This document shows, piece by piece, positions 1-64,000 of a stretch of DNA of 64,000 bases. The notes beneath the pieces were generated by a model, which was not told the DNA's origin, did not search any database, and saw only the letters and a list, made by a program, of their open reading frames with translations. Where the stretch lies: positions 160,001 through 224,000 of the forward strand of contig CAWIYV010000001.1 in NCBI GenBank assembly GCA_963840455.1. Direction: 5' to 3'. Both the position numbers and the translations under genes were made by a program. This stretch comes from Nitrospirota bacterium (GTDB lineage: Bacteria; Nitrospirota; UBA9217). The first letter of the stretch is position 1. Every line of letters begins with the position of its first letter.

Positions 1-706
1 GCTGCTCCTGGATCTTACGGCCCGCCTCCTGATACAAGGAGTGCAGCCGGTCCTCGACCGTTTCGTTCTCGCCTGCGGTCTGGCGGGCTGTATCAAGCAT
101 GGCTGCGCCGAGCTTCCCCGGGTCGTCCACGAGGTCACCGAGAACGAGGGTGCGATCGGAGAGGACGAACTCTTTCTTCGCCTCTTCCTTGGACAGCTTC
201 GTAATGACATTATCGTCCGCACCTTCCCGATGCGGTTCCGGCGACGCAGTAATGACCTCTTGGAGCGCTGCCTCGGTCACTTTGATATGTGTTGATCCCA
301 TTTCCCAGAGGATCGATACGATGCCGCTTTTTAGCGCCTGTTCCTCGGCTGACAGCGCTAGGGCGGCGCAGAACCCGGCCAGTTCCTCCTCGGTAAGGCC
401 CTGCTGAAAGACGAACTCACGCATCCCTTTTCCGAAGAGGTCCTGCGCGATCGTCTTGTTCAGTTGTGTGTCCTTGCTAACAGGGATCTGTTCGTAGAGG
501 AAGTAGGTCTTCTGGACACCAAGCGTGTACCGGGGCGCCGTTTCGAGGAACCGGGCGAAGGATTCGTAGGCTTTCTTGATTGCTTGCGAATAGACCGGGT
601 TGTTCGGTGGGTAGAGTTTGACGGCGCGGACAGCGGACACGAAATTCCGCATGACGTCCTGGACCTCCGGCGAAAGCACCTCGGTCTGCTTTTCATCTTC
701 CTGCAT
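1..706 (-). CDS. N-terminal part of a large alpha-helical (HEAT-repeat/HD-associated-type) hypothetical protein, truncated by the window edge
   Basis: Not in the ORF track. Manual translation from ATG 706 gives MQEDEKQTEVLSPEVQDVMRNFVSAVRAVKLYPPNNPVY..., open to position 1. The LYPxxxP N-terminal motif is typical of such proteins. TTGACA-17-TACCCT lies just upstream. Confidence 0.65.
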   Translation of the reverse strand, partial: MQEDEKQTEVLSPEVQDVMRNFVSAVRAVKLYPPNNPVYSQAIKKAYESFARFLETAPRYTLGVQKTYFLYEQIPVSKDTQLNKTIAQDLFGKGMREFVFQQGLTEEELAGFCAALALSAEEQALKSGIVSILWEMGSTHIKVTEAALQEVITASPEPHREGADDNVITKLSKEEAKKEFVLSDRTLVLGDLVDDPGKLGAAMLDTARQTAGENETVEDRLHSLYQEAGRKIQEQ

Positions 707-806
707 AGGTATGAGGGTATCACAACTGATAATTCGTGTCAAAAGGGTATTGGCCGTTGGGACAGTCACCGGGCAGAGGTGCAGGACAATGCAAAGGAAT
801 GGACCG

Positions 807-1346
807 TTATAAGGTGCAGACCTCGCCGCCGCAGATAAGCGCCTTTTCGTTCAACGGCAGGAGGCCATGACGCCTCGTTGGAAGGACCGATTTCAATGCG
901 TTCAGGACCGACTCTAGTGCCACGACGCCGGTCTTCTTGAGGAGAGCGCCGAGCATGACCATGTTGGCGATGCGGATATCCCCGAGTTCTTCGGCGATGT
1001 CGTTGGCCCGGATCTCGATGCGATGGAGGTCGTTCCGCGTCGGGGGCTGCTGCACCAGGGAGGTGTTCAAGAAGAGGTCTCCGGACGGCTTGATCCTCGG
1101 CTCGAATTTTTTGAACGATGCCTCGTTCAGGATGAGCATCGCCGATGGGTTTTGGACCAGAGGCGATCCGATCTCCCGGTCCGCAATGATGACCGTGCAG
1201 TTCGCGGTGCCGCCGCGGATCTCGGCGCCGTACGAGGGGAACCAGGTCACATGCTTTCCTTCGAGCATGCCCGCGTGGGCAAGAAGTTTCCCGACCAGCA
1301 GCACCCCCTGCCCGCCGAATCCCGCTATCATGACGTCCTGGTACAT
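807..1346 (-). CDS. 2-oxoacid:ferredoxin oxidoreductase gamma subunit
   Basis: AGFGGQG, PSYGAEIRGG and NMVMLGA motifs of the POR gamma family. Confidence 0.93.
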   Translation of the reverse strand: MYQDVMIAGFGGQGVLLVGKLLAHAGMLEGKHVTWFPSYGAEIRGGTANCTVIIADREIGSPLVQNPSAMLILNEASFKKFEPRIKPSGDLFLNTSLVQQPPTRNDLHRIEIRANDIAEELGDIRIANMVMLGALLKKTGVVALESVLNALKSVLPTRRHGLLPLNEKALICGGEVCTL

Positions 1347-1348
1347 GG

Positions 1349-2140
1349 CTATGCAGTATCCTTGTCTTCCTGACCCGTGGACCCTGACCCGTGGCCGGTG
1401 TCTTTATACACTCCCAGCGGGTAGTGCTTGATCATGCTGCTCCTTACCCACTCGGCGGCCTGCAGCGAGGTCATGCCCCAGTCCGTGGGGCACAGGGAAA
1501 GCGCCTCGACGAAGGAGAACCCCTTCCTGTCCACCTGGTTGCGGAATGCCTTCATGATCGCGCGCTTCGCGGTGATCACGTTCTTCGGAGAATCGAGGGA
1601 GACGCGCTCGATGTAGACCGGCCCTTCCAGGGTCGCGAGCATCTCGCTTACGCGAAGCGGATTGCCCGCAAGATGCGGGTCGCGTCCGGCAGGCGTCGTG
1701 GTTGTCTTCTGGCCAGCGAGTGTGGTCGGCGCCATCTGGCCGCCGGTCATACCGTAATTCGCATTGTTCACGAAGATCACGGTGAGGTTCTCGCCCCGTG
1801 CCGCCGCATGGACGATCTCTGCAGTGCCGATGGCCGCAAGGTCGCCATCACCCTGGTAGCAGAAGACGATAGAGTCCGGCCGCGAGCGCTTCATGCCCGT
1901 TGCGATCGCTGGCGGCCTTCCGTGGGGCACCTCGATCATGTCGATATCGAAGTAGTCGTAGGCAAATACTGCGCATCCCACGGGTGCGATGCCGATGGTC
2001 CGGTCCCGGATATCGAGCTTGTCGATGCACTCCGCCACGATCCGGTGAAGCACCCCGTGACCGCAGCCGGGACAGTAGCGGAACGGTTTGTCCTTGAGGC
2101 ATGCGGGTCTTTCGAACACTTTCTTCATCGTCATGGTCAT
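1349..2140 (-). CDS. 2-oxoacid:ferredoxin oxidoreductase beta subunit (TPP-binding)
   Basis: YCPGCGHG, GCA and GDGD...NN TPP motif, YGMTGGQ. Start uncertain (ATG 2140/2134/2128). Confidence 0.93.
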   Translation of the reverse strand: MTMTMKKVFERPACLKDKPFRYCPGCGHGVLHRIVAECIDKLDIRDRTIGIAPVGCAVFAYDYFDIDMIEVPHGRPPAIATGMKRSRPDSIVFCYQGDGDLAAIGTAEIVHAAARGENLTVIFVNNANYGMTGGQMAPTTLAGQKTTTTPAGRDPHLAGNPLRVSEMLATLEGPVYIERVSLDSPKNVITAKRAIMKAFRNQVDRKGFSFVEALSLCPTDWGMTSLQAAEWVRSSMIKHYPLGVYKDTGHGSGSTGQEDKDTA

Positions 2141-2160
2141 CGTGCGCGGCCAAAAATCCC

Positions 2161-2190
2161 TTGACATTCAACCCGTCTGTCTGTTATTGT
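2161..2190 (+). promoter_or_regulatory. sigma70 promoter of tRNA-Phe
   Basis: TTGACA (2161-2166), 18-nt spacer, TG-n-TATTGT (2185-2190), 27 nt before the tRNA. Confidence 0.75.
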
Positions 2191-2217
2191 AGCGCTCGTT
2201 CAAGCGGCCCGCATGAT

Positions 2218-2293
2218 GCCGAGGTAGCTCAGTTGGTAGAGCAGAGGCCTGAAAAGCCTCGTGTCCGCAGTTCGATTCTGCGCCTCGGCACCA
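2218..2293 (+). tRNA. tRNA-Phe(GAA)
   Basis: 76-nt cloverleaf: acceptor GCCGAGG/CCTCGGC, D arm GCTC/GAGC, anticodon arm GAGGC-CTGAAAA-GCCTC, T loop TTCGATT, encoded CCA. Confidence 0.97.
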
Positions 2294-2347
2294 CTCTTCT
2301 TTTCCCATCATATCATATCATACTTCAGCAAAGCAACCATCAATTGA

Positions 2348-2464
2348 TTGAAGCTCCCTGTAGCAAGCTGCAGGGAATCTTCGATCCTCTAGGTAGTATT
2401 GTTTATTCTCATCGCTCGCTAACCCCGCAGCAAGCTGCGGGGAATGCGCTCGCTCCTGGATTCA
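2348..2464 (-). mobile_element. ~116-bp double-hairpin repeat, copy 1 (putative non-autonomous IS200/IS605-like element)
   Basis: + strand TTGAAGCTCCCTGTAGCAAGCTGCAGGGAATCTTCGATCC...CCCCGCAGCAAGCTGCGGGGAATGCGCTCGCTCCTGGATTCA; near-identical to 4 other copies. Confidence 0.75.
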
Positions 2465-2503
2465 GCCAGCAGGAGTGAGTCGTTCTCCTGACTCCTGACG
2501 TCC

Positions 2504-3901
2504 TTATTCCTTCTCGAACAGCCCCAATTGCAGCATCTTCTCGCCCGGGAACGGCACCGGGTAATCGCCGCAAAAGCACGCGACGCAGTAGTTGATCGGC
2601 CGGTCGACCACCTTCCTCACCCCATCCAGGGTGATGTATCCCAGGGTGTCCGCGGTGATGTATTTCCGGATCTCCTCGATGTTATGCGACGACGCGATCA
2701 GCTCCTGCCGCGTCGGCGTATCGATCCCGTAGTAGCACGGGAACATGGTGGGCGGCGAGCTGATGCGCATATGGATCTCCGATGCGCCCGCGTTCCTGAT
2801 CATCTTGATGATCTTCTTGCTCGTCGTCCCCCGTACAATGGAGTCGTCAACGACCACGACCCGTTTGCCTTTCAGGACGTCCCTGACCGGGTTGAGCTTG
2901 ATCTTCACACCGAAGTGCCTGATGGCCTGGCGGGGTTCGATGAAGGTCCGTCCAACATAGTGGTTCCGGATCAGGCCAAGCCCGAAGGGGATCCCGGCCT
3001 CCTCGGCATAGCCCAGCGCGGCTGGCACGCCCGAGTCCGGCACCGGGATCACCACGTCCGCCTGCACGCCGGTCTCCCGCGCGAGCTGCCTGCCGAACTC
3101 CTTCCGGATGGAATAGACGTTCTGGCCGAAAACATAGCTGTCCGGCCGCGCGAAATAGATGAACTCGAAGATGCAGTGCGACGGCGTAGCCCGTTTGAAC
3201 GGGAAGGTCGATTGGATGCCCGAACCGTTGATGACGACCATCTCGCCCGGTTCGATCTCCCGGATATAGGTGGCCTCGATCAGGTCGAGTGCACAGGTCT
3301 CCGAGGCGAGCACGTACGCGCCGCCCACCTCGCCCAGCACCAGCGGACGGAATCCGTGCGGATCGCGCACGCCGATGAGCTTGTCCTCGGCGAGCAGCAG
3401 CAGACTGTAGGCCCCCTGTACATGCTGGAGAGCGTCGACGATCCGCTCGTTGAGGTTCGACAGGCGTGATTGTGCAATGAGGTGGATGATTACCTCGCTG
3501 TCCATGGTCGACTGGAAGATGGAACCATACGCTTCGAGCTCGGCTTTCAGGATGCCGGCGTTCACCAGGTTCCCGTTGTGCGCGATGGCCAGTCCGCCCA
3601 TTGCGAAATTGACCAGGATGGGCTGGATGTTGATGCTGATGCTGTCCCCGGTCGTCGAATAGCGGTTGTGGCCGATGGCCGCGTTACCGGGCAGCTTCTT
3701 GATGCGGTCCTCGGTGAAGATGTCCGCGACGAGGCCCATGGACTTCTCGCTGTAGAGCTTCTTGCCGTCCGAGGACACGATGCCGGCAGATTCCTGGCCC
3801 CGGTGCTGGAGGGCATAGAGCCCCAGATAGGTCAGGTTCGCGGCATCGGCATGGCCGTAAATCCCGAACACCCCGCATTCTTCATGGAACTTGTCGTACA
3901 T
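2504..3901 (-). CDS. purF: amidophosphoribosyltransferase
   Basis: Propeptide then EECGVFG, QHRGQ, HNRYST and [14 protein letters not shown] motif. Likely start ATG 3901. Confidence 0.97.
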
Positions 3902-3981
3902 AGTGTCAGCGTTCACCCGGACCCGGGAAGGAGGATTGCACGGACCCGACCCGTCGCGATCGCCTTTCCCCGTCCGTGAGT

Positions 3982-5286
3982 TCATCGCCCCTTCTTCCCG
4001 AAGACCCGTTTGAAGATATAGTCCACTTTTTTGATCGTATGTTTGATATCAAAACAGCCGTCGATTTCCCTAGCCGTCAGGTACTGACCGATGTCGGGGT
4101 CGCCCTTAAGCCGGTCCGAGAAATCACCGCCCTGCTTCCAGACCATCATGGCGTTCCGCTGCACGAACTTGTATGCCTGTTCCCGCGTGAGCCCCTTGCC
4201 CACCAGCGCCAGCATCACCGTTTCGGAATGGAACAGGCCGCGCGATATCTCCATGTTCCGCTCCATATTGGCGGGATACACGATCAGCTTGTCCACCAGC
4301 CCGGTGAACCGTGCCAGCATGTAGTCCAGAAGGATGGTGCTGTCGGGAAGGATGATGCGCTCGACGGAGGAGTGGCTGATGTCCCGTTCGTGCCACAGGG
4401 CTACGTTCTCGAGCGCGGCGAGCGAATTCGCCCGGACCACCCGTGCCAGGCCCGAGAGGTTCTCGGCCGAGATGGGGTTCCGTTTGTGCGGCATTGCCGA
4501 GGACCCTTTCTGTCCCTCCGAGAAGTACTCCTCGGCCTCGAGCACCTCGGTCCGCTGGAGATGCCGGAGTTCCACGGAGAATTTTTCGATCGACGAGGCA
4601 ACGAGCGCGAGCGCCGTCAGGTACTCAGCGTGCCGGTCACGCTGGACCACCTGCGTCGCCGCAGGCTCCGGCGTGAGCCCGAGTTCCCTGCAGACATACC
4701 GCTCCACAAAGGGATCGATGTTGGCGAAGGTCCCGACGGCGCCCGAGACCTTTCCGACACTGGCGACCTTGCGTGCCCTGATCATGCGGTCCAGGGCCCT
4801 GCCCATCTCCTCGTACCAGAGCGCCATCTTGAGCCCAAAGGTGACCGGTTCCGCATGGACGCCGTGGGAACGGCCGATCATGACCGTGTCCTTGTACTGG
4901 AAGGCCTTTTTCCTGAGCACGGCGCGAAGGGCCTTGATATCGTCGATGAGGATGTCGGCGGCCTGCAGCATGAGGTAGGCGAGCGAGGTGTCGAGGACAT
5001 CGGAGGAAGTGAGGCCGAGGTGGATGAATCGTGATTCAGGCCCCACATGCTCGCCGACAGCGGTAAGGAAGGCGATGACATCGTGCTTCACGACACTCTC
5101 GAGCTCATCGATCCGTTTGACGTCAAAGGCCGCTTTTTTCTTGATCGCGGCGAGGGACCGCGCAGGGACCAGGCCGAGCTTGGCGTTCGCCTCGCAGGCA
5201 AGAATCTCCACGAGGAGCCACGTGCGGTACCGGCTTTCGGGCTCCCAGAGACTGGTCATTGCAGGCCTGCTGTAACGAGGTATCAT
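3982..5286 (-). CDS. purB: adenylosuccinate lyase
   Basis: MIPRY start, KHDV, GRSHG and [11 protein letters not shown] fumarase-family signature. Confidence 0.97.
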
Positions 5287-5309
5287 CAAGTTCTCCTGTC
5301 AGCGTCGGG

Positions 5310-5798
5310 TCATGCCCGGACGAACCGGGACATCCGCGCAAAGGCAGTGTCGTCAGGCGCAAGAAGGGTGAAATCGATCGGATGGGCCCCTGCCCCGTCC
5401 GCAAGCCCTTCCCGGATGGCGGCAAGGACATCATCGCTCTGTGCTGCTCCCGCGGGGAAAAAATCCAGGGCTGCACGGGTAATCCCAGCATTGACCGAGC
5501 TCGCCGCGGCGACACGGGCGGCAACGCGCAGCGACTCCGGAGACGATGCTTCCCGGGGGCCGAGCCCGACCATGAAGATCTTGTCGGCGGGGACCTTCCC
5601 TTTCGAGGTCAGCAGGGCGACCTCGCCGAGGACTCCCCGCATTTTTTTCTTGATGATGAGATGGGAAAGGGCGCCGCACAGGAGCCAGTCCAATGCACCG
5701 GCGGTACCTTTCAGGGGGCGAACATCCTCATGGAAACCGACGATCACGGCATCGGTTTCCAGGTCCTTGATATCGTGCATGAGTACTCTCAGAACCAC
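5310..5798 (-). CDS. stand-alone leucyl aminopeptidase (M17) N-terminal-like domain protein
   Basis: DVRPLKG...ALDW.LCGALS...GEVALL...KIFMVGLG pattern; no catalytic M17 domain. Confidence 0.65.
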   Translation of the reverse strand: MVLRVLMHDIKDLETDAVIVGFHEDVRPLKGTAGALDWLLCGALSHLIIKKKMRGVLGEVALLTSKGKVPADKIFMVGLGPREASSPESLRVAARVAAASSVNAGITRAALDFFPAGAAQSDDVLAAIREGLADGAGAHPIDFTLLAPDDTAFARMSRFVRA

Positions 5799-5816
5799 CT
5801 GGGGGCCCTTTTCGCG

Positions 5817-6245
5817 TCAGCGGAGGTTCTTCGCGTCCACTTTGCCGGCCATGCGTGCGACGCTGTCGAGAATGCCGTTGACAAAGGCGCCGGACTCGTC
5901 GGTCCCGAACTTCTTGGCAAGCTCGATGGCCTCGTTGATCGTCACGCTCGGAGGGATGTCCTTCCGGTAGAGGATCTCGTAGGCTGCCATGCGGAGCACG
6001 TTGCGGTCAACGATGGCCATGCGCTCGAGGGTCCAGTTCTTGGCGCAGGCGAGGATCTTCGCGTTGATGCTTTTCAGGTGCTTATGGGTCCCTTTCACGA
6101 TCTCCTCGGTGAACGCACGGACCTCATCGTCCGGTACGTACTCCGTCCAGAAGCGTTTGAAGAGAATGGCCGCCGGCTTTTCCTTCCGAATGTCCAGCTG
6201 GAACAGTACCTGGAGCGCGTATTCCCTGGCCTTCCTTCTCTTCAT
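5817..6245 (-). CDS. nusB: transcription antitermination factor NusB
   Basis: [24 protein letters not shown] and FVNGILD motifs; follows ribH. Confidence 0.96.
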
Positions 6246-6281
6246 TCCCTCACCGCGGAGCAATGCATATCGATCGTGGGC

Positions 6282-6397
6282 TTGAAGCTCCCTGCAGCAA
6301 GCTGTAGGGAATCTTCGATCCTCAAGGTAGAATGTTTATCCTAATCGCTCGCTAACCCCGCAGCAAGCTGCGGAGAATGCGCTTGCTCCTGGATCCC
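6282..6397 (-). mobile_element. ~116-bp double-hairpin repeat, copy 2
   Basis: Same element, between ribH and nusB. Confidence 0.75.
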
Positions 6398-6401
6398 GTT
6401 G

Positions 6402-6866
6402 CTACAGCTGCTTCATCAGGTTGGCCATCTCGATGGCCGAGAGGGCGGCGTCCCATCCCTTGTTGCCGCTCTTCGTGCCGGCACGTTCGACGGCCTGCTC
6501 GATCGTGTCGGTGGTGAGCACGCCGAAGACAACGGGGAGTCCCGTTTCCATCGATACCGCGGCAATGCCCTTGCTCACTTCGGCGCTCACGTACTCGAAA
6601 TGCGGTGTTGCCCCGCGGATGACCGCGCCGAGACAGATGACGGCGCTGTACTTTTTCGACCGGGCCAGCTGCTGTGCGACCAGGGGTATCTCGTAGGCAC
6701 CTGGCACCCGCACCACTTCGATGTCCGAGTCGGACGCGCCGTGCCTTGTCAAAGCGTCAACCGCGCCATCGAGCAGGCGCGCGGTGATGAAATCATTGAA
6801 CCGCGACGCGACGATCCCGAACTTGAACCCTTTCGCACTCAGATCTCCCTGGATGATCTTAGGCAT
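6402..6866 (-). CDS. ribH: 6,7-dimethyl-8-ribityllumazine synthase
   Basis: [23 protein letters not shown] and GNKG motifs. Confidence 0.97.
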
Positions 6867-6950
6867 GAGAACCTCCATAATTTATACGAACACGTGCGAA
6901 ATGCCAAAGAGCGGCAAACATCTTAATCTTTTCATTGAGCGATTTACCTT

Positions 6951-8156
6951 TTACACTTTTTCCAGCATGTGTCCCATCTTGCTCTTCTTGATCTTGAGGT
7001 ACTGGAGGTTCTTCGGGTGCGGATGCATCTCAATGGCTACCCGCTCCACCACCGTCAGGCCGTAGCCTTCGAGGCCGATGATCTTCTTGGGGTTGTTCGT
7101 CAGAAGGCGGAGCTTGCGGATGCCGAGGTCGCGAAGAATCTGGGCGCCGACACCGTAATCCCGGAGGTCTGCCTTGAAGCCCAGGGCAAGGTTGGCCTCC
7201 ACGGTGTCCTTGCCCTTGTCCTGGAGCTCATAGGCCTTGAGTTTGCCCTCAAGGCCGATGCCGCGGCCTTCCTGGCGCATATAAAGGATGACCCCCTTGC
7301 CTTCTTCGGATATCATCTGCATGGCGTTATGAAGCTGCTCGCCGCAGTCGCAGCGGAGTGAACCGAACACATCACCGGTAAGGCACTCGGAATGGACCCG
7401 GACCATGACCGCGTCGTCGGGCTTGATATCGCCCTTCACCAGCGCGACATGGCTCTGGCGGTCGATATCGTTGGCATAGAGGATCGCCGTGAACTCATCG
7501 CCGTAGGCCGTGGGGAGCTTGGTGACCGCCACCCGGCGGACAAGGGACTCCTTCCTCACCCGATAGGCGATCAGGTCCTTCACGGTAACGATCTTCATGT
7601 GGTGCTTTTTCGAGAACTCGAGGAGCTGCGGGACGCGTGACATCGTCCCGTCATCGTTCATGATCTCGCAGATGACCCCCGCAGGATTGAGGCCGGCGAG
7701 CCTCGCCAGGTCCACGGAACCCTCGGTCTGGCCTGCGCGCTGCAGCACGCCTCCCGGCCGTGCCCGGAGCGGGAACACATGGCCGGGACGGGCAAGGCCC
7801 TCGGAGCCCATCTTGGGATCGATGGCGGCTTTGATGGTCGTTGCGCGGTCAGCCGCGGAAATGCCCGTCGTCACGCCTTTCTTTGCCTCAATGGAGATGG
7901 TGAAGGCCGTTCCGAAGGACGATGTGTTGTCCGTCGTCATCATGGGGAGCTGAAGGTGCTCGACACGCTCCGGTGTGAGCGATAGGCAGATGAGCCCCCT
8001 TCCGTGCATGGCCATGAAATTGATGGCCTCCGGCGTGACCTTCTCGGCCGCCATGGTCAGGTCGCCCTCGTTCTCCCGGTCCTCGTCGTCGACAAGAATG
8101 ACCATCTTCCCTTTTTTGATGTCCTCGATGGCCTCTTCGATGGTATTGAACTTCAT
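6951..8156 (-). CDS. ribBA: bifunctional DHBP synthase / GTP cyclohydrolase II
   Basis: [10 protein letters not shown]; [10 protein letters not shown]...RCDCG; QEGRGIG. Confidence 0.97.
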
Positions 8157-8217
8157 GGAATGATCACCTCGTGTTCTCTTGTTCCGCGCTCCGCATCCGC
8201 CGCTCCGCGCTCCGGCC

Positions 8218-8856
8218 TCAGGCGAACCCGCTCTTTTTCAGGGCATCAAGGCTCACGCCCCCCTCCATCCGTCCGGCGAGGAGGCGCTCCACGTATTTGC
8301 CGATGATGTCGGATTCCAGATTTACGCTGTCGCCGGCTGTTTTGAAGCCCAGCGTCGTGAGCTTCGCGGTGTGGGGGATCATGGCGATGGCAAAACCCGC
8401 GTTATCCACGTCGGCCACGGTCAGGCTGATGCCGTCGATGGCGATGGAACCCTTCTTGATCACGTACCGGAGGACCGACGCGGGCGCGTCGATGAAGATG
8501 CGCCAGCCGTTCCCCTCTTCCCGTTTCTCGCGGACGCGTCCCACGGCGTCCACGTGTCCGGTCACCAGGTGCCCGCCGATCCGCGCGGAAAGCTGAAGGG
8601 CACGCTCCAGGTTCACTTTTTTCCCTGCCTGAAGATCACCGAGGTTCGTAACCCTGAGGGTCTCCACGGCAACATCGGCGGAGAACTCTGTTCTGTTCAT
8701 CTCGACGACGGTGAGGCAGACGCCGTTCACGCAGATGCTGTCGCCGAGCGCCGTCCCGTCCAGCACCTTCGCGGCGGAAAGGGTTAGACGGGCGGCACCA
8801 GCCTCGCGCCGGAGCGCCTTTACCATACCCAGCTCTTCAATGATCCCCGTGAACAT
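8218..8856 (-). CDS. ribE: riboflavin synthase (alpha chain)
   Basis: MFTGIIE N-terminus, [22 protein letters not shown]. Confidence 0.97.
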
Positions 8857-8868
8857 TCGGTCTCGCGG

Positions 8869-9600
8869 CTACTTAAGCAACGGCAGCAGCACGATCTCGA
8901 TCCTGCGGTTCTTTGCCCTGCCTTCATCCGTATCGTTCGGGGCAAGAGGCTGATATTCCGAGTAGCCCGTTGCCGAGAGCAGCTTTGGGTCCAGCCCGCC
9001 CTCTTCCTGGAGATACCGCACGACCTGCGTGGCGCGCCCCGCGGAGAGCTCCCAGTTCGTGGGATACTTGGTCTTGATGGCGCTGTAGATCCGCACGTTG
9101 TCCGTGTGGCCCTCCACCTGGATGCGCTTGTCCTTGATGTCCTTCAGGATCGTAATGACCTTGTCCAGGACCTTCTTGCCTTCCCTGCTTACATCGGCGC
9201 TGCCCGAGGCGAAGAGGATCTTGTCCACCATGGTCATAGTCAGCCGGTTCTTCATCTCCGTCAGCTGGACCTGTCCGTCCTGGATCTCCTTCTCAAGCTT
9301 CTTCTGGAGGTCCTGATAGGTCTGCGTCGCCTTCTCGAGCTGCTCTGCCTTCTCGGCCTTCGTCGTCAGCTCGTTCACCTTCCCCTGGAGCGCCTCCTTG
9401 TCCTTCTTGAGCATCTCGTTATCCGCCGTGAGGCCCTTCACCTGGCTTCTGCATGTGTTCACCTGCACCACTGTTTCGTCACGCTGCTTCGCGCAGTCGG
9501 CAAGGTCGTTCACTGCCTTGGTGTGCTCGGCGGTCGGCACTCCGCAGGCAGACAGCAAAAAAATAAGGGAAAATAAAGGAAAAACCAGCGTTTTTTTCAT
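8869..9600 (-). CDS. OmpA/MotB-family peptidoglycan-binding lipoprotein with coiled coil
   Basis: Lipobox LSAC, coiled-coil region, VEGHTD...NWELS..RA and NRRIEI. Confidence 0.88.
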   Translation of the reverse strand: MKKTLVFPLFSLIFLLSACGVPTAEHTKAVNDLADCAKQRDETVVQVNTCRSQVKGLTADNEMLKKDKEALQGKVNELTTKAEKAEQLEKATQTYQDLQKKLEKEIQDGQVQLTEMKNRLTMTMVDKILFASGSADVSREGKKVLDKVITILKDIKDKRIQVEGHTDNVRIYSAIKTKYPTNWELSAGRATQVVRYLQEEGGLDPKLLSATGYSEYQPLAPNDTDEGRAKNRRIEIVLLPLLK

Positions 9601-9722
9601 ACGATGCTCCTTACGGAAAGAGATATGTCAGGGCCCTTTTTGAGCACGGTTATAATAACGGTAGGATGATTTAATGTCAAGAATATTTCTGGTAAATAGC
9701 GGGGTTACGGCAACTGGACAGG

Positions 9723-10313
9723 TCAATTTTTCTCGAAGCAGGGAATGCAGACGATCTTCCCTCCCTTCACCCGCCCGCGAGACTCCATGAACCGCTCGCG
9801 GCACTGGGCGCAGCGCACAGAAGCGCGTATCTTGGCCAACGACGGGGGCGGCGTGGTGACTGGTTCGATGTTCAGGAACTCCTTGTCGTCGGCCCTGAGG
9901 ATCGCAGCGGTCTTCTCCATCTTGAACTGTTCCATTTCGCGGGAGACATCCTCTCCTGCGTCCTGCCGCTTCTTGAGCTCGGGGTACCGCGCATCGTTCT
10001 CGAACCCCCGGTAGTTCTCGGAAACGCGCACACCTTTGCCTGTAGAGCGATTGTAGAAGGTATAAACATGCTTGCCGTAGTCGCGGAAGATGAGGTTCCC
10101 CTTCCCGAACGTAGCGCCGGTGATGAACTGGATCGCGTCCACGGCGCAGGAGTCGTTCTCGACAACGGCAACGAGCTCTTCGTCGTGCGGCCGGTCGGCC
10201 TTGAGCTCACGAAGCGCTGCCTTCGCCACACGGTACCCCAGGGTCAAGCCCGTACAGAGATGGCCGTGGAACTGGATGGCATCGCGGAGATCGGGATCGA
10301 ACTGATCGGTCAT
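9723..10313 (-). CDS. FmdE-family metal-binding protein with C-terminal zinc finger
   Basis: FHGHLC, SCAVDAIQ, GKGNL; C-terminal CxxC...CxxC. Likely start ATG 10313. Confidence 0.9.
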   Translation of the reverse strand: MTDQFDPDLRDAIQFHGHLCTGLTLGYRVAKAALRELKADRPHDEELVAVVENDSCAVDAIQFITGATFGKGNLIFRDYGKHVYTFYNRSTGKGVRVSENYRGFENDARYPELKKRQDAGEDVSREMEQFKMEKTAAILRADDKEFLNIEPVTTPPPSLAKIRASVRCAQCRERFMESRGRVKGGKIVCIPCFEKN

Positions 10314-10371
10314 GGGAACACCTCCAATAACTTTGTAACCACGGATAAAAACGGTAACGACAAAACCTTTC

Positions 10372-10479
10372 ACCGCAGAGGACGCAGAGAGCGCAGAGGA
10401 TAGACGGAAATCTGATTTGCGTGTAATTCACAACAAGCAGTTTTCTTCAATTCTCCGAGTACTCCGCGATCTCTGCGGT
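10372..10479. repeat. inverted 9-mer tandem-repeat element (ACCGCAGAG family), copy A
   Basis: ACCGCAGAG GACGCAGAG AGCGCAGAG ... CTCCGAGTA CTCCGCGAT CTCTGCGGT. Confidence 0.75.
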
Positions 10480-10486
10480 AATACTC

Positions 10487-11599
10487 CTATTTTCTCAGCA
10501 CGAGCTTCGCCGCAAGGATGGCCTTGGCGCGCTTTAGGTGCGCCTTGACCGTCTCGCTGTCGTCCATGGCAAGATGGATCTCCCGGGCGATCTCCTCTTC
10601 GCCCGCGGCGCTCGCTTTTTCTGCCCACTCGCGGTAGCTTGCTACATGGGAATCATCGTGCTCGATCCAGTGGTCGAGCATCATCTGCAGCTTGCGCAGA
10701 TCTTCGGTCCCCTCGACCGCGTGCTCATGGTCATGGCCGTGTCCGTGGCCGTGTGAATGTCCCTTGTGCATGTCGTCCTCTCTCCCTCCGTTCACGTGGT
10801 AGTGGCCAAAGTGGCCGTGCCGGTGCACATGCGCCTGGCCGCCGTGGGTGTGCGCGTGCTCATGGATCAGGTTGACCGAAAGCAGGAGATCGTCGTTCTG
10901 GATGATCTCGTCAATGGCCCCGTCCGCCGCAAGGGTGTGGTCCTCGGAAAAGACGATTGCCCGTTCCGCGATGTCCCCGGCTATGGCGAGGTCGTGGGTG
11001 GCCGCGATGATGGTCTTGCCTTTTTGATGCAGGCCGTGGAGCAGCTCGATGAGCCACACCTGCGTCCGCGGATCGAGGCCGTTCGTCGGCTCGTCCATCA
11101 GGAGGACGTCGGGGTCCGTGGCCAGGCTCGAAGCGATGGCGACCTTCTTCTTCTGTCCGTCCGAGAGCGTATGGGGGGCGCGGTCGCGGAGGTCCTGTAT
11201 CCGCAGGGATTCGAGCTGTTCGTCCACGATCTCCTTCACCCGGTCCCGCTGGATTCCGAGCTGGAGAGGCCCAAAGGCCACGTCGTCCCAGACGGTTGAG
11301 GAAAAAAGCTGTACATCGGGGTTCTGGAACACGAAGGCGACCTTTTTCCGGAATTCCTTCGAGAACACCCGGTCCTCCAGGGCATGCTCTGAAAGGACCT
11401 TCCCGAAGGCCCGGACCTCGCCCTGCTGGGCGAACACCAGACCGTTCAGCAGGGACAGCAGGGTGGACTTGCCGGTGCCGTTGGCCCCGAGGATCACCGC
11501 ACGTTCGCCGGCCTGGAACTCGGCGCTCACGCCGCGGACCACCGGCGCTGAACGAAGATACGCATAGCTGACCTCATGGAGGCTGAGCAGCGGCATCAC
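10487..11599 (-). CDS. ECF Ni/Co transporter ATPase (NikO/CbiO) with His-rich linker and C-terminal CooJ-like domain
   Basis: Walker A GANGTGKS, FQNPD, LSDGQ, MDEPT; C-terminal HEHAHTH...HSHGHGHGHDHEH and HWIEHDDSH. Confidence 0.9.
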   Translation of the reverse strand: MMPLLSLHEVSYAYLRSAPVVRGVSAEFQAGERAVILGANGTGKSTLLSLLNGLVFAQQGEVRAFGKVLSEHALEDRVFSKEFRKKVAFVFQNPDVQLFSSTVWDDVAFGPLQLGIQRDRVKEIVDEQLESLRIQDLRDRAPHTLSDGQKKKVAIASSLATDPDVLLMDEPTNGLDPRTQVWLIELLHGLHQKGKTIIAATHDLAIAGDIAERAIVFSEDHTLAADGAIDEIIQNDDLLLSVNLIHEHAHTHGGQAHVHRHGHFGHYHVNGGREDDMHKGHSHGHGHGHDHEHAVEGTEDLRKLQMMLDHWIEHDDSHVASYREWAEKASAAGEEEIAREIHLAMDDSETVKAHLKRAKAILAAKLVLRK

Positions 11600-12471
11600 C
11601 GGAGCAGCCCCCTTTCTGCGGCGACCAGGGCAGCGCCGATGGTGAGGACCAGGACAAGCCAGCAGTAATCCGCGGTAGTGGTGCGAAATCGCACGAGGGA
11701 GATGACCTCGCCATGGTATCCCCGCGAGAGCATGGCCAGATAGACATCATTGCTCATCTCGAGGGACTTCCTGAAGATAACACCGATTCGGGACGCGATC
11801 CATCCCCGCTCGTCGGCAGCCGAGAGCGGATGGATCGTCCTGCTCTTTCTTGCGCGAAACATGTCCTGGATGAGCCGGAGGAAGACGAACAGGTAACGGT
11901 TCGTCATGCTCAGGGTCATGACAAAGATCCGGGGAACCATGAGCGCCCGGAGACCGGCAAAGATGTCCGACCACCGCGTCGTCAGCGTCAGGAGAACGGC
12001 GAAGGACACTGATGCCGCCACGCGGGAGACGAGGACAATACCGCTCCAGAGCCCCTGCCGGGTGACCGCGATCTCCTGCGGAATGACATAGGGCCCCCAG
12101 GTGTACGATTTCTGCAGGGCAACGATGACCCACAGCGGTTCGCCGGGGGTGATGACATTGAGGAGCGCCGGTAGGACGACAGCCGCCGAAAAGAGCGGCA
12201 CGAACAGCCACACGCGCATCACGAAGAGCCCGAGCGGCACCCGCGAGGCAGCGGCAAGAAGGATGCTCGCGCCGTAGAGGAACCCGAGCGACCGCGGCGC
12301 ATGAATGAAGCTGATAAGAACGAGGATGAACAGGAACGAGAGCAGCTTGATGCGCACATCCAGCGCCTGCAGCAGACCGTTCATCCGTGCATGTTCCTCG
12401 GAAAAGAAAGACTGCTCCGCGACGCGAGCAATGGCCAGCAGTGTTTTATCGAGAAATCCCGTTCGCGACAT
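11596..12471 (-). CDS. ECF transporter transmembrane T component (NikQ/CbiQ)
   Basis: LDVRIK, hydrophobic helices, ARKSR and AMLSRG motifs. Confidence 0.9.
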   Translation of the reverse strand: MSRTGFLDKTLLAIARVAEQSFFSEEHARMNGLLQALDVRIKLLSFLFILVLISFIHAPRSLGFLYGASILLAAASRVPLGLFVMRVWLFVPLFSAAVVLPALLNVITPGEPLWVIVALQKSYTWGPYVIPQEIAVTRQGLWSGIVLVSRVAASVSFAVLLTLTTRWSDIFAGLRALMVPRIFVMTLSMTNRYLFVFLRLIQDMFRARKSRTIHPLSAADERGWIASRIGVIFRKSLEMSNDVYLAMLSRGYHGEVISLVRFRTTTADYCWLVLVLTIGAALVAAERGLLR

Positions 12472-12488
12472 ATCAGCCTTCGAGATGA

Positions 12489-12842
12489 TCAGTCCTTGTC
12501 GGACCGATCGGAATTGTTCCTGCGTGCCAGCAGTTTTGAAAGACTATACATGGCACCGGCGGTTATTGCAACACCGATGATGCCTGTCAGGACATACCCC
12601 AGGCTCTCGCCCAGCAACCCCGTGCGCTGGCCGGGGACCGCGTAAGCGGGCATCGGCGCCTTCCACAATTCAGCGAGACGCTTCATCCCGGCAGGCACGA
12701 ACCCAGCCATCTTTTCGATCTCACCAAGCCCCCACTCGCCCCATCCACCCTCTGCTCCGAGCCATTTCGGGACGATCACGCCCAGCGGGGACAGGAGCGC
12801 CAGGATGCCGATGCCAATCCACAGTTTTTTCACCATGGTCAT
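12489..12842 (-). CDS. NikN/PDGLE-type auxiliary membrane component
   Basis: Two TM helices flanking WGEW...APMPAY; lies between nikM and nikQ; start uncertain. Confidence 0.8.
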   Translation of the reverse strand: MTMVKKLWIGIGILALLSPLGVIVPKWLGAEGGWGEWGLGEIEKMAGFVPAGMKRLAELWKAPMPAYAVPGQRTGLLGESLGYVLTGIIGVAITAGAMYSLSKLLARRNNSDRSDKD

Positions 12843-12897
12843 GCCGTTCGAATTACGCTGTTCATGCATCATCCCGCAATCCTCAATCCGCAATGAT

Positions 12898-13566
12898 CTA
12901 CGCCAGCATCTCGGGATCGTTCTTCTGGAAGTACTTGATCACGAGCGCTGTAACCGCGGCTTCAATAAATCCGAAAACCAGCAGATGCTCAATGGCCATT
13001 GCCGGCACGGCGATTGCCAGGGGGAACGGCGAATAGAGCGGCTGGCCATCGGCGGACCGCTCCAGGAGGGGCTGGACGCCGAACTGCACCGCCGTGAGCA
13101 GGGCTGAAACATTCAGGCTGACGTATGCCGCAACAGCACCTGCGATCCAGCGTCTCCTGCTCAGGACGCCGGCATGACCGGCGATCAGACGGTACACTGC
13201 GTATCCCGAGAAGACGCCGGCAACAGCCATGTTGAAGCAGTTCGCGCCGATCGCGGTTATGCCTCCGTCGCCGAACAGGACCGCCTGGATGATGAGCGCC
13301 ACCGACACGGATATCAGTGCGGCCCAGGGGCCGAGCAGGATCGCGATGAGCGTGGCGCCGGTCGCATGGCCGGTCGTCCCGCCGATGATCGGGATATTGA
13401 ACATCATGATCACGAAACTGAACGCCGCGCCGATCGCGAGGAACGGCGCCTGCTTTGCCTTCAACGTTCTGTTCAATCTCCACGACGCGACGGCCCAGAA
13501 CGGGACCGTGACGGCATACAGCGTGCCGTACGTGGCAGGACCGAGATAACCGTCAGGGATATGCAT
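12898..13566 (-). CDS. nikM: ECF nickel transporter S component NikM
   Basis: MHIPDG N-terminal metal-binding motif, GTTGH, DGG...GAN. Confidence 0.9.
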   Translation of the reverse strand: MHIPDGYLGPATYGTLYAVTVPFWAVASWRLNRTLKAKQAPFLAIGAAFSFVIMMFNIPIIGGTTGHATGATLIAILLGPWAALISVSVALIIQAVLFGDGGITAIGANCFNMAVAGVFSGYAVYRLIAGHAGVLSRRRWIAGAVAAYVSLNVSALLTAVQFGVQPLLERSADGQPLYSPFPLAIAVPAMAIEHLLVFGFIEAAVTALVIKYFQKNDPEMLA

Positions 13567-13661
13567 GCACCGTCTCCTTCCGGGAACAGAAACAGCCGCA
13601 AGCGCTGCGATGCGGGACTGCACTCGGGATCATCAACCGCGGGGATCGATCCCGCACTCGC

Positions 13662-14477
13662 TCAGAACTTGTATCCAAACCCCGCCAGGAACCCATAATC
13701 CTCGGAGTTCGCATTCAGCCCGACCCGGATGCCGGCATCGACATAGTAATGCTCCGAGGGCTCATAGATCAACCCGACCAGTGCATTCGCAATTCGCGAG
13801 AAGACGTCTGTTTCCTTTACCCGTACCACTGCCAGTTCGACCACGGGTTCCCAAGGTTTTGATCGTTCATATTTCGCGGCAATGCTCATGGCAACAGCAT
13901 GTTCGAACGTGAAATTACCCCGCCTGAGCGCTCTGCCCGAGGATTCGTATCCAAGGTTGGCGTTGATCTCAACGGATTCCCACTCAGTCGTGCTGATCAG
14001 CCGCCCGCCCCACCGTGATTTACCGGCACCCAGCCCCTTCTCCTCATTGCCCGTGGGCCGGCTGAACGCAACCTGATAGGCCAGCGACTGCTCGTGGTGG
14101 TCGCGTCCCCCGCTTTTCTTTTCCTGCTCATAGAACCGATGCTTGAACCTGAAGACGACGTCGCTGAGACCGCTCTCGTTGTTCCCCGTGGCCGGACTCG
14201 GACGAAGCGAGAGATAGGGCATCTCCACGGCAGCATCCATGGTTTCCCCGATCCCCAACGTGACCGCAACCGGTACCACCGTCGACTTGAACTCGTTGTC
14301 CTTCAGATAGTTGATGCTCGATTCTACCAGAACGCCTCCTGGTCCCTGCGTGCCCGTGTCATCGGTAACGAGCGGATGCATTGCCTGCGCCGGCGGGGCG
14401 ATCGCCGCCAGGATCATGGTCATGATCAACAGCACACACAACCGAATACCATATTCCCTGCCGAGACATTCCCGCAT
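13662..14477 (-). CDS. outer-membrane beta-barrel channel (MetA-pathway/'transporter' family)
   Basis: Signal peptide, HPLVTDDTGT motif, GLSD, alternating beta strands, C-terminal Phe. Confidence 0.75.
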   Translation of the reverse strand: MRECLGREYGIRLCVLLIMTMILAAIAPPAQAMHPLVTDDTGTQGPGGVLVESSINYLKDNEFKSTVVPVAVTLGIGETMDAAVEMPYLSLRPSPATGNNESGLSDVVFRFKHRFYEQEKKSGGRDHHEQSLAYQVAFSRPTGNEEKGLGAGKSRWGGRLISTTEWESVEINANLGYESSGRALRRGNFTFEHAVAMSIAAKYERSKPWEPVVELAVVRVKETDVFSRIANALVGLIYEPSEHYYVDAGIRVGLNANSEDYGFLAGFGYKF

Positions 14478-14478
14478 C

Positions 14479-14898
14479 TCAGGCGAGTTCCTTGCCCGTG
14501 GTCGTCATCGTGAGCTTCCCGTGCTTGACGCCCCGGGCGCCGATGAGCCGGTCGGCGATCTTCTTGATGTCCTGACCCTTGCCTTTCACCACCAGGACCT
14601 CGAGACAGTTGTGCGGGTCGAGGTGCACATGGAGGGCGGAGACGATCTGCTGGAAGGATTTGTGCTGCATCTCCGTGAGCGCGTGTTCCAACTCGCGGGT
14701 ATGATGATTGTACACGATCGTGATCGTCCCCACGGTCTCCTGGTCTCCTGCTTTCCATTCCTCTTCGACCAGTTTGTCGCGGATCAGATCCTGGATCGCC
14801 GCGGACCGGCTTCCATACCCTTGTTTGGCGATCAGGGCATCGAACTTTCTGACCAGAGCGTTGTCAATGGACATGCCGAAACGGGTGATCCCTGCCAT
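14479..14898 (-). CDS. nikR: nickel-responsive regulator NikR
   Basis: RHH domain (RFGMS...SRS.AI.DLIR), YNHH, Q-H and HVHLD..NCLE Ni ligands. Confidence 0.96.
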
Positions 14899-14906
14899 AC
14901 CGCCTC

Positions 14907-14936
14907 CGTGTTACTATTTATTGATTTAGTAACACG
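14907..14936. promoter_or_regulatory. putative NikR operator overlapping the nikR promoter
   Basis: Perfect IR CGTGTTACTA-N10-TAGTAACACG (GTGTTA-N16-TAACAC). On the minus strand TTGACA is at 14954-14949 and the -10 falls inside the operator. Confidence 0.85.
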
Positions 14937-15019
14937 CTACGGTCGCGATGTCAAGCGGTTTATTCCTGGCAGGAACATCCGGGGCATGGCTTAAGACCGC
15001 CGCACCGAAGATTATCGCC

Positions 15020-15048
15020 TTGACAACAATGCATACCTCTGTTAATTT
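15020..15048 (+). promoter_or_regulatory. sigma70 promoter
   Basis: TTGACA-17-TAATTT with upstream TG; RBS AAGGAGG before ATG 15120. Confidence 0.6.
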
Positions 15049-15119
15049 AAATTCAGTCGCATTTGCATGATACGATGTGAATAGTACCCAATCAAAAGAG
15101 CTGTCACAAGGAGGTCGTC

Positions 15120-15866
15120 ATGAGAAGGATCATCATTGCATTGCTATTGGTATTGATCACAGCCGTGCCCGCCATGGCAAAGACCGACATCACCCTGCCG
15201 CCCAGTTTCACCCAGGACGATTTCAAGGGCCTGAGCCGCGACCTGGGGCTGGCCATCAGCTACGTCCCTCTCGCGACGGCTGAGCCTCTTGGCGGAGTAC
15301 TCCCGCATATCGACCTTGGCGTCGAAGCAACGAGCACCAGCATTGACAACAACGCTTCCTACTGGACAAAGATCTCAAATGTGCCCGGGAACAGCTCGAT
15401 CCCGAGCAACCTGGTCATGCCCAAGGTCCATCTCCAGGTGGGCCTGCCGATCATACCGATCGACCTTGGCTTCGTCTATGCGAACGTGCCGAACACCAAC
15501 ATCAAATATACCGGCTATGAAGTCAAATGGTCCATCCTCCAGGGAAGTGTGGCTACTCCCGCCATCGCGCTTCGCGGCGCTTATACGGTGCTGTCCGGCA
15601 TATCCGACATCGACATTAGTACTAAGTCCGCTGACCTGTCCATCAGCAAGGGATTCGCCATGTTCACCCCCTATGCCGGATATGCCCTGGTCTGGATCGA
15701 CAGCAAGGAGAAAAGCACTGCCGTCACGCTCCAGGATGAGAGCCTCACCGAGAACAAGTGGTTTGTCGGATGCAAGATCACCTTCTTTCCGCTCATGAAC
15801 ATGGTCGCCGAGGCGGACTTCGCCAAGGTGAACTCCTACTCGCTCCGTTTGAACATACACTTCTAA
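15120..15866 (+). CDS. outer-membrane beta-barrel protein
   Basis: Signal peptide (AMA), amphipathic strands, FTPYAG, C-terminal Phe, strong RBS. Confidence 0.75.
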   Translation: MRRIIIALLLVLITAVPAMAKTDITLPPSFTQDDFKGLSRDLGLAISYVPLATAEPLGGVLPHIDLGVEATSTSIDNNASYWTKISNVPGNSSIPSNLVMPKVHLQVGLPIIPIDLGFVYANVPNTNIKYTGYEVKWSILQGSVATPAIALRGAYTVLSGISDIDISTKSADLSISKGFAMFTPYAGYALVWIDSKEKSTAVTLQDESLTENKWFVGCKITFFPLMNMVAEADFAKVNSYSLRLNIHF

Positions 15867-15888
15867 GCGCCTGCTTTCGGAGTACCTC

Positions 15889-15916
15889 AGCCCCCGGCAT
15901 CCGCCGGGGGCTTTTC
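15889..15916 (+). terminator. intrinsic terminator
   Basis: AGCCCCCGG-catccg-CCGGGGGCT followed by TTT. Confidence 0.75.
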
Positions 15917-15972
15917 TGCTCCTACGCCCTTCCTCCTTGCCCCTGCAGAGACCTTTATGGTATATTCCAGCC

Positions 15973-16755
15973 GTGAAGCCGAAGATCGACGCATTGATCC
16001 TGAAGGTGAGCGGGAACGAGATGGAAGGGGCCGTGGACGAGGTCGCGGCAGAACTTCCGGTCAGGCTCGTCCTGAACGGCGAACCGCTCGTTACCCTCCT
16101 CTGCACACCAACGGAGCTCGAGGAGCTTGCCGTCGGATTCCTCCTGTCCGAGGGTCTTCTGCATGAACGGTCTGCCATCAAGAAGCTTTCTGTATCCGGG
16201 ACCGGCCCGTCCATCTTTATCGAGCTGGCCGGCCTGCCGCAGCACTGGGAAAAACAGTTCGAGAAGCGGACGATCTCGTCGGGCTGCGGCAAAGGCATTA
16301 CCTTTACGAACTATGACCGGAGCAAGGACCGGAAGCTCGATACAAGGGGACCGGTGGTGAGTATCAGCGCCATCCGTGAGTTGCTCAAGGTCTTCCGGAA
16401 CATCTCGACGCTCTACCTCGAGACCGGCGGGGTCCACAGCGCGGCGCTGTCGGACGGAAAGGACCTCCTGTTCTTCTCGGAGGACATCGGCAGGCACAAC
16501 GCGGTGGACAAGCTGATCGGAAAGGCGTTCCTGAAGGGCGTATCGATCGAGAACAAGATCCTGTTCACCAGCGGCAGGGTGACCTCGGAGATCGTGACCA
16601 AGGCGGGAAGGAACCATTTCCCCATCCTCGTCAGCCGCGCGGCCGCGTCGTGCATGGCCATCAACTACGCCGAGGACATGGGCATCACCCTCGTCGGCTT
16701 TGCCCGCGGGGACCGGATGAACATCTATACGTGGCCGAACAGGATCAGGATGTAA
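15973..16755 (+). CDS. fdhD: formate dehydrogenase accessory sulfurtransferase FdhD
   Basis: SSGCG, TGGVHSAA, EDIGRHNAVDK, TSGR. Likely GTG start 15973. Confidence 0.95.
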   Translation: MKPKIDALILKVSGNEMEGAVDEVAAELPVRLVLNGEPLVTLLCTPTELEELAVGFLLSEGLLHERSAIKKLSVSGTGPSIFIELAGLPQHWEKQFEKRTISSGCGKGITFTNYDRSKDRKLDTRGPVVSISAIRELLKVFRNISTLYLETGGVHSAALSDGKDLLFFSEDIGRHNAVDKLIGKAFLKGVSIENKILFTSGRVTSEIVTKAGRNHFPILVSRAAASCMAINYAEDMGITLVGFARGDRMNIYTWPNRIRM

Positions 16756-16886
16756 GCGACAGTGCGGAGTGGGGAGTAAACTGCAGGTCGACAACGGCAA
16801 GAATCTTTTCAATGCTCAATTTTCACGACTGATCGATTCGTGTATGCTTCTTTTTTCGTCCTCGAGGCCTTTCTACGTGTAACGTA

Positions 16887-18578
16887 CTACTTTTCCATCG
16901 TCAATATCTTGTCCAAGTTGATCTCGAACGCCGCGCAGGGCATGGTGATCTGCCGCCGCTCCAGGGCCTCCGGCCGCACCTCGCCCAGATGGCCGAGCTC
17001 CCGATCCCCTGCCATGACCCTGCCGCATCTCCCCTGCAGGAAGAGCGGATGCTCCGCAGGCTCCAGCGTGTACTCCACACCGAGATAGTAGAGCAGCACG
17101 TCGAGCGTCGAATGCATCTCCGAGAAATTGGCCGTCGGATGAGCAATGAGCGCGGCAAGGTTCAGGTCGGTCCGCGTCCCCATGTTCGTTCTCTGATCGA
17201 GGACGGCCACCTCCCCCACCTCGAAAGTCCGGTGAGGATAGAAGGCCTTGGAGCTCGCAGCCTCAACGTTCAGCAGCGACGGCAACACGCAGTTCCTGAG
17301 CACCGAGTATGCCAAGGACATGATATTATCCACCTCGACCAGTTTGTCGCCGGCGGCAAGCCCGTCGGCCATCTCTTCCTGTGAGCAGAGGATGTTGGAA
17401 ACGAACTCCTGGAAGCCCGCTCCGACCATGTGCCCCCGGACAGCATCGGACAGAAGCTCGATCCGCGACAGTCCGCCCACCGTGGACTGCTGCGGCATGA
17501 CGGCCTCGAAGGAGTCATAGCCCCTGCTGATGGCGTAATCCTCCACCATGTCCATGGCGTGCATGATATCGTCCCGATAGGGGGGATAGGTGATGGACAC
17601 CACTCCTTTTGAGGCTTTGACCTTGTGGCCATAGGAACTGAGCCGTTTGCCCAGCTCGGCCGCAGGGATGATCTCGCCCAGCGCAGCGTTGAACTTGGAC
17701 AGGGAGAGCCTGACCGTTCCCGACGTGTCATAGGGGCAGGTCACCGACCTTCCCATCTCCGTGGCGTAGGGATAAACGACCATCACCGGATCGATCTCGG
17801 CACCGCGGTCGTGGAAGTTCACGGCAAGGATGTTCAGCGTCAGCGCGACCATCCGCTGGTCCGTGCCGGTCACCTCGACCAGGACGTTCCGCGTGGTCGT
17901 CTTCACTTCGCCGATATCGGTGCTGTTGATGATGGGCGGGAAGGACAGCACGTGGTTCATGCTGTCGACCAGGACCGGGTATTTCGGAAAAGGCTTCACA
18001 ATGCTGCCATACTGGACGCCCTTGGGATGGCGCTCCAGTATCTGGCCGAGCGTCAGTTTTTCGTTCATGCCGAGGGGTGTGAACGCTATGGCATCGGGAC
18101 CTGCAAGCTTATAGTCCACGGGGAAGGTGATCTTGTCCATCTCATAGATGCCGATGGAGACCGTGCTCCGCTTCCTGCCGAATATCTCCGAGAGCTTGTC
18201 CTGGCTCTGGATCATCTGCGCGAGGACATCATCGTTCATCCGGATGTCGAAGGCGATGCAGGCAGCGATGTAGGGCCGTACCGCCTTCATTTCCTTCGCG
18301 ACCTTGATGGTCCGCGTTGCCTTGTGGCCCGGTTTGAAGAAGGCATACTCTTCGGGCTTGCCCGAGAGCGCGATACGGACCTGGCGGGCCACGCCTTCGG
18401 CGCACCACAGGTCGGGCCGGTTGCTGTCCGACAGCTCCACCTTCAGGTCGTCCGTATCGGCGCTGTACTCCTTCAGTTCCGCCTTGGCGAGCATGAGCAG
18501 CTTCTCTAATGCGGCGATGTTGAGCTTCTTGCCGATGAGACCGTCGAGGTCCTTCTTTTTAATGTCTATGGTAGGCAT
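16887..18578 (-). CDS. pheT: phenylalanyl-tRNA synthetase beta subunit, short archaeal/eukaryotic type
   Basis: MPTI start, NRPDL, SFPPIINS, YRDDIMH..D..ED; 563 aa, no bacterial OB or FDX-ACB domains. Confidence 0.93.
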   Translation of the reverse strand: MPTIDIKKKDLDGLIGKKLNIAALEKLLMLAKAELKEYSADTDDLKVELSDSNRPDLWCAEGVARQVRIALSGKPEEYAFFKPGHKATRTIKVAKEMKAVRPYIAACIAFDIRMNDDVLAQMIQSQDKLSEIFGRKRSTVSIGIYEMDKITFPVDYKLAGPDAIAFTPLGMNEKLTLGQILERHPKGVQYGSIVKPFPKYPVLVDSMNHVLSFPPIINSTDIGEVKTTTRNVLVEVTGTDQRMVALTLNILAVNFHDRGAEIDPVMVVYPYATEMGRSVTCPYDTSGTVRLSLSKFNAALGEIIPAAELGKRLSSYGHKVKASKGVVSITYPPYRDDIMHAMDMVEDYAISRGYDSFEAVMPQQSTVGGLSRIELLSDAVRGHMVGAGFQEFVSNILCSQEEMADGLAAGDKLVEVDNIMSLAYSVLRNCVLPSLLNVEAASSKAFYPHRTFEVGEVAVLDQRTNMGTRTDLNLAALIAHPTANFSEMHSTLDVLLYYLGVEYTLEPAEHPLFLQGRCGRVMAGDRELGHLGEVRPEALERRQITMPCAAFEINLDKILTMEK

Positions 18579-18603
18579 GGTAGATTAGTTCTTAATGCGT
18601 TTT

Positions 18604-18675
18604 ACCGCAGAGATCGCTGAGACCGCAAAGTTCTGATCCCTGCTTTTTCTCAGCGCCCTCTGCGCACTCTGCGGT
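18604..18675. repeat. inverted 9-mer tandem-repeat element (ACCGCAGAG family), copy B
   Basis: ACCGCAGAG ATCGCTGAG ACCGCAAAG ... CTCAGCGCC CTCTGCGCA CTCTGCGGT between pheS and pheT. Confidence 0.75.
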
Positions 18676-18681
18676 GCACAT

Positions 18682-20258
18682 TTATTTGTTCAATTGTATT
18701 TTTTTGGTTCGGACAAAATCCAGGTCCGTCGAGAACAGGTCGCGGATGTCCTTAATGCCCAGCGCGATCATGGCCATCCGGTCCAGACCCAATCCCCAGG
18801 CGATCACCGGGACATCAACGCCGAGGGGCAGCGTCACTTCAGGCCGGAAGAGGCCCGCGCCGCCCAGCTCCATCCACCCGAGCTCGGGATGCTTCACGTG
18901 AAGCTCGACCGACGGCTCGGTGAAGGGGAAATAGGCCGGTCGGAACTGGAACTCCTTCGCCTTGGCGATCTCCTGTCCGAAGAGCTTGAGCAATCCCAGC
19001 AGAATCCGAAAATTGATATCTGTTCCCAGCACGATCCCTTCCACCTGGTTGAAGTCCGGTGCATGGGTCGCGTCGACCGCATCGTACCGGAAACAGCGTG
19101 CGATGGAGAAGTACTTGCCCGGCACCTTCGGGCCGGATGCGAGCGTCCGCGCGGAAACAGCCGTACCCTGGCTCCGCAGGATCAGGCGCTTGGCGCGCTC
19201 TATATCGAAAGCGTAGCGCCAGCCGCTGGAGCCGGTCTTTCCGCCGTCCTTGTGCGCGCTAGCGACCTGTTTTCCGAAAGGCGCCTCGATCTCCTTGCAC
19301 GACGACGGCTCCTTCACAAAGTAGACATCGTGGATGTTCCGGGCCGGATGGAACTGGGGCATGAACAGCGCGTCCATGTCCCAGAACTCGTTCTCCACCA
19401 GGGGGCCGCGCATCTCCTCGAAGCCCATGCTGACGAACTGATACTTGACGAAGTCGAGGAACTCGCGGTAGGGATGCTTCCTGCCGATGCTGGCGCGCGG
19501 CGGACTGAGTGAGATGTTGTAAGCGCGGAACCGGACGTTCTTCCAGCTCCCCTGCTTCAACATCTCCGGCGTAAGGGCTGACGCCTCTTCGGTCACCGCG
19601 CCCCGCACTTGCACGAGATGCAGGGCCTCTTTGCCGTCTGCAGTGAGGCTGTAGATGCGGTCCTTCTTCTCGGTGATGCGGAAGATGCCCTTCCCCTTGC
19701 CGCGTTTATGGAAGTTGTCCTTTATGACCGTTTGTTTCTGTTCCGGGGAATGTTGAGAGAACGACCGATGCACCTCCTGTTTCATCGGATCACTTCCAGA
19801 AGCAAATCATAGGATGCTGTAGTTCGCCTCAGGATTCAGCTCGAAAACACCCCCCTGGACTATCCGAATAACATTGTTCGACTTTCAGCGAGCCCGATTG
19901 CAGAGCTCACCTCCGACGGATCGATGCCCCATGAACTGGATGATATCCTTTGACCGTGAACTTTTTACCCTCACGCAGCGCTGCGATGATTCGCTGTTTC
20001 CGGTGTACCCTTATCCTTGTACTCAGTACCGGTCTCGGTCAGGGAGACTTCGGTTACGGTGACCGTCTCTCCGGTCACGGCGAGCAGCCCCTTGGAGGTC
20101 AGCCATCCGGCGGCCATGTCCAGGCGCGACTCGTCAAGGCCTGAGACGGCCATGATGCCGGAAGCCGAAAGGCTCTCCGACCGCGAGAAGCTCAGGAGGA
20201 GCTTGTTCTCGAGAGGATGGAAGCTTGAGATGAGCTTGTTCAGTTCCGATGGTGTCAT
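18682..20258 (-). CDS. pheS: phenylalanyl-tRNA synthetase alpha subunit, archaeal type; apparent frameshifts at ~19790-20000 (likely sequence errors)
   Basis: C-terminal ORF has FMPQFHPAR, CFR, YFPFTEPS, GAGLFRPE and WGLG. N-terminal ORF 19971-20258 has HPLE...LTETG...GTPE of the archaeal N-terminal domains. The gap reads through if single extra bases are removed. Confidence 0.88.
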
Positions 20259-20314
20259 AGAAAAAAGACGCTCTATGCCTTGTCCTAAACGAGTGAAAAC
20301 GGCACGAGCAGCAA

Positions 20315-20428
20315 TTGAAGTTCCCCGCAGCAGCTGCAGGGAATCTCGATCCTCAGGGAATAAAGTTTATTCTAATCGCTCGCTAACCCCGCAGAAAGCC
20401 GCGGGGAATGCGCTCGTTCCTGGATTCA
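20315..20428 (-). mobile_element. ~116-bp double-hairpin repeat, copy 3
   Basis: Same element with two 1-nt deletions, upstream of pheS. Confidence 0.72.
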
Positions 20429-20513
20429 CGTGGGGCTAAGATTACTGATAATACAGGGGTTTGTCAAGGGAAAAGCCGTTGACTGAGGCGCCCTTCTGTG
20501 TTACTGTTCCGTC

Positions 20514-20924
20514 ATGGCGACCAACAAGATACGACCAAGGCTGGTGCACACCATTGTGTGCGACGATGTGCGTCAGGAAACGGGCGGGAAGTTCAGCCTT
20601 ATGGGTTTGTTCGAGACCATCTCGGCCGGGATATTCCCCGCCCTCCACCCGCGCTTCGCGATCATAAACGAATGGTCGGGCGGTCGGGGAGAGTTCCTGG
20701 CGAAGATCAAGCTCCTTGCGCCTGACCGGAGAACGGTCTTGTCCGAGTCGGAGGCGAAATTTACGCTCTTCAATGACACACAGCGGCACCGGGACATCTC
20801 GATCCGCTTCAACACTTCTTTCCCGGCGCCCGGGACCTACTGGCTTGAGATGCTGCTGGACAACGACCAGGTCGCCATGGTCCCCCTTCCCGTAGAGCAG
20901 GTGAGCCAGCAGACGGTGCATTAA
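20514..20924 (+). CDS. conserved hypothetical beta-sandwich protein (DUF6941-like)
   Basis: CDDVRQE.GGKFSLMGLF and F..PGTY motifs; TTGACT-17-TACTGT promoter directly upstream. Confidence 0.7.
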   Translation: MATNKIRPRLVHTIVCDDVRQETGGKFSLMGLFETISAGIFPALHPRFAIINEWSGGRGEFLAKIKLLAPDRRTVLSESEAKFTLFNDTQRHRDISIRFNTSFPAPGTYWLEMLLDNDQVAMVPLPVEQVSQQTVH

Positions 20925-21015
20925 TGCCAGGTAGAACAATAAGGTGGATGGGATAAGGTTCTTCCCCTTGTTCGTTTTACCTTCTTCCTTTTACCTTTCA
21001 CCGTCTACCGTTTTT

Positions 21016-21714
21016 TCACTCCGTCGTGATGAACCCGTCGATCCCTTCCTTGCTCTTCAGCTCCTTTGCCAGCTTTTCCGCTGACTGCCTGTTCGCAAAG
21101 CTCCCTACACGTACGCGGTACCACTTTCCCTTTTCCGGGATCTCGCTGGCCACGAGGAACGCGGCGTAACCGCGTTTCTTCATGTTCTTTGTTTCCTCCT
21201 CAGCCATGGCCTTGTCGGGATAGGACCCCACCTGGATCGTATACCGGACCTTCGACGGCGGCGTCTGCTTCGCGACCGCAGATTCCTTCGGAGCAGGAGC
21301 CGGCGGGCGCTGTGCCTTGGCCGTCTGCTGGACCGCCGGTTTGGCTGCGGTCTTCTCGGCCCTTGCCTCGGGGGCTTTTGCCGTTTCCTGCTGCTTCGGC
21401 TTCGTTTCGGCGGCAGGAACGGCATTCTCCTTTTTCGAAGGAGCGGCCTCCTCCGGTCTCTGCTTCGGCTTCAGGTCGATGGATACCGTCTTTTCACCTT
21501 TTTCGGTCAGCGTCTTGTAGAAGGTAAACTCCTCCTTCTTGGGCAAATACTGCGAGACTACCTCGGGGAGGGCAGCCGGTTTCTCGTTCGATGCCGTCTT
21601 TTTGCCCTGGTCCCGCCCCATGTAGTAACCCAGGGAGAAGACGCCGATGATCACCACAACGCCCACCGGGATGATGAATATCTTTGATATGATGCCGCCC
21701 CGTTGATCAAGCAT
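21016..21714 (-). CDS. SPOR-domain cell division protein (FtsN/DedD-like)
   Basis: N-terminal TM helix, FTFYKTL, Pro/Ala/Lys linker, YTIQVGSY...WYRVRVGSF. Start ATG 21714. Confidence 0.88.
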   Translation of the reverse strand: MLDQRGGIISKIFIIPVGVVVIIGVFSLGYYMGRDQGKKTASNEKPAALPEVVSQYLPKKEEFTFYKTLTEKGEKTVSIDLKPKQRPEEAAPSKKENAVPAAETKPKQQETAKAPEARAEKTAAKPAVQQTAKAQRPPAPAPKESAVAKQTPPSKVRYTIQVGSYPDKAMAEEETKNMKKRGYAAFLVASEIPEKGKWYRVRVGSFANRQSAEKLAKELKSKEGIDGFITTE

Positions 21715-21755
21715 TACGGACTCCGTTCGAATGGAAAGCTGCACGACAGAGATAG

Positions 21756-22799
21756 CTACAGAATGAGCATCGCATCGCCATAGCTGAAGAACCGGTAACG
21801 TTGCCTGACGGCCTCGCGGTACGCGGTCAGGACATTCTCCCTCCCCGCGAACGCGGCGACAAGCATGAGCAGCGTCGACTTCGGCAGATGGAAGTTCGTG
21901 ACCATGCCATTCACGACGTTGAAACGGTACCCTGGCGTAATGAACAGTTCCGAGGAACCCGCGCCGCCATGGACCTTCCCGTCGGTCCGTGCCGCGGTCT
22001 CCAGCGCTCGCACACTGGTAGTGCCCACCGCTATGATCCGCCGCCCTTCCGATCTTGCCCGGTTGACCTGTTCGGCCGTACCCGCCGGGATATCGTATCG
22101 CTCGGCATGCATCCGGTGTCTCGCGATGTCCTCGGTCCGCACGGGTTGGAACGTTCCCGGCCCCACATGGAGGGTAACCATGGCCGTACCGATCCCCCGG
22201 TCTCGCATCCACTGGAGGAGTTCACCCGTAAAATGCAGCCCCGCCGTCGGCGCAGCCACAGCACCTTCCCTGCTCGCGTATACGGTCTGGTACCGATCAC
22301 GGTCTTCGGCAACGGGTTCACGCTTGATGTACGGCGGGAGCGGCGTCCTGCCCAGGTCGTCGAGCCTCGCCCTGATGTCCGTTACCCCATGGAAGCGCAC
22401 GAGCCGGATGCCGTCTCCTGCCTCAGATAACACTTCTGCCTCGATGTCTGGCGCGACGAAAACCGTCTTCCCGGCGTCAACCCCGCCCTTGACCAGGGCT
22501 TGCCAAAGGTTGATCGCCTTTTCCTCGATCAGGAACAACTCGGCCTTGCCGCCTCCCGCCTTCCGGGCCTGCAACCGGCAGGGGAAGACCTTCGTATCGT
22601 TCAGGACAAGGAGGTCACCCGGAACAAGATATGCTCCAAAATCCGAGAACACCCGGTGAACAACGGCTCCGGTCTGACGGTCCAGGACCAGGAGCCGGGA
22701 CCGGTCGCGGTCCTCCGCTGGCGCCTGGGCGATGAGCTCTTCGGGGAGGTCAAAATCGAAATCAGACAGACGGAGATGTTCCGATACCGGTGACGTCAT
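21756..22799 (-). CDS. queA: S-adenosylmethionine:tRNA ribosyltransferase-isomerase
   Basis: LSDFDFDLPEELIAQ, PLPPYI, AAPTAGLHF, FFSYGDAM. Confidence 0.97.
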   Translation of the reverse strand: MTSPVSEHLRLSDFDFDLPEELIAQAPAEDRDRSRLLVLDRQTGAVVHRVFSDFGAYLVPGDLLVLNDTKVFPCRLQARKAGGGKAELFLIEEKAINLWQALVKGGVDAGKTVFVAPDIEAEVLSEAGDGIRLVRFHGVTDIRARLDDLGRTPLPPYIKREPVAEDRDRYQTVYASREGAVAAPTAGLHFTGELLQWMRDRGIGTAMVTLHVGPGTFQPVRTEDIARHRMHAERYDIPAGTAEQVNRARSEGRRIIAVGTTSVRALETAARTDGKVHGGAGSSELFITPGYRFNVVNGMVTNFHLPKSTLLMLVAAFAGRENVLTAYREAVRQRYRFFSYGDAMLIL

Positions 22800-22922
22800 G
22801 GCGAATAGTACCACAACATACCGGTGTGATAAAGAGAAATCATTTTTCCAGAACAGGATCCGTGAAAAAGGCGCTGAGAGCAACAGGAGCAGTGACAAAG
22901 AGGAAAAGCTGTTCGGAAGGGA

Positions 22923-24050
22923 TCACTCCAGCGACCGTCTCCAGCCCCGTTCGAAATCCGCATAGGAGACAAGAAGAGCGTTGTCGATCGAAGTAGCGGT
23001 ATCGGCGCCGTTCGACAGTTCCTCCAGCACCATCTTGATCCGGTACATGCCGAAATGGTCGGCCATGTGGCGCACGACGGAAAGGCTGACCAGGTACGCG
23101 TAGGCCGCCTGGGGACCGGTCAGCCCCATGAACGAACCCTCAAGTGCCGCGAGGTCCGGAAGCTTACCCGCCTGCGCATGCTGACGGAGCATTTCCTTCT
23201 GGCGGGAACCGATCTCCCTCCCCTCGAAATACTGCGCGAGCCCTTCGTTGAGCCAGGTGGGAACACGCCGGGTGATGGTACGGACCGCTGCATGAGTGTA
23301 TTCATGGACCAGCAGCTTCCGGAGTCCCGGCGTTTCCTGCTCGATGCCGCCGATAGGGATGCGGATCTTGCCGTCGTAGATGCCGCCGCTCCAGCCGGGA
23401 GCATCGGTCACCTCCTGGAACTGCTGGTTCGTGTAGAGGATAACGGCGATCTCCTGGTCCGGGTAGTACGATAGGGCCCGGCCAACCTCACCGTAAGCAT
23501 CCTCGAGGATCCGGAGGACGATCCTGCCTGCCTCGATCTTCTCCCTTCCCTCATACTTGATGGAGAAATGGCTTGTGACGTCCCGGTTGAAGTCCTTCTC
23601 CGTCCGGTGCTCCCGGCGGATCCGCTCCAGCCGCGAATTGAGTGCTGCATCGGACGGGTCGATCTCGAGCGCCTTTTCCCAGTTGGCCACGGCGGCGCCG
23701 AGATCGTCCCTCCGGTATGCCAGGTCGCCGAGCACCTGATAGGCGGTCTTGTCGCGGGGCTTGAGCTCGATGGCGCGCTCGAGCTCCCGTTCCGCTGCCC
23801 GGTCGTCCTTGAGATGGAAATTGGCTATTCCCAGTCCGAGATGCGCTGCCGAATCAGTATCGACGTACCGAAGCGCTTCCTCGAAGGCGTCGCGCGCTCC
23901 TCGATGGTCGCCCTGCTGGAGACGCGCCAAGCCTGCCGCGACCAGCCGCCGGTAGGTGTTTATCTCCGCGGACTGCGCATGTGCAAAGGATACCCAGGAG
24001 AGAAGGAGCGATCCGATAAGAATTGCAGGCCGTAGGTAGTGTTTAAACAT
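22923..24050 (-). CDS. exported TPR-repeat protein with gluzincin (Peptidase MA-like) domain
   Basis: Signal peptide, TPR-like repeats, HEYTH...WLNEGLA. Confidence 0.85.
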   Translation of the reverse strand: MFKHYLRPAILIGSLLLSWVSFAHAQSAEINTYRRLVAAGLARLQQGDHRGARDAFEEALRYVDTDSAAHLGLGIANFHLKDDRAAERELERAIELKPRDKTAYQVLGDLAYRRDDLGAAVANWEKALEIDPSDAALNSRLERIRREHRTEKDFNRDVTSHFSIKYEGREKIEAGRIVLRILEDAYGEVGRALSYYPDQEIAVILYTNQQFQEVTDAPGWSGGIYDGKIRIPIGGIEQETPGLRKLLVHEYTHAAVRTITRRVPTWLNEGLAQYFEGREIGSRQKEMLRQHAQAGKLPDLAALEGSFMGLTGPQAAYAYLVSLSVVRHMADHFGMYRIKMVLEELSNGADTATSIDNALLVSYADFERGWRRSLE

Positions 24051-24089
24051 TTTTTCGCTGAAGGCTGGAGGTTATTCCTGGTTCCTGAC

Positions 24090-24494
24090 CTAATCCTTCA
24101 TCACCTTCACGAATACCCTGCGGTCCCGTGGTCCGTCGAACTCGCAGTAGAAAATGGCCTGCCAGGTCCCGAGCGCAAGCCTGCCCTCCTCGACCATGAC
24201 CGCCTTGGACACCCCCACGATGGTGGACTTGATGTGGGCAGCAGAATTGCCTTCGTTATGGCTGTACTGGTCGTCGAAAGGGATCACCTTGTTCAGTTCC
24301 TTAAGGATGTCCCGCCCCACATTGGGGTCCGTGTTCTCGTTGACGGTGATGCCCGAGGTCGTGTGCGGCACATAGACGTAGCAAATACCGGAGCGGATGC
24401 CGCTTTCGGTAACGAGCCGCTGAATGCCCTGGGTGATATCGACCAGTTCGGTCCTCGATTTGGTCTGCACGCGCAACTGTCTGATCATGAGCAT
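24090..24494 (-). CDS. YjbQ/UPF0047 family protein
   Basis: PHTT, H..GN..AHIK, LGTWQ...EFDG. Confidence 0.92.
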   Translation of the reverse strand: MLMIRQLRVQTKSRTELVDITQGIQRLVTESGIRSGICYVYVPHTTSGITVNENTDPNVGRDILKELNKVIPFDDQYSHNEGNSAAHIKSTIVGVSKAVMVEEGRLALGTWQAIFYCEFDGPRDRRVFVKVMKD

Positions 24495-24566
24495 CTCTCC
24501 GCAATGGTTGCATTAAGGGTAAGATCCTGACTCCCGACCCCTGCTAACGGTCTCCCGGCTTGTTTC

Positions 24567-26207
24567 CTATCCTCCTACGACAAACGATTCTTCCCTGCCG
24601 CGGCTCCTCACATCCTCGAAGATGGGATAGACGATGTGGGTGATGAGCGAGTTGATGCGGGCATAATTCCCGATCGTGTCCAGATGGATGTGGCTGGTCT
24701 CCATGGATTCCCGGAGCCCCTTGCGCAACCGCTCCAGGTGCGCCTGGACCAGCTCCCGTTCCAGCTCCTCCAGTTCTTCCTTGTTCCGGAGCACCCGCCT
24801 GCCGAGATCGCGGTCATTGCCGGTGAACGCGGAAAGGGACATATCGAAGTTCTCCACGAGCTTCTTGTGGTAGCCGATGATCTCGTTCATGCCCTCCTCG
24901 GAGAACATGAGACCTTTCGTGATGCGTTTGGTCGCCAGGGGCATGATGTTGCGGTCGATGATGTCGCCGACGCTTTCCAGGTCGCGGCTCGCTTCGAGGA
25001 GTCCCACGGCGCGCCGGGAATGGATCTCGGTCAGGGTCGATGACGACAGGCGGGTGAGGTACAGCCTGATCTGCCGGTCCAGCATGTCCACAAGGTTGTC
25101 CTTGTCCCGGATGGCGGCGATGAGCCCCGGATCGTCAACCTGGAAGACCTTGATGGAGTCGATGAGCATCTCGCGGACGATATCGGATTCTCGGAGCGTC
25201 TCGCGCGTCGCCTGGCCCAGCGCCAGGGACGGCGTTCCGAGTACATGGTCATCGAGGTACTTGGGGCCGAACTTCTTCTCTTCCGGCGACTCCGGGACCA
25301 GTTTGACCAGCAGCTTCGAGAACAGCCCGAGGAACGGGAGGAAGCATACTGCCATGATGACATTGAACAGGGTATGGGCGTTCGCGATCTGCCGTGTAAG
25401 CTCGGTCCCCGTACCGGCGACCAGGTGTTCGAAGAGCGGCAGGAAGGGCAGCATGAGCAGGACGCCAAGCAACTTGAAAATGGTGTGGGCCCAGGCCACG
25501 CGGCGCGCTTCCGCAGGAGCGCGCATGCTCGCCATGAGCGCCGTGGAGCACGTGCCGATGTTGGCCCCGAGAACGATGTGAATGGCCCCGTCGAGCGGGA
25601 TCAGCCCGTGCACGGCAAGGGCAAGGGCGATCCCGATGGTGGCCGCGCTGCTGTGGATCAGCGCCGTGAAGGCCGCTGATATAAGGATGCCCGTGAACGG
25701 CGCACCCACGAGCGCTACGAGCACCTCCTTGAAGAGAGCGCTCTCCTGCAGGGGGGCCAGGGCCTCAGACATGATGCGGATGGCCATAAACACGAAGCCG
25801 AAGCCCAGCAATCCGTTCCCGATGGTCTTCAGGTGATGGCGCTTTGCGAAGAAGAGGATGCACAGGCCGAGGCCGATGAGAAGGACCGCGTAGTCGGCGA
25901 CGTGGAACGCGATGAGCTGGACCGTGAGCGTGGCGCCGATGTCGGCCCCCAGGATCACGGCCAGGGTCTGACGGAAGCTCATCAGGCCGGCACTCACGAA
26001 TCCGACGAGCATGACCGACGTTGCGCTGCTGGACTGAATGAGACCGGTGATGAACGCCCCTGCCCCGACAGCGGTCAGCCGGTTGCTCGTGAGCGACCTC
26101 AGGAGGAAGCGGATGCGGGGGCCCGCGGCGTTCTGGAGGCCGTCGTTCACCAGCTTGATGCCGTACAGGAGCAGCAGCACGCCACCGAAGAGGTTCAGAT
26201 AGATCAT
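24567..26207 (-). CDS. Na/Pi cotransporter family protein with PhoU domains
   Basis: QSSSAT and HSSAAT repeats, GADIG/GANIGT, C-terminal PhoU-like helices. Confidence 0.93.
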   Translation of the reverse strand: MIYLNLFGGVLLLLYGIKLVNDGLQNAAGPRIRFLLRSLTSNRLTAVGAGAFITGLIQSSSATSVMLVGFVSAGLMSFRQTLAVILGADIGATLTVQLIAFHVADYAVLLIGLGLCILFFAKRHHLKTIGNGLLGFGFVFMAIRIMSEALAPLQESALFKEVLVALVGAPFTGILISAAFTALIHSSAATIGIALALAVHGLIPLDGAIHIVLGANIGTCSTALMASMRAPAEARRVAWAHTIFKLLGVLLMLPFLPLFEHLVAGTGTELTRQIANAHTLFNVIMAVCFLPFLGLFSKLLVKLVPESPEEKKFGPKYLDDHVLGTPSLALGQATRETLRESDIVREMLIDSIKVFQVDDPGLIAAIRDKDNLVDMLDRQIRLYLTRLSSSTLTEIHSRRAVGLLEASRDLESVGDIIDRNIMPLATKRITKGLMFSEEGMNEIIGYHKKLVENFDMSLSAFTGNDRDLGRRVLRNKEELEELERELVQAHLERLRKGLRESMETSHIHLDTIGNYARINSLITHIVYPIFEDVRSRGREESFVVGG

Positions 26208-26258
26208 AGGCCTATACTATATCCGCATTTCTCTGTTTCCGTCAAATGGAAACTTGTC

Positions 26259-28880
26259 TTACCGCCTGCCGATGACCCGTTTGACATATGCGACCTCGTC
26301 CTCTTTCGTGGCAACAGCGCCGTCCAGTTTTGCGTCGAGCAAGCCGGCGAGGATCTTTTTGTACCGCGGGCCGGGCGGGAGCCCCATCCTCTTCAGGTCA
26401 TCACCCGTGAGCGACACGTTCACGTTCCGCAGCCGGGTCAGATAGAGCGAGATATACCGCTTGGCAGGCTCCTTCCGAGCCTTCGCCATCATCACGAGGA
26501 CCTGCTCGATGTCCAGGGGATGGAGCAGGTCATAGACCCGGCTCGCCGGGAGCCGCGCGTCGCGGTAAAACTCGAACAGGATGTCACGGCAATGCAGGCG
26601 CGACGCCATGACGCGCTTCCGGACGCGCGGGGGGACGGCCAGTCTCTCCAGCGCCTCCTGAGCCGCTTCGTCCTTCAGCCGGTCAAGAAGGCCCAGGAAA
26701 TAGACGAACCATCGTTCCACCGGCACCTCGAGGTACAGCAGACGGTACCAGGTGAGCGTCTCACTGATGCCGGCGAAGAGCCGCTCCAACTCGGCGCCGA
26801 ACCGCAGGTTCGGGTGAAGGAACTTCAGCAGATCGAGCTCCTCCATGCGCCGGAGGACCTTCAGGGGGTCCAGCTCGGAGAACATGAGGACCAGTTCGTC
26901 ATAGATCCGCTCCCCGGACAGTTTGTTGAACAGCTTCAGGTTGACGGCGCTCCTGATCAGGTTCCGCGTGTGCTTGCCGATCGGGAAGTCGAAGCGTTGT
27001 TCGAAGCGAATGGCCCGGAACACGCGCGTCGGGTCCTCGACGAAGGAAAGGTTGTGCAGGATGCGGATGGTCCGCTCCTTGATATCCCGTAGTCCGCCGA
27101 AGAAATCGATCAGCTCGCCGTAGCGGTCCCGGTTCAGGCGGACCGCCAGGGTGTTGATGGTGAAATCGCGGCGGTAGAGGTCCTTCTTGATGGAGGAAAG
27201 CTCCACGGTCGGGAGGGCTGCGGGGGTCTCGTAATATTCGAGCCGCGCCGTGGCGATGTCGAGCTTGACGCCGCCGGGCAGCACCACGACCGCGGTCCCG
27301 AACTTCTGGTGGGTCCTCATCCGGCCGCCGAGCTTCCGGACGATCATGCCCGCGAAGACGATGCCGTCCCCTTCCACCACGATGTCGACGTCGAGGTTCT
27401 CCATGCGGAGGAACAGATCGCGGACGATGCCGCCCACAAGATACACGGGAAAGCCGGAATCATCGGCGATCTCGCCGACTATCTTCAGGGTCTCGCGCAC
27501 CGCTGCTGGCAAACGTTCCTCGAGCATCCCCCGGACGTTTCGCACCGGTTGCGTCCCCGGCTCCGCGGGAAGACCGGCCGCCCCGAAGCGCTGTTCGTGC
27601 AGCGACCGCAACAGATCCGTCCGCGTGATGGCTCCGACGACCGTGCCGTCTTCGGCGATGACCGGCATGAACCGCTGGCGCTCGCCGATCATCACCTGCT
27701 CCACCCGTGCCATGGGCATGTCGGGAACGGCGACAGGCACGCCGGTGGACATGAACTCATCGACCGTGCGGTTCCCCAGGCCGTGGAACAGGGCCTTCTG
27801 GACGACCTCGCGGGTGATGATACCGAGAAAGCGTGTCCCGTCAAGAACGGGCAGGACATTCACGCTGAACCGCGTCATCCGCTCGTTCGCCTGCTCGATG
27901 GATGTGCGCGTAGGCACGGTCTTGACCGGTGACGTCATGATGTCCGAGGCTGCCCTTCCCGGTACGATGTGACGCTTCAGGATGTCGATGAGCCGCTCCC
28001 GGGTCTCCAGGTAGGTCAGGTCGCGTGCCACGGCGGACGCGGCGGTCAGGTGTCCTCCGCCGCCCAGTGGTTCCAGCACCTTCCCGGCATTGACCTGCGC
28101 AAGCCTCGAACGTCCGATGACATGCGTCTTGTCTCCCATCTGCACCACAAGGAACAGCACATCCAGGCCGTCGCGGTCGCGCATGCGGTGCGCCAGGGCC
28201 GCGAGGTCCGGCACGAAATGGGGCGTGGCAATGGCGGCGACCACCACGGTCACACCGTTGATATCATAGCTCTTCGCGGCGGCTGAGAGCTCGTTCAGGA
28301 CGGCGACCTGCTCGGGGGTCAGGTCCCGCACGATGAAGTCGGCTACGACGTTCAAGTTGGCGCCCTGACCGATGAGGTAGGCGGCGGCCCGGGCGTCGCG
28401 CGCCGTCGTCGAAAGGTAGGTGAGCGCGCCCGTTTCCTCATAGATGCCGAGGGCGAACACCGTTGCTTCGAAGGGCGTGATCGCGATCCCTTTCTGCTGC
28501 AGGAGCTCCACCATCAGTGTCGTCGTTGCTCCGACCTCCTCGATCAGTTCTTGCTCGCCCTTGATGTCCCCGCCGGTGCGCGGATGGTGGTCGTAGAGGT
28601 GGACCGACACGCCCGGCCTGCCCAGCGCGCCGGCGAGCTTCCCCAGTCGGTTCGGGTTCCGGTTGTCGACGATGATGAGCCGTGTGATCTTGTCCACGTC
28701 GATGTTCCGCAGCCGCTCGGTCTCGATGGAGTAGGCGGTCGATTCGAGGAAGAAGTCCCGCATGCTCTTCTCCTGCGAGCCGGCAAAGACCAGCTTGGCA
28801 GCGGGATAGAGCTTCTTCGCCGCAACCATGGATGCCAGGGCATCGAAATCGGCGTTCGTATGACTGGTGATGATCTCCAT
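26259..28880 (-). CDS. DHH-CBS-tRNA nucleotidyltransferase (probable A-adding enzyme)
   Basis: ADFD, YDHH and GGGH (DHH/DHHA1); CBS pair; VGGIVRD, DVD, RRDFTIN and EDPTR (class II NTase). Confidence 0.92.
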   Translation of the reverse strand: MEIITSHTNADFDALASMVAAKKLYPAAKLVFAGSQEKSMRDFFLESTAYSIETERLRNIDVDKITRLIIVDNRNPNRLGKLAGALGRPGVSVHLYDHHPRTGGDIKGEQELIEEVGATTTLMVELLQQKGIAITPFEATVFALGIYEETGALTYLSTTARDARAAAYLIGQGANLNVVADFIVRDLTPEQVAVLNELSAAAKSYDINGVTVVVAAIATPHFVPDLAALAHRMRDRDGLDVLFLVVQMGDKTHVIGRSRLAQVNAGKVLEPLGGGGHLTAASAVARDLTYLETRERLIDILKRHIVPGRAASDIMTSPVKTVPTRTSIEQANERMTRFSVNVLPVLDGTRFLGIITREVVQKALFHGLGNRTVDEFMSTGVPVAVPDMPMARVEQVMIGERQRFMPVIAEDGTVVGAITRTDLLRSLHEQRFGAAGLPAEPGTQPVRNVRGMLEERLPAAVRETLKIVGEIADDSGFPVYLVGGIVRDLFLRMENLDVDIVVEGDGIVFAGMIVRKLGGRMRTHQKFGTAVVVLPGGVKLDIATARLEYYETPAALPTVELSSIKKDLYRRDFTINTLAVRLNRDRYGELIDFFGGLRDIKERTIRILHNLSFVEDPTRVFRAIRFEQRFDFPIGKHTRNLIRSAVNLKLFNKLSGERIYDELVLMFSELDPLKVLRRMEELDLLKFLHPNLRFGAELERLFAGISETLTWYRLLYLEVPVERWFVYFLGLLDRLKDEAAQEALERLAVPPRVRKRVMASRLHCRDILFEFYRDARLPASRVYDLLHPLDIEQVLVMMAKARKEPAKRYISLYLTRLRNVNVSLTGDDLKRMGLPPGPRYKKILAGLLDAKLDGAVATKEDEVAYVKRVIGRR

Positions 28881-28888
28881 AGAGTTAT

Positions 28889-28987
28889 TTCGGATTGCGA
28901 ATTGCGAATTGCGGATTTCGGATTGGAACGTTCCGTATCATCAATGCATTTGACCCATTTTTCACTTCGCGATCCGCAATCCGCAAT
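28889..28987. repeat. inverted heptamer tandem-repeat element (TGCGGAT/ATCCGCA family)
   Basis: TTCGGAT TGCGAAT TGCGAAT TGCGGAT TTCGGAT ... ATCCGCA ATCCGCA AT; partial relative at 12871-12893. Confidence 0.7.
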
Positions 28988-28991
28988 CGCT

Positions 28992-29873
28992 TCATCCCCT
29001 CGGATGGTATTTCTCATGGATCCGCTTGAGCCGCTCGCGGGAAACGTGGGTATAGATCTGCGTCGTTGAGATGTCGGAATGGCCGAGCATGGCCTGCACC
29101 GCGCGGAGGTCTGCGCCGTTGTCCAGGAGATGGGTGGCGAAGGAGTGGCGCAGGGTATGCGGAGAAACGTTCCGGGTGATGCCGGCCTTCCGGACGTAAT
29201 GCTTGGTCCGCTCCCAGAACATCTGGCGGGTAAGCTGGCGTCTTCGGGAGCTGACGAAGACGGCATCGGACGCCTGCCCCTTGAGCAGCAGCGGGCGGCT
29301 GCGGTCCAGATATTCCTTCAGGCGAGCCGACGCAACCTCGCCCAGTGGCACCGCCCGCTCCTTGGAGCCCTTTCCAGCAACAACGACGAACCCGCGCTCA
29401 AGGTTCATATCCTGCAGCCTAAGTCCGACCAGTTCGCTCACACGGAGACCTGCAGCGTACAGGACCTCGAGCATCGCCTTGTCCCGGATGCCCAGCGTCG
29501 TTGTCAGGTCCGGCTGATTCAGCAGCGTCTCCACCTCACTGCTGCTCAGTGTCTTGGGCAGCCGGGTCCAGCCGTGGGGAGCGTCGATGTTCACGGTCGG
29601 GTCAGCGGCGGTGAGACCGTCGGTCAGCAGATATTTGTGGAACCCCCGTATCGCGGAAAGGCACCGCGCTGACGAAGGTACCGCCATGCCCTCTTCTGAA
29701 AGACGTGAGAGGAAATCAAGAACATCCTGCTGTTTGATGTCGTCAGGGGCCTTCTTCTCCATGAACGTGAAATATTTTCGCAGGTCCCGCTCATAGGACT
29801 CCAGCGTGTTCCGGGACAGCCCTTTTTCGACGGCCAGGTAGTTGAGAAACCTTTTCAGAAGGTCGCTTTGCAT
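28992..29873 (-). CDS. xerD: site-specific tyrosine recombinase XerD
   Basis: RDKAMLEVLYA.GLRVSEL, GKGSKER, SPHTLRHSFATH, LGH...TQIY, HPRG C-terminus. Confidence 0.95.
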   Translation of the reverse strand: MQSDLLKRFLNYLAVEKGLSRNTLESYERDLRKYFTFMEKKAPDDIKQQDVLDFLSRLSEEGMAVPSSARCLSAIRGFHKYLLTDGLTAADPTVNIDAPHGWTRLPKTLSSSEVETLLNQPDLTTTLGIRDKAMLEVLYAAGLRVSELVGLRLQDMNLERGFVVVAGKGSKERAVPLGEVASARLKEYLDRSRPLLLKGQASDAVFVSSRRRQLTRQMFWERTKHYVRKAGITRNVSPHTLRHSFATHLLDNGADLRAVQAMLGHSDISTTQIYTHVSRERLKRIHEKYHPRG

Positions 29874-30525
29874 TCATTTTCCGTCAAGAAATCAGGATAT
29901 TGATTTCGTTTCTATTGTAGGCCATTGATCGGGGAAATGCAAGGAAGGCAGAAGCAGAGAAACGATACAACTGCAACGTTCACCACGGGGTACTCGTGGC
30001 AGGACCCAACGTGGAGCAATACCATTTAAGACGAATGATCGCGGAACTGTGGTAGGACGGAAGGAATGCCTTGCGAAGAAGGTTAAAAAGTTCGTTCACA
30101 CGGACCCGTGAACAAAGGGCGGAAAGAATACCAGGCGTCCCGATGTCCTTGTTACGGGTAGCCCTGTGTTCCAGGGGGCATCGGGACGCCGCCAGGCGCC
30201 GCTGTCACGAAGGGGGTTTTTCGTGGAAAGCTGTGTAATCCTGCATACCGATGGTCTTAGGACAGCGCTTCTTTCCTCGTATAGGGTCGGGATGAGGGGG
30301 ATAAGAAGCACCTCATTCGGCAGGCATACAGCGTCGCCGTTGTTTCAATGATAGCAGTCGGGATGACCCTGTCAATAGGTCTTTGTACGTATTTTCAGAA
30401 CGTGCAGATAATTGCGGTATGCTCGACCATGCCATGATGGGAATGAGAGAAAGCATGGCACGTGCTCTTCATGAGCCAATCAATTCCAGCGTCTGCGGAA
30501 CCGCCTCCGAAGAATCAACGTGCGT

Positions 30526-31170
30526 TTACTGTGTCAGAAGCGCGATCGCCTTGGTCCTGCTCTTCACATTGAGCTTGCGATACACGCGGTAGAGGTGGGT
30601 CTTGACCGTCCGCTCGCTGATATTACTTATCTCGGCGATCTCGCGGTTCGTGGCGCCCTTCAGGACATGACCGAGCATGTCCATCTCTCGGCTCGTGAGG
30701 GGCTGGAGTTCCGGCACGTGGGACTGGAGCAGATCCGGAAGGAGCATCTGATGCATGCTGATGGCCTTCTCCAGGATCCGCCGCTCGGCCCAGATCCCTC
30801 CTGCCGCGACGGCACGGACCGCCTTCGCGATAAGCGCTGGCGGCGATGATGACAGGAGATATCCACGCGCGCCTTGCCGGATGTTTTCAATGAGGACATC
30901 GTCCCCCGCGCTCGCGGTCAGCAGCAGGACCAAACGGGTCTTCGGTGACCGCATACGCAGGGTGCGCAGGAAACGCGGGAGATTGAACCGCTTCAGCCCG
31001 TCGGGATTCAGTAGCAGGACATCAGGGAGGAGCGCAAGCTGTTTGAGCGCTGTCTCCCGTTTTGAGACAGCGGATAGGATTGCGAGGTCCTCATGCTCCC
31101 CGAATGCCAAGGTAAGATCAGCGAGACGGGCCGGATCATTTTCCACGACCATTATCGAGATCACGCTCAC
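30526..31170 (-). CDS. NarL/LuxR-family regulator with atypical receiver domain
   Basis: C-terminal LT.RE...G..N.EIA...ISERTVKTH...KL HTH; receiver has DVLLLN instead of the phosphoacceptor Asp. Confidence 0.88.
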   Translation of the reverse strand: MSVISIMVVENDPARLADLTLAFGEHEDLAILSAVSKRETALKQLALLPDVLLLNPDGLKRFNLPRFLRTLRMRSPKTRLVLLLTASAGDDVLIENIRQGARGYLLSSSPPALIAKAVRAVAAGGIWAERRILEKAISMHQMLLPDLLQSHVPELQPLTSREMDMLGHVLKGATNREIAEISNISERTVKTHLYRVYRKLNVKSRTKAIALLTQ

Positions 31171-31303
31171 GAAAACGCTCCTAAAGACAGATTTAATTGG
31201 GGTCTTTTTTGGGATAATCCTAATACTTATTGTAGATGGTCGGATGCAACTTTGTCAAGTGGAATTGGTCACTTCGCTGAGTGCTGACCGGCCAAAGGAT
31301 ATT

Positions 31304-31882
31304 CTATAAAATAATACCAAAGTTGCAGAGCATCTCACCCAAGAGAGAGAGCGGTAGCCCCACGACGTTGGAATAACACCCTTCAATCCTCTCCACCAGC
31401 AGTGCGCCCCGCTCCTGGATCCCGTATGCGCCTGCCTTGTCGAGCGGTTCGCCCGTCGCGACATAGGCGGAGATTTCCCGTTCCGACAGTTTACGGAAAC
31501 AGACCTTGGTGACCGAAGTGCGCACGGAAGAGCGCCCCGATGCCGCGTCCATGACTGCGAGGCCGGTGACGACTTCGTGTTCTCTGCCGGATAGTACGCT
31601 CAGCATGCGCCGTGCATCTGTGGCATCGACCGGCTTCCCGAGGATGGTATCGCCGATAACGACGATGGTATCAGCGGCGATAACGATGCCCGTCCTCGCC
31701 CGCCCGGCAGCGACCCGGGCCTTGTCCAGCGCAACCCGGACGGCATATGCCTCCGGTGTTTCTCCCGGGAGCATGCGTTCATCCACGTCTGCAGGATCAA
31801 GGGAAAAGGAAATCCCGATCTGCTCCAGTAATGCGCGTCGCCGCGGAGAGCTCGACGCAAGGATAACGGTTGGAAGCTTCAT
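31304..31882 (-). CDS. maf: Maf-family nucleoside triphosphate pyrophosphatase (YhdE type)
   Basis: ILASSSPRR, ADTIV, DKAGAYGIQ, NVVGLP. Confidence 0.95.
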   Translation of the reverse strand: MKLPTVILASSSPRRRALLEQIGISFSLDPADVDERMLPGETPEAYAVRVALDKARVAAGRARTGIVIAADTIVVIGDTILGKPVDATDARRMLSVLSGREHEVVTGLAVMDAASGRSSVRTSVTKVCFRKLSEREISAYVATGEPLDKAGAYGIQERGALLVERIEGCYSNVVGLPLSLLGEMLCNFGIIL

Positions 31883-32116
31883 AGGCACCGAGGAGCGTTC
31901 TGGTCCGTGGGAAGTCAAGAGGTGATGTCAGGTTCAAGAGAAAAGGAACTGCCGGCCTGCCGCCGGTTGCGACGGAGCATGATGGTACTGCTTGCCCGCG
32001 CCAGCCGGCCGCCGATAGTCCTGTTGACGGATGCGGCTGAGCGCTTCTCCCCACGGTCTCCCTGAGGAGATACTGCCGGATCGATCTCCCTCGTGAGCAA
32101 TACCTGGATTAATAGA

Positions 32117-33226
32117 TTAATACGTAAGAACGTCAGTCAGGATGATTGAAAATTCCTGGGAATCAGTACCCCCATCGCCATCGTCCACGGTCACCTTGAC
32201 CTTGATTTCGTTCCTTCCGGGAAACATGGTGTCCTTGGGAAGCTCCCAGCGGATCTGACCGCTCGAGGGATCTATGGTCATGCCGTCGGGAAATCGTTCC
32301 AGCTGGTACTTGAGAACATCGCCGTCAGGGTCCCGCGCAGCAACCGCGTACGTGTAGACGCGGCCTTGCAGAGCCACCGGAGCGGTTGAGGTGATCTCCG
32401 GTTTACGGTTCTGCAGTACAACGCTGTTCGAAATGACCGGCCCCCCGGAAGCATCTCCGTCGGTAAAATCTACCATGACCGACACGTTGTCTTTTTTGTG
32501 TAGCGCTGAGGTATCAAAGGTGTTTTCACGGACCGGCTTGCCCACCGGGTTCCCATTCACCCGCCATAGATAGGTATACGTGATTTCATCTCCGTCAGGA
32601 TCTGTCCCCAGGGCGGCCGCGGTCATCATCGTGCCGATGTACGCTGTGTCCGGGCTAAGTTTCACCGACGATACCGAGGGCGGTGTGTTCGCAATGACGA
32701 CGGGAGCCGTGGTGATCGAATTGCCGGTTGAGTACTGGTCTGCGGGGACCACCTCGGCATAAACGGTTGAGCCCTTGTGGAAGGGACCCGGCTGGAGGGA
32801 ACTGTTTGGATCGCTCTGGACAAGGACGGAATCAACGTACCACCGGAATTCCACGGTCAGGGCATCCCCTTCGGGATCACTGGCGGAATAGCTTACGCCC
32901 AGTGTCGTATCAGCTGCAGGCAATTCAGGAACAATGACCGCACTGCGCACCACGGGCGGCATGTTGCCCACCGGTCTGGTCGTACCAGCGCCCGCCGGGC
33001 CCGTCACGGGTGTTGTACGGGCCGCAGTCCCTGCCGGTCCCTGTTCCCTTGAAGGCGACAGGACAATTGCCACGGCAACCAGAATAAGCAGCAGCACGAT
33101 GACGACCAGTGCCCAGGTGAGACGGATCCTCGCGACACCGCCTGATATCTGGACGGAACTCCCCGAGTCCTCGTCCTTGTAAATAACGATCTTTTGTTTG
33201 GGAGGTCTTTGACGGGGACCGGCCAT
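32117..33226 (-). CDS. membrane-anchored multi-Ig-domain protein
   Basis: TM helix, repeated N.PP...D.DGD...Y.W Ig units, C-terminal putative Ig domain (DPDGD...GMTID...W...DDGDGG). Confidence 0.8.
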   Translation of the reverse strand: MAGPRQRPPKQKIVIYKDEDSGSSVQISGGVARIRLTWALVVIVLLLILVAVAIVLSPSREQGPAGTAARTTPVTGPAGAGTTRPVGNMPPVVRSAVIVPELPAADTTLGVSYSASDPEGDALTVEFRWYVDSVLVQSDPNSSLQPGPFHKGSTVYAEVVPADQYSTGNSITTAPVVIANTPPSVSSVKLSPDTAYIGTMMTAAALGTDPDGDEITYTYLWRVNGNPVGKPVRENTFDTSALHKKDNVSVMVDFTDGDASGGPVISNSVVLQNRKPEITSTAPVALQGRVYTYAVAARDPDGDVLKYQLERFPDGMTIDPSSGQIRWELPKDTMFPGRNEIKVKVTVDDGDGGTDSQEFSIILTDVLTY

Positions 33227-33261
33227 CGGCGCAGTGCTCCTTTATCTTTTCATCTGGCTCT

Positions 33262-34182
33262 TTACTGCGAAATGGAAATGAAGATCGTATATTGCGCTGT
33301 ACCGCCGTGTCCGTCGTCAGCCATGATCGTCACGCTTTTTTCCCCCTTGAAGTCAGGGGGCACATTCCAGACAAGCTCTCCGGAGGAGCGATCCATGGTC
33401 ATCCCCTCGGCAGGGTCCACCAGGGAATAGGCGACTGCATCTCCATCGGGGTCCACAGTCTGTGCCTGGTACGAATAACGGCTTCCGACGTAACTGAAAT
33501 TTTTGTGCGCTATAAAGTACGGAGGGAGGTTGCTGATCTCGCGGTCCAGCACCACCGCAGTGCCGTAGCTCTGGCCGTCATAGGGCGTGAGGCTCACGGT
33601 CACCGTGTCCCCTCTCTTGACCTGGCCGGTGATCTTTGCAGAATTCCCCGCCGGTGCTCCGTTCCGCGTCCAGGCATACAGGATCGTCACCGGGTCTCCA
33701 TCGACGTCCATCGCTTCCGCCTCGATCATCAGGGTATCACCAGGCTTGAACGTTTCCGGCAGCAGTCTGACCTTGGTGAGCTCCGGCGGGCTGTTCCTGA
33801 TCTCCACGATGTTGGACCGGACCTCTTGTCCCAGGACCGTCGCCCGCGCCTGGACGGTCGAGCCTTTCGCGGTAACGGAACAGTTGAACCGGGCAGGGAC
33901 CTCGGTCGAGACGGGACTGTCGTTCAGGAGCCATTGAACGTTCACCGAGGAAATGTCAAAACCGACCGCGTTGACGCCGAGGGTTGTCTGCCGGTTCGGC
34001 TCCCGGGGCGATATTGCAAGGGAAAAGGGACCGGAGACAGCCGGCCCGGCAGGAACCGGTACCGACGCGGACCCGCTGGCTGCGGGTCTCTGGACAGGAG
34101 GCGTCGACGGCTTGTCCGAGGTACAGGAACCAAGGACGAGCAGCAGGGAAACCATAAGCGGTCCGAGGGGAGCACGATGCAT
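33262..34182 (-). CDS. Ig-domain lipoprotein associated with the pilus locus
   Basis: Lipobox LGSC, DVDGD/DPDGD Ig units; paralogous to the neighbour; start ATG 34182. Confidence 0.8.
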   Translation of the reverse strand: MHRAPLGPLMVSLLLVLGSCTSDKPSTPPVQRPAASGSASVPVPAGPAVSGPFSLAISPREPNRQTTLGVNAVGFDISSVNVQWLLNDSPVSTEVPARFNCSVTAKGSTVQARATVLGQEVRSNIVEIRNSPPELTKVRLLPETFKPGDTLMIEAEAMDVDGDPVTILYAWTRNGAPAGNSAKITGQVKRGDTVTVSLTPYDGQSYGTAVVLDREISNLPPYFIAHKNFSYVGSRYSYQAQTVDPDGDAVAYSLVDPAEGMTMDRSSGELVWNVPPDFKGEKSVTIMADDGHGGTAQYTIFISISQ

Positions 34183-34183
34183 A

Positions 34184-34888
34184 TCAGTATTGATAGAGGA
34201 TCGAAAGCTTGGCACGCTCCGAGGGATTCGCGGCGTTTTCCGCGTCCACTTCGATCGTATACAGGTATGGTACGGGCATAACTGCGATTTCACCGGAAGC
34301 GGAGGCCACGACTCCTTTGCCCCTTAGACCGGATCCGCCGCCTGTCGAGTTTCCCGGGAAAGTATCTACGATCTTCCCATAAACGTTATAGGTGGTCCCG
34401 GAGCCGAGTTTCATGGCAAAGTCTGCCGTGGAAGCCGTTGTGGTAAGGCTCGTTCCACACGGGGCCGACCACGTCGTCGATCGCGTCAGCATTTTCGCTG
34501 CAATTCCGGACTTTGACTGACCATCTTCAGTGGTTCCTGTGCACCCTGCGTTATCAGTAACAGAAGGGGTGAGTCCCGCTAAGTTAGCTTTGAACGTACT
34601 CACATCCGTGTTCGAACCCCGGGTAGCCAGCAGCTGGCCAATGACCGCCCAGCCGCCGAAGGCGGCATCATGCGCCGTTCGGTAGCGCTTCTCGATGCCG
34701 CTGATCTGACTTCCCACCATGATCATATAGAGCAGGCTCGTCATGACCGCCAGCACGATCGCCGAAAGGACGATCACCAAGAGAAGAACCGCCCCCCTCT
34801 CGGAACGCTTCCCCATGCGACCGAGTTGGTCGCGGTCTATGGTCATATGCGATGTTCGTTCTTTCATGACATTCACCTTCTCCGTCAC
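34184..34888 (-). CDS. type IV pilus minor pilin PilX-like
   Basis: ERG|AVLLL prepilin motif lacking E5 (typical of PilX); start uncertain (34888-34816). Confidence 0.8.
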   Translation of the reverse strand: MTEKVNVMKERTSHMTIDRDQLGRMGKRSERGAVLLLVIVLSAIVLAVMTSLLYMIMVGSQISGIEKRYRTAHDAAFGGWAVIGQLLATRGSNTDVSTFKANLAGLTPSVTDNAGCTGTTEDGQSKSGIAAKMLTRSTTWSAPCGTSLTTTASTADFAMKLGSGTTYNVYGKIVDTFPGNSTGGGSGLRGKGVVASASGEIAVMPVPYLYTIEVDAENAANPSERAKLSILYQY

Positions 34889-34905
34889 ACAGACTCCCGA
34901 AACAA

Positions 34906-36012
34906 TTACTGCAAATTGCTGGGCCTGACGACCAGTGTATAGAGCTTCCAGCGGTAATGACTCCAGTCTGTGACGTTCGCATTCAGGTCAAAGTCCCTGC
35001 CGATCCCCGCCTCTCCCACCCGGGGAGTTGGATTGGGATAGGTATAGTTCCTGTCCCGCTGCCCTTCCTGGGCAAGAATATAAACCCTGACTTCCTTTAC
35101 CTGGTTCCGGATCTTGTCTGCTGGATACAGCGCGCTGTTCGAGATGTCCTGATAATACTGCATCGATGTTCCATCCCCATTCACATCGTAGATGAAAGCG
35201 ACCTGCATGTCCGCCACGCATTCCAGGAGCGGCTGGGGAGTGAGAAAGCCCGTGCTATTGTGCGCTATCACCGCCTTGTAGAGAATGCCCGTGCCCGCGG
35301 CGCAATAACGGGGCAGATCAGACAAGACGACGGGCGGCTGGACATAATAATCCGCCCGGTTGAACGGCATTTTGAGGGGCGTGTTCGGATCCACGCCGTA
35401 GACAATGCTGGGGTCCGAACGGGTGGCGGAAAAGCTGGCGACATTCGAGAAGGTGCTGGAAAAACCTCCGCCCATGCCGGCATAGGGGAGCAGCCTCCGG
35501 CTGTTCGCATCCTGGGAGATGACGATGATACGGTCGGTTGCCAGCAGGTTGTCGGCGGCCGGCGTCCAAACATTGGTCGCCACCGCAGGAGTCGTATAAA
35601 GAAAGTTCCAGTGTTCACTGGTGCTGTTCATCGCCACGTTGATGGCTTTGACCGCCAGTCGATCGGTTTCGTGCCATCCCGTATCGTTTCTGCTCACAAT
35701 GGCACGTGGCGCATTCGGAGGGGCATCATTGAGCGCAATCGCTTCCGCATCGCCGCCAGCGCCGACTTCAGCATAGGCGCCTGCTGACGGCAGGCCTTCC
35801 CAGGGCAGCCCGTATCCGGCGTTCTCGATGTCCCGCCGCATCATCTCGAGGCCAAGTATCCCTTCGATGTTGGTCACGGTAATCTTGCTCTGCTGCTTGA
35901 ATTCGGACAGGAGCGACACGAACATCTGGGACGTCGCCGTGATCACGATCACGAAGATCCCCATCACGATGAGCAGTTCCAGCAAGGTAACTCCGGATTG
36001 ACGGTTCTTCAT
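34906..36012 (-). CDS. type IV pilus minor pilin PilW-like
   Basis: QSG|VTLLELL prepilin motif, RDIENAGYG. Confidence 0.87.
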   Translation of the reverse strand: MKNRQSGVTLLELLIVMGIFVIVITATSQMFVSLLSEFKQQSKITVTNIEGILGLEMMRRDIENAGYGLPWEGLPSAGAYAEVGAGGDAEAIALNDAPPNAPRAIVSRNDTGWHETDRLAVKAINVAMNSTSEHWNFLYTTPAVATNVWTPAADNLLATDRIIVISQDANSRRLLPYAGMGGGFSSTFSNVASFSATRSDPSIVYGVDPNTPLKMPFNRADYYVQPPVVLSDLPRYCAAGTGILYKAVIAHNSTGFLTPQPLLECVADMQVAFIYDVNGDGTSMQYYQDISNSALYPADKIRNQVKEVRVYILAQEGQRDRNYTYPNPTPRVGEAGIGRDFDLNANVTDWSHYRWKLYTLVVRPSNLQ

Positions 36013-36419
36013 TTTTTCCCCAGAATGACGGTGGTGCTGTGGCTAAATGTTGGTCCCTTGTACGTCCACTCGACTTTCACGGTGATCTGCTTGTTGTCTG
36101 TGCTGAGATCGGTGATGGTGGTGGTCATGGAAAAATCTTTCTGGAAGCTTCGGAGATTCCTCGTCACGGTCGTTACGGTAACACCCGGGTTCAGCAGCGG
36201 ATCGGTAAAGGTCTGCGTATACGCCCGAGCACGGAGCTCGCCGATCCTTTGGTCGGCTATACGGACAGCCTCTTCACGCAGTGAATTTCTCAGGTTTTCC
36301 TGGAACCCGAGAAGAGAGGTCTGCACGAGCGCCAGCGATACGATCATCAGAAAGACCGTCGCGATCATGACCTCGAGAAAAGTCATGCCCTTGTTATCGA
36401 GCTTTACACTCTGTGCCAT
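36009..36419 (-). CDS. type IV pilus minor pilin PilV-like
   Basis: NKG|MTFLEVM prepilin motif; start ATG 36419. Confidence 0.83.
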   Translation of the reverse strand: MAQSVKLDNKGMTFLEVMIATVFLMIVSLALVQTSLLGFQENLRNSLREEAVRIADQRIGELRARAYTQTFTDPLLNPGVTVTTVTRNLRSFQKDFSMTTTITDLSTDNKQITVKVEWTYKGPTFSHSTTVILGKK

Positions 36420-36969
36420 CCCATTTCCCCAATGAGCTCCTGATCTCTGAAATTGCGATGCAGTCATATTCACCGTTCGCCTCCACGGTAACACGGACCG
36501 TTCCCGTAGTTGTCACACTCGTATCAAGAAGGCCCTTTGCATTCAATTGCAGCGGCGATGCATTAGACCATTGGCTCGGATCCGGCGACCGAACAATAGG
36601 GAAATTCGGCATCAGGCTCTTCTGCATGACCAGCGAGTCGGTTGCCGCACTGAACAGACCGTCACCATCAGGAGTGGGACTGGTGTCCTCATAGACGGCA
36701 TACTGCGTTGAAGTGAAGGTCACAAAATGGATCCGGTTCCGCTGCATCGCCCTGATCCGGGCGCTCATCAGGTCAACGTACATTTCCTTCATTTGTTTCT
36801 CAACATTGTACCGGTTCATCATGCCCCGGTACGAGAAGAATCCTATGCCGAGCAGGATGCTGAGGATGGCCACGACCATAAGGATATCAACCATGGTGAA
36901 TCCTTTGTCGTTCGCTATATTCACTCTGCACACAGTTCCCATGACACCGCGCTTATCGTTCCTTGACAT
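36394..36969 (-). CDS. FimT/FimU-like minor pilin
   Basis: DKG|FTMVDIL motif (Asp at +5), AR..A motif, C-terminal Cys pair. Confidence 0.83.
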   Translation of the reverse strand: MSRNDKRGVMGTVCRVNIANDKGFTMVDILMVVAILSILLGIGFFSYRGMMNRYNVEKQMKEMYVDLMSARIRAMQRNRIHFVTFTSTQYAVYEDTSPTPDGDGLFSAATDSLVMQKSLMPNFPIVRSPDPSQWSNASPLQLNAKGLLDTSVTTTGTVRVTVEANGEYDCIAISEIRSSLGKWDGTECKAR

Positions 36970-39900
36970 GAATGACCTTCTTGGTCGGTGGGGGACCGGC
37001 GATGATCGAAAGACCCTGCGCCTCAGGTGGCTTGCCTTCCATGGCCGCTGACTTTCTTCCTCCTGCGCCGGTAAACGCCGTGGCAAGGTCCTTCTGTTCT
37101 ATAGCGCCCGTGGACACCTGGATCAGGGCCTTGCCGCTCAACAAGGAGGGGATGCCGCCGGTATTATATTGCACCGCCCAGATGAAGCTCTTGCCTCCAA
37201 ACGTGCATATGTCGTTCGAGGGCTTATACGTGGTGAAGTATACAATGCCCTGCCCTATCGATGCAAGGGGGTCGGTTATCATTCGTTCGGCAGAGAAGAC
37301 CGTGGCAGCATCCGGCGCGTAGGTATACGTCCCCGGTGGATCGAGCGCCAGGTACCAGCCTTTAAACGTCGACCCGTTCCCGACAGAGGTGGTCGGCACA
37401 TTGGCAACATCCGAGACATCCGTCAGGCCGGAGAACGGACTGCTGGCCAAGGTAGCCGGGGTCGTGCAGGTAACGTCATACCCTGTCGAGGTGAAACAGG
37501 GGTCCTTGACGCCGAACAGGAACCGCTGCCCACCCGTATCGTCCACGGTGGTCTGCGTGAAATAGTAGCGTCCTGTCCCGAAATAGACCCACAGGTTGCT
37601 ATTGGTCTGGTCAATGATCTTGCCCACTGCCGACGTTACCGGACCGATATTGTCGATAAACGTGCTCCATGTCCAATTCGAAGGGTCCGCGTCCCTCTTG
37701 GTCGAAAGCCTGCCCATGCCCCCGTTCGTCCACGTGTTAATAGCGCAGATATTATTGCTCGAAAACGGCGAGGGGGCCGCGGTAGTGGCAGTGCACTTTT
37801 GTATGTACGGCACGTACACGATCTCATCCTGATAGTCGCTGCCGTCCGTGTCAAGGGTGGAATTGCCAAGGGAGCCGGCGAATGCATTGGAAATCCCCGT
37901 ATCCTTTACCCAATAGTTCGTATTAAGCGTCCATGCGTCCGCAACGGGTTTCGCCAGATTAAGGATAAAGAGTTTCAGGTTCTGGTCCGACTGGCCCATG
38001 AACTGGTGATCGCCCGTGCTGATCGGCCCGGTCGGGCCCGAGCCGAAGATCACGAACCATTTGCCGTTCTTTAATTTGTCGGACACCCCCGCGGTTTTCC
38101 CGTTTATCCTCACTACCGTGGGGCCGCTGGTTGCGAATCCGAGCTCTGGATCCGAGAATTCCCAGAGAAGCTTCGGGTTGTTCTGGTCCGTGATGTCAAG
38201 GGCAAAATAGGAGGAATACCCCAGGCCCGCGACGGGCGTCTTTACGCAGTTCGTGCACGTATCTGTGGAATTCTTGCACGCCCCGCCGAACCGCATGCCG
38301 CCGATCAAAATGGTCTTCCAACTGCTTACGGTCCGCGCATCGTCAGGCGCACCATCGATGCTCGCGTCAAAGATGAACGGCGTAAGGTCCACGGAATAGA
38401 GATGGCAGTATTTGGTGTCCGCCATGTACTGCAGGTACGGCAGGACATTCTTGGGGATGAATGCCCATAGCTCCTTGCCGCAGGGTACGGCGTCACCGGC
38501 TTTGCAGATATCGCCCGTGTCCGGGTTCATCAGCCTTGCCTTCTCCGTGGCGCCCTTGCCGCTCCATTGCAGCTCGAGGGTCCCGAGCTTGAAGGCATGA
38601 AGCATCCCGTCGTTCCCCCCGGTAAAAACCATGCCCCGCCCCTTGTATGCCGCGGTGGTGATGAAATGAGTATTGTCAGCGGGATCTCCCAACTGGTTCG
38701 GGATGCCATACGTCAAATCCCCGTATACCTTGTCGTAGGTGTTCAGCGCCACCCACGATGATATCTTGGGGGTTGAGTTCACGATATCGCCGAGCTTCCA
38801 GACCCGCGGGGTCGAGTCGATCGACTCGACTTTTACGGTCCGGGAACGGTATCCGCTGACATCCACGCCCTGGACCCAGTCGATAAGATTCGGCGCATCG
38901 GCCGCGGTCACGTTCAGATACGGCGCCAGCGTTGCCGAATTATTGGTGTCGCCGTTAAGCGTGTCGCTCGAAAAATTTCCCGCCAGCAAACTGGTCCCGT
39001 TGATGGTCGTGTAGATCTTTCTCTTCCCGGCGGCAGTCTTGACGTTCCTCTTCCACAACAACGTGCCCGCTTCCCAGAGGTTCCCCAACGCTTCAAATTC
39101 TATGTCCGGCAGCAGTTGAGTGCCTATCACGCCATTGCCCAAGGGGTCCTCCCACCTATGCGCTTTTGCTTTCGCAGAAGACTTATCGAAATAGAGAGAA
39201 AGGACATAGTCATGGGTGGATCCGGCGGTTGTGGCCTGAAGATTGAGTATGCCGTCTCCGTCTTCTTCTCGAATATTGCTGGTCTTGAACAGCGGGTCCA
39301 CGTAATACCACAAGTTGGTGATCCTGCCGGTCCAGTCGATTTCATCGAACGACGGTCCATTGTTAAACTTCCTTCTGGGATAGAACACCGCCTGGATGAG
39401 ATTTGCGCCGCTGCCCTCGCCGGAGGCGAGCACCGAGGCCGCTGTTCCTGAGGTCACCCGCCTCAAAATGTCCGCTATCGCGTTGGTGATGCTGGTTTGA
39501 AGCTCATAACCGTCTTCCCCTTCGTAGTAGGTAAGGGGGTTATCAGTGCCATCGGATTTCACGGTGCCGTCGCCATTGGTATCCCGGTAACATTCAGTGG
39601 GGCTTGTCGTGCAGTCAGGCTTATTATTACCGTTCAGGTCATTAAACCCTCCATAGATCGCCGCGTCCTTCAAGAGCGTCGATCCTTTGCCGAACATATA
39701 CACACTATAAAGGTTTATATTTTGCATGCCCGGGATGCACTTATCAAACGCGGTTGGAACAGTGGTACAGGAGCCGGGACGCATGTCATTTGTCCTCATC
39801 CAGTATGCCGCATCGATCAGGTAATCGGTCCCATTTGTAGCATAGGTAGTCCCGATACTAGTCCCAGCAAATCTGGGATCGGGGTTATTGGGAGGACCTC

Positions 39901-41521
39901 CATAACCTGAACAAGCCTTTATATTGGTCAGGGTGCAAGCCGAGTAGGGTGAAGAGGTGGATGTTCCGGGGATATTTTTATCCTCAGTGGATTCTCCATC
40001 GGTCAGCAATAGGATAAACGACTTTGCGCAGGGCACATACCGATCCGTGAGGGTGGCGTCCAAGGTAGAGTACTTATAATAATAGGGATCATAGTTAAGG
40101 CCTGTGTGATAGTCGGCAGGCGCATTGGCGTAGAATGGATTATCCTGCCTAAAATACCTCGTCATTTCATAGAGAGATTCTCCCAGAGGTGTATACGTCT
40201 CGGGAGACATATTTTGAATAGAGGTTATCATAGCCGTTGGAGTGCCAAAATTGATATCTGTATCAACCTTCGCGCCATTATTGGAGCTAGCATAATACGC
40301 CAGTCCAAACCTGACATCACCGGTCAAGGTGTCGATAATACCTGTCGCATCTTTCCCCGGGCCCATGTCCACGATGACTTTATAGGGCCCTCCCGATGGA
40401 TTGCTGACCGTAACGACAAGGTAAACCTGTGTTACGCGGGGATAATTGGAACTGTTCGGGAGCGTATATGCCTTCACGCCAAAACCGTTCAGGCTATTCG
40501 CTCCGCTCGTCGTGAGATCGTTCCATGTCCAGGCAACTCCGGTCTGGGGATTTGTTGGCCAGTTGAACTGATAGGTCGAGTAAGATGAGGAAAGTGCCTG
40601 GTAAGCGGACGCGGTATCCGTAGCAACCGAAGCGTTATCCTTTACACGGAGCACACCCTGTATTCTCATGGTTGAATTAGTGCTCCTTTTCGCCCTGACG
40701 AAGACACTAACATTTGAAATCGTTCCGGCTATGGTCGGCGTATAGGTGCCAAAGCCGAATATGGCCTGATCGTTCGTATTTGAGCTGGTGTTCTGAATAT
40801 AGGTGCTGTCACTATCGCCCGTTCCTGTATCGTCCACATCTGCCCATGCCTGTGATGCTGATGGATACACGGTCCACGCTCCAGGAACGCTGATATTACT
40901 GGTTGGCCGCAACGTATCCGTAGTACCTCCCAGATAGCTGATCGATAGAGTGTCCTGATCCCTGGTATAACGATATTCTCCGGTGAACGGATAAACAAGA
41001 TTCGGCACGATTGTATTGTCAAAGTCCTGATCGTAGCTTTGACAATAAGTAAGACCGCTCTCGCCATCAAGCTTCACGGTGATCGAGCCGTTCCAGGAAC
41101 GGGGATTTGACTTGCCCCCGATTAGTAGTTTTTTCGAAACCTCGACCCTTCGCATCGTGGCCCAATTAAGAAAATCACCGCTCATGATCGGGTTGGTGAC
41201 CGTTCCGGTCGTCATTGCATCTGTTGTCTCTTCCCACCGTGAACCATTATATTTATAATTCTTTGTCGGATCAAAATACCCATAGTAATGCCCACTTGCA
41301 AATTGGGTGGGATCGTAACTGCCTGCGTATGCTTGACAGCCCATGCTTAATGAATTGTCCAGGACGATCAGCACATTCGGCGGAATGCTCTGGGACACGA
41401 AAGGCGGGGTGATGCAATAATCCTTCATTGTGACTGCGCCTTCGGCAGGGGTGAATGGCGTCAATACACTGAAAAAGATGACGGGCAAGAACATCTTAAG
41501 GAGCTTCTTATCGAGTTTCAT
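36953..41521 (-). CDS. pilY1: type IV pilus adhesin PilY1 (vWA-like plus beta-propeller)
   Basis: Signal peptide; LDNSLSM MIDAS, TPL and LTDG; LGDIVNSTP, GGNDGMLHAF, ELWAFIP, GGMRFGG, YFALD and VYFGTG. Confidence 0.92.
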   Translation of the reverse strand: MKLDKKLLKMFLPVIFFSVLTPFTPAEGAVTMKDYCITPPFVSQSIPPNVLIVLDNSLSMGCQAYAGSYDPTQFASGHYYGYFDPTKNYKYNGSRWEETTDAMTTGTVTNPIMSGDFLNWATMRRVEVSKKLLIGGKSNPRSWNGSITVKLDGESGLTYCQSYDQDFDNTIVPNLVYPFTGEYRYTRDQDTLSISYLGGTTDTLRPTSNISVPGAWTVYPSASQAWADVDDTGTGDSDSTYIQNTSSNTNDQAIFGFGTYTPTIAGTISNVSVFVRAKRSTNSTMRIQGVLRVKDNASVATDTASAYQALSSSYSTYQFNWPTNPQTGVAWTWNDLTTSGANSLNGFGVKAYTLPNSSNYPRVTQVYLVVTVSNPSGGPYKVIVDMGPGKDATGIIDTLTGDVRFGLAYYASSNNGAKVDTDINFGTPTAMITSIQNMSPETYTPLGESLYEMTRYFRQDNPFYANAPADYHTGLNYDPYYYKYSTLDATLTDRYVPCAKSFILLLTDGESTEDKNIPGTSTSSPYSACTLTNIKACSGYGGPPNNPDPRFAGTSIGTTYATNGTDYLIDAAYWMRTNDMRPGSCTTVPTAFDKCIPGMQNINLYSVYMFGKGSTLLKDAAIYGGFNDLNGNNKPDCTTSPTECYRDTNGDGTVKSDGTDNPLTYYEGEDGYELQTSITNAIADILRRVTSGTAASVLASGEGSGANLIQAVFYPRRKFNNGPSFDEIDWTGRITNLWYYVDPLFKTSNIREEDGDGILNLQATTAGSTHDYVLSLYFDKSSAKAKAHRWEDPLGNGVIGTQLLPDIEFEALGNLWEAGTLLWKRNVKTAAGKRKIYTTINGTSLLAGNFSSDTLNGDTNNSATLAPYLNVTAADAPNLIDWVQGVDVSGYRSRTVKVESIDSTPRVWKLGDIVNSTPKISSWVALNTYDKVYGDLTYGIPNQLGDPADNTHFITTAAYKGRGMVFTGGNDGMLHAFKLGTLELQWSGKGATEKARLMNPDTGDICKAGDAVPCGKELWAFIPKNVLPYLQYMADTKYCHLYSVDLTPFIFDASIDGAPDDARTVSSWKTILIGGMRFGGACKNSTDTCTNCVKTPVAGLGYSSYFALDITDQNNPKLLWEFSDPELGFATSGPTVVRINGKTAGVSDKLKNGKWFVIFGSGPTGPISTGDHQFMGQSDQNLKLFILNLAKPVADAWTLNTNYWVKDTGISNAFAGSLGNSTLDTDGSDYQDEIVYVPYIQKCTATTAAPSPFSSNNICAINTWTNGGMGRLSTKRDADPSNWTWSTFIDNIGPVTSAVGKIIDQTNSNLWVYFGTGRYYFTQTTVDDTGGQRFLFGVKDPCFTSTGYDVTCTTPATLASSPFSGLTDVSDVANVPTTSVGNGSTFKGWYLALDPPGTYTYAPDAATVFSAERMITDPLASIGQGIVYFTTYKPSNDICTFGGKSFIWAVQYNTGGIPSLLSGKALIQVSTGAIEQKDLATAFTGAGGRKSAAMEGKPPEAQGLSIIAGPPPTKKVIHVKER

Positions 41522-41530
41522 GACTGTCTC

Positions 41531-41887
41531 CTACTGGGGGACTTCTTTTATAAAATTAATGACAAAACCCCGGGCTGTATACTCGTATTCAAAATAAACG
41601 ACGCATGACGGTGGAAAATTGCTCAGCAAAACAATTGCCCCGCGATAGTCCTGAACAGTTACATATGGGGACACCAGGTAGCCTTTGTTATCGATAACGA
41701 CTGATCCATCGCTTTCGATAGAGTTCAGCGTGCCGTATGACTTAACCTTGCCGGCAGCAAGGACATCTGAACTCGCTGCCAGTGTCAATGCGAGTAGGAC
41801 GAGCACCGCAAGGAACAAGGCAATGGTCTTTTTTCTTAAGCAGACATCGGTCTTTCTTAACATCATCTTATTGTTGCGCATGGTCAT
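41531..41887 (-). CDS. small exported OB-fold-like protein (PilY2-like)
   Basis: Signal peptide; G.L..I...G.VVID...Y pattern; directly upstream of pilY1. Confidence 0.55.
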   Translation of the reverse strand: MTMRNNKMMLRKTDVCLRKKTIALFLAVLVLLALTLAASSDVLAAGKVKSYGTLNSIESDGSVVIDNKGYLVSPYVTVQDYRGAIVLLSNFPPSCVVYFEYEYTARGFVINFIKEVPQ

Positions 41888-41954
41888 CCCCTTATCAAGA
41901 TCATTCACTGAATACATCCTAGCGGTTCGCATCATGTTCGTGCCCTTTTCCCTG

Positions 41955-42155
41955 TTAATGGTTATACGATCTTACTATGTGCCGAGGTTTGTCATGAGCA
42001 GAGGACCTGTCGATTACCAACTCCGACATCATGAGATCGTCGGCCTCCCAGACGTGATGTCTGCACTGCGGACAACGCTCCCAGATCATTGCTTCAGGAT
42101 TTTTCGTGACGATTGCTGCCGAACATTCCGGGCAGATGATCTTGTATTGCTTCAT
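41955..42155 (-). CDS. small zinc-ribbon protein
   Basis: CPEC...CPQC, 66 aa from ATG 42155. Confidence 0.55.
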   Translation of the reverse strand: MKQYKIICPECSAAIVTKNPEAMIWERCPQCRHHVWEADDLMMSELVIDRSSAHDKPRHIVRSYNH

Positions 42156-42412
42156 GATTTGCCTTTCATTCTCAACTGATTTCTTGCTTTCATTTCCATA
42201 TATGTGCAACTGTTGTACCATAATAATCGGATTTAATTACAATAAGTTAGCCTGGATTTTTTTTGAAAATGATAATCTGAAATACCCATGTATGTAATGG
42301 ATTACACAACAATGATTTCGTATTGGCGTTTATCGGTAAGCCACCGATGATTAAAAAAAGACGCTTCTAATAGACGGTCAAAAAAATAACCTGTTGACGC
42401 AACTGCTTGAAA

Positions 42413-42937
42413 TCATGATATTACAGTCCACTTTTTCCCGCCACATGAACGCCACAGCTTTGTTCTCCCTGTCAGAGTCACGGTTATCGCCATGGTCTCT
42501 TTTCCATTCGTGAGGTAAAGAGCACCGGTAGGAATGACCGTACCCTTCGGATGGAAATGCGCGAGGTTCTTTATCCCGTCACTCTCAAAAGTAACGCCGT
42601 CGGCAGGAGGCATTTCACCCGGCTCAGTGGGTTTTCCCTTTACGTTGGGATCAGTGCCGAATCGAATCCCTTCGGGAATATTTACGTATCGCGACCCATT
42701 CATGGTGTATGAGTTGGTGATCGGATCAAAGGACAGGTAACAGGACTCTCCGCTGGACCATGCCGTCACACGCGCAAGCCGAATATCGACTGCAATTGTT
42801 TCCATGGCGGCTCTCAGCTTGATCGATCCTGCATACTCCTGCATGGACGCAAACGCCAGCGAGCACAAGACGCCGATAATAGCCAAGACAATAATCACCT
42901 CCATTAGTGTGTAACCCTCCCCGTCAGTTTTGAACAT
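42413..42937 (-). CDS. GspH/FimT-family pseudopilin
   Basis: EG|YTLMEVII prepilin motif, F.PKG, GR C-terminal strand; RBS AGGAGG. Confidence 0.83.
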   Translation of the reverse strand: MFKTDGEGYTLMEVIIVLAIIGVLCSLAFASMQEYAGSIKLRAAMETIAVDIRLARVTAWSSGESCYLSFDPITNSYTMNGSRYVNIPEGIRFGTDPNVKGKPTEPGEMPPADGVTFESDGIKNLAHFHPKGTVIPTGALYLTNGKETMAITVTLTGRTKLWRSCGGKKWTVIS

Positions 42938-43159
42938 GACCGCACCTCCTGCATTGAGATCGTTACTTCTGCAGGAGCGTAACAGGGGCGCATTACCGGC
43001 CTATTGCCATAGCCATACGGAATGCAGGCAATTACTTTTTGGTCAATTATTTTTTTTCAGAGGAACGGACAAGAAGAAACGAAGACGGGTGATAAGGAAC
43101 AAGCAAAGAAACTGAATCGTCGGCAGGATTACAATAGTAAGAAGTCAACGGGAGGGTCA

Positions 43160-43275
43160 TTGAAGCTCCCTGCAGCTGGCTGCAGAGAATCTTCGATCCT
43201 CAAGGTAGAATGGTTATCCTCATCGCTCGCGGACCCAGCGGCAAGCTGCGGGGAATGCGCTCGCTCCTGGATTCA
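43160..43275 (-). mobile_element. ~116-bp double-hairpin repeat, copy 4
   Basis: Same element, between nfnB and the pilus cluster. Confidence 0.75.
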
Positions 43276-43376
43276 TCCGAATGTATCCTGTTATCGCATC
43301 CTGTCGAAAGGATCTCCGGGTTGTTCGTCTTGTCGGTTGGTGCGTCAGTTATCAGGGAAGATGACCGGGGTAGGTT

Positions 43377-44801
43377 CTATTTTTGGGGAGCATGAACGAG
43401 GTATTCATGCATGGCCTGAGCGGCCCTTCTTCCCGCGCCCATGGCAGAGATGACTGTGGCCGAGCCGGTCACGATATCGCCGCCGGCAAAGACGCCCGGT
43501 TTGCTGGTCTTTCCGGTCCTTTCGTCGGCGATGATGTAGCCCCACTTGTGGAGAGCGAGGTCCTTCGTGCTCTGCGGGACCAGGGGGTTGGCATTGGTGC
43601 CGATGGCCATGATGATGGTGTCGATTTGGATGCGGAACTCCGAGCCCTTGACGGGCCGGGATTTTCTGCGGCCGCTCGCATCGGGCTCGCCAAGCTCCAT
43701 GCGCACGCACTCCACTGCGTTCACCGAACCATCCTTGCCGAGGATGCGCACAGGCTCTGCAAGGACCTCAAAGCGCACGCCTTCTTCTTTTGCGTGATGG
43801 ACCTCTTCGCGACGGGCAGGCATGTCCTCCTCCGTACGCCGGTAGATGATGATGGCCTCCCCTGCTCCGAGGCGCAGGGCCGTCCTCACAGAGTCCATTG
43901 CCACGTTGCCGCCGCCGACTACCGCGACCCGCTCCCCTTTCCGGATGGGCGTGTCGAACTCGGGGGAATAGGCCCGCATGATGTTCATCCGCGTCAGGAA
44001 CTCATTGGCTGAATAGACCCCGTTCAGCTCCTCGCCCTCGATGTCCATGAACTTGGGCGTGCCGGCGCCGGTGGCGACGAAACAGACGTCGTACTGTTCG
44101 AGGATCTCATCGATGCTGATGAGCTTGCCGACGACCACGTTCAGCGCGATCTCGACGCCCATCCGTTTCAGCAGGTCGATCTCCCGAGCCACGATCTTCT
44201 TGGGCAGACGGAACTCCGGGATGCCGTAGAGCAGGACGCCGCCCGGCTCATGGAACGCTTCGAGGACCGTGACCGCATGGCCAAGCTTCGCCAGCTCATA
44301 GGCGCAGGCCAGGCCTGCGGGTCCGCTGCCGACGATGGCGACCTTCTTTCCCGTCGGCGGTGCCACCGGCGGGGGATCCACGAGACCATGCTGCATGACC
44401 CAGTCGGCCGCGAACCGCTCCAGCCTGCCGATGCCCACGGGGTCGAACTTCTTGCCCACGACGCAGCGCTGCTCACACTGTTTCTCCTGCGGGCAAACCC
44501 TGCCGCAGACCGCCGGGAGCAGGTTCGACTCCTTGATCGCGTCAAGGGCCGCCTTGAACTTCCCTTCCTTCACCAACTTGATGAACCGCGGGATGGGGAC
44601 CTGGACCGGGCACCCCTGCACGCAGGCGGGCTTGGGGCAGTTGAGGCAGCGCGCCGCCTCCTGCTGAGCCAAGTCGGCCGTATAGCCGAGAGAGACCTCG
44701 CCATAGTTCGATCTGCGTTGCTGAGGGTCTTGTTCGGGGATGGGTGTCTTGCGGGGGACGATCTTGGAAGCTGGTTTCCGTCCGGCGGCTGTTTCCGTCA
44801 T
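43377..44801 (-). CDS. nfnB: NfnB / glutamate synthase beta-like subunit (electron-bifurcating transhydrogenase large subunit)
   Basis: CLNC...C...CP, CGRVCPQE.QC, GSGPAG, GGGNVAMD, GGD; paired with NfnA and no gltB nearby. Confidence 0.85.
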   Translation of the reverse strand: MTETAAGRKPASKIVPRKTPIPEQDPQQRRSNYGEVSLGYTADLAQQEAARCLNCPKPACVQGCPVQVPIPRFIKLVKEGKFKAALDAIKESNLLPAVCGRVCPQEKQCEQRCVVGKKFDPVGIGRLERFAADWVMQHGLVDPPPVAPPTGKKVAIVGSGPAGLACAYELAKLGHAVTVLEAFHEPGGVLLYGIPEFRLPKKIVAREIDLLKRMGVEIALNVVVGKLISIDEILEQYDVCFVATGAGTPKFMDIEGEELNGVYSANEFLTRMNIMRAYSPEFDTPIRKGERVAVVGGGNVAMDSVRTALRLGAGEAIIIYRRTEEDMPARREEVHHAKEEGVRFEVLAEPVRILGKDGSVNAVECVRMELGEPDASGRRKSRPVKGSEFRIQIDTIIMAIGTNANPLVPQSTKDLALHKWGYIIADERTGKTSKPGVFAGGDIVTGSATVISAMGAGRRAAQAMHEYLVHAPQK

Positions 44802-44819
44802 GGTCTCGGCTGTTCCTTG

Positions 44820-44935
44820 TTGAAGATCCCTGCAGCAAGCTACAGGGAATCTTCGATCCTCAGTGTGGTATGCTGATCCTCATCGCCCGCTGACCCTGCA
44901 GCAAGCGGCGGGGAATGCGCTCGTTCCTGGATTCA
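44820..44935 (-). mobile_element. ~116-bp double-hairpin repeat, copy 5
   Basis: Fills the nfnA-nfnB gap; its boundary TGAA coincides with the nfnA TGA stop. Confidence 0.75.
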
Positions 44936-45799
44936 TCGTTCGCAGACCGGCGCGGCGCTTCCGAGCATCTGCTCATGGCGCTTCTTCCAGGCCTCGAAGG
45001 ACTCCCGTTCTTCAGCAATGTAGGACTTCTGCCGGTTCATGAGCGCTACCCAGTCCACCTGGTGGCCGTCGAACTCGGGTCCGTCGACGCAGGCGAACAT
45101 CGTTTTTCCGCCAACCGTCACCCGGCACCCGCCGCACATGCCCGTGCCGTCCACCATGATGGGGTTCAGGCTGACCACGGTCCGGACGCCGAAGGGCCGC
45201 GTGGCCTCAGCGACGAACCGCATCATGATGGCCGGTCCTACGGAAACGACGAGCCCTGCCGGCCTGCAGGTCAATTCCCTGACGAGCACGTCCGTGACCA
45301 GGCCTTTCGTGCCCTTGCTGCCGTCATCGGTGGTGACGATCACCTCGTCGGCGACCGTCCGCATCTCGTCCTCGTAAACGAGCAGGTCCGCGCTCCGCGC
45401 TCCCATGATGACCGCGACCTCGTTGCCTGCGGTCTTGTAGGCCCGCGCAATGGGATAAAGCGGCGCCACACCGAACCCGCCTCCCACGATGACGACCCGC
45501 CCGACCTTCTCGATGTGCGTCGGCTGGCCGAGGGGCCCGCAGAGGTCCAGGATGTCGTCGCCCTGGTTCAGCAGCACCATCTCGTTTGTGGTCTTCCCCA
45601 CTGCCATGACGATAAGGCTGATCGTGCCCCCGGCAGGATCGATGTCCGCAAGCGACAGCGGGATACGCTCACCGCGGTCGTGCAGGCGGACGATGACGAA
45701 CTGTCCGGGTCTCGCCTTCTGCGAGATCAGCGGGGCCGCGATCTTGAAATAGAAGACATCGGGCTGCCGGATCAGCCGTTTCTCGAGGATCTTTGCCAT
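44933..45799 (-). CDS. nfnA: NfnA (FAD/[2Fe-2S] small subunit)
   Basis: GERIPL, GPLG, GGG.G.AP, MVDGTGMCGGCR...CVDGPEF; start ATG 45799. Confidence 0.87.
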   Translation of the reverse strand: MAKILEKRLIRQPDVFYFKIAAPLISQKARPGQFVIVRLHDRGERIPLSLADIDPAGGTISLIVMAVGKTTNEMVLLNQGDDILDLCGPLGQPTHIEKVGRVVIVGGGFGVAPLYPIARAYKTAGNEVAVIMGARSADLLVYEDEMRTVADEVIVTTDDGSKGTKGLVTDVLVRELTCRPAGLVVSVGPAIMMRFVAEATRPFGVRTVVSLNPIMVDGTGMCGGCRVTVGGKTMFACVDGPEFDGHQVDWVALMNRQKSYIAEERESFEAWKKRHEQMLGSAAPVCER

Positions 45800-46010
45800 G
45801 GCGCGAAATAGTACCACAGTATGAAAATTTTTTATAGGGAAATGTGCAAAACAAATAGAGAGTACCGGGAGGCGAACAAGGACATCATCACGAGAGCGAA
45901 CAGGTGACTCGGGAAGCAGAGCAATGACAACCGCACGGTTCAAGGGCTGTATTTAGCGGCGACCGTCGATTACCGTAACACAACATACTCATCCGCGCAG
46001 ATCACTTGTT

Positions 46011-47333
46011 TTACAGCAGGGTCGCGGCCAGTTCGGCGAGATCCGAGCGTTCGCCTTTCACCAGGGTGATGTGGCCGGCAATGGGCTCTTCCTTGAAGCG
46101 ATCGACCACATAGGTGAGCCCGTTGCTGGACGAGTCGATATAAGGGTTGTCGATCTGGTAGGGGTCGCCGGTCAGAACGACCTTGGTCCCCTCGCCTGCA
46201 CGCGTGATGATGGTCTTGATCTCGTGGGGTGTCAGGTTCTGCGCCTCGTCAACGATGAGATACTGGTTCGGCATGCTCCGGCCGCGGATATAGGTGAGCG
46301 GCTCGACCTCGATCATGCCCAGATCGAACAGGCTCTGGAGGTCCTTCTTGCCCTTCGCCCTGCCCGCCACCGCCGACGCCGAGGCGCCCATGAGGAAGTC
46401 GAGGTTGTCGCGGATGGGCTGCATCCAGGGCCTGAGCTTTTCCTCGATGTCGCCGGGCAGGAACCCGATGTCCTTGCCGAGAGGGAACACGGGGCGGGAG
46501 ACAACGAGGCGCTGGAACGCCCGGTTCTCGATGGTCTTCTCCAGGCCGGCGGCGAGCGCAAGGAGCGTCTTCCCGGTGCCGGCCCGTCCGACGAGGGTCA
46601 CGAGCCGGATATCGTCGTTCAGGAGCAGGTCGAGCGCGTACTGCTGCTGCTTGTTCCGCGCCGAGATGCCCCAGATGCCATGCTTGGTGCTCGCGATCGG
46701 CACGAGGGCATGCTTCTGCTGGCTGTAGCGCGCCAGCGCGGTCTGCGAGGGATTGGCGTTGTTCTTGATCAACACGAACTCGTTCGGCAGTGGCTTGGGC
46801 TCAACGGCAGGGAGCTCCCCCCGGGAATAGAACTCCTCGACCGCTCCGGGGTCGACCGCCATCTCCACCTCCCCTGAATAGAGCTCGTCAAGGGTGATCG
46901 TGTCAGACTCGTAGTCCTCGGCGCGCATCCCGAGCGCGTCGGCCTTGATGCGGAGGTTCGTGTCCTTGGTCACAAGGATGACCGGCAGGTCATCGTGCTT
47001 GAGGTTGAGCGCCGTGGCGAGGATACGGTTGTCAGCCTTGGTCGCGATGAGCTCGCTCGGCAGACGTTCCGGGGACTGGTGGTTCAGCTCCACACGCAGG
47101 CATCCCCCACCCTCGAGCTTCACGCCCTGGGAGAGCTTGCCTTTCTGCCGGTATTCATCAAGGATCCTCGACACCTGCCTCGCGTTCCGGCCGATCTCGT
47201 CGATGCCCTTCTTGAACTTGTCGAGCTCCTCGATCACCACGATCGGTACCACCACGTCGTTGTCCTCGAAGGAAAAGATCGCCCGCGGGTCGTGAAGCAG
47301 CACGTTGGTATCCAATACAAATACCTTTTTCAT
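46011..47333 (-). CDS. PIN-PhoH family protein (YlaK/PhoH2-like)
   Basis: VLDTNV PIN domain; GRAGTGKT, RGRS, DEAQN, GDPYQID. Confidence 0.93.
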   Translation of the reverse strand: MKKVFVLDTNVLLHDPRAIFSFEDNDVVVPIVVIEELDKFKKGIDEIGRNARQVSRILDEYRQKGKLSQGVKLEGGGCLRVELNHQSPERLPSELIATKADNRILATALNLKHDDLPVILVTKDTNLRIKADALGMRAEDYESDTITLDELYSGEVEMAVDPGAVEEFYSRGELPAVEPKPLPNEFVLIKNNANPSQTALARYSQQKHALVPIASTKHGIWGISARNKQQQYALDLLLNDDIRLVTLVGRAGTGKTLLALAAGLEKTIENRAFQRLVVSRPVFPLGKDIGFLPGDIEEKLRPWMQPIRDNLDFLMGASASAVAGRAKGKKDLQSLFDLGMIEVEPLTYIRGRSMPNQYLIVDEAQNLTPHEIKTIITRAGEGTKVVLTGDPYQIDNPYIDSSSNGLTYVVDRFKEEPIAGHITLVKGERSDLAELAATLL

Positions 47334-47400
47334 GGACCGTCCTTGATCAATGGATTCTTCGTTACGGGCGTGATGCCCGCATGATAACGCCACCGGCCGG

Positions 47401-48018
47401 TTATGCCGGTGCAGCAATGTCTAGGATGCCCTGACGGATGATGCGTGGAGGTTCAACGGTAACATCGACGACGGTCGACGGCCTGTCCCCCGTTGTGACC
47501 CCCCCGTCCAGGATCAGGTCGACGCGGTCACCCACTTCGCGCATGACCTCTTTCACAGTGCGGGGATCGCGGCCACCCGACCGGTTCGCGCTCGTTCCAG
47601 TCAGAGCTGTTCCCAGATGCCGGAGCAGTTCCCTCGTCAGCTCGTTGCCCGGCACCCGCAGACCGATCGTGCCGCCCCCACCCGTCAGTCCCGGAAGCAC
47701 ATGCGGAGTTGCAGGGAACACCAGCGTAAGCGGCCCCGGCCAGAAGCGGTCCATCAGCCGTTCGGCCGACGGGGTGACCGCCGAGGCCCATGCGGCGACC
47801 TCGCTCCGGTCGTGCAGGAGCAGGAGGATGGGCTGGCCGGCCTCCCTGCCCTTTATGGTGAAGAGCCTTCTCACTGCTTCGGGGTCCCGGGGGTCCGCAC
47901 CCAGTCCGTAGAACGTGTCCGTCGGATAGGCGATGACGCCCCCGGCCCGGACAACTTCCCTGCATCGCGCGAAGACCGCATCAAGAGGTCCATCCAGTTT
48001 GAGTATCGCTACCGCCAT
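47401..48018 (-). CDS. tsaC: threonylcarbamoyl-AMP synthase
   Basis: YPTDT.YGL, KGR, WPGPLT, TSANRSG. Confidence 0.94.
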   Translation of the reverse strand: MAVAILKLDGPLDAVFARCREVVRAGGVIAYPTDTFYGLGADPRDPEAVRRLFTIKGREAGQPILLLLHDRSEVAAWASAVTPSAERLMDRFWPGPLTLVFPATPHVLPGLTGGGGTIGLRVPGNELTRELLRHLGTALTGTSANRSGGRDPRTVKEVMREVGDRVDLILDGGVTTGDRPSTVVDVTVEPPRIIRQGILDIAAPA

Positions 48019-48027
48019 AGAGCCTTG

Positions 48028-48879
48028 TCAGCGGTTCGCCATCAGGACGATGTCGCCGTTCTTTCTCCGCAGGCCTTTCGCCACGACCGGGCACTTCACC
48101 ATGAAGAGGAAGAAAGTCCGCGCGTCGCGCTCCTGCACCAAGGTCTCGTAGTTCGCCTGGCCCTTGCTGATGATCAGGTCAGCCGTTCGGTATTCCTGCA
48201 GGAACGCTTCCGAGCACAGCTCGAGCAGCGTACCGATGCCATCATTGCCATTGTCGATGACCGCTGATGCTGATCCGTGAAGCCCCGCGGACCGTGCGTC
48301 CTCGAGCGTAGCGTCATTGATGACCGGCACGCCCTTGACAACGGCTGTAACCTCCTTGCCCCTGTCCCGCAGCGTCTCGATCAGGACGCGATCGAACACG
48401 ATCTCGCCGGCGTTGTCGCACAGATAGAGGACCCGGCGCGCTTTGTGAACAGCGGCGGAGAAGTCATCAAAGGCTGTGTCTGCAAGGGGCAGTTCGAAGG
48501 AGTCCCGGAGAGCGCGGTCCAGGTCGACATTGTCGTAGATGCCGAAATCGATCACATTCCCGGCGATCGCGGCCCTGACGCTGCCGGCAAGCCGGTCCGT
48601 GCTGTGGGCCATGCGTCGCACATCGGGAAGCTTCTCGAGAGCGATGCGGTTATATGTTTCCTTGACCTTCCGGTAGGGATCGACCCCGCTCTCCTCGCGT
48701 ATGAGCCGGTGCAGCAGTGTCGAAACGCGGGCCGGCGCCTGATCGAACGAGACGCTCTCGATGATGGACCCTGCCCTGCGGGTGATGACCCTGCCCCGGT
48801 CGCCGTTGACCCCGGCGTATGCCAGCGTCCGGGAGACCTGCCGGAAGAAGCACGGCAGACACTCGAGCTCCGTTCTCAC
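48028..48879 (-). CDS. DUF89/ARMT1-like damage-control phosphatase
   Basis: EC.PC, DPY, GN.ID, DNAGE..FD, NDAT, KGQANYE; GTG 48879 overlaps the purE stop. Confidence 0.92.
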   Translation of the reverse strand: MRTELECLPCFFRQVSRTLAYAGVNGDRGRVITRRAGSIIESVSFDQAPARVSTLLHRLIREESGVDPYRKVKETYNRIALEKLPDVRRMAHSTDRLAGSVRAAIAGNVIDFGIYDNVDLDRALRDSFELPLADTAFDDFSAAVHKARRVLYLCDNAGEIVFDRVLIETLRDRGKEVTAVVKGVPVINDATLEDARSAGLHGSASAVIDNGNDGIGTLLELCSEAFLQEYRTADLIISKGQANYETLVQERDARTFFLFMVKCPVVAKGLRRKNGDIVLMANR

Positions 48880-49499
48880 GTGGCCGATCCCTGCGATGGG
48901 GCTGAGCCCGGCTTTTTCTTCCAGCGCCGACGGCGGGGCTTCTTTTTCTTGATCTCCGCGCCTGCGGCAGGTTCCGCCTCGCCGGCCGCGGGTTCGGCAC
49001 AGACCACCGCCGTCAGTTTCTTCGCCTTTTCCTCGATGTCCCGCTCCATCTCCACCTTGTAGACCTTGAGCCGATTGGCCACCTTCACGTCCGCCGATGC
49101 GATGATCTGCGCCGCGAAGATCCCGGCGTTCTTGGCGCCCGCCTTGCCGAGCGACATGGTGGCCACCGGCACGCCGCCGGGCATCTGGACCGTCGAGAGA
49201 AGCGCGTCGATCCCCTTGAGCGCCGAAGAGTCGATCGGCACGCCGATGACCGGCAGGGTCGTCTGGGACGCGATCACGCCGGCAAGGTGGGCCGCCCAGC
49301 CCGCCCCTGCAATGATCACCTTGAGGCCGCGCCGTTCGGCGCTCTGGCTGTACTCCAGCACCTTCTTGGGCGTGCGGTGCGCCGAGGCGATTGTCATCTC
49401 GTACTCGATGCCGAACTCCCGGAGCATTGCCCCTGCCTCCTGCATGATCGACAGATCGGAGTCGCTCCCCATCAATATTCCCACTACGGGCTTTGGCAT
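48876..49499 (-). CDS. purE: N5-CAIR mutase with basic C-terminal extension
   Basis: MGSDSD, SAHRTP, AAHL.G, QMPGGVPVAT. Confidence 0.96.
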   Translation of the reverse strand: MPKPVVGILMGSDSDLSIMQEAGAMLREFGIEYEMTIASAHRTPKKVLEYSQSAERRGLKVIIAGAGWAAHLAGVIASQTTLPVIGVPIDSSALKGIDALLSTVQMPGGVPVATMSLGKAGAKNAGIFAAQIIASADVKVANRLKVYKVEMERDIEEKAKKLTAVVCAEPAAGEAEPAAGAEIKKKKPRRRRWKKKPGSAPSQGSAT

Positions 49500-49550
49500 A
49501 GGAACTCCCTTCTTGCGATTTCGTTATCGTACCGGCTCGAACCGACCCGG

Positions 49551-50321
49551 TCACAGGTCCTTGGGATCGTCGATAAATACCGTGCTCACGCCGAACGCTT
49601 TGTTCACCGGCCGCATCAGCGCCCGGACACCCACCGTCTCCGTGGCATAGTGGCCCGCGGCAATGACGTTCATCCTCTGGTCCCGTGCTGCGTTATACAC
49701 GGCCAGGTCGATCTCGCCGACGATAAAACAGTCGAGGCCCGCTTCCCGTGCCTCGTTCAGCATGCTGCCGCCGCCTCCCGAGATTACGCCGATTGATCGG
49801 ACATGGTCCTTGCCGAACCCGAGAACGCGGCACGTTGACCTCAGCTGTCCGCTCAGCTTTTTCGCCACTGCATCCAACGCTGCTGCCTTGCCGAGCGTCC
49901 CCGCATATCCGATCCTGATGCCGTGGTACCTCCCGAACCTCCGGGGTTCCCGGACGCCAAGCAGGCGGCACAGCTGGATATTGTTCCCGTACTCGGCATG
50001 CAGGTCAAGCGGCAAATGCGCTGCATAGAGCGCCATATTGCGCTTGGAGAGGTAGGCCGCCCGCCGCCGCTCCAGCTCCCGGTCCTTCTGCGGCCGCCAC
50101 TTGATCCCGTGGTGGACGATCAGGAGGTCGATGGCCAGGCGGTCCGCCTTTTCAAAAGTGGAGAGACAGGCATCGACGGCGAACCCTACGCGTTTGATCT
50201 CCGTGCCCGCCCGCGGCCGCACCTGCAATCCGTTCATTGATGCGTCGCGGATCGTCCTTGTCCGCAGCGTCTTGTTCAGAAAGCCCACAATATCCGCTAT
50301 TGCGGCTTTTTTCATCCTCAT
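49551..50321 (-). CDS. Nif3-like dinuclear metal center protein
   Basis: NGLQV, VHHG, HLPLD, GNN, GHYATE. Confidence 0.93.
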   Translation of the reverse strand: MRMKKAAIADIVGFLNKTLRTRTIRDASMNGLQVRPRAGTEIKRVGFAVDACLSTFEKADRLAIDLLIVHHGIKWRPQKDRELERRRAAYLSKRNMALYAAHLPLDLHAEYGNNIQLCRLLGVREPRRFGRYHGIRIGYAGTLGKAAALDAVAKKLSGQLRSTCRVLGFGKDHVRSIGVISGGGGSMLNEAREAGLDCFIVGEIDLAVYNAARDQRMNVIAAGHYATETVGVRALMRPVNKAFGVSTVFIDDPKDL

Positions 50322-51595
50322 GTCCCTGTTTCGAGCGCCCGGGCGCCAATGTCTCTTCGGTAATGCGCGCCTTCGAAGGAAATCTCACGAACGCCGGCAT
50401 AGGCGGTGTCGATGGCAGCCGCCACACTGGGCCCGAAGCCGGTTACCCCCAGGACCCTTCCACCGTCGGTGACCACCTTCCCATCCTTGAACGCGGTCCC
50501 GGAATGAAAGACCATGACATTCCTGAGGCCCGCGGCCTTGTCCAGGCCCCGAATCTCCTTGCCCTTCTCATAGCCGCCCGGGTACCCGCCCGAGGCTATG
50601 ACCACGCAGACAGCGGAGTCGGCCTTCCACTTGACCGGTGTCAAGGCGAGCTTGCCGTCCAGGATGGATTCGATGATTTCGATAAGGTCGCTGTCGAGCC
50701 TGGCCATGACAGGCTGTGTCTCGGGGTCGCCGAACCGGGCGTTGAACTCGAGGACCCTTGCCTCGCCGTTGTGGATCATGAGGCCGGCATAGAGGATGCC
50801 CTTGAACAGCCGGCCCTCCTTCTCCATGGCCCGCACGGTCGGATTCATCACTTTCTCCATGACCTGCTTCTCGATCTGCTTCGTCACGACCGGCGCCGGC
50901 GAATACGCGCCCATGCCGCCGGTGTTCGGCCCCTTGTCTGCGTCGAACACCCGCTTGTGGTCCTGCGACGATGCCATGGGAATAACGGTCTTCCCGTCGG
51001 TGAAGGCCATGAACGATGCCTCCTCGCCCCTGAGACATTCCTCGACAACCACAACATCGCCTGCTTCGCCGAATACCTTTTTGGTCATGATGAGGTCGAG
51101 GGCATTGACCGCCTCCTCGACCGTCTCCGCGACCACCACGCCCTTGCCTGCGGCAAGACCCGCCGCCTTCACGACGATGGGAGCGCCCTTGCTCCTTATA
51201 TAGGCCTCGGCCTCGGCCCGGTCCGTAAAGGCCCCGTACTCGGCCGAGGGAATGTGGTATTTCTTCATCAGGTCCTTGGTGAAGGCCTTGTTCGCCTCGA
51301 TCTCTGCCGCGTTCTTTGCCGGCCCGAAGACACGGAGCCCCTCCTTCTGGAACTCATCCACGATGCCCATCGAGAGCGGCCCCTCGGGCCCGACAATGGT
51401 CAGGTCCACTGCCTTCGAGCTCGCGAACGCAACAAGACCGGCAATGTCCTCGGCCCTGATCGGAACACATTCGGCAAGCTGCGCCATGCCGGCGTTGCCT
51501 GGCGCCGCGTAGATCTTTGTTACCCGAGGGCTCTGGGAGACCTTCCAGACCAGGGCGTGCTCCCTGCCCCCGCCGCCAACGACAAGAACTTTCAT
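50318..51595 (-). CDS. purD: phosphoribosylamine--glycine ligase
   Basis: GGGGREHAL, APGN, QDHKR, GPNTGGMG, EFNARFGDPE. Confidence 0.97.
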   Translation of the reverse strand: MKVLVVGGGGREHALVWKVSQSPRVTKIYAAPGNAGMAQLAECVPIRAEDIAGLVAFASSKAVDLTIVGPEGPLSMGIVDEFQKEGLRVFGPAKNAAEIEANKAFTKDLMKKYHIPSAEYGAFTDRAEAEAYIRSKGAPIVVKAAGLAAGKGVVVAETVEEAVNALDLIMTKKVFGEAGDVVVVEECLRGEEASFMAFTDGKTVIPMASSQDHKRVFDADKGPNTGGMGAYSPAPVVTKQIEKQVMEKVMNPTVRAMEKEGRLFKGILYAGLMIHNGEARVLEFNARFGDPETQPVMARLDSDLIEIIESILDGKLALTPVKWKADSAVCVVIASGGYPGGYEKGKEIRGLDKAAGLRNVMVFHSGTAFKDGKVVTDGGRVLGVTGFGPSVAAAIDTAYAGVREISFEGAHYRRDIGARALETGT

Positions 51596-51643
51596 GTTCG
51601 CTCCTTCGCGTTCTGTTGCTGTCTCCGCGGGCCGCCCACTGGC

Positions 51644-52474
51644 CTACCGGCCCGTACCTGCCTCTTTCTTTTCGAGCACCGCGTTCAGGCTCCCGGTGCG
51701 ATAGCCTTCGAGGTCGAGGCAAATGTAGACATACCCCAGTTCCTTGAATGCGTCCACGATCCGCTGCCGCACGTCTCCGGCGGCAAGGCGGACGAGGTCA
51801 TCCTGCTCGACCTCGATGCGCGCCGTGTCGCCATGATGGCGAACTCGGACCTGGCGAATGCCGAGGCCGCGGATGGCGTCCTCCGCGGCCTGGATGTTCT
51901 TGAGCAGATCGCGAGTAATGGGGGTACCATACGGTATGCGCGAGGAAAGACAGGCGAGGGAAGGCTTGTCCCACATGGGCATGTCCATGCGCCGGGCAAG
52001 GTCCCGGACCTCCTGCTTGGTGAGGCCCGCTTCCGCAAGGGGGCTGCGCACGGAGAACTCCCCGGCTGCTTTCCTGCCCGGCCGGTGATCGCGGAGATCG
52101 TCGATGTTCGTACCGTCCAGGATGTACGCGATCCCTTCGGCATCGGCGATCTGCCGAAGCTTGCCGAACAGTTCCTGTTTGCAGTGGTAGCAGCGGTCCG
52201 GCGCGTTCCGGGAGAACTCGTCCCGGGTGAGCTCTTCAGTAGCCAGGATGCGGTGCCGGACACCGAGCGACGCCGCGAATCTCTTCGCGGGTTCAAGTTC
52301 GGCCGGCGGGTAGGTCTCGGAGATGGCGGTAACGGCAATAAGGTTAGGGCCAAGGACCTCGGATGCGGCGCGGAGGAGGACAGAACTGTCGACGCCGCCG
52401 GAATAGGCGAGAACGGCCAGCTTCATCTCGCGTAACAGGGACCGCAGCCGGTCCCACTTTTCATCGGTCTGCAT
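51644..52474 (-). CDS. larE: LarE-family ATP-dependent sulfur insertase
   Basis: SGGVDS PP-loop, RCYHCK, D.RPG, ACLSSR, RVR.HG. Confidence 0.92.
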   Translation of the reverse strand: MQTDEKWDRLRSLLREMKLAVLAYSGGVDSSVLLRAASEVLGPNLIAVTAISETYPPAELEPAKRFAASLGVRHRILATEELTRDEFSRNAPDRCYHCKQELFGKLRQIADAEGIAYILDGTNIDDLRDHRPGRKAAGEFSVRSPLAEAGLTKQEVRDLARRMDMPMWDKPSLACLSSRIPYGTPITRDLLKNIQAAEDAIRGLGIRQVRVRHHGDTARIEVEQDDLVRLAAGDVRQRIVDAFKELGYVYICLDLEGYRTGSLNAVLEKKEAGTGR

Positions 52475-52545
52475 TGCGGCGATAATAACACAGCACGAAC
52501 GTAAGTGTCAATAAAGTCCTTGCGGGCAAGGCGCTTTCCGGCCCG

Positions 52546-53343
52546 TTACTTCTTCGCCATGCCCTGGATGTATCCCAGTTTGAGGGAGAGGGCCGTCGCC
52601 GCCTCCTGGACCTTCAAAGCAACGCCGCCTTTATCAAGACGGTCGTCGCCAAGGCGGTTGGCCGGAGCGATGATGCCCAGTGCAGCGATCACTCTCTTCG
52701 AAAAATCCCTGACCGGCGCGGCAACGCTCTTCACGTCAAGGTCGCACTCCTCGTTCTCGACCGCATATCCCCGCTCCTTGATCCCTTTGAGCTCGATAAG
52801 GAGGGCATCGCGGGTTCGCAGCGTGCGGGGTGTGACTGCGGGAAGCTCGTTCTCGGGATACAGGTGCTCGATCTCTCCCGGCGGGAGGAAAGACAAATTA
52901 GCCTTGCCGACCGCGGTGCAGTGAGCGGGAAGCATGGCCCCGACACGGGACACCGCCCGGACCGTCCGGTCCGTCTCGACGCTGTCCATGTAGATGACCT
53001 TGGTCGCCCGCAGGACCGCCACGACCGCAGTCTCACCGGTGGACACCATCAGGTCCTCCAGGATGGGCCGGGCCTGCCGCCGGCACTCGCGCTGCTCAAT
53101 GAAAATCGAACCGAGCTGCAGGGTCTTGGGCCCGAGACGGTAGTTCTCCGTATCACGGTTCTGCTCGATATAGCCGCGGTGCTCCAGCGTGGCGAGCAGG
53201 CGAAAGACATTGTTCTTGTGCAGTCCGAGGCGCTTGGAAAGTTCCGTCACGCCGAGCTCGTCGTCCGTCTTAGTGAAGGACTCAAGGATATCGAGTGCGT
53301 GGGAAACGGACTGGATCAGGTAGTTTTCTTTATCCCGTTTCAT
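52546..53343 (-). CDS. IclR-family transcriptional regulator
   Basis: QSV..ALDIL HTH, HCTAVGK, GYAV..EE...SVAAP; alternative GTG start at 53373. Confidence 0.93.
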   Translation of the reverse strand: MKRDKENYLIQSVSHALDILESFTKTDDELGVTELSKRLGLHKNNVFRLLATLEHRGYIEQNRDTENYRLGPKTLQLGSIFIEQRECRRQARPILEDLMVSTGETAVVAVLRATKVIYMDSVETDRTVRAVSRVGAMLPAHCTAVGKANLSFLPPGEIEHLYPENELPAVTPRTLRTRDALLIELKGIKERGYAVENEECDLDVKSVAAPVRDFSKRVIAALGIIAPANRLGDDRLDKGGVALKVQEAATALSLKLGYIQGMAKK

Positions 53344-53369
53344 GGATGTGCGTCGAGCCTCCGCGGCAA

Positions 53370-53801
53370 TCACCGCGCTGCAGGGAAGGTCCCCGGCTGT
53401 TTACCGGTCATGACCGGATATCCCCTCCCATTCCACTCGGGCATACCGCCCTGGAAGACCATGAGGTACGTATAGCCCAGTCCCGCCGCCGAACCCGCGG
53501 CGGCCTTGCTGAGCGTTCAACCGACCCCGCGGCAGTAGAAGATGAGCGGTGCGGTCTTGTCCTTCGGAAGCCTTCTTTTCTCCGCCGCGATCCGTTCGGC
53601 AGGGATATTGACAGCGCCGGGTATATGGCCTGCCAGGTACTCATCAGGAGACCGCACATCGATGAGAGCGGCCTTCTTCTCCCCTGTCATCAAACCCGCG
53701 ATCTGATCTGCACCGATGATGAGATATTGCGCTACTACCGCCGTTGCGGAGAAAAGAACGCTCAAAACTACCATGGCTGGTAAGCTCTTTCTCATGGCCA
53801 T
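53370..53801 (-). CDS. exported single-domain rhodanese, probable selenoprotein (UGA 53519-53517 = Sec)
   Basis: Signal peptide, IDVR..EY..GHIPGA; frame continues YCRGVG-UGA-TLSKAA...GY...FQGGMPEW...GYPV to TGA 53372-53370. Confidence 0.85.
53475..53514 (-). promoter_or_regulatory. candidate bacterial SECIS element
   Basis: Immediately 3' of UGA: lower stem GCUCAG/CUGGGC, upper stem GCCGCCG/CGGCGGC, G-containing loop CGGGUU starting after a 19-nt spacer. Confidence 0.72.
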
Positions 53802-53958
53802 GTCCCTCCTCATTGTTGTAAAACAAGTGTTTACTTATTAAATCAGCAGCGGGTTTTTGTCAAGATAAATAAACCGAAGGTCAATCTTCGCTATTGCAAT
53901 GGCGCGGTGCGGAAGGGTATTATTCACCACTCTGGTAGCACCTTCAGGGAGGTTTTTT

Positions 53959-54957
53959 TTGAGGAACAAAGCTGTCGCCCTCATTTCGGGCGGACTTGAT
54001 AGTGTACTTGCCGCTCGGGTCGTCATGGAGCAGGGCTACGAGGTTACCGGCCTGTACTTCACGTCACCCTTTTCCAAATCCTACGGGAGCGAAGAGCTCA
54101 CCCCCGCCGCCACGGTTTCCCGGACTATCGGCATCGACCTCCGCGTCATGGACCTGGGACAGCCCTATATCGACCTCATCAGGAACCCGAAACATGGTTA
54201 CGGAAAGAACATCAACCCCTGCATCGACTGCAAGATCCATATGCTGGAACGGGCGAAAGCGGTCATGGACGAGATCGGAGCGCCCTTTGTGGTCACCGGC
54301 GAGGTTCTGGGCCAGCGGCCCATGTCCCAGCGTCGCGACACGCTTCACATCATCGAACGCGATTCCGGCCTCAAGGGGCTTATCTTGCGCCCGCTTTCGG
54401 CGACCCTTCTCCCGCCCACCCGGGCGGAGCAGGACGGGCTCATCGCCCGCGACAAGCTCCTGGGCATCAGCGGCCGCAGCAGGACGGTGCAGCTTCAGTT
54501 GGCGGAGCGTTTCGGCATCCAGGGTTTCTCCACGCCTGCGGGAGGATGCCTGCTGACGGACAAGAACTTCGCCGAGAAGCTCCGCGACCTCTTCCAGGAC
54601 CAGGAGACGATCACCCCCCACGACATCCAGCTCCTGACCGTAGGCCGGCATTTCAGGTTCGACAGCGGCGTCAAGATCGTGGTGGGCCGGAACAACCGGG
54701 AGAACCATGTCCTGATGGCCCTCGCCGCGCACGGCTACCATCTCTTCATGCCCCATGGCTTCCCCGGCCCGGTGGCCCTCTTTTCCGGAACTCCCGATCC
54801 CGAGGTAATGCAGGCCATCGGCAGGCTCATCATCACGTACAGCAAACAGGCCCCGGGCCAAGTCCGCCGCATCCGTTTCGGCAGCGAGATATTCGACCCT
54901 GGAGATCCGCTCCCCATCCAGTCCATGGGACTCAAGAAGATCGGTACCAAGCACTGA
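53959..54957 (+). CDS. ThiI/MnmA-like PP-loop tRNA sulfurtransferase (no THUMP), Cys-rich
   Basis: SGGLDS, NPCIDC, TGEVLGQRPMSQ, GGCLLT, GRHFR; RBS GGAGG before TTG 53959. Confidence 0.87.
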   Translation: MRNKAVALISGGLDSVLAARVVMEQGYEVTGLYFTSPFSKSYGSEELTPAATVSRTIGIDLRVMDLGQPYIDLIRNPKHGYGKNINPCIDCKIHMLERAKAVMDEIGAPFVVTGEVLGQRPMSQRRDTLHIIERDSGLKGLILRPLSATLLPPTRAEQDGLIARDKLLGISGRSRTVQLQLAERFGIQGFSTPAGGCLLTDKNFAEKLRDLFQDQETITPHDIQLLTVGRHFRFDSGVKIVVGRNNRENHVLMALAAHGYHLFMPHGFPGPVALFSGTPDPEVMQAIGRLIITYSKQAPGQVRRIRFGSEIFDPGDPLPIQSMGLKKIGTKH

Positions 54958-55046
54958 CACTCCTCCCGCTTGACGTCCTTTTTTCCCCCGTCATGTTGAA
55001 TTCTGTGCAATAATTCTATTGATGAGCAATTGCTCGCGACTCTGAG

Positions 55047-56138
55047 GTGAGCATGCCGGAAATTACGATCGAGGCGTTACAGGACTATCTCCAGCGGCTT
55101 TTGGGGGTGCCGGTACGGGTACTTTCCCTGTGCGAGCACGGTAAGCAGGAGCTCACAGGAGATCTTAAGGCCTTCGGCTACGGCACGCCGGTCTTCCTCG
55201 AATACGAGACCGGCGGAACGAGAAAGCAGGCCGTACTCGAGACCATGTCTCCCTCGCCCTTCGGACACGATCACTTTTCGGACCGCGCCCAGGCCATTCT
55301 CTGGGAACACTCTGCATTCAACGATCTTCCCCGCCATGTGCGTTCGCTCGACAGCGGTGCTTTTCTCCGGTCCGGGAAGATCGTCTCGACAGGCCAGGCC
55401 GAGGAGTTCTTCCTGCTCACCGAGTTCATCGAAGGCCAGGGTTATTTCAGGGACCTTGACCGCATTGCCGCTACCGGAGTCGCCGCCGCTGCGGACCATG
55501 AGCGGTCGATGTCCCTGTCGAACTACCTGGTGGAGATACACTCACGAAAACTCGACTCCCCGGCATTGTACACCCGCCGCATCCGGGACCTCCTGGGGCA
55601 TGGCGAGTGCGTTATGGGGCTGATCGACAACTACCCTGACCACTACGAATTCATCGACCAGGACCTTTTGCGCAAGATCGAATCCGCATGCGTGAGCTGG
55701 CGCTGGCGGGTCAAGCACCGCGGCCACCGCCTCTGCCAGGTGCACGGCGATTTCCATCCCTGGAACATCCTGTTCCGTGAAGGCACCGACTTTACCCTCC
55801 TCGATCGTTCACGGGGGGAATGGGGAGAACCGGCCGATGATGTCACCTGCCTGACCATCAATTATCTGTTCTCTTCCTTACTTCGCTCCGGCAGGCTCAC
55901 CGAACCGTTCGAAACGCTGTTCAGAAAGTTCTGGGACACCTACCTCGAAAGGACCAACGATACCGAAATGACCAAGGTCGCTCCACCGTTCTATGCATGG
56001 CGCGGTCTTGTGATCGGCAGCCCGGTATGGTATCCCCGCCTGCCGGACGGGGTACGCAGGACCATTTTCAATTTCATCGTGAACGTGCTCGCTGCGGACC
56101 AGTTCGATTTCACGGACGTGAACAGGTATCTGGCATGA
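55047..56138 (+). CDS. aminoglycoside-phosphotransferase-like kinase
   Basis: VHGDFHPWNI Brenner motif and LLD. Confidence 0.85.
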   Translation: MSMPEITIEALQDYLQRLLGVPVRVLSLCEHGKQELTGDLKAFGYGTPVFLEYETGGTRKQAVLETMSPSPFGHDHFSDRAQAILWEHSAFNDLPRHVRSLDSGAFLRSGKIVSTGQAEEFFLLTEFIEGQGYFRDLDRIAATGVAAAADHERSMSLSNYLVEIHSRKLDSPALYTRRIRDLLGHGECVMGLIDNYPDHYEFIDQDLLRKIESACVSWRWRVKHRGHRLCQVHGDFHPWNILFREGTDFTLLDRSRGEWGEPADDVTCLTINYLFSSLLRSGRLTEPFETLFRKFWDTYLERTNDTEMTKVAPPFYAWRGLVIGSPVWYPRLPDGVRRTIFNFIVNVLAADQFDFTDVNRYLA

Positions 56139-56662
56139 ACGGAAGGGAAGGCTTCGCAATCTGGATAACGGGCATCCCGGCATCGGGCAAAAGCGCGATA
56201 ACCCGGGAGCTGGTCGCCCGCATGAACAGCCAAGGGCTCTCGGCGGCAGTGCTGGAATCCGATGCCCTGAGGACGATCCTGACCCCGGAGCCTACCTTTG
56301 GCAGCAACGAACGGGATCATTTCTACCTTCAGATGGCGCAGCTCGGAGCAATGCTGACCCGCCAGGGCATCCCGGTCATTTTCGATGCAACTGCCAACCG
56401 GCGCGCTTACCGTGATCATGCCCGTACCTTGATACCCCGTTTTGTCGAGGTCTTCGTCAGCTGTACCTTGGACATCTGCAGGGAACGGGACCCCAAAGGC
56501 ATCTACGCCGCTGCTGCGCGGGGGGCTGCCTCGAACGTGCCTGGCATGCAGGCAGTGTATGAACCTCCGCTGGCCCCTGAAGTGACCGTGGACTGCCGCG
56601 AAACTCCTCCCATCAACGCGGAGACTATCTTCACTCGAATCATGGCCCTCCACTACATATAA
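56135..56662 (+). CDS. adenylylsulfate kinase (CysC)-like P-loop kinase
   Basis: WITGIPASGKS, RDPKGIY, YEPP; ATGA overlap with the upstream kinase. Confidence 0.85.
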   Translation: MNGREGFAIWITGIPASGKSAITRELVARMNSQGLSAAVLESDALRTILTPEPTFGSNERDHFYLQMAQLGAMLTRQGIPVIFDATANRRAYRDHARTLIPRFVEVFVSCTLDICRERDPKGIYAAAARGAASNVPGMQAVYEPPLAPEVTVDCRETPPINAETIFTRIMALHYI

Positions 56663-56734
56663 ACAGATTTTTCCAGCCTATTAACGAAACTCATTTGACC
56701 GGCCTACACCCTTCCGTTACAATGTTCTGCAATT

Positions 56735-57181
56735 ATGGGTAAAAAAGTGACCTACGAGCGGTGGATTAACCTGTTTCTTCCTGATGGGTGGAGCGAGCGG
56801 GAGGAAATGGGTTTTGTGCTGTTGGAAAAAGAGAACTGGCCGGGCATGGTCCAACTGACCTTCATCGAGCGTGAGGAGGTCACGACGACGCCGTCCGAGG
56901 CGGCGAAGATCTATCTGGAGGACACCCTGGAGGAGCGGGACGTGCCCTTTCCCCGGGAGGCGGTCCGCATGGAGAACCGGGCAGAAGCTGGCGTTGCGGT
57001 CATCGACTACACCGACACGATCAGCAAGGACCCCGCCCACTGGCGCATCTGGTTCCTGGTTGACAAGACCCGCGCCATCATGGCCGCATATATCTGCGAC
57101 CCGGAGCATGATGGGCAACAGATCGATGAGGCCTCGCGGATCATCGCGGATCTGGAATTCATCCCGAGCACGAACGATTAG
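56735..57181 (+). CDS. hypothetical acidic protein (PsbP/Mog1-like fold possible)
   Basis: LPDGW motif, coherent ORF, own promoter TTGACC-17-TACAAT. Confidence 0.65.
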   Translation: MGKKVTYERWINLFLPDGWSEREEMGFVLLEKENWPGMVQLTFIEREEVTTTPSEAAKIYLEDTLEERDVPFPREAVRMENRAEAGVAVIDYTDTISKDPAHWRIWFLVDKTRAIMAAYICDPEHDGQQIDEASRIIADLEFIPSTND

Positions 57182-57205
57182 CATCACACGAGTACGGAAA
57201 ACAAC

Positions 57206-57237
57206 AATGGGGAAGGAGCCAGTGCTCCTTCCCCATT
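57206..57237. terminator. bidirectional terminator hairpin
   Basis: Perfect 14-bp stem AATGGGGAAGGAGC-cagt-GCTCCTTCCCCATT between convergent genes. Confidence 0.8.
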
Positions 57238-57261
57238 TCTCTGTTCTGCTCCTGTCGCGTT

Positions 57262-58623
57262 TTACACGTATTCTTTCAATTGCCTGCTCCGTGCCGGATG
57301 ACGGAGTTTTTTCAGTGCCTTGATCTCGATTTGGCGGATCCGTTCCCTCGTCAAATTGAAGTACTTGCCCACCTCTTCCAGCGTGTGCTCGCTGTTCACG
57401 CCAATGCCGAACCGCATACGGATGATCTTCTCTTCCCGTTCAGTGAGCGAGGACAGCACCTGTTCGATGCGGTATGAGGCCTCGCTGTTCTCAAGGGTCT
57501 TGAACGGCGATGTCGCCTTTTCATCGATGATCACATCTTTCAGTTCCTTCTCCTCGGACAGGATCGGCGTCTCCAACGACACCGGCTCCTGGATCGCACG
57601 AAGGATCTCGTTCACCCTCACTACGGACAGCCCCATGAGCTTTGCCACTTCCTCCGAAGACGGCTCACGTCCCTTCTCCCGCATGAACTTTGCATAGATA
57701 CGACTAATGCGGGTGCTTTCCTCGATAAGATGTACCGGGAGGCGGATGGTCCTTGCCTGGTCGAGGATCGCGCGGGTGATGCGTTGTCTGATCCACCACG
57801 TAGAATAGGTGCTGAACTTGGTGCCTTTCCCGGACTCGTACCGGTCGGCGGCCTTCATCAGACCGATGTTGCCCTCCTGGACCAGGTCCAGCAGCGTCAA
57901 TCCCCGGTTCACGTATTTTTTCGCGATCGACACGACCAGTCTCAGGTTCGCCGTAATAAGCTCGTCCTTCGCGACCTTCACCTTTTCCTCTTCTTTCTCG
58001 ATGCGTCCGACCAGGTCCTTCAGGACCTGCTCATCAAAACCGAGCTTCAGGGCTTCTGCGCAGCTGCCACGCTCGCACTGCTTTCCAAGGAACAGGATGC
58101 GCTTGATGATCTTTTCCACTTCCCGGAACGACAAGCTCATCTCGCGCATGGTCGCGTTGACGCGTTCGAGATCATTCCGGGCGAGCTGCCGCTTCAGCCT
58201 GCTGTAGAGACGCATGAACTCCGCCTCGTAGCTGTCGCTCCACTCGCCGGGGAAGCGCAGAACGTCCTGGGCCTTTACCAGGCCCTGCTTGACGTTCTGG
58301 CCCAGTGCCAGGATGCGCGGTATTGCCAGCGGAGAACTGAACGCGATCTCCTTGAGCGCGGCCTTCCCTCCCTCTAGCATCCGCACGAAATGCTGTTCCT
58401 CGTCGATCTTAAGCATGGGATATCTTCCCACCGACTTCAGATAGGTATCGACAAGGTCCGCACCGCCCACCTCTTCAACGGCCTCCTGGATCTCGGCTAT
58501 TGCGGGCTCCTCGACCTCATCTTCCTCGATGAGATCCTCGGCCAAGTCCTCGACCAGCCCTTCAGGGATACCCTCAGGATATGCGTTACTGCTCTTTTCT
58601 TCTGTTATTGTTGTCTTGGTCAT
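57262..58623 (-). CDS. RpoD-like sigma70 factor (possibly a non-primary group 2 paralog)
   Basis: ANLRLVVSIAKKY, DLVQEGNIGL, FSTYSTWWIRQ, DQARTIRLP, TLEEVG...TRERIRQIE; promoter TTGACC-16-TATAAT at 58678-58651. Confidence 0.9.
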   Translation of the reverse strand: MTKTTITEEKSSNAYPEGIPEGLVEDLAEDLIEEDEVEEPAIAEIQEAVEEVGGADLVDTYLKSVGRYPMLKIDEEQHFVRMLEGGKAALKEIAFSSPLAIPRILALGQNVKQGLVKAQDVLRFPGEWSDSYEAEFMRLYSRLKRQLARNDLERVNATMREMSLSFREVEKIIKRILFLGKQCERGSCAEALKLGFDEQVLKDLVGRIEKEEEKVKVAKDELITANLRLVVSIAKKYVNRGLTLLDLVQEGNIGLMKAADRYESGKGTKFSTYSTWWIRQRITRAILDQARTIRLPVHLIEESTRISRIYAKFMREKGREPSSEEVAKLMGLSVVRVNEILRAIQEPVSLETPILSEEKELKDVIIDEKATSPFKTLENSEASYRIEQVLSSLTEREEKIIRMRFGIGVNSEHTLEEVGKYFNLTRERIRQIEIKALKKLRHPARSRQLKEYV

Positions 58624-59047
58624 GGCAAATGCCTTTCTCTCTCTTGTTTAATTATAGCAAAAACGTTAACTGGGTCAAACAATTAATTCCCGACCATCTC
58701 GCACGGATTATGCAGAGTGTTACATCCTAGGTCTGTCAGTTATTAGACACCCGAAAACATAACTGGTTGGCCTAAATGGGACTTATTCTATCCTTAATAG
58801 AAAGCACTTGCAACTCCTTTTTTGCTCTGCCAACATTCCTCGTCATGCACAGTTTCCCGTCTTCACCTGACAGGTTGCTCGTCTACCTCTTCGGAGCAAG
58901 CGGGTTGGTGGGAATTGCGCTGGGGCACGGCTTCAAAGGAACGTTCCCAGTCGCTTATCACGGCATGCTTGGCGTAATGATCATATCCCTGATGCTCTAA
59001 CCTAGTTATCGGTTCTTCTTAGATGAGATCGTTCTGAGGCAAGACCG

Positions 59048-59452
59048 ATGAAAATCATCGAAAAAGGCAGGCAAGGGATCAGGAAGGCATTAGAAGAATG
59101 TCTGGCGCTGCTGTTCTTACTGAAGGACCGAAGGGTGCATTGGCATGCAAAGCTCGTTGTCCTGCTTCCGTTGGCGTACATCGCCTCTCCGATCGACCTG
59201 ATCCCTGACGGCCTGATGTTCTTCGGGCAGATCGATGACCTGATCGTTGTCAGGTTCAGCTATGCTCTATTAAAGACCATCATCGACCCCGCGGTGCTGG
59301 AGGACTGCCGCGAACAGTCACGGGCGCTTCTGTCCGAGCGGGGGAAGCATCGCATGAAATTCGCCATAGCTTTCTCGGCGATCTGGATATTCTTGTTGAC
59401 CTTCCCGGCCATCTATCTTTTCAAGAAGATCCAGCGTCTCAGCACCCTGTAA
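59048..59452 (+). CDS. DUF1232/YkvA-family membrane protein
   Basis: Y..SPIDLIPD...G.IDD signature. Confidence 0.9.
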   Translation: MKIIEKGRQGIRKALEECLALLFLLKDRRVHWHAKLVVLLPLAYIASPIDLIPDGLMFFGQIDDLIVVRFSYALLKTIIDPAVLEDCREQSRALLSERGKHRMKFAIAFSAIWIFLLTFPAIYLFKKIQRLSTL

Positions 59453-59530
59453 GCTCTACCTCATGCCTCCCCGATCAGCTGCCACTCAACCTGACCACGT
59501 CCTCGACCTTCCGGGCCTGCCGGCAGCAGT

Positions 59531-60106
59531 CTACCTCAGCCCCCTGCTGCCCGGCTTCACCGGAGCGCTGCCGGCCTTGCACATCGGGCAGAACTCGGCA
59601 GCATAGCTTGGCACGGCAAGGGTGACCAGTGATCGGTAGGGCACGCCGAGGTCCGCTTTTCCGCCTGAGCGGTCCACCAAGGAGGCTGCGGCGATGACTG
59701 TGCCACCTGCCTTCTTGACGACCTCGATGGTCTCCCGCGTCGATTTCCCCGTCGTGATCACGTCCTCCACAACGAGCACCCGCTCGCCCGGTTTGATAGT
59801 GAATCCCCGACGAAGCGTGAGTTCCCCGTTCACCCGCTCGGCAAACAGCGCCCGGACGCCAAGAGCTCTTGCGGTCTCGTGCGAAACGAAGACGCCGCCC
59901 AATGCCGGAGCGATGACTGCCTCGATCCTTTGGTCCTTGAAGTGCGCTGCCAGCTCAGCGCAAAGCTTCGTTGCGATGTCCGGCTGCTGCAATACCAGCG
60001 CTGACTGCAAATACCGGTCGCTATGCAGTCCCGAGGACAGCAGAAAATGCCCGGAAAGCAGCGCCCCGGTCCTCCGATAAATGTCAAGCACCTCTTCCTG
60101 ATTCAC
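59531..60106 (-). CDS. pyrE: orotate phosphoribosyltransferase
   Basis: GHF.LSSG.HS, VEDVITTG; GTG start after GGAGGG. Confidence 0.95.
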   Translation of the reverse strand: MNQEEVLDIYRRTGALLSGHFLLSSGLHSDRYLQSALVLQQPDIATKLCAELAAHFKDQRIEAVIAPALGGVFVSHETARALGVRALFAERVNGELTLRRGFTIKPGERVLVVEDVITTGKSTRETIEVVKKAGGTVIAAASLVDRSGGKADLGVPYRSLVTLAVPSYAAEFCPMCKAGSAPVKPGSRGLR

Positions 60107-60151
60107 AATGGGACCCTCCCGCACGTTTTGTCGCGTGCCTATCGCTTCAGC

Positions 60152-60889
60152 TCAGCAAGGATGCTGTCCGATCTCCCCGACGATCTTCTCGACAGCCGCC
60201 TGTCTATCGGCAGCCTTGAGCACCGGTCTCCCAACGACGATGTAATCAGCACCGCATGATATCGCCTCTCCCGGCGTCATGACCCGCTTCTGATCGTCCT
60301 TCCCGGCCCATGCGGGTCGCACCCCGGGCGTAAGGATCACAAAGCTCCCGCGTACGGATTTCCGCAGCATCTTGATCTCCTGGGGAGATGCAACTACGCC
60401 GCTCATGCCTGCCCGCTGTGCCAGTTTCGCCAGGTGCGACACCTCCCTGCGGAGCGATCGGTTGATCTTGAGGTCCCGTCGGAGCGCCAGATCGTCCATG
60501 CTTGTCAAAATAGTGACCGCAAGCACGAGCGGCCGCTGCAGGCCCTGCTTATCAGCTGTTTCCCGGGCTGCCCCAGCCGCAGCCTTCATCATGTCCATCC
60601 CACCCAAGGCATGAACATTAAAGATACTGACGCCGAGCTTGACCGCCTCAGCTGACGCCGTTGCGACCGTATTGGGGATGTCGTGATATTTAAGGTCCAG
60701 GAACACCCGGACGCCCTTCTCAATGATCCGGCGTACGATGTCCGGCCCATAAGCCGTGAAAAGCTGGTGGCCGACCTTAAACATGCCGACAGCGCCACGC
60801 AGCTCGTCCACAAGCGCCAGAGCCTCGCGATTGCTCTCGAGGTCCAAGGCGATGATGAGATGGTCTTTTGGTGCTGTCGTAATAGTCAT
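60152..60889 (-). CDS. pyrF: orotidine-5'-phosphate decarboxylase
   Basis: IALD, FKVG, DLKYHDIPNT, TPGVR, DQKR, VVGR. Confidence 0.96.
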   Translation of the reverse strand: MTITTAPKDHLIIALDLESNREALALVDELRGAVGMFKVGHQLFTAYGPDIVRRIIEKGVRVFLDLKYHDIPNTVATASAEAVKLGVSIFNVHALGGMDMMKAAAGAARETADKQGLQRPLVLAVTILTSMDDLALRRDLKINRSLRREVSHLAKLAQRAGMSGVVASPQEIKMLRKSVRGSFVILTPGVRPAWAGKDDQKRVMTPGEAISCGADYIVVGRPVLKAADRQAAVEKIVGEIGQHPC

Positions 60890-60993
60890 GGGTGCGAAAA
60901 AAGCCGCTGAAGAGAAGAGGATGCGGCTATAACAACCGTGCAGAAACAGTGAAGTACGCTCGGCCGGCCGTCTTCTTGGGGCATCCGGTGCGA

Positions 60994-61566
60994 TCAATAG
61001 ATCCTGAGCAGGCTGAGAAGCCGGTCTTTGAACAGTTCGGCCAGGAGTTGAAGGTTCTCCCCGCGAAGAAACTGATCGGCATTGTTCGAAAACAGCACCC
61101 AGACCTCCGGAGGGAACTCCTTATCTTCCTGGGACATTTCAACATGAAGCGTAACCTTTGGGAGGGCCCGCACCGTGATCGCCAGATTGCTCCCGATCAT
61201 GCTCGGCGACAGGAACGCGTCGAAGAGCGGCAGTAGTGTATTGGACCGGCCAATGAACTCCGTGACATGCTGCGTGAGAGGAAGCTCCACCCGCTTGTGA
61301 AAGTCCTTCACGGAAAGATTGGTGAGCTCCTTCAGCGCGCGCCAGGGCAATTCAACAAATGCATTCCCGGTCGATGACAGATAATCGAGGATGACCGCCT
61401 CATGGGTATCAGGCGCCTTTTGACCGCGGAGGGTGATGCCGGTGCGGTTAATGACATATTCCTGTCCGAGCATGGCGAGGAGAAGCGCGTCATCTGCGTC
61501 GTTGTACAGGGCACTGATGCGTTCAGCGAGTGCGGGAAATGGGATATGCTCCAGCGCCTTCTTCAT
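60994..61566 (-). CDS. DUF3786-like protein
   Basis: LGQEY..., LP.V...DKEFP...LF pattern of the family. Confidence 0.65.
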   Translation of the reverse strand: MKKALEHIPFPALAERISALYNDADDALLLAMLGQEYVINRTGITLRGQKAPDTHEAVILDYLSSTGNAFVELPWRALKELTNLSVKDFHKRVELPLTQHVTEFIGRSNTLLPLFDAFLSPSMIGSNLAITVRALPKVTLHVEMSQEDKEFPPEVWVLFSNNADQFLRGENLQLLAELFKDRLLSLLRIY

Positions 61567-61603
61567 CGTCGTGGGCCCGATGCAGGTGCATCGGCGCGGT
61601 GCT

Positions 61604-62089
61604 TCACTTCCCCTGTTTCATTTGATCGATGACTTCCCGGAGCAACTCTTCCATATTGATCTGGAGCGGAATGACCTCGGCGGGCATGCGCTCTTCGAAG
61701 TGATAGGACCCCTCGGTCATCAGGAACAGATGATGGATGATCCTCCGCACCTGAAGTTTCAGCCCGTTGAAGAGGTCCTTGGGCGTGACAAAGCCGTTCT
61801 CCACAAAGATCGCGCCGATCTTCTTAAGCCCGGCGCTCTTCTGGTGAAGGGAGAGCGCCCGCTCAAGCTGGCTCCTGGTGATCTTCCCGGCAGCGACCAT
61901 GACCTCACCCAGGCGGTCCCTTTCATCCTTCGAGGTGGCGAAGATGATCTGACCATTTTTCACATGGATGGACCGCTCGGCATTGCCGGTCCCACAGGTC
62001 AGCGTTCCCGTCGCCTTCTGCTGGTGCAGGACCGCAAGAACGTCGGAGAATGGTGTTTCGATCAGGTTGCCGGAGAGTGATAGCGCCAT
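61604..62089 (-). CDS. DUF4388-domain protein
   Basis: LSGNL...TGTL...I.FA, RLGE.., G.Y.F. Confidence 0.8.
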   Translation of the reverse strand: MALSLSGNLIETPFSDVLAVLHQQKATGTLTCGTGNAERSIHVKNGQIIFATSKDERDRLGEVMVAAGKITRSQLERALSLHQKSAGLKKIGAIFVENGFVTPKDLFNGLKLQVRRIIHHLFLMTEGSYHFEERMPAEVIPLQINMEELLREVIDQMKQGK

Positions 62090-62188
62090 AGGATCCATTG
62101 ACGAGAGCGATGCCCCGTGACGAGCGGTCACTCCCGAGCATGCAGGGGAGGACCAGATACAAGGGATGTCAGAACTAACGGGAGAAGA

Positions 62189-62836
62189 TCAATATTCGAA
62201 CCGTATGCCGATCCCTCCCAGTGTATGGTTGCCGGTCTTCAGCTCGGCGTAGAACATGGTCTTCTGCGCTACTCTCCACTCCACGCCGCCGAACACATAA
62301 TAGTCCGTCTCGTTCTTCGGGAGATAGGACCCATAGAGAGCCGACAGCTGGAGTCCACCATACGGCGTGATCTTATAACCCCGTTCGGTGAGCGGGTACG
62401 ATCTGCTGAAGATCGTAGAGAACGTGACCTCGCTGATGTTCTTGCCGCTGATGACGTTGGTATTGAATCCCAGGTCGACGGCCATGTCCACGGGGACCCC
62501 CTCGGTCTGTTTGACGAGCTGGTACTTGATGTCAGCGCCTCCCATGACCGCTACTTTGTTATCCGATCCAACATCAGCGGTCGTGGCGCCGAACATGACG
62601 CCAACCTCCGCGAGAGCGCCAAGGCCGATGCGGAACGCGGGATAGAAGCTCCGGTAACTCTCTCCGAGCGTGAAATGCACCCCTGCCTGTGTAAGCCCTG
62701 CATCGAGGCTCTCGGCGGTCGTGAACACGTTCTGGGTCAGCGTCTCGATGCTGTCAGCCCGCGCCATGCCGGCTGCCAGCACGAGCAGAACGAACGACCC
62801 CAGCGTAATGATACGCAGCATACGCCCTTCCTTCAT
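62189..62836 (-). CDS. outer-membrane beta-barrel protein
   Basis: Signal peptide (ARA), beta strands, ITPYGG, terminal aromatic residue (FEY); RBS GAGGTG; promoter TTGTCA-17-TATAGT. Confidence 0.7.
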   Translation of the reverse strand: MKEGRMLRIITLGSFVLLVLAAGMARADSIETLTQNVFTTAESLDAGLTQAGVHFTLGESYRSFYPAFRIGLGALAEVGVMFGATTADVGSDNKVAVMGGADIKYQLVKQTEGVPVDMAVDLGFNTNVISGKNISEVTFSTIFSRSYPLTERGYKITPYGGLQLSALYGSYLPKNETDYYVFGGVEWRVAQKTMFYAELKTGNHTLGGIGIRFEY

Positions 62837-63017
62837 TATCACCTCACAATACTTTTTTGCGACTGGAACTATAGCATGGACCACAATGATTGACAAGAGA
62901 AAAGATGGCGGGCTGCACAGTGTTGGCATACCATTGAAGCAATGCAAGGGGGACAGGTGTTCGCAGTGCAGCATGGGGGGCTGCGGACAGGGAAGACCCT
63001 CCGCGTGAGACGTCCGC

Positions 63018-63554
63018 TCATCCGCCCTTGTCGAGCTCGATGTTCCAGTAGAGATAATCGCGCCAGCTCATGGGCGCGTTCCTGATGCCAAGACGGAGCG
63101 TGACGACGGGCATCCATTTCGGCTTGGCGGGATGCCGGATCAGACGCATCCTGGCCTCCTGCGGGGTCCTCCCCCCCTTTCGGTTGTTGCAGTTAAGACA
63201 GGCGGTAACGATGTTCTCCCACGTTGCCTGTCCTCCCTGTACTTGCGGGACAACGTGATCGAAGGTCAGGTCTTCGGCGGGGTGCCGGCTGCCGCAGTAC
63301 TGGCAGGTATATTTGTCCCGCTGGTAGATGTTGGCGCGGGAGAAACGGACCTCCCGGCTCGCACGCTTGATCTTGACCAGTTTGAGGAGACGGAGGATGG
63401 AGGGAAGCCGAAAGGTCACTGAAACGCCTCTCACTTCGCGGTCGTAAAAGTCAATGACCTCTACTTTGCCCTGCGTGAGGAGGGTGATGGCCCGCTGCCA
63501 GGAGATGATCTTGAGCGGTTCGAACGTTGAGTTCAGGAGAAGTGTCCGTTCCAT
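63018..63554 (-). CDS. HNH endonuclease (stand-alone McrA-like family)
   Basis: LLLN..FEPL, RD..TCQYCG, DHVVP..GG...WENIVTAC..CN..K. Confidence 0.92.
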   Translation of the reverse strand: MERTLLLNSTFEPLKIISWQRAITLLTQGKVEVIDFYDREVRGVSVTFRLPSILRLLKLVKIKRASREVRFSRANIYQRDKYTCQYCGSRHPAEDLTFDHVVPQVQGGQATWENIVTACLNCNNRKGGRTPQEARMRLIRHPAKPKWMPVVTLRLGIRNAPMSWRDYLYWNIELDKGG

Positions 63555-63707
63555 GACAACTCTGCCCTCCCTGAACGACCGGGGGTACGTATCGGGCCGG
63601 GGTTGAACCGGTCCGGGAAAACAGACAGGAAAGCCTTCAATTCAGGCATAAAAATACCGAAAAAGACCGAGTTTGTCAATAGGGTTCGCTCACGGTATAA
63701 TAAGTCC

Positions 63708-64000
63708 ATGCTCGAGCCCGAAGGCAAAAGGATCGAATTGGCCGCATCGGCACAGGAGAACGATCTTACGCCCCTGGTCCATGACCCTTCCCCGAAGGTC
63801 ATCATGGCGATGCTCGGCAATCGGAACGTCACCGAAGAGCACGTCCTGGTCCTTGCGAACCGGAAGAACCTTCCTCCGGAGGTCCTAAACGCGATCTTCA
63901 GGGACAAACGGTGGAGCGAGAGCTATCCCGTGCGGCTGGCCCTGGCGAAGAACCCGAAAACACCGCTCTTCACGGCGCTCTCCATCGCCCGGTTCCTCCG
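63708..64000 (+). CDS. leucine-rich-variant/HEAT-like repeat protein, truncated by the window end
   Basis: Not in the ORF track. MLEPEGKRIELAAS...VRLALAKNPKTP..., open to the end; TTGTCA-17-TATAAT ends 6 nt before the ATG. Confidence 0.7.
   Translation, partial: MLEPEGKRIELAASAQENDLTPLVHDPSPKVIMAMLGNRNVTEEHVLVLANRKNLPPEVLNAIFRDKRWSESYPVRLALAKNPKTPLFTALSIARFL

Follow-up and report, generated by a model that had tools for sequence, protein, structure and literature searches.

An in-frame UGA codon in a gene for an exported rhodanese very probably encodes selenocysteine (Sec) in the window, the 64,000-nucleotide stretch of Nitrospirota DNA analyzed in this study. The initial annotation had proposed a hidden exported Cys/Sec rhodanese at this locus, and the codons found at the UGA column in orthologues, a conserved hairpin, the Sec machinery of the genome and the signal peptide all favored this proposal. 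Taken as a whole, the explanation that combines a Sec-containing rhodanese, Cys–Sec chemistry and a unit with an IclR-family regulator is the one that we consider quite likely to be the best. The architecture of the gene, whose features are listed in Table 1, is common to 25 orthologues.

Table 1. Features of the probable rhodanese selenoprotein locus (positions are those of the window)
Feature	Position	Strand	Basis and remarks
Rhodanese selenoprotein gene	53370..53813	-	Longest reading, 147 codons plus stop; residues numbered from ATG 53813
Signal peptide, residues 1-28 (predicted)	53730..53813	-	Basic n-region, hydrophobic core, V-V-A before Q29
Shine-Dalgarno sequence AGGAGG	53805..53810	-	9 nt before ATG 53795; 3 nt before ATG 53801; within the ORF if the start is ATG 53813
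Rhodanese domain, residues 42-128	53430..53690	-	Pfam PF00581; AlphaFold2; Foldseek
Cys94 codon, canonical catalytic cysteine	53532..53534	-	Aligned with solved rhodaneses; invariant in 28/28 rows of alignment A2
In-frame TGA, selenocysteine 99 (probable), 5 residues past Cys94	53517..53519	-	Codon comparison among orthologues
SECIS-type hairpin	53475..53514	-	Core stem-loop 53504-53485 (nt 16-35 from the U of UGA); lower stem 53514-53509 with 53480-53475
True stop codon TGA	53370..53372	-	Translation with TGA = U; the stops of the orthologues (TGA, TAA or TAG) fall at a similar position
-35 box TTGACA, putative rhodanese-iclR promoter	53858..53863	-	cTTGACAa conserved in place in all 14 orthologous upstream regions compared
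-10-like box TAATAA, 17 nt after the -35 box	53835..53840	-	Orthologues have TTTAATAA or ATAATA-type boxes at the same place
Palindrome TAAACAcTTGTTTTA, putative IclR operator	53819..53833	-	One base after the -10 box
IclR-family regulator gene, 265 aa	52546..53343	-	Pfam HTH_IclR and IclR_C; start ATG 53343
Terminator-like hairpin after iclR	52518..52531	-	Consensus scan

The minus-strand open reading frame 53813..53517 ends in LIFYCRGVG followed by the TGA at 53519-53517, and the same frame remains open past this codon for 48 sense codons (TLSKAAAGSAAGLGYTYLMVFQGGMPEWNGRGYPVMTGKQPGTFPAAR) up to the TGA at 53372-53370. Pfam Rhodanese (PF00581) matched the read-through product over model positions 9-100 of 102 (E = 2.8e-18), with 66.7 bits against a gathering cut-off of 22.2, and the catalytic Cys opens the active-site loop. 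Since the match extends to either side of the TGA, the rhodanese domain crosses this codon uninterrupted, beyond what chance would give. Two statements of the initial annotation were borne out by this match: the ORF does stop in mid-domain at FYCRGVG, as the TGA falls inside the match, and the 48-codon continuation carries the C-terminal part of a rhodanese in the same frame, almost to the end of the Pfam model. The AlphaFold2 model of the read-through product had a mean pLDDT of 85.4, and its best Foldseek matches were 3tp9, 6mxv, 3nhv, 1yt8 and GlpE. The position of AGGAGG relative to the candidate ATG codons suggests that translation probably starts at 53795 (MRKSL...) or 53801. The N-terminus is typical of a signal peptide, in agreement with the export claimed initially; a hydrophobic N-terminus and an A-x-A-Q motif were present in nearly all rows of alignment A2, with the cleavage site being placed by eye, and AlphaFold2 predicted a lone low-confidence helix at residues 11-24.

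Among the 61 genomes searched, 25 carried an orthologue, all in the family of the window: its own genome and 24 of the 36 other genomes of that family. In other families of the phylum, none of 24 genomes carried one. The internal codon was TGA in 24 orthologues and TGC in one, and TAA and TAG did not occur there; the terminal stops comprised 13 TGA, 8 TAA and 4 TAG codons. A Cys codon (TGC or TGT) occupied this column in 15 further loci from other records, giving 16 Cys loci with the TGC orthologue, in agreement with the Cys/Sec position postulated in the initial annotation. According to their titles, these 15 belong to Nitrospirota/Nitrospirae (8) and to Anaeromyxobacteraceae, Anaeromyxobacter or a 'delta proteobacterium' (7). 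Coding constraint past the TGA equals that before it: amino-acid identity was 0.638 on both sides, and mean pairwise identity by codon position was 0.76/0.78/0.50 downstream and 0.75/0.80/0.42 upstream. On a tree of 37 Sec and Cys forms, which omits a duplicate genome (L042), an N-terminally truncated copy (L043) and a frameshifted copy (L051), the Sec/Cys label needs one or two changes; the direction of the Sec–Cys change is not given by the tree because its base is unresolved and it has no root.

These comparisons bear on the possibility that the TGA is a genuine stop, in which case the gene would be a nonsense-truncated pseudogene or would encode a 98-residue fragment, with the downstream frame as a remnant. 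The gene callers agree with such a stop, and stumps of 82-100 aa make up 116 of the 120 homologues listed from databases. However, a database stump of about 94 residues arises because gene callers halt at UGA, and the suspicion that these genes are mis-annotated as truncated appears justified. A genuine stop also leaves unexplained why the same 'nonsense' codon, never TAA or TAG, recurs in 24 genomes, why Cys stands at the TGA column in 16 loci and why the constraint downstream equals that upstream; in addition, according to the model, a fragment that stops within the active-site loop would miss the final helix-strand-helix. Independent assemblies, namely contigs of runs X1 and X4 from two different studies, also retain the TGA. 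A contig from an RNA library (X11) covers 53229-53593. As the four runs consist of contigs, expression level, strand and transcript ends cannot be read from them, and the stretches uncovered in X11 carry no meaning; with 56 differences unlisted, the statement on the TGA applies to X1 and X4 among the four runs (X1, X4, X5 and X11).

A bacterial SECIS element is a stem-loop shortly downstream of the UGA whose small apical loop contains G (PMC1088965), and a stem-loop of this form, with its stem at nt 16-23 and 28-35, follows the internal UGA of the rhodanese gene. In the minimum-free-energy fold of the 65 nt starting at the UGA, an upper stem pairs nt 16-22 with 29-35 around the loop CGGGUU, and a lower stem pairs nt 6-11 with 40-45. 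The hairpin is GC-rich, with a UGA-to-loop distance of 19 nt and a G-first loop starting 20 nt after the UGA. In the same genome, selD and a haem-rhodanese gene have comparable hairpins, whose GGC loop lies 15-18 nt beyond their UGA; an Rfam search of 53200-54000 gave no match at E up to 1. The fold of the single sequence was not significant (z = -1.5; 15 of 200 shuffles folded as well), which would also suit a genuine stop, and the hairpin was therefore judged by comparison. Paired cells across the hairpin amounted to 83.3% versus 74.3% in shuffles, none of 500 shuffles reaching the observed value, and to 32-58% in slid-window controls. At the wobble pair 18-33, five pair types were found (GC 10, CG 9, UG 2, GU 1 and UA 1, with one other combination).

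The hairpin differed between the Sec and the Cys forms. The wobble-wobble pair 21-30 was paired in 24 of 24 Sec forms versus 3 of 14 Cys forms (1/7 and 2/7), five consecutive stem pairs were intact in 22/24 versus 1/14, and a G in the first two loop positions was found in all 24 versus 7 of 14. Because Sec and Cys forms are related to one another, these contrasts overstate independence, and the corresponding Mann-Whitney comparison (p = 0.017) is not a clean test. The Ala-rich encoded peptide forces part of the stem, and GC-rich Cys-form genes have hairpins in other registers. As judged from the aligned sequences, the hairpin is kept by covariation at wobble positions in the Sec forms and has decayed in the Cys forms; the Cys forms with a partial hairpin might thus offer a view of SECIS decay after UGA loss. 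The two-stem structure described in the initial annotation held in part: its 19-nt spacer is the distance from the UGA to the loop, and its G-containing upper stem-loop is conserved, but a lower stem formed again in only some of the orthologues folded, mainly the nearest ones. Covariation that keeps the hairpin in the Sec forms only is again hard to reconcile with a genuine stop, and we regard that reading as extremely improbable.

The genome carries selA, selB, selD (itself with an in-frame TGA) and two tRNA-Sec genes detected using aragorn, so the machinery on which the initial annotation depended is present. We propose that SelB with Sec-tRNA(Sec) would be recruited by the GC-rich hairpin, leading to decoding of the UGA at 53519-53517 as Sec. 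The UGA could also be read through without Sec, by near-cognate insertion of Trp or Cys or under a reassigned code; this would explain the conserved downstream frame equally well, and nothing specific speaks for it. TGA is, however, the terminal stop of the rhodanese gene itself and of 13 of the 25 orthologues, the residue aligned in homologues is Cys and not Trp, the Sec machinery is complete, and the SelB-type hairpin, normally spaced from the UGA, has been lost in the Cys forms. Read-through of this kind is thus very unlikely, and decoding as Sec is the reading that we adopt below.

The active-site loop reads C94-R-G-V-G-U99-T-L-S102 (pattern C-x4-U-x2-S), and none of the 28 aligned rows departs from C94, U/C99 or S102. 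In the alignment with solved rhodaneses, Cys94 falls on their catalytic Cys (YCRTGGRS in 3tp9, YCGG in 6mxv) and U99 on their Arg at +5. Relatives with a YCxGxxC loop, to which the initial annotation had referred, were indeed found: the Cys forms P0039 (YCRGTGC), P0016 (YCNGVKC) and P0034 (YCSGYDC), as well as BH2092 in PDB 3nhv (YCWGPAC). A paralogue in the same genome has the loop YCAGVTU, and its C and U columns align without gaps with those of the rhodanese selenoprotein.

On this basis, Cys94 would be the canonical rhodanese nucleophile, and Sec99, in place of the usual +5 Arg, would lie at the rim of the active-site cradle, close to Cys94 if the loop has the geometry that we assume for rhodaneses. 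The two residues may form a redox pair in which Cys94 accepts sulfane sulfur or another chalcogen substrate and the Sec99 selenolate resolves the Cys94 adduct to give a selenylsulfide, which a CcdA/DsbD-type thiol-reducing relay in the periplasm would re-reduce. We give this redox-pair chemistry an even chance. Three CcdA/DsbD-like membrane proteins are encoded in the genome. No reductase gene was found linked to the rhodanese gene, and the upstream neighbors vary between genomes. A divergent ThiI-like gene is located upstream in 7 loci, and a membrane protein with two EMGDKTQL motifs, which we take to be UPF0016/GDT1-like, in 10; beyond these neighbors, no constant upstream partner was found across the orthologous loci.

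The protein might instead be an ordinary periplasmic carrier of sulfane sulfur or selenium, similar to Sud and PspE, in which one of the two chalcogens would deliver a persulfide or perselenide to a partner enzyme and the second would only tune reactivity, without a redox cycle. The fold and the loop are of the sulfurtransferase kind, and periplasmic Sud (1qxn) and PspE were among the sequence matches. In L046 and L048, among the Anaeromyxobacteraceae-type records examined, the rhodanese gene has a TauE-family permease gene upstream of it and a gene for a pyridine-nucleotide-disulfide oxidoreductase downstream, and L046 has a second rhodanese gene, a context that fits sulfur transfer. Conversely, both loop positions are invariantly Cys or Sec in the 28 rows, the Cys-form locus L044 sits behind a thioredoxin gene and a thioredoxin-reductase-like gene, and the nearest curated family, TsoB, judging by its name and motif, fuses this loop with an electron-transfer module of the DsbD kind. 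We consider a simple carrier possible but less likely than the Cys94–Sec99 redox pair.

In 24 of the 25 orthologous loci, the rhodanese gene is followed on its own strand by an IclR-family gene (70-93% identity, start MKR[DE]), and all eight Nitrospirota Cys-form loci also have this gene downstream, consistent with the adjoining IclR gene pointed out in the initial annotation. Its product matched PF09339 (N-terminal HTH_IclR) with 63.3 bits and PF01614 (C-terminal IclR_C) with 145.4 bits. The conserved ATG at 53343 lies 26 nt past the rhodanese stop. A GTGA overlap between the two genes (53373-53370), also noted initially, is present in the sequence but is not the IclR start: GTG 53373 has no Shine-Dalgarno sequence, and in the alignment each of the 24 orthologous IclR genes begins at ATG 53343 or its counterpart. 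No terminator-like site was detected between the rhodanese gene and iclR in the consensus scan, and a separate strong promoter-like site (11 of 12 matches) at 52511-52482 belongs to the gene after iclR.

We infer that the TTGACA and TAATAA boxes upstream of the rhodanese gene constitute its promoter, which was unlisted by the consensus scan because the -10 box ends in A. The palindrome next to this box (AAACAnnTGTTT) was exact in 19 of the 24 loci with upstream DNA, and a version with one mismatch was found at the same place in four more; it was missing only in L028, the sole locus without IclR. It was also the top match of its position weight matrix (PWM) in the entire 4.03-Mb genome. The PWM search found no regulon, the second-best site (C3:3920, score 20.3) having no recognizable promoter context. 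The IclR-family regulator may bind the palindrome TAAACAnnTGTTTA beside the -10 box and repress the two-gene unit, and autoregulation through this palindrome seems to us somewhat more plausible than its absence. The promoter-proximal palindrome provides a handle on the inducing signal, and this signal would be the shortest route to the function of the rhodanese. More speculatively, the protein could be a periplasmic Cys-Sec (selenylsulfide) oxidoreductase on a rhodanese fold, with its selenol at the +5 rim, controlled by a dedicated IclR repressor with a near-unique operator; the locus would then form a self-contained response unit to periplasmic chalcogen stress or to a substrate such as sulfane sulfur, selenite or arsenate. 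If this tentative proposal is true, the response unit and its signal are both previously undescribed.

As for known relatives, rhodanese selenoproteins are described in five forms in reviews (PMC13188914). Since the kind has been published, the present protein is hidden from annotation yet not new in kind, and the find is sound but not surprising. ExtH of Geobacter was considered as a counterpart and rejected: it is a 49-kDa rhodanese-like protein, and the selenoprotein named in the available text is the cytochrome ExtKL (PMC5877670). Form 1 (PF00581, motif UxxS, reference WP_010941598.1; PMC13188914, PMC9312934) resembles the present protein in having a single Sec in the rhodanese domain, as U99-T-L-S102 corresponds to UxxS and S102 is invariant in all 28 rows. 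A UxxS motif also indicates that Sec does not replace the catalytic Cys of a C-R-x-G loop, which would give UxxG as in forms 2 and 4. This comparison is by motif alone, so membership in the family of WP_010941598.1 is a candidate assignment; the excerpts describing form 1 do not mention a signal peptide, a C-x4-U pairing, a Nitrospirota lineage or an IclR partner.

No NCBIfam model reached its own cut-off for the read-through product. Because the database copies are stumps and no such cut-off is reached, automatic pipelines will keep missing this selenoprotein; the alignment and the hairpin suffice for building a model of the family. Rhodanese_LYCAU (NF041203, form 3, CxU) is likewise a small single-domain selenoprotein with Sec downstream of the catalytic Cys, but its spacing is C-x-U rather than C-x4-U, and it scored 41.4 bits versus a cut-off of 115. 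BH2092 of Bacillus halodurans (PDB 3nhv, 3o3w) shares the C-x4-C/U loop (E = 4e-08) and was among the best Foldseek matches; it is a Cys form, known from a structural-genomics entry whose title gives no function. PspE of E. coli and Sud of Wolinella succinogenes, both weak sequence matches, are also exported single-domain rhodaneses, but they have one Cys, no Sec and no second chalcogen at +5. Their role is presumably in sulfane sulfur handling.

The best-scoring NCBIfam model was that of TsoB (NF045694), in which residues 25-138 aligned with model positions 38-160 of 572. The primary paper on TsoB is reportedly that of Haft and Tolstoy in 2025. No protein of this genome scored over the TsoB cut-off, and the longer homologues found were 30 multi-rhodanese proteins, none bearing the name TsoB. 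Because the rhodanese product scored 60.9 bits versus a cut-off of 805, the analogy is restricted to one domain; the protein has 147 aa and lacks the DsbD-like membrane domain. TsoB is listed as form 5, with the motif UxxxxU and two Sec residues (PMC13188914), so the two chalcogen residues of the rhodanese loop appear to have the same spacing in both proteins, although here the first position is Cys and there is one Sec. Sec at +5 instead of at the catalytic Cys, with the spacing of TsoB, points to a recurring Cys/Sec-x4-Sec redox module in the rhodanese fold.

The minus-strand ORF 53813..53517 in the sequence and ORF list ends with ...LIFYCRGVG, followed by the TGA at 53519-53517. When this TGA was translated as U (residue 99), the frame stayed open for 48 more codons up to a second TGA (53372-53370), yielding a product of 147 residues. 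The Pfam Rhodanese model matched residues 42-128 of the read-through product (model positions 9-100 of 102, E 2.8e-18). The TGA is therefore spanned by one domain, and the called ORF breaks off within the active-site loop, in agreement with the initial annotation, which had described the stop at FYCRGVG and the same-frame continuation. That annotation had also regarded the gene as likely mis-annotated as truncated: 116 of the best 120 database homologues listed are 82-100 aa long, and four of these stumps (P0002, P0003, P0087, and P0091) end in ...FYCRGxG. A TGC or TGG in place of the TGA, named there as a refuting case, was not found in contigs from two other sequencing runs. Contig X1 (53432-53852) differed from the window at one position, 53733, and X4 (53432-53693) at three, 53563, 53575, and 53598, so that all differences lay outside the TGA; the two contigs come from two studies, one of which is perhaps the source sample. 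The TGA is not an assembly error. A third contig from an RNA library, X11 (53229-53593), starts within iclR and spans both the intergenic gap and the internal TGA, although as an assembled contig it is no proof of a single transcript. Start and regulatory features are collected in the table.

Candidate starts and predicted expression signals of the rhodanese–iclR unit, with flanking genes (window positions)
Feature	Position	Strand	Remark
Candidate starts, ATG	53813, 53801, 53795	-	residue numbering from 53813
Shine-Dalgarno AGGAGG	53810-53805	-	fits 53795 best (MRKSL...)
-35 box TTGACA	53863-53858	-	conserved upstream of orthologues
TAATAA box	53840-53835	-	conserved upstream of orthologues
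Palindrome TAAACAcTTGTTTTA	53833-53819	-	directly after TAATAA box
Terminator-like site after iclR	52531-52518	-	consensus scan
Strong promoter-like site of next gene	52511-52482	-	consensus scan
Divergent upstream gene	53899-54957	+	
Downstream ORF	51644-52474	-	

When the window's own genome and 60 relatives were searched in all six frames, 25 of these 61 genomes yielded a strong orthologue (E 4e-40 or better, 49-99% identity). The carriers are the own genome and 24 of the 36 other members of its family; the search found no orthologue in the 24 genomes representing other families in the phylum. Every orthologue displayed FYCRGxx, then TGA (24) or TGC (one, L023), then [T/S/G]LS. None of the 25 had TAA or TAG as the internal codon, and their terminal stops were 13 TGA, eight TAA, and four TAG. 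A pattern scan using one genome per species, able to find only TGY at the TGA column, revealed 15 further Cys-form loci, of which eight were titled Nitrospirota/Nitrospirae and seven Anaeromyxobacteraceae, Anaeromyxobacter, or 'delta proteobacterium'; these 15 include one from the same genome as L023, one frameshifted locus, and one cut at the N terminus. C-x4-C is also present in database proteins P0039, P0016, and P0034. The TGA-or-Cys column that had been proposed as a check was thus borne out. Mean pairwise identities at codon positions 1/2/3 across the 25 orthologues were 0.76/0.78/0.50 downstream of the TGA (38 codons) and 0.75/0.80/0.42 upstream (45 codons), and amino-acid identity was 0.638 on both sides alike, a pattern indicating that the stretch after the TGA is translated in this frame. 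In P0019, a 121-aa database homologue, the Sec column holds Arg (FSCREVGRTLGS) and the conserved motifs are altered in several other places; this copy may be decayed or mis-assembled.

The genome (4.03 Mb, 14 contigs, designated by C numbers; the window is C1:160001-224000) also encodes the Sec machinery whose presence had been set as a check: selA and the adjacent selB on C7, selD, and two tRNA-Sec genes identified by aragorn (C1:311722-311820, 99 nt; C9:389438-389532, 95 nt). Most bacteria have a single tRNA-Sec gene; both genes here lie away from selAB. The selD gene (L003, C14:252661-253584) contains one in-frame TGA of its own (...SRTCGU AAKIGPADL) with a hairpin, and selenophosphate synthetase here is therefore a selenoprotein. 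Both selD and the haem-rhodanese gene described below resemble the present gene in carrying such a hairpin; in these two the loop is GGC and the stem starts 15-18 nt past the U of the UGA.

The hairpin noted 3′ of the UGA in the initial annotation was recovered, with its support coming from conservation and covariation among Sec forms. Counting from the U of UGA, the own sequence folded into a lower stem (nt 6-11/40-45), an upper stem (nt 16-22/29-35), and a CGGGUU loop; this fold was not better than those of shuffled sequences (z -1.5; 15 of 200 equal). In 23 of 24 Sec forms, the minimum-energy structure from RNAfold had a GC-rich stem-loop at this register (loop nt 24-27); in the orthologous locus L014 the minimum-energy fold was shifted, yet all six core pairs were present in register. 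In an ungapped alignment of the region, 83.3% of the cells of a nine-pair helix were paired versus 74.3% in column shuffles (0 of 500 reached the observed value), and sliding the partner by 1-3 columns left 32-58% paired. Ala codons fix most of the core pairs, but two link third codon positions: pair 18-33 was GC in ten Sec forms, CG in nine, UG in two, GU and UA in one each, and unpaired in one, and pair 21-30 was CG in 23 and UG in one. The hairpin has been lost in the Cys forms, although they code for a comparable peptide rich in Ala; pair 21-30 was paired in one of seven Nitrospirota and two of seven Anaeromyxobacteraceae-type sequences. Five consecutive core pairs were intact in 22/24 Sec forms versus 1/14 Cys forms, and a G was present within the first two loop positions in 24/24 versus 7/14, contrasts between sequences that are kin, so that the tests are not independent. 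Comparison across the Sec forms thus shows that the hairpin is real. Two Nitrospirota Cys forms with TGT (L037:1801-1851 and L038:663-713) retain an AGGU loop and the greater part of the stem, which looks like a fossil of a recent Sec-to-Cys change.

At its N terminus the protein carries basic residues and a hydrophobic stretch, and V-V-A precedes Q29; this region aligns with A-x-A-Q in nearly all orthologues. In the AlphaFold model it formed a lone low-confidence helix, and the remainder was a confident rhodanese fold (mean pLDDT 85.4, pTM 0.75) whose best Foldseek matches were the rhodanese domains 3tp9, 6mxv, 3nhv, 1yt8, Alr3790, YgaP, and GlpE. Phmmer alignments with solved structures matched Cys94 to the catalytic Cys of 3tp9 (YCRTGGRS) and U99 to the Arg of that loop; Sec is therefore not the canonical nucleophile; it closes the active-site loop, at +5 from Cys94. 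No variation at C94, C/U99, or S102 occurred in the 28 rows of the protein alignment. Among Cys forms, a structure has been solved for BH2092 (3nhv), whose loop reads YCWGPAC. The side chain at +5 is directed at the catalytic sulfur in the structures of rhodanese and of GlpE, so a Cys94–Sec99 selenylsulfide would be sterically easy.

In sum, the results show a Sec/Cys pair (position +5 in the rhodanese loop), predicted export signals, a SECIS-type hairpin, and Sec machinery. We propose that Cys94 would take the substrate chalcogen, that Sec99 would resolve the bound chalcogen as a selenylsulfide, and that a periplasmic reducing relay would recycle the pair. Alternatively, though less probably, the protein may be an ordinary carrier of sulfane sulfur resembling Sud or PspE. 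The redox-pair mechanism is suggested because both positions are invariant, because TsoB fuses the same loop to a DsbD-like module, and because the own genome encodes three CcdA/DsbD-like genes. The neighbours of the Cys-form genes point towards a role in thiol or sulfur redox: locus L044 has a thioredoxin and a thioredoxin-reductase-like gene upstream, and in L046:99-3424 and L048:1-3011 the rhodanese gene is preceded by a TauE/SafE-family permease gene and followed by a pyridine-nucleotide-disulfide oxidoreductase gene, with a second rhodanese gene between these two in L046. The latter loci, of Anaeromyxobacteraceae type, look like a sulfur-handling cluster without IclR.

An IclR-family gene (Pfam HTH_IclR and IclR_C) lies next downstream on the same strand in 24 of the 25 orthologous loci (70-93% identity) and in all eight Nitrospirota Cys-form loci, as opposed to none of the seven Anaeromyxobacteraceae-type loci. 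Its orthologues all align from MKR[DE], here at ATG 53343, 26 nt past the selenoprotein stop, and a consensus scan detected no terminator-like site between the two genes. The sequence AAACAnnTGTTT was exact in 19 of 24 loci with upstream DNA and had a one-mismatch copy at the same place in four more; the palindrome was missing only in L028, the sole locus without IclR. The own copy was the best PWM match genome-wide (23.5), followed by a site at C3:3920 (20.3) with no clear promoter. We infer that IclR may be a local repressor of its own two-gene unit, with the palindrome as putative operator. Two PP-loop ATPase genes of sulfur-insertion type flank the pair: the divergent gene is ThiI-like with an NFACT-R_2 RNA-binding domain, and the downstream ORF, which we take to be LarE-like, a label beyond its Pfam matches, matched only Asn_synthase, NAD_synthase, and QueC-type PP-loop domains. 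A direct link to these genes is doubtful because the rhodanese is predicted to be exported.

A second C-x4-U protein is encoded in the own genome (C11:216082-217509; L057:1066-2493), a haem-rhodanese that combines a signal peptide and a CxxCH motif for haem, CANCH, with three rhodanese domains, the first containing YCAGVTUAMS. It shares 42% identity with the present protein over 90 gapless residues, with the C and U columns aligned, and open frames of this type (467-513 aa, one TGA) occur in at least 20 of the related genomes listed. At a distance of 1.3 kb from the second tRNA-Sec gene, beside a LysR-like ORF, is a gene for a tandem rhodanese with a C-x4-C loop (YCNGVKC; L053:1401-2147, C9:387376-388122), similar to P0016; it has an in-frame TAG where its homologue has Glu, loses the frame further on, and is probably a decaying paralogue.

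Rhodanese selenoproteins, Sec/Cys pairs, and SECIS elements are of a well-known kind, and what is new here is one mis-annotated member; the conserved regulator and its putative operator are a modest, testable addition. A literature search on rhodanese, selenoprotein, SECIS, and TsoB returned only reviews and unrelated work, and the titles, abstracts, and passages covered did not describe the Nitrospirota rhodanese family or its IclR partner. Among curated models, TsoB ('rhodanese/DsbD fusion-like selenoprotein') scored highest, through its rhodanese part (60.9 bits; cut-off 805), and rhodanese_LYCAU came next (41.4 bits; cut-off 115), both scores falling short of the cut-offs. The motif listing of a 2026 review (PMC13188914) gives five rhodanese-like selenoprotein forms: UxxS (form 1, WP_010941598.1), UxxG (forms 2 and 4), CxU (form 3, NF041203), and UxxxxU with two Sec (form 5, TsoB). 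The present loop, C-x4-U-x2-S, has the spacing of TsoB but Cys at the first place, and at the motif level U99-x2-S102 matches the UxxS of form 1. Sec in place of the catalytic Cys in a C-R-x-G loop would give UxxG; judged by the motifs listed in that review, form 1 is therefore probably of the same type as the present protein.
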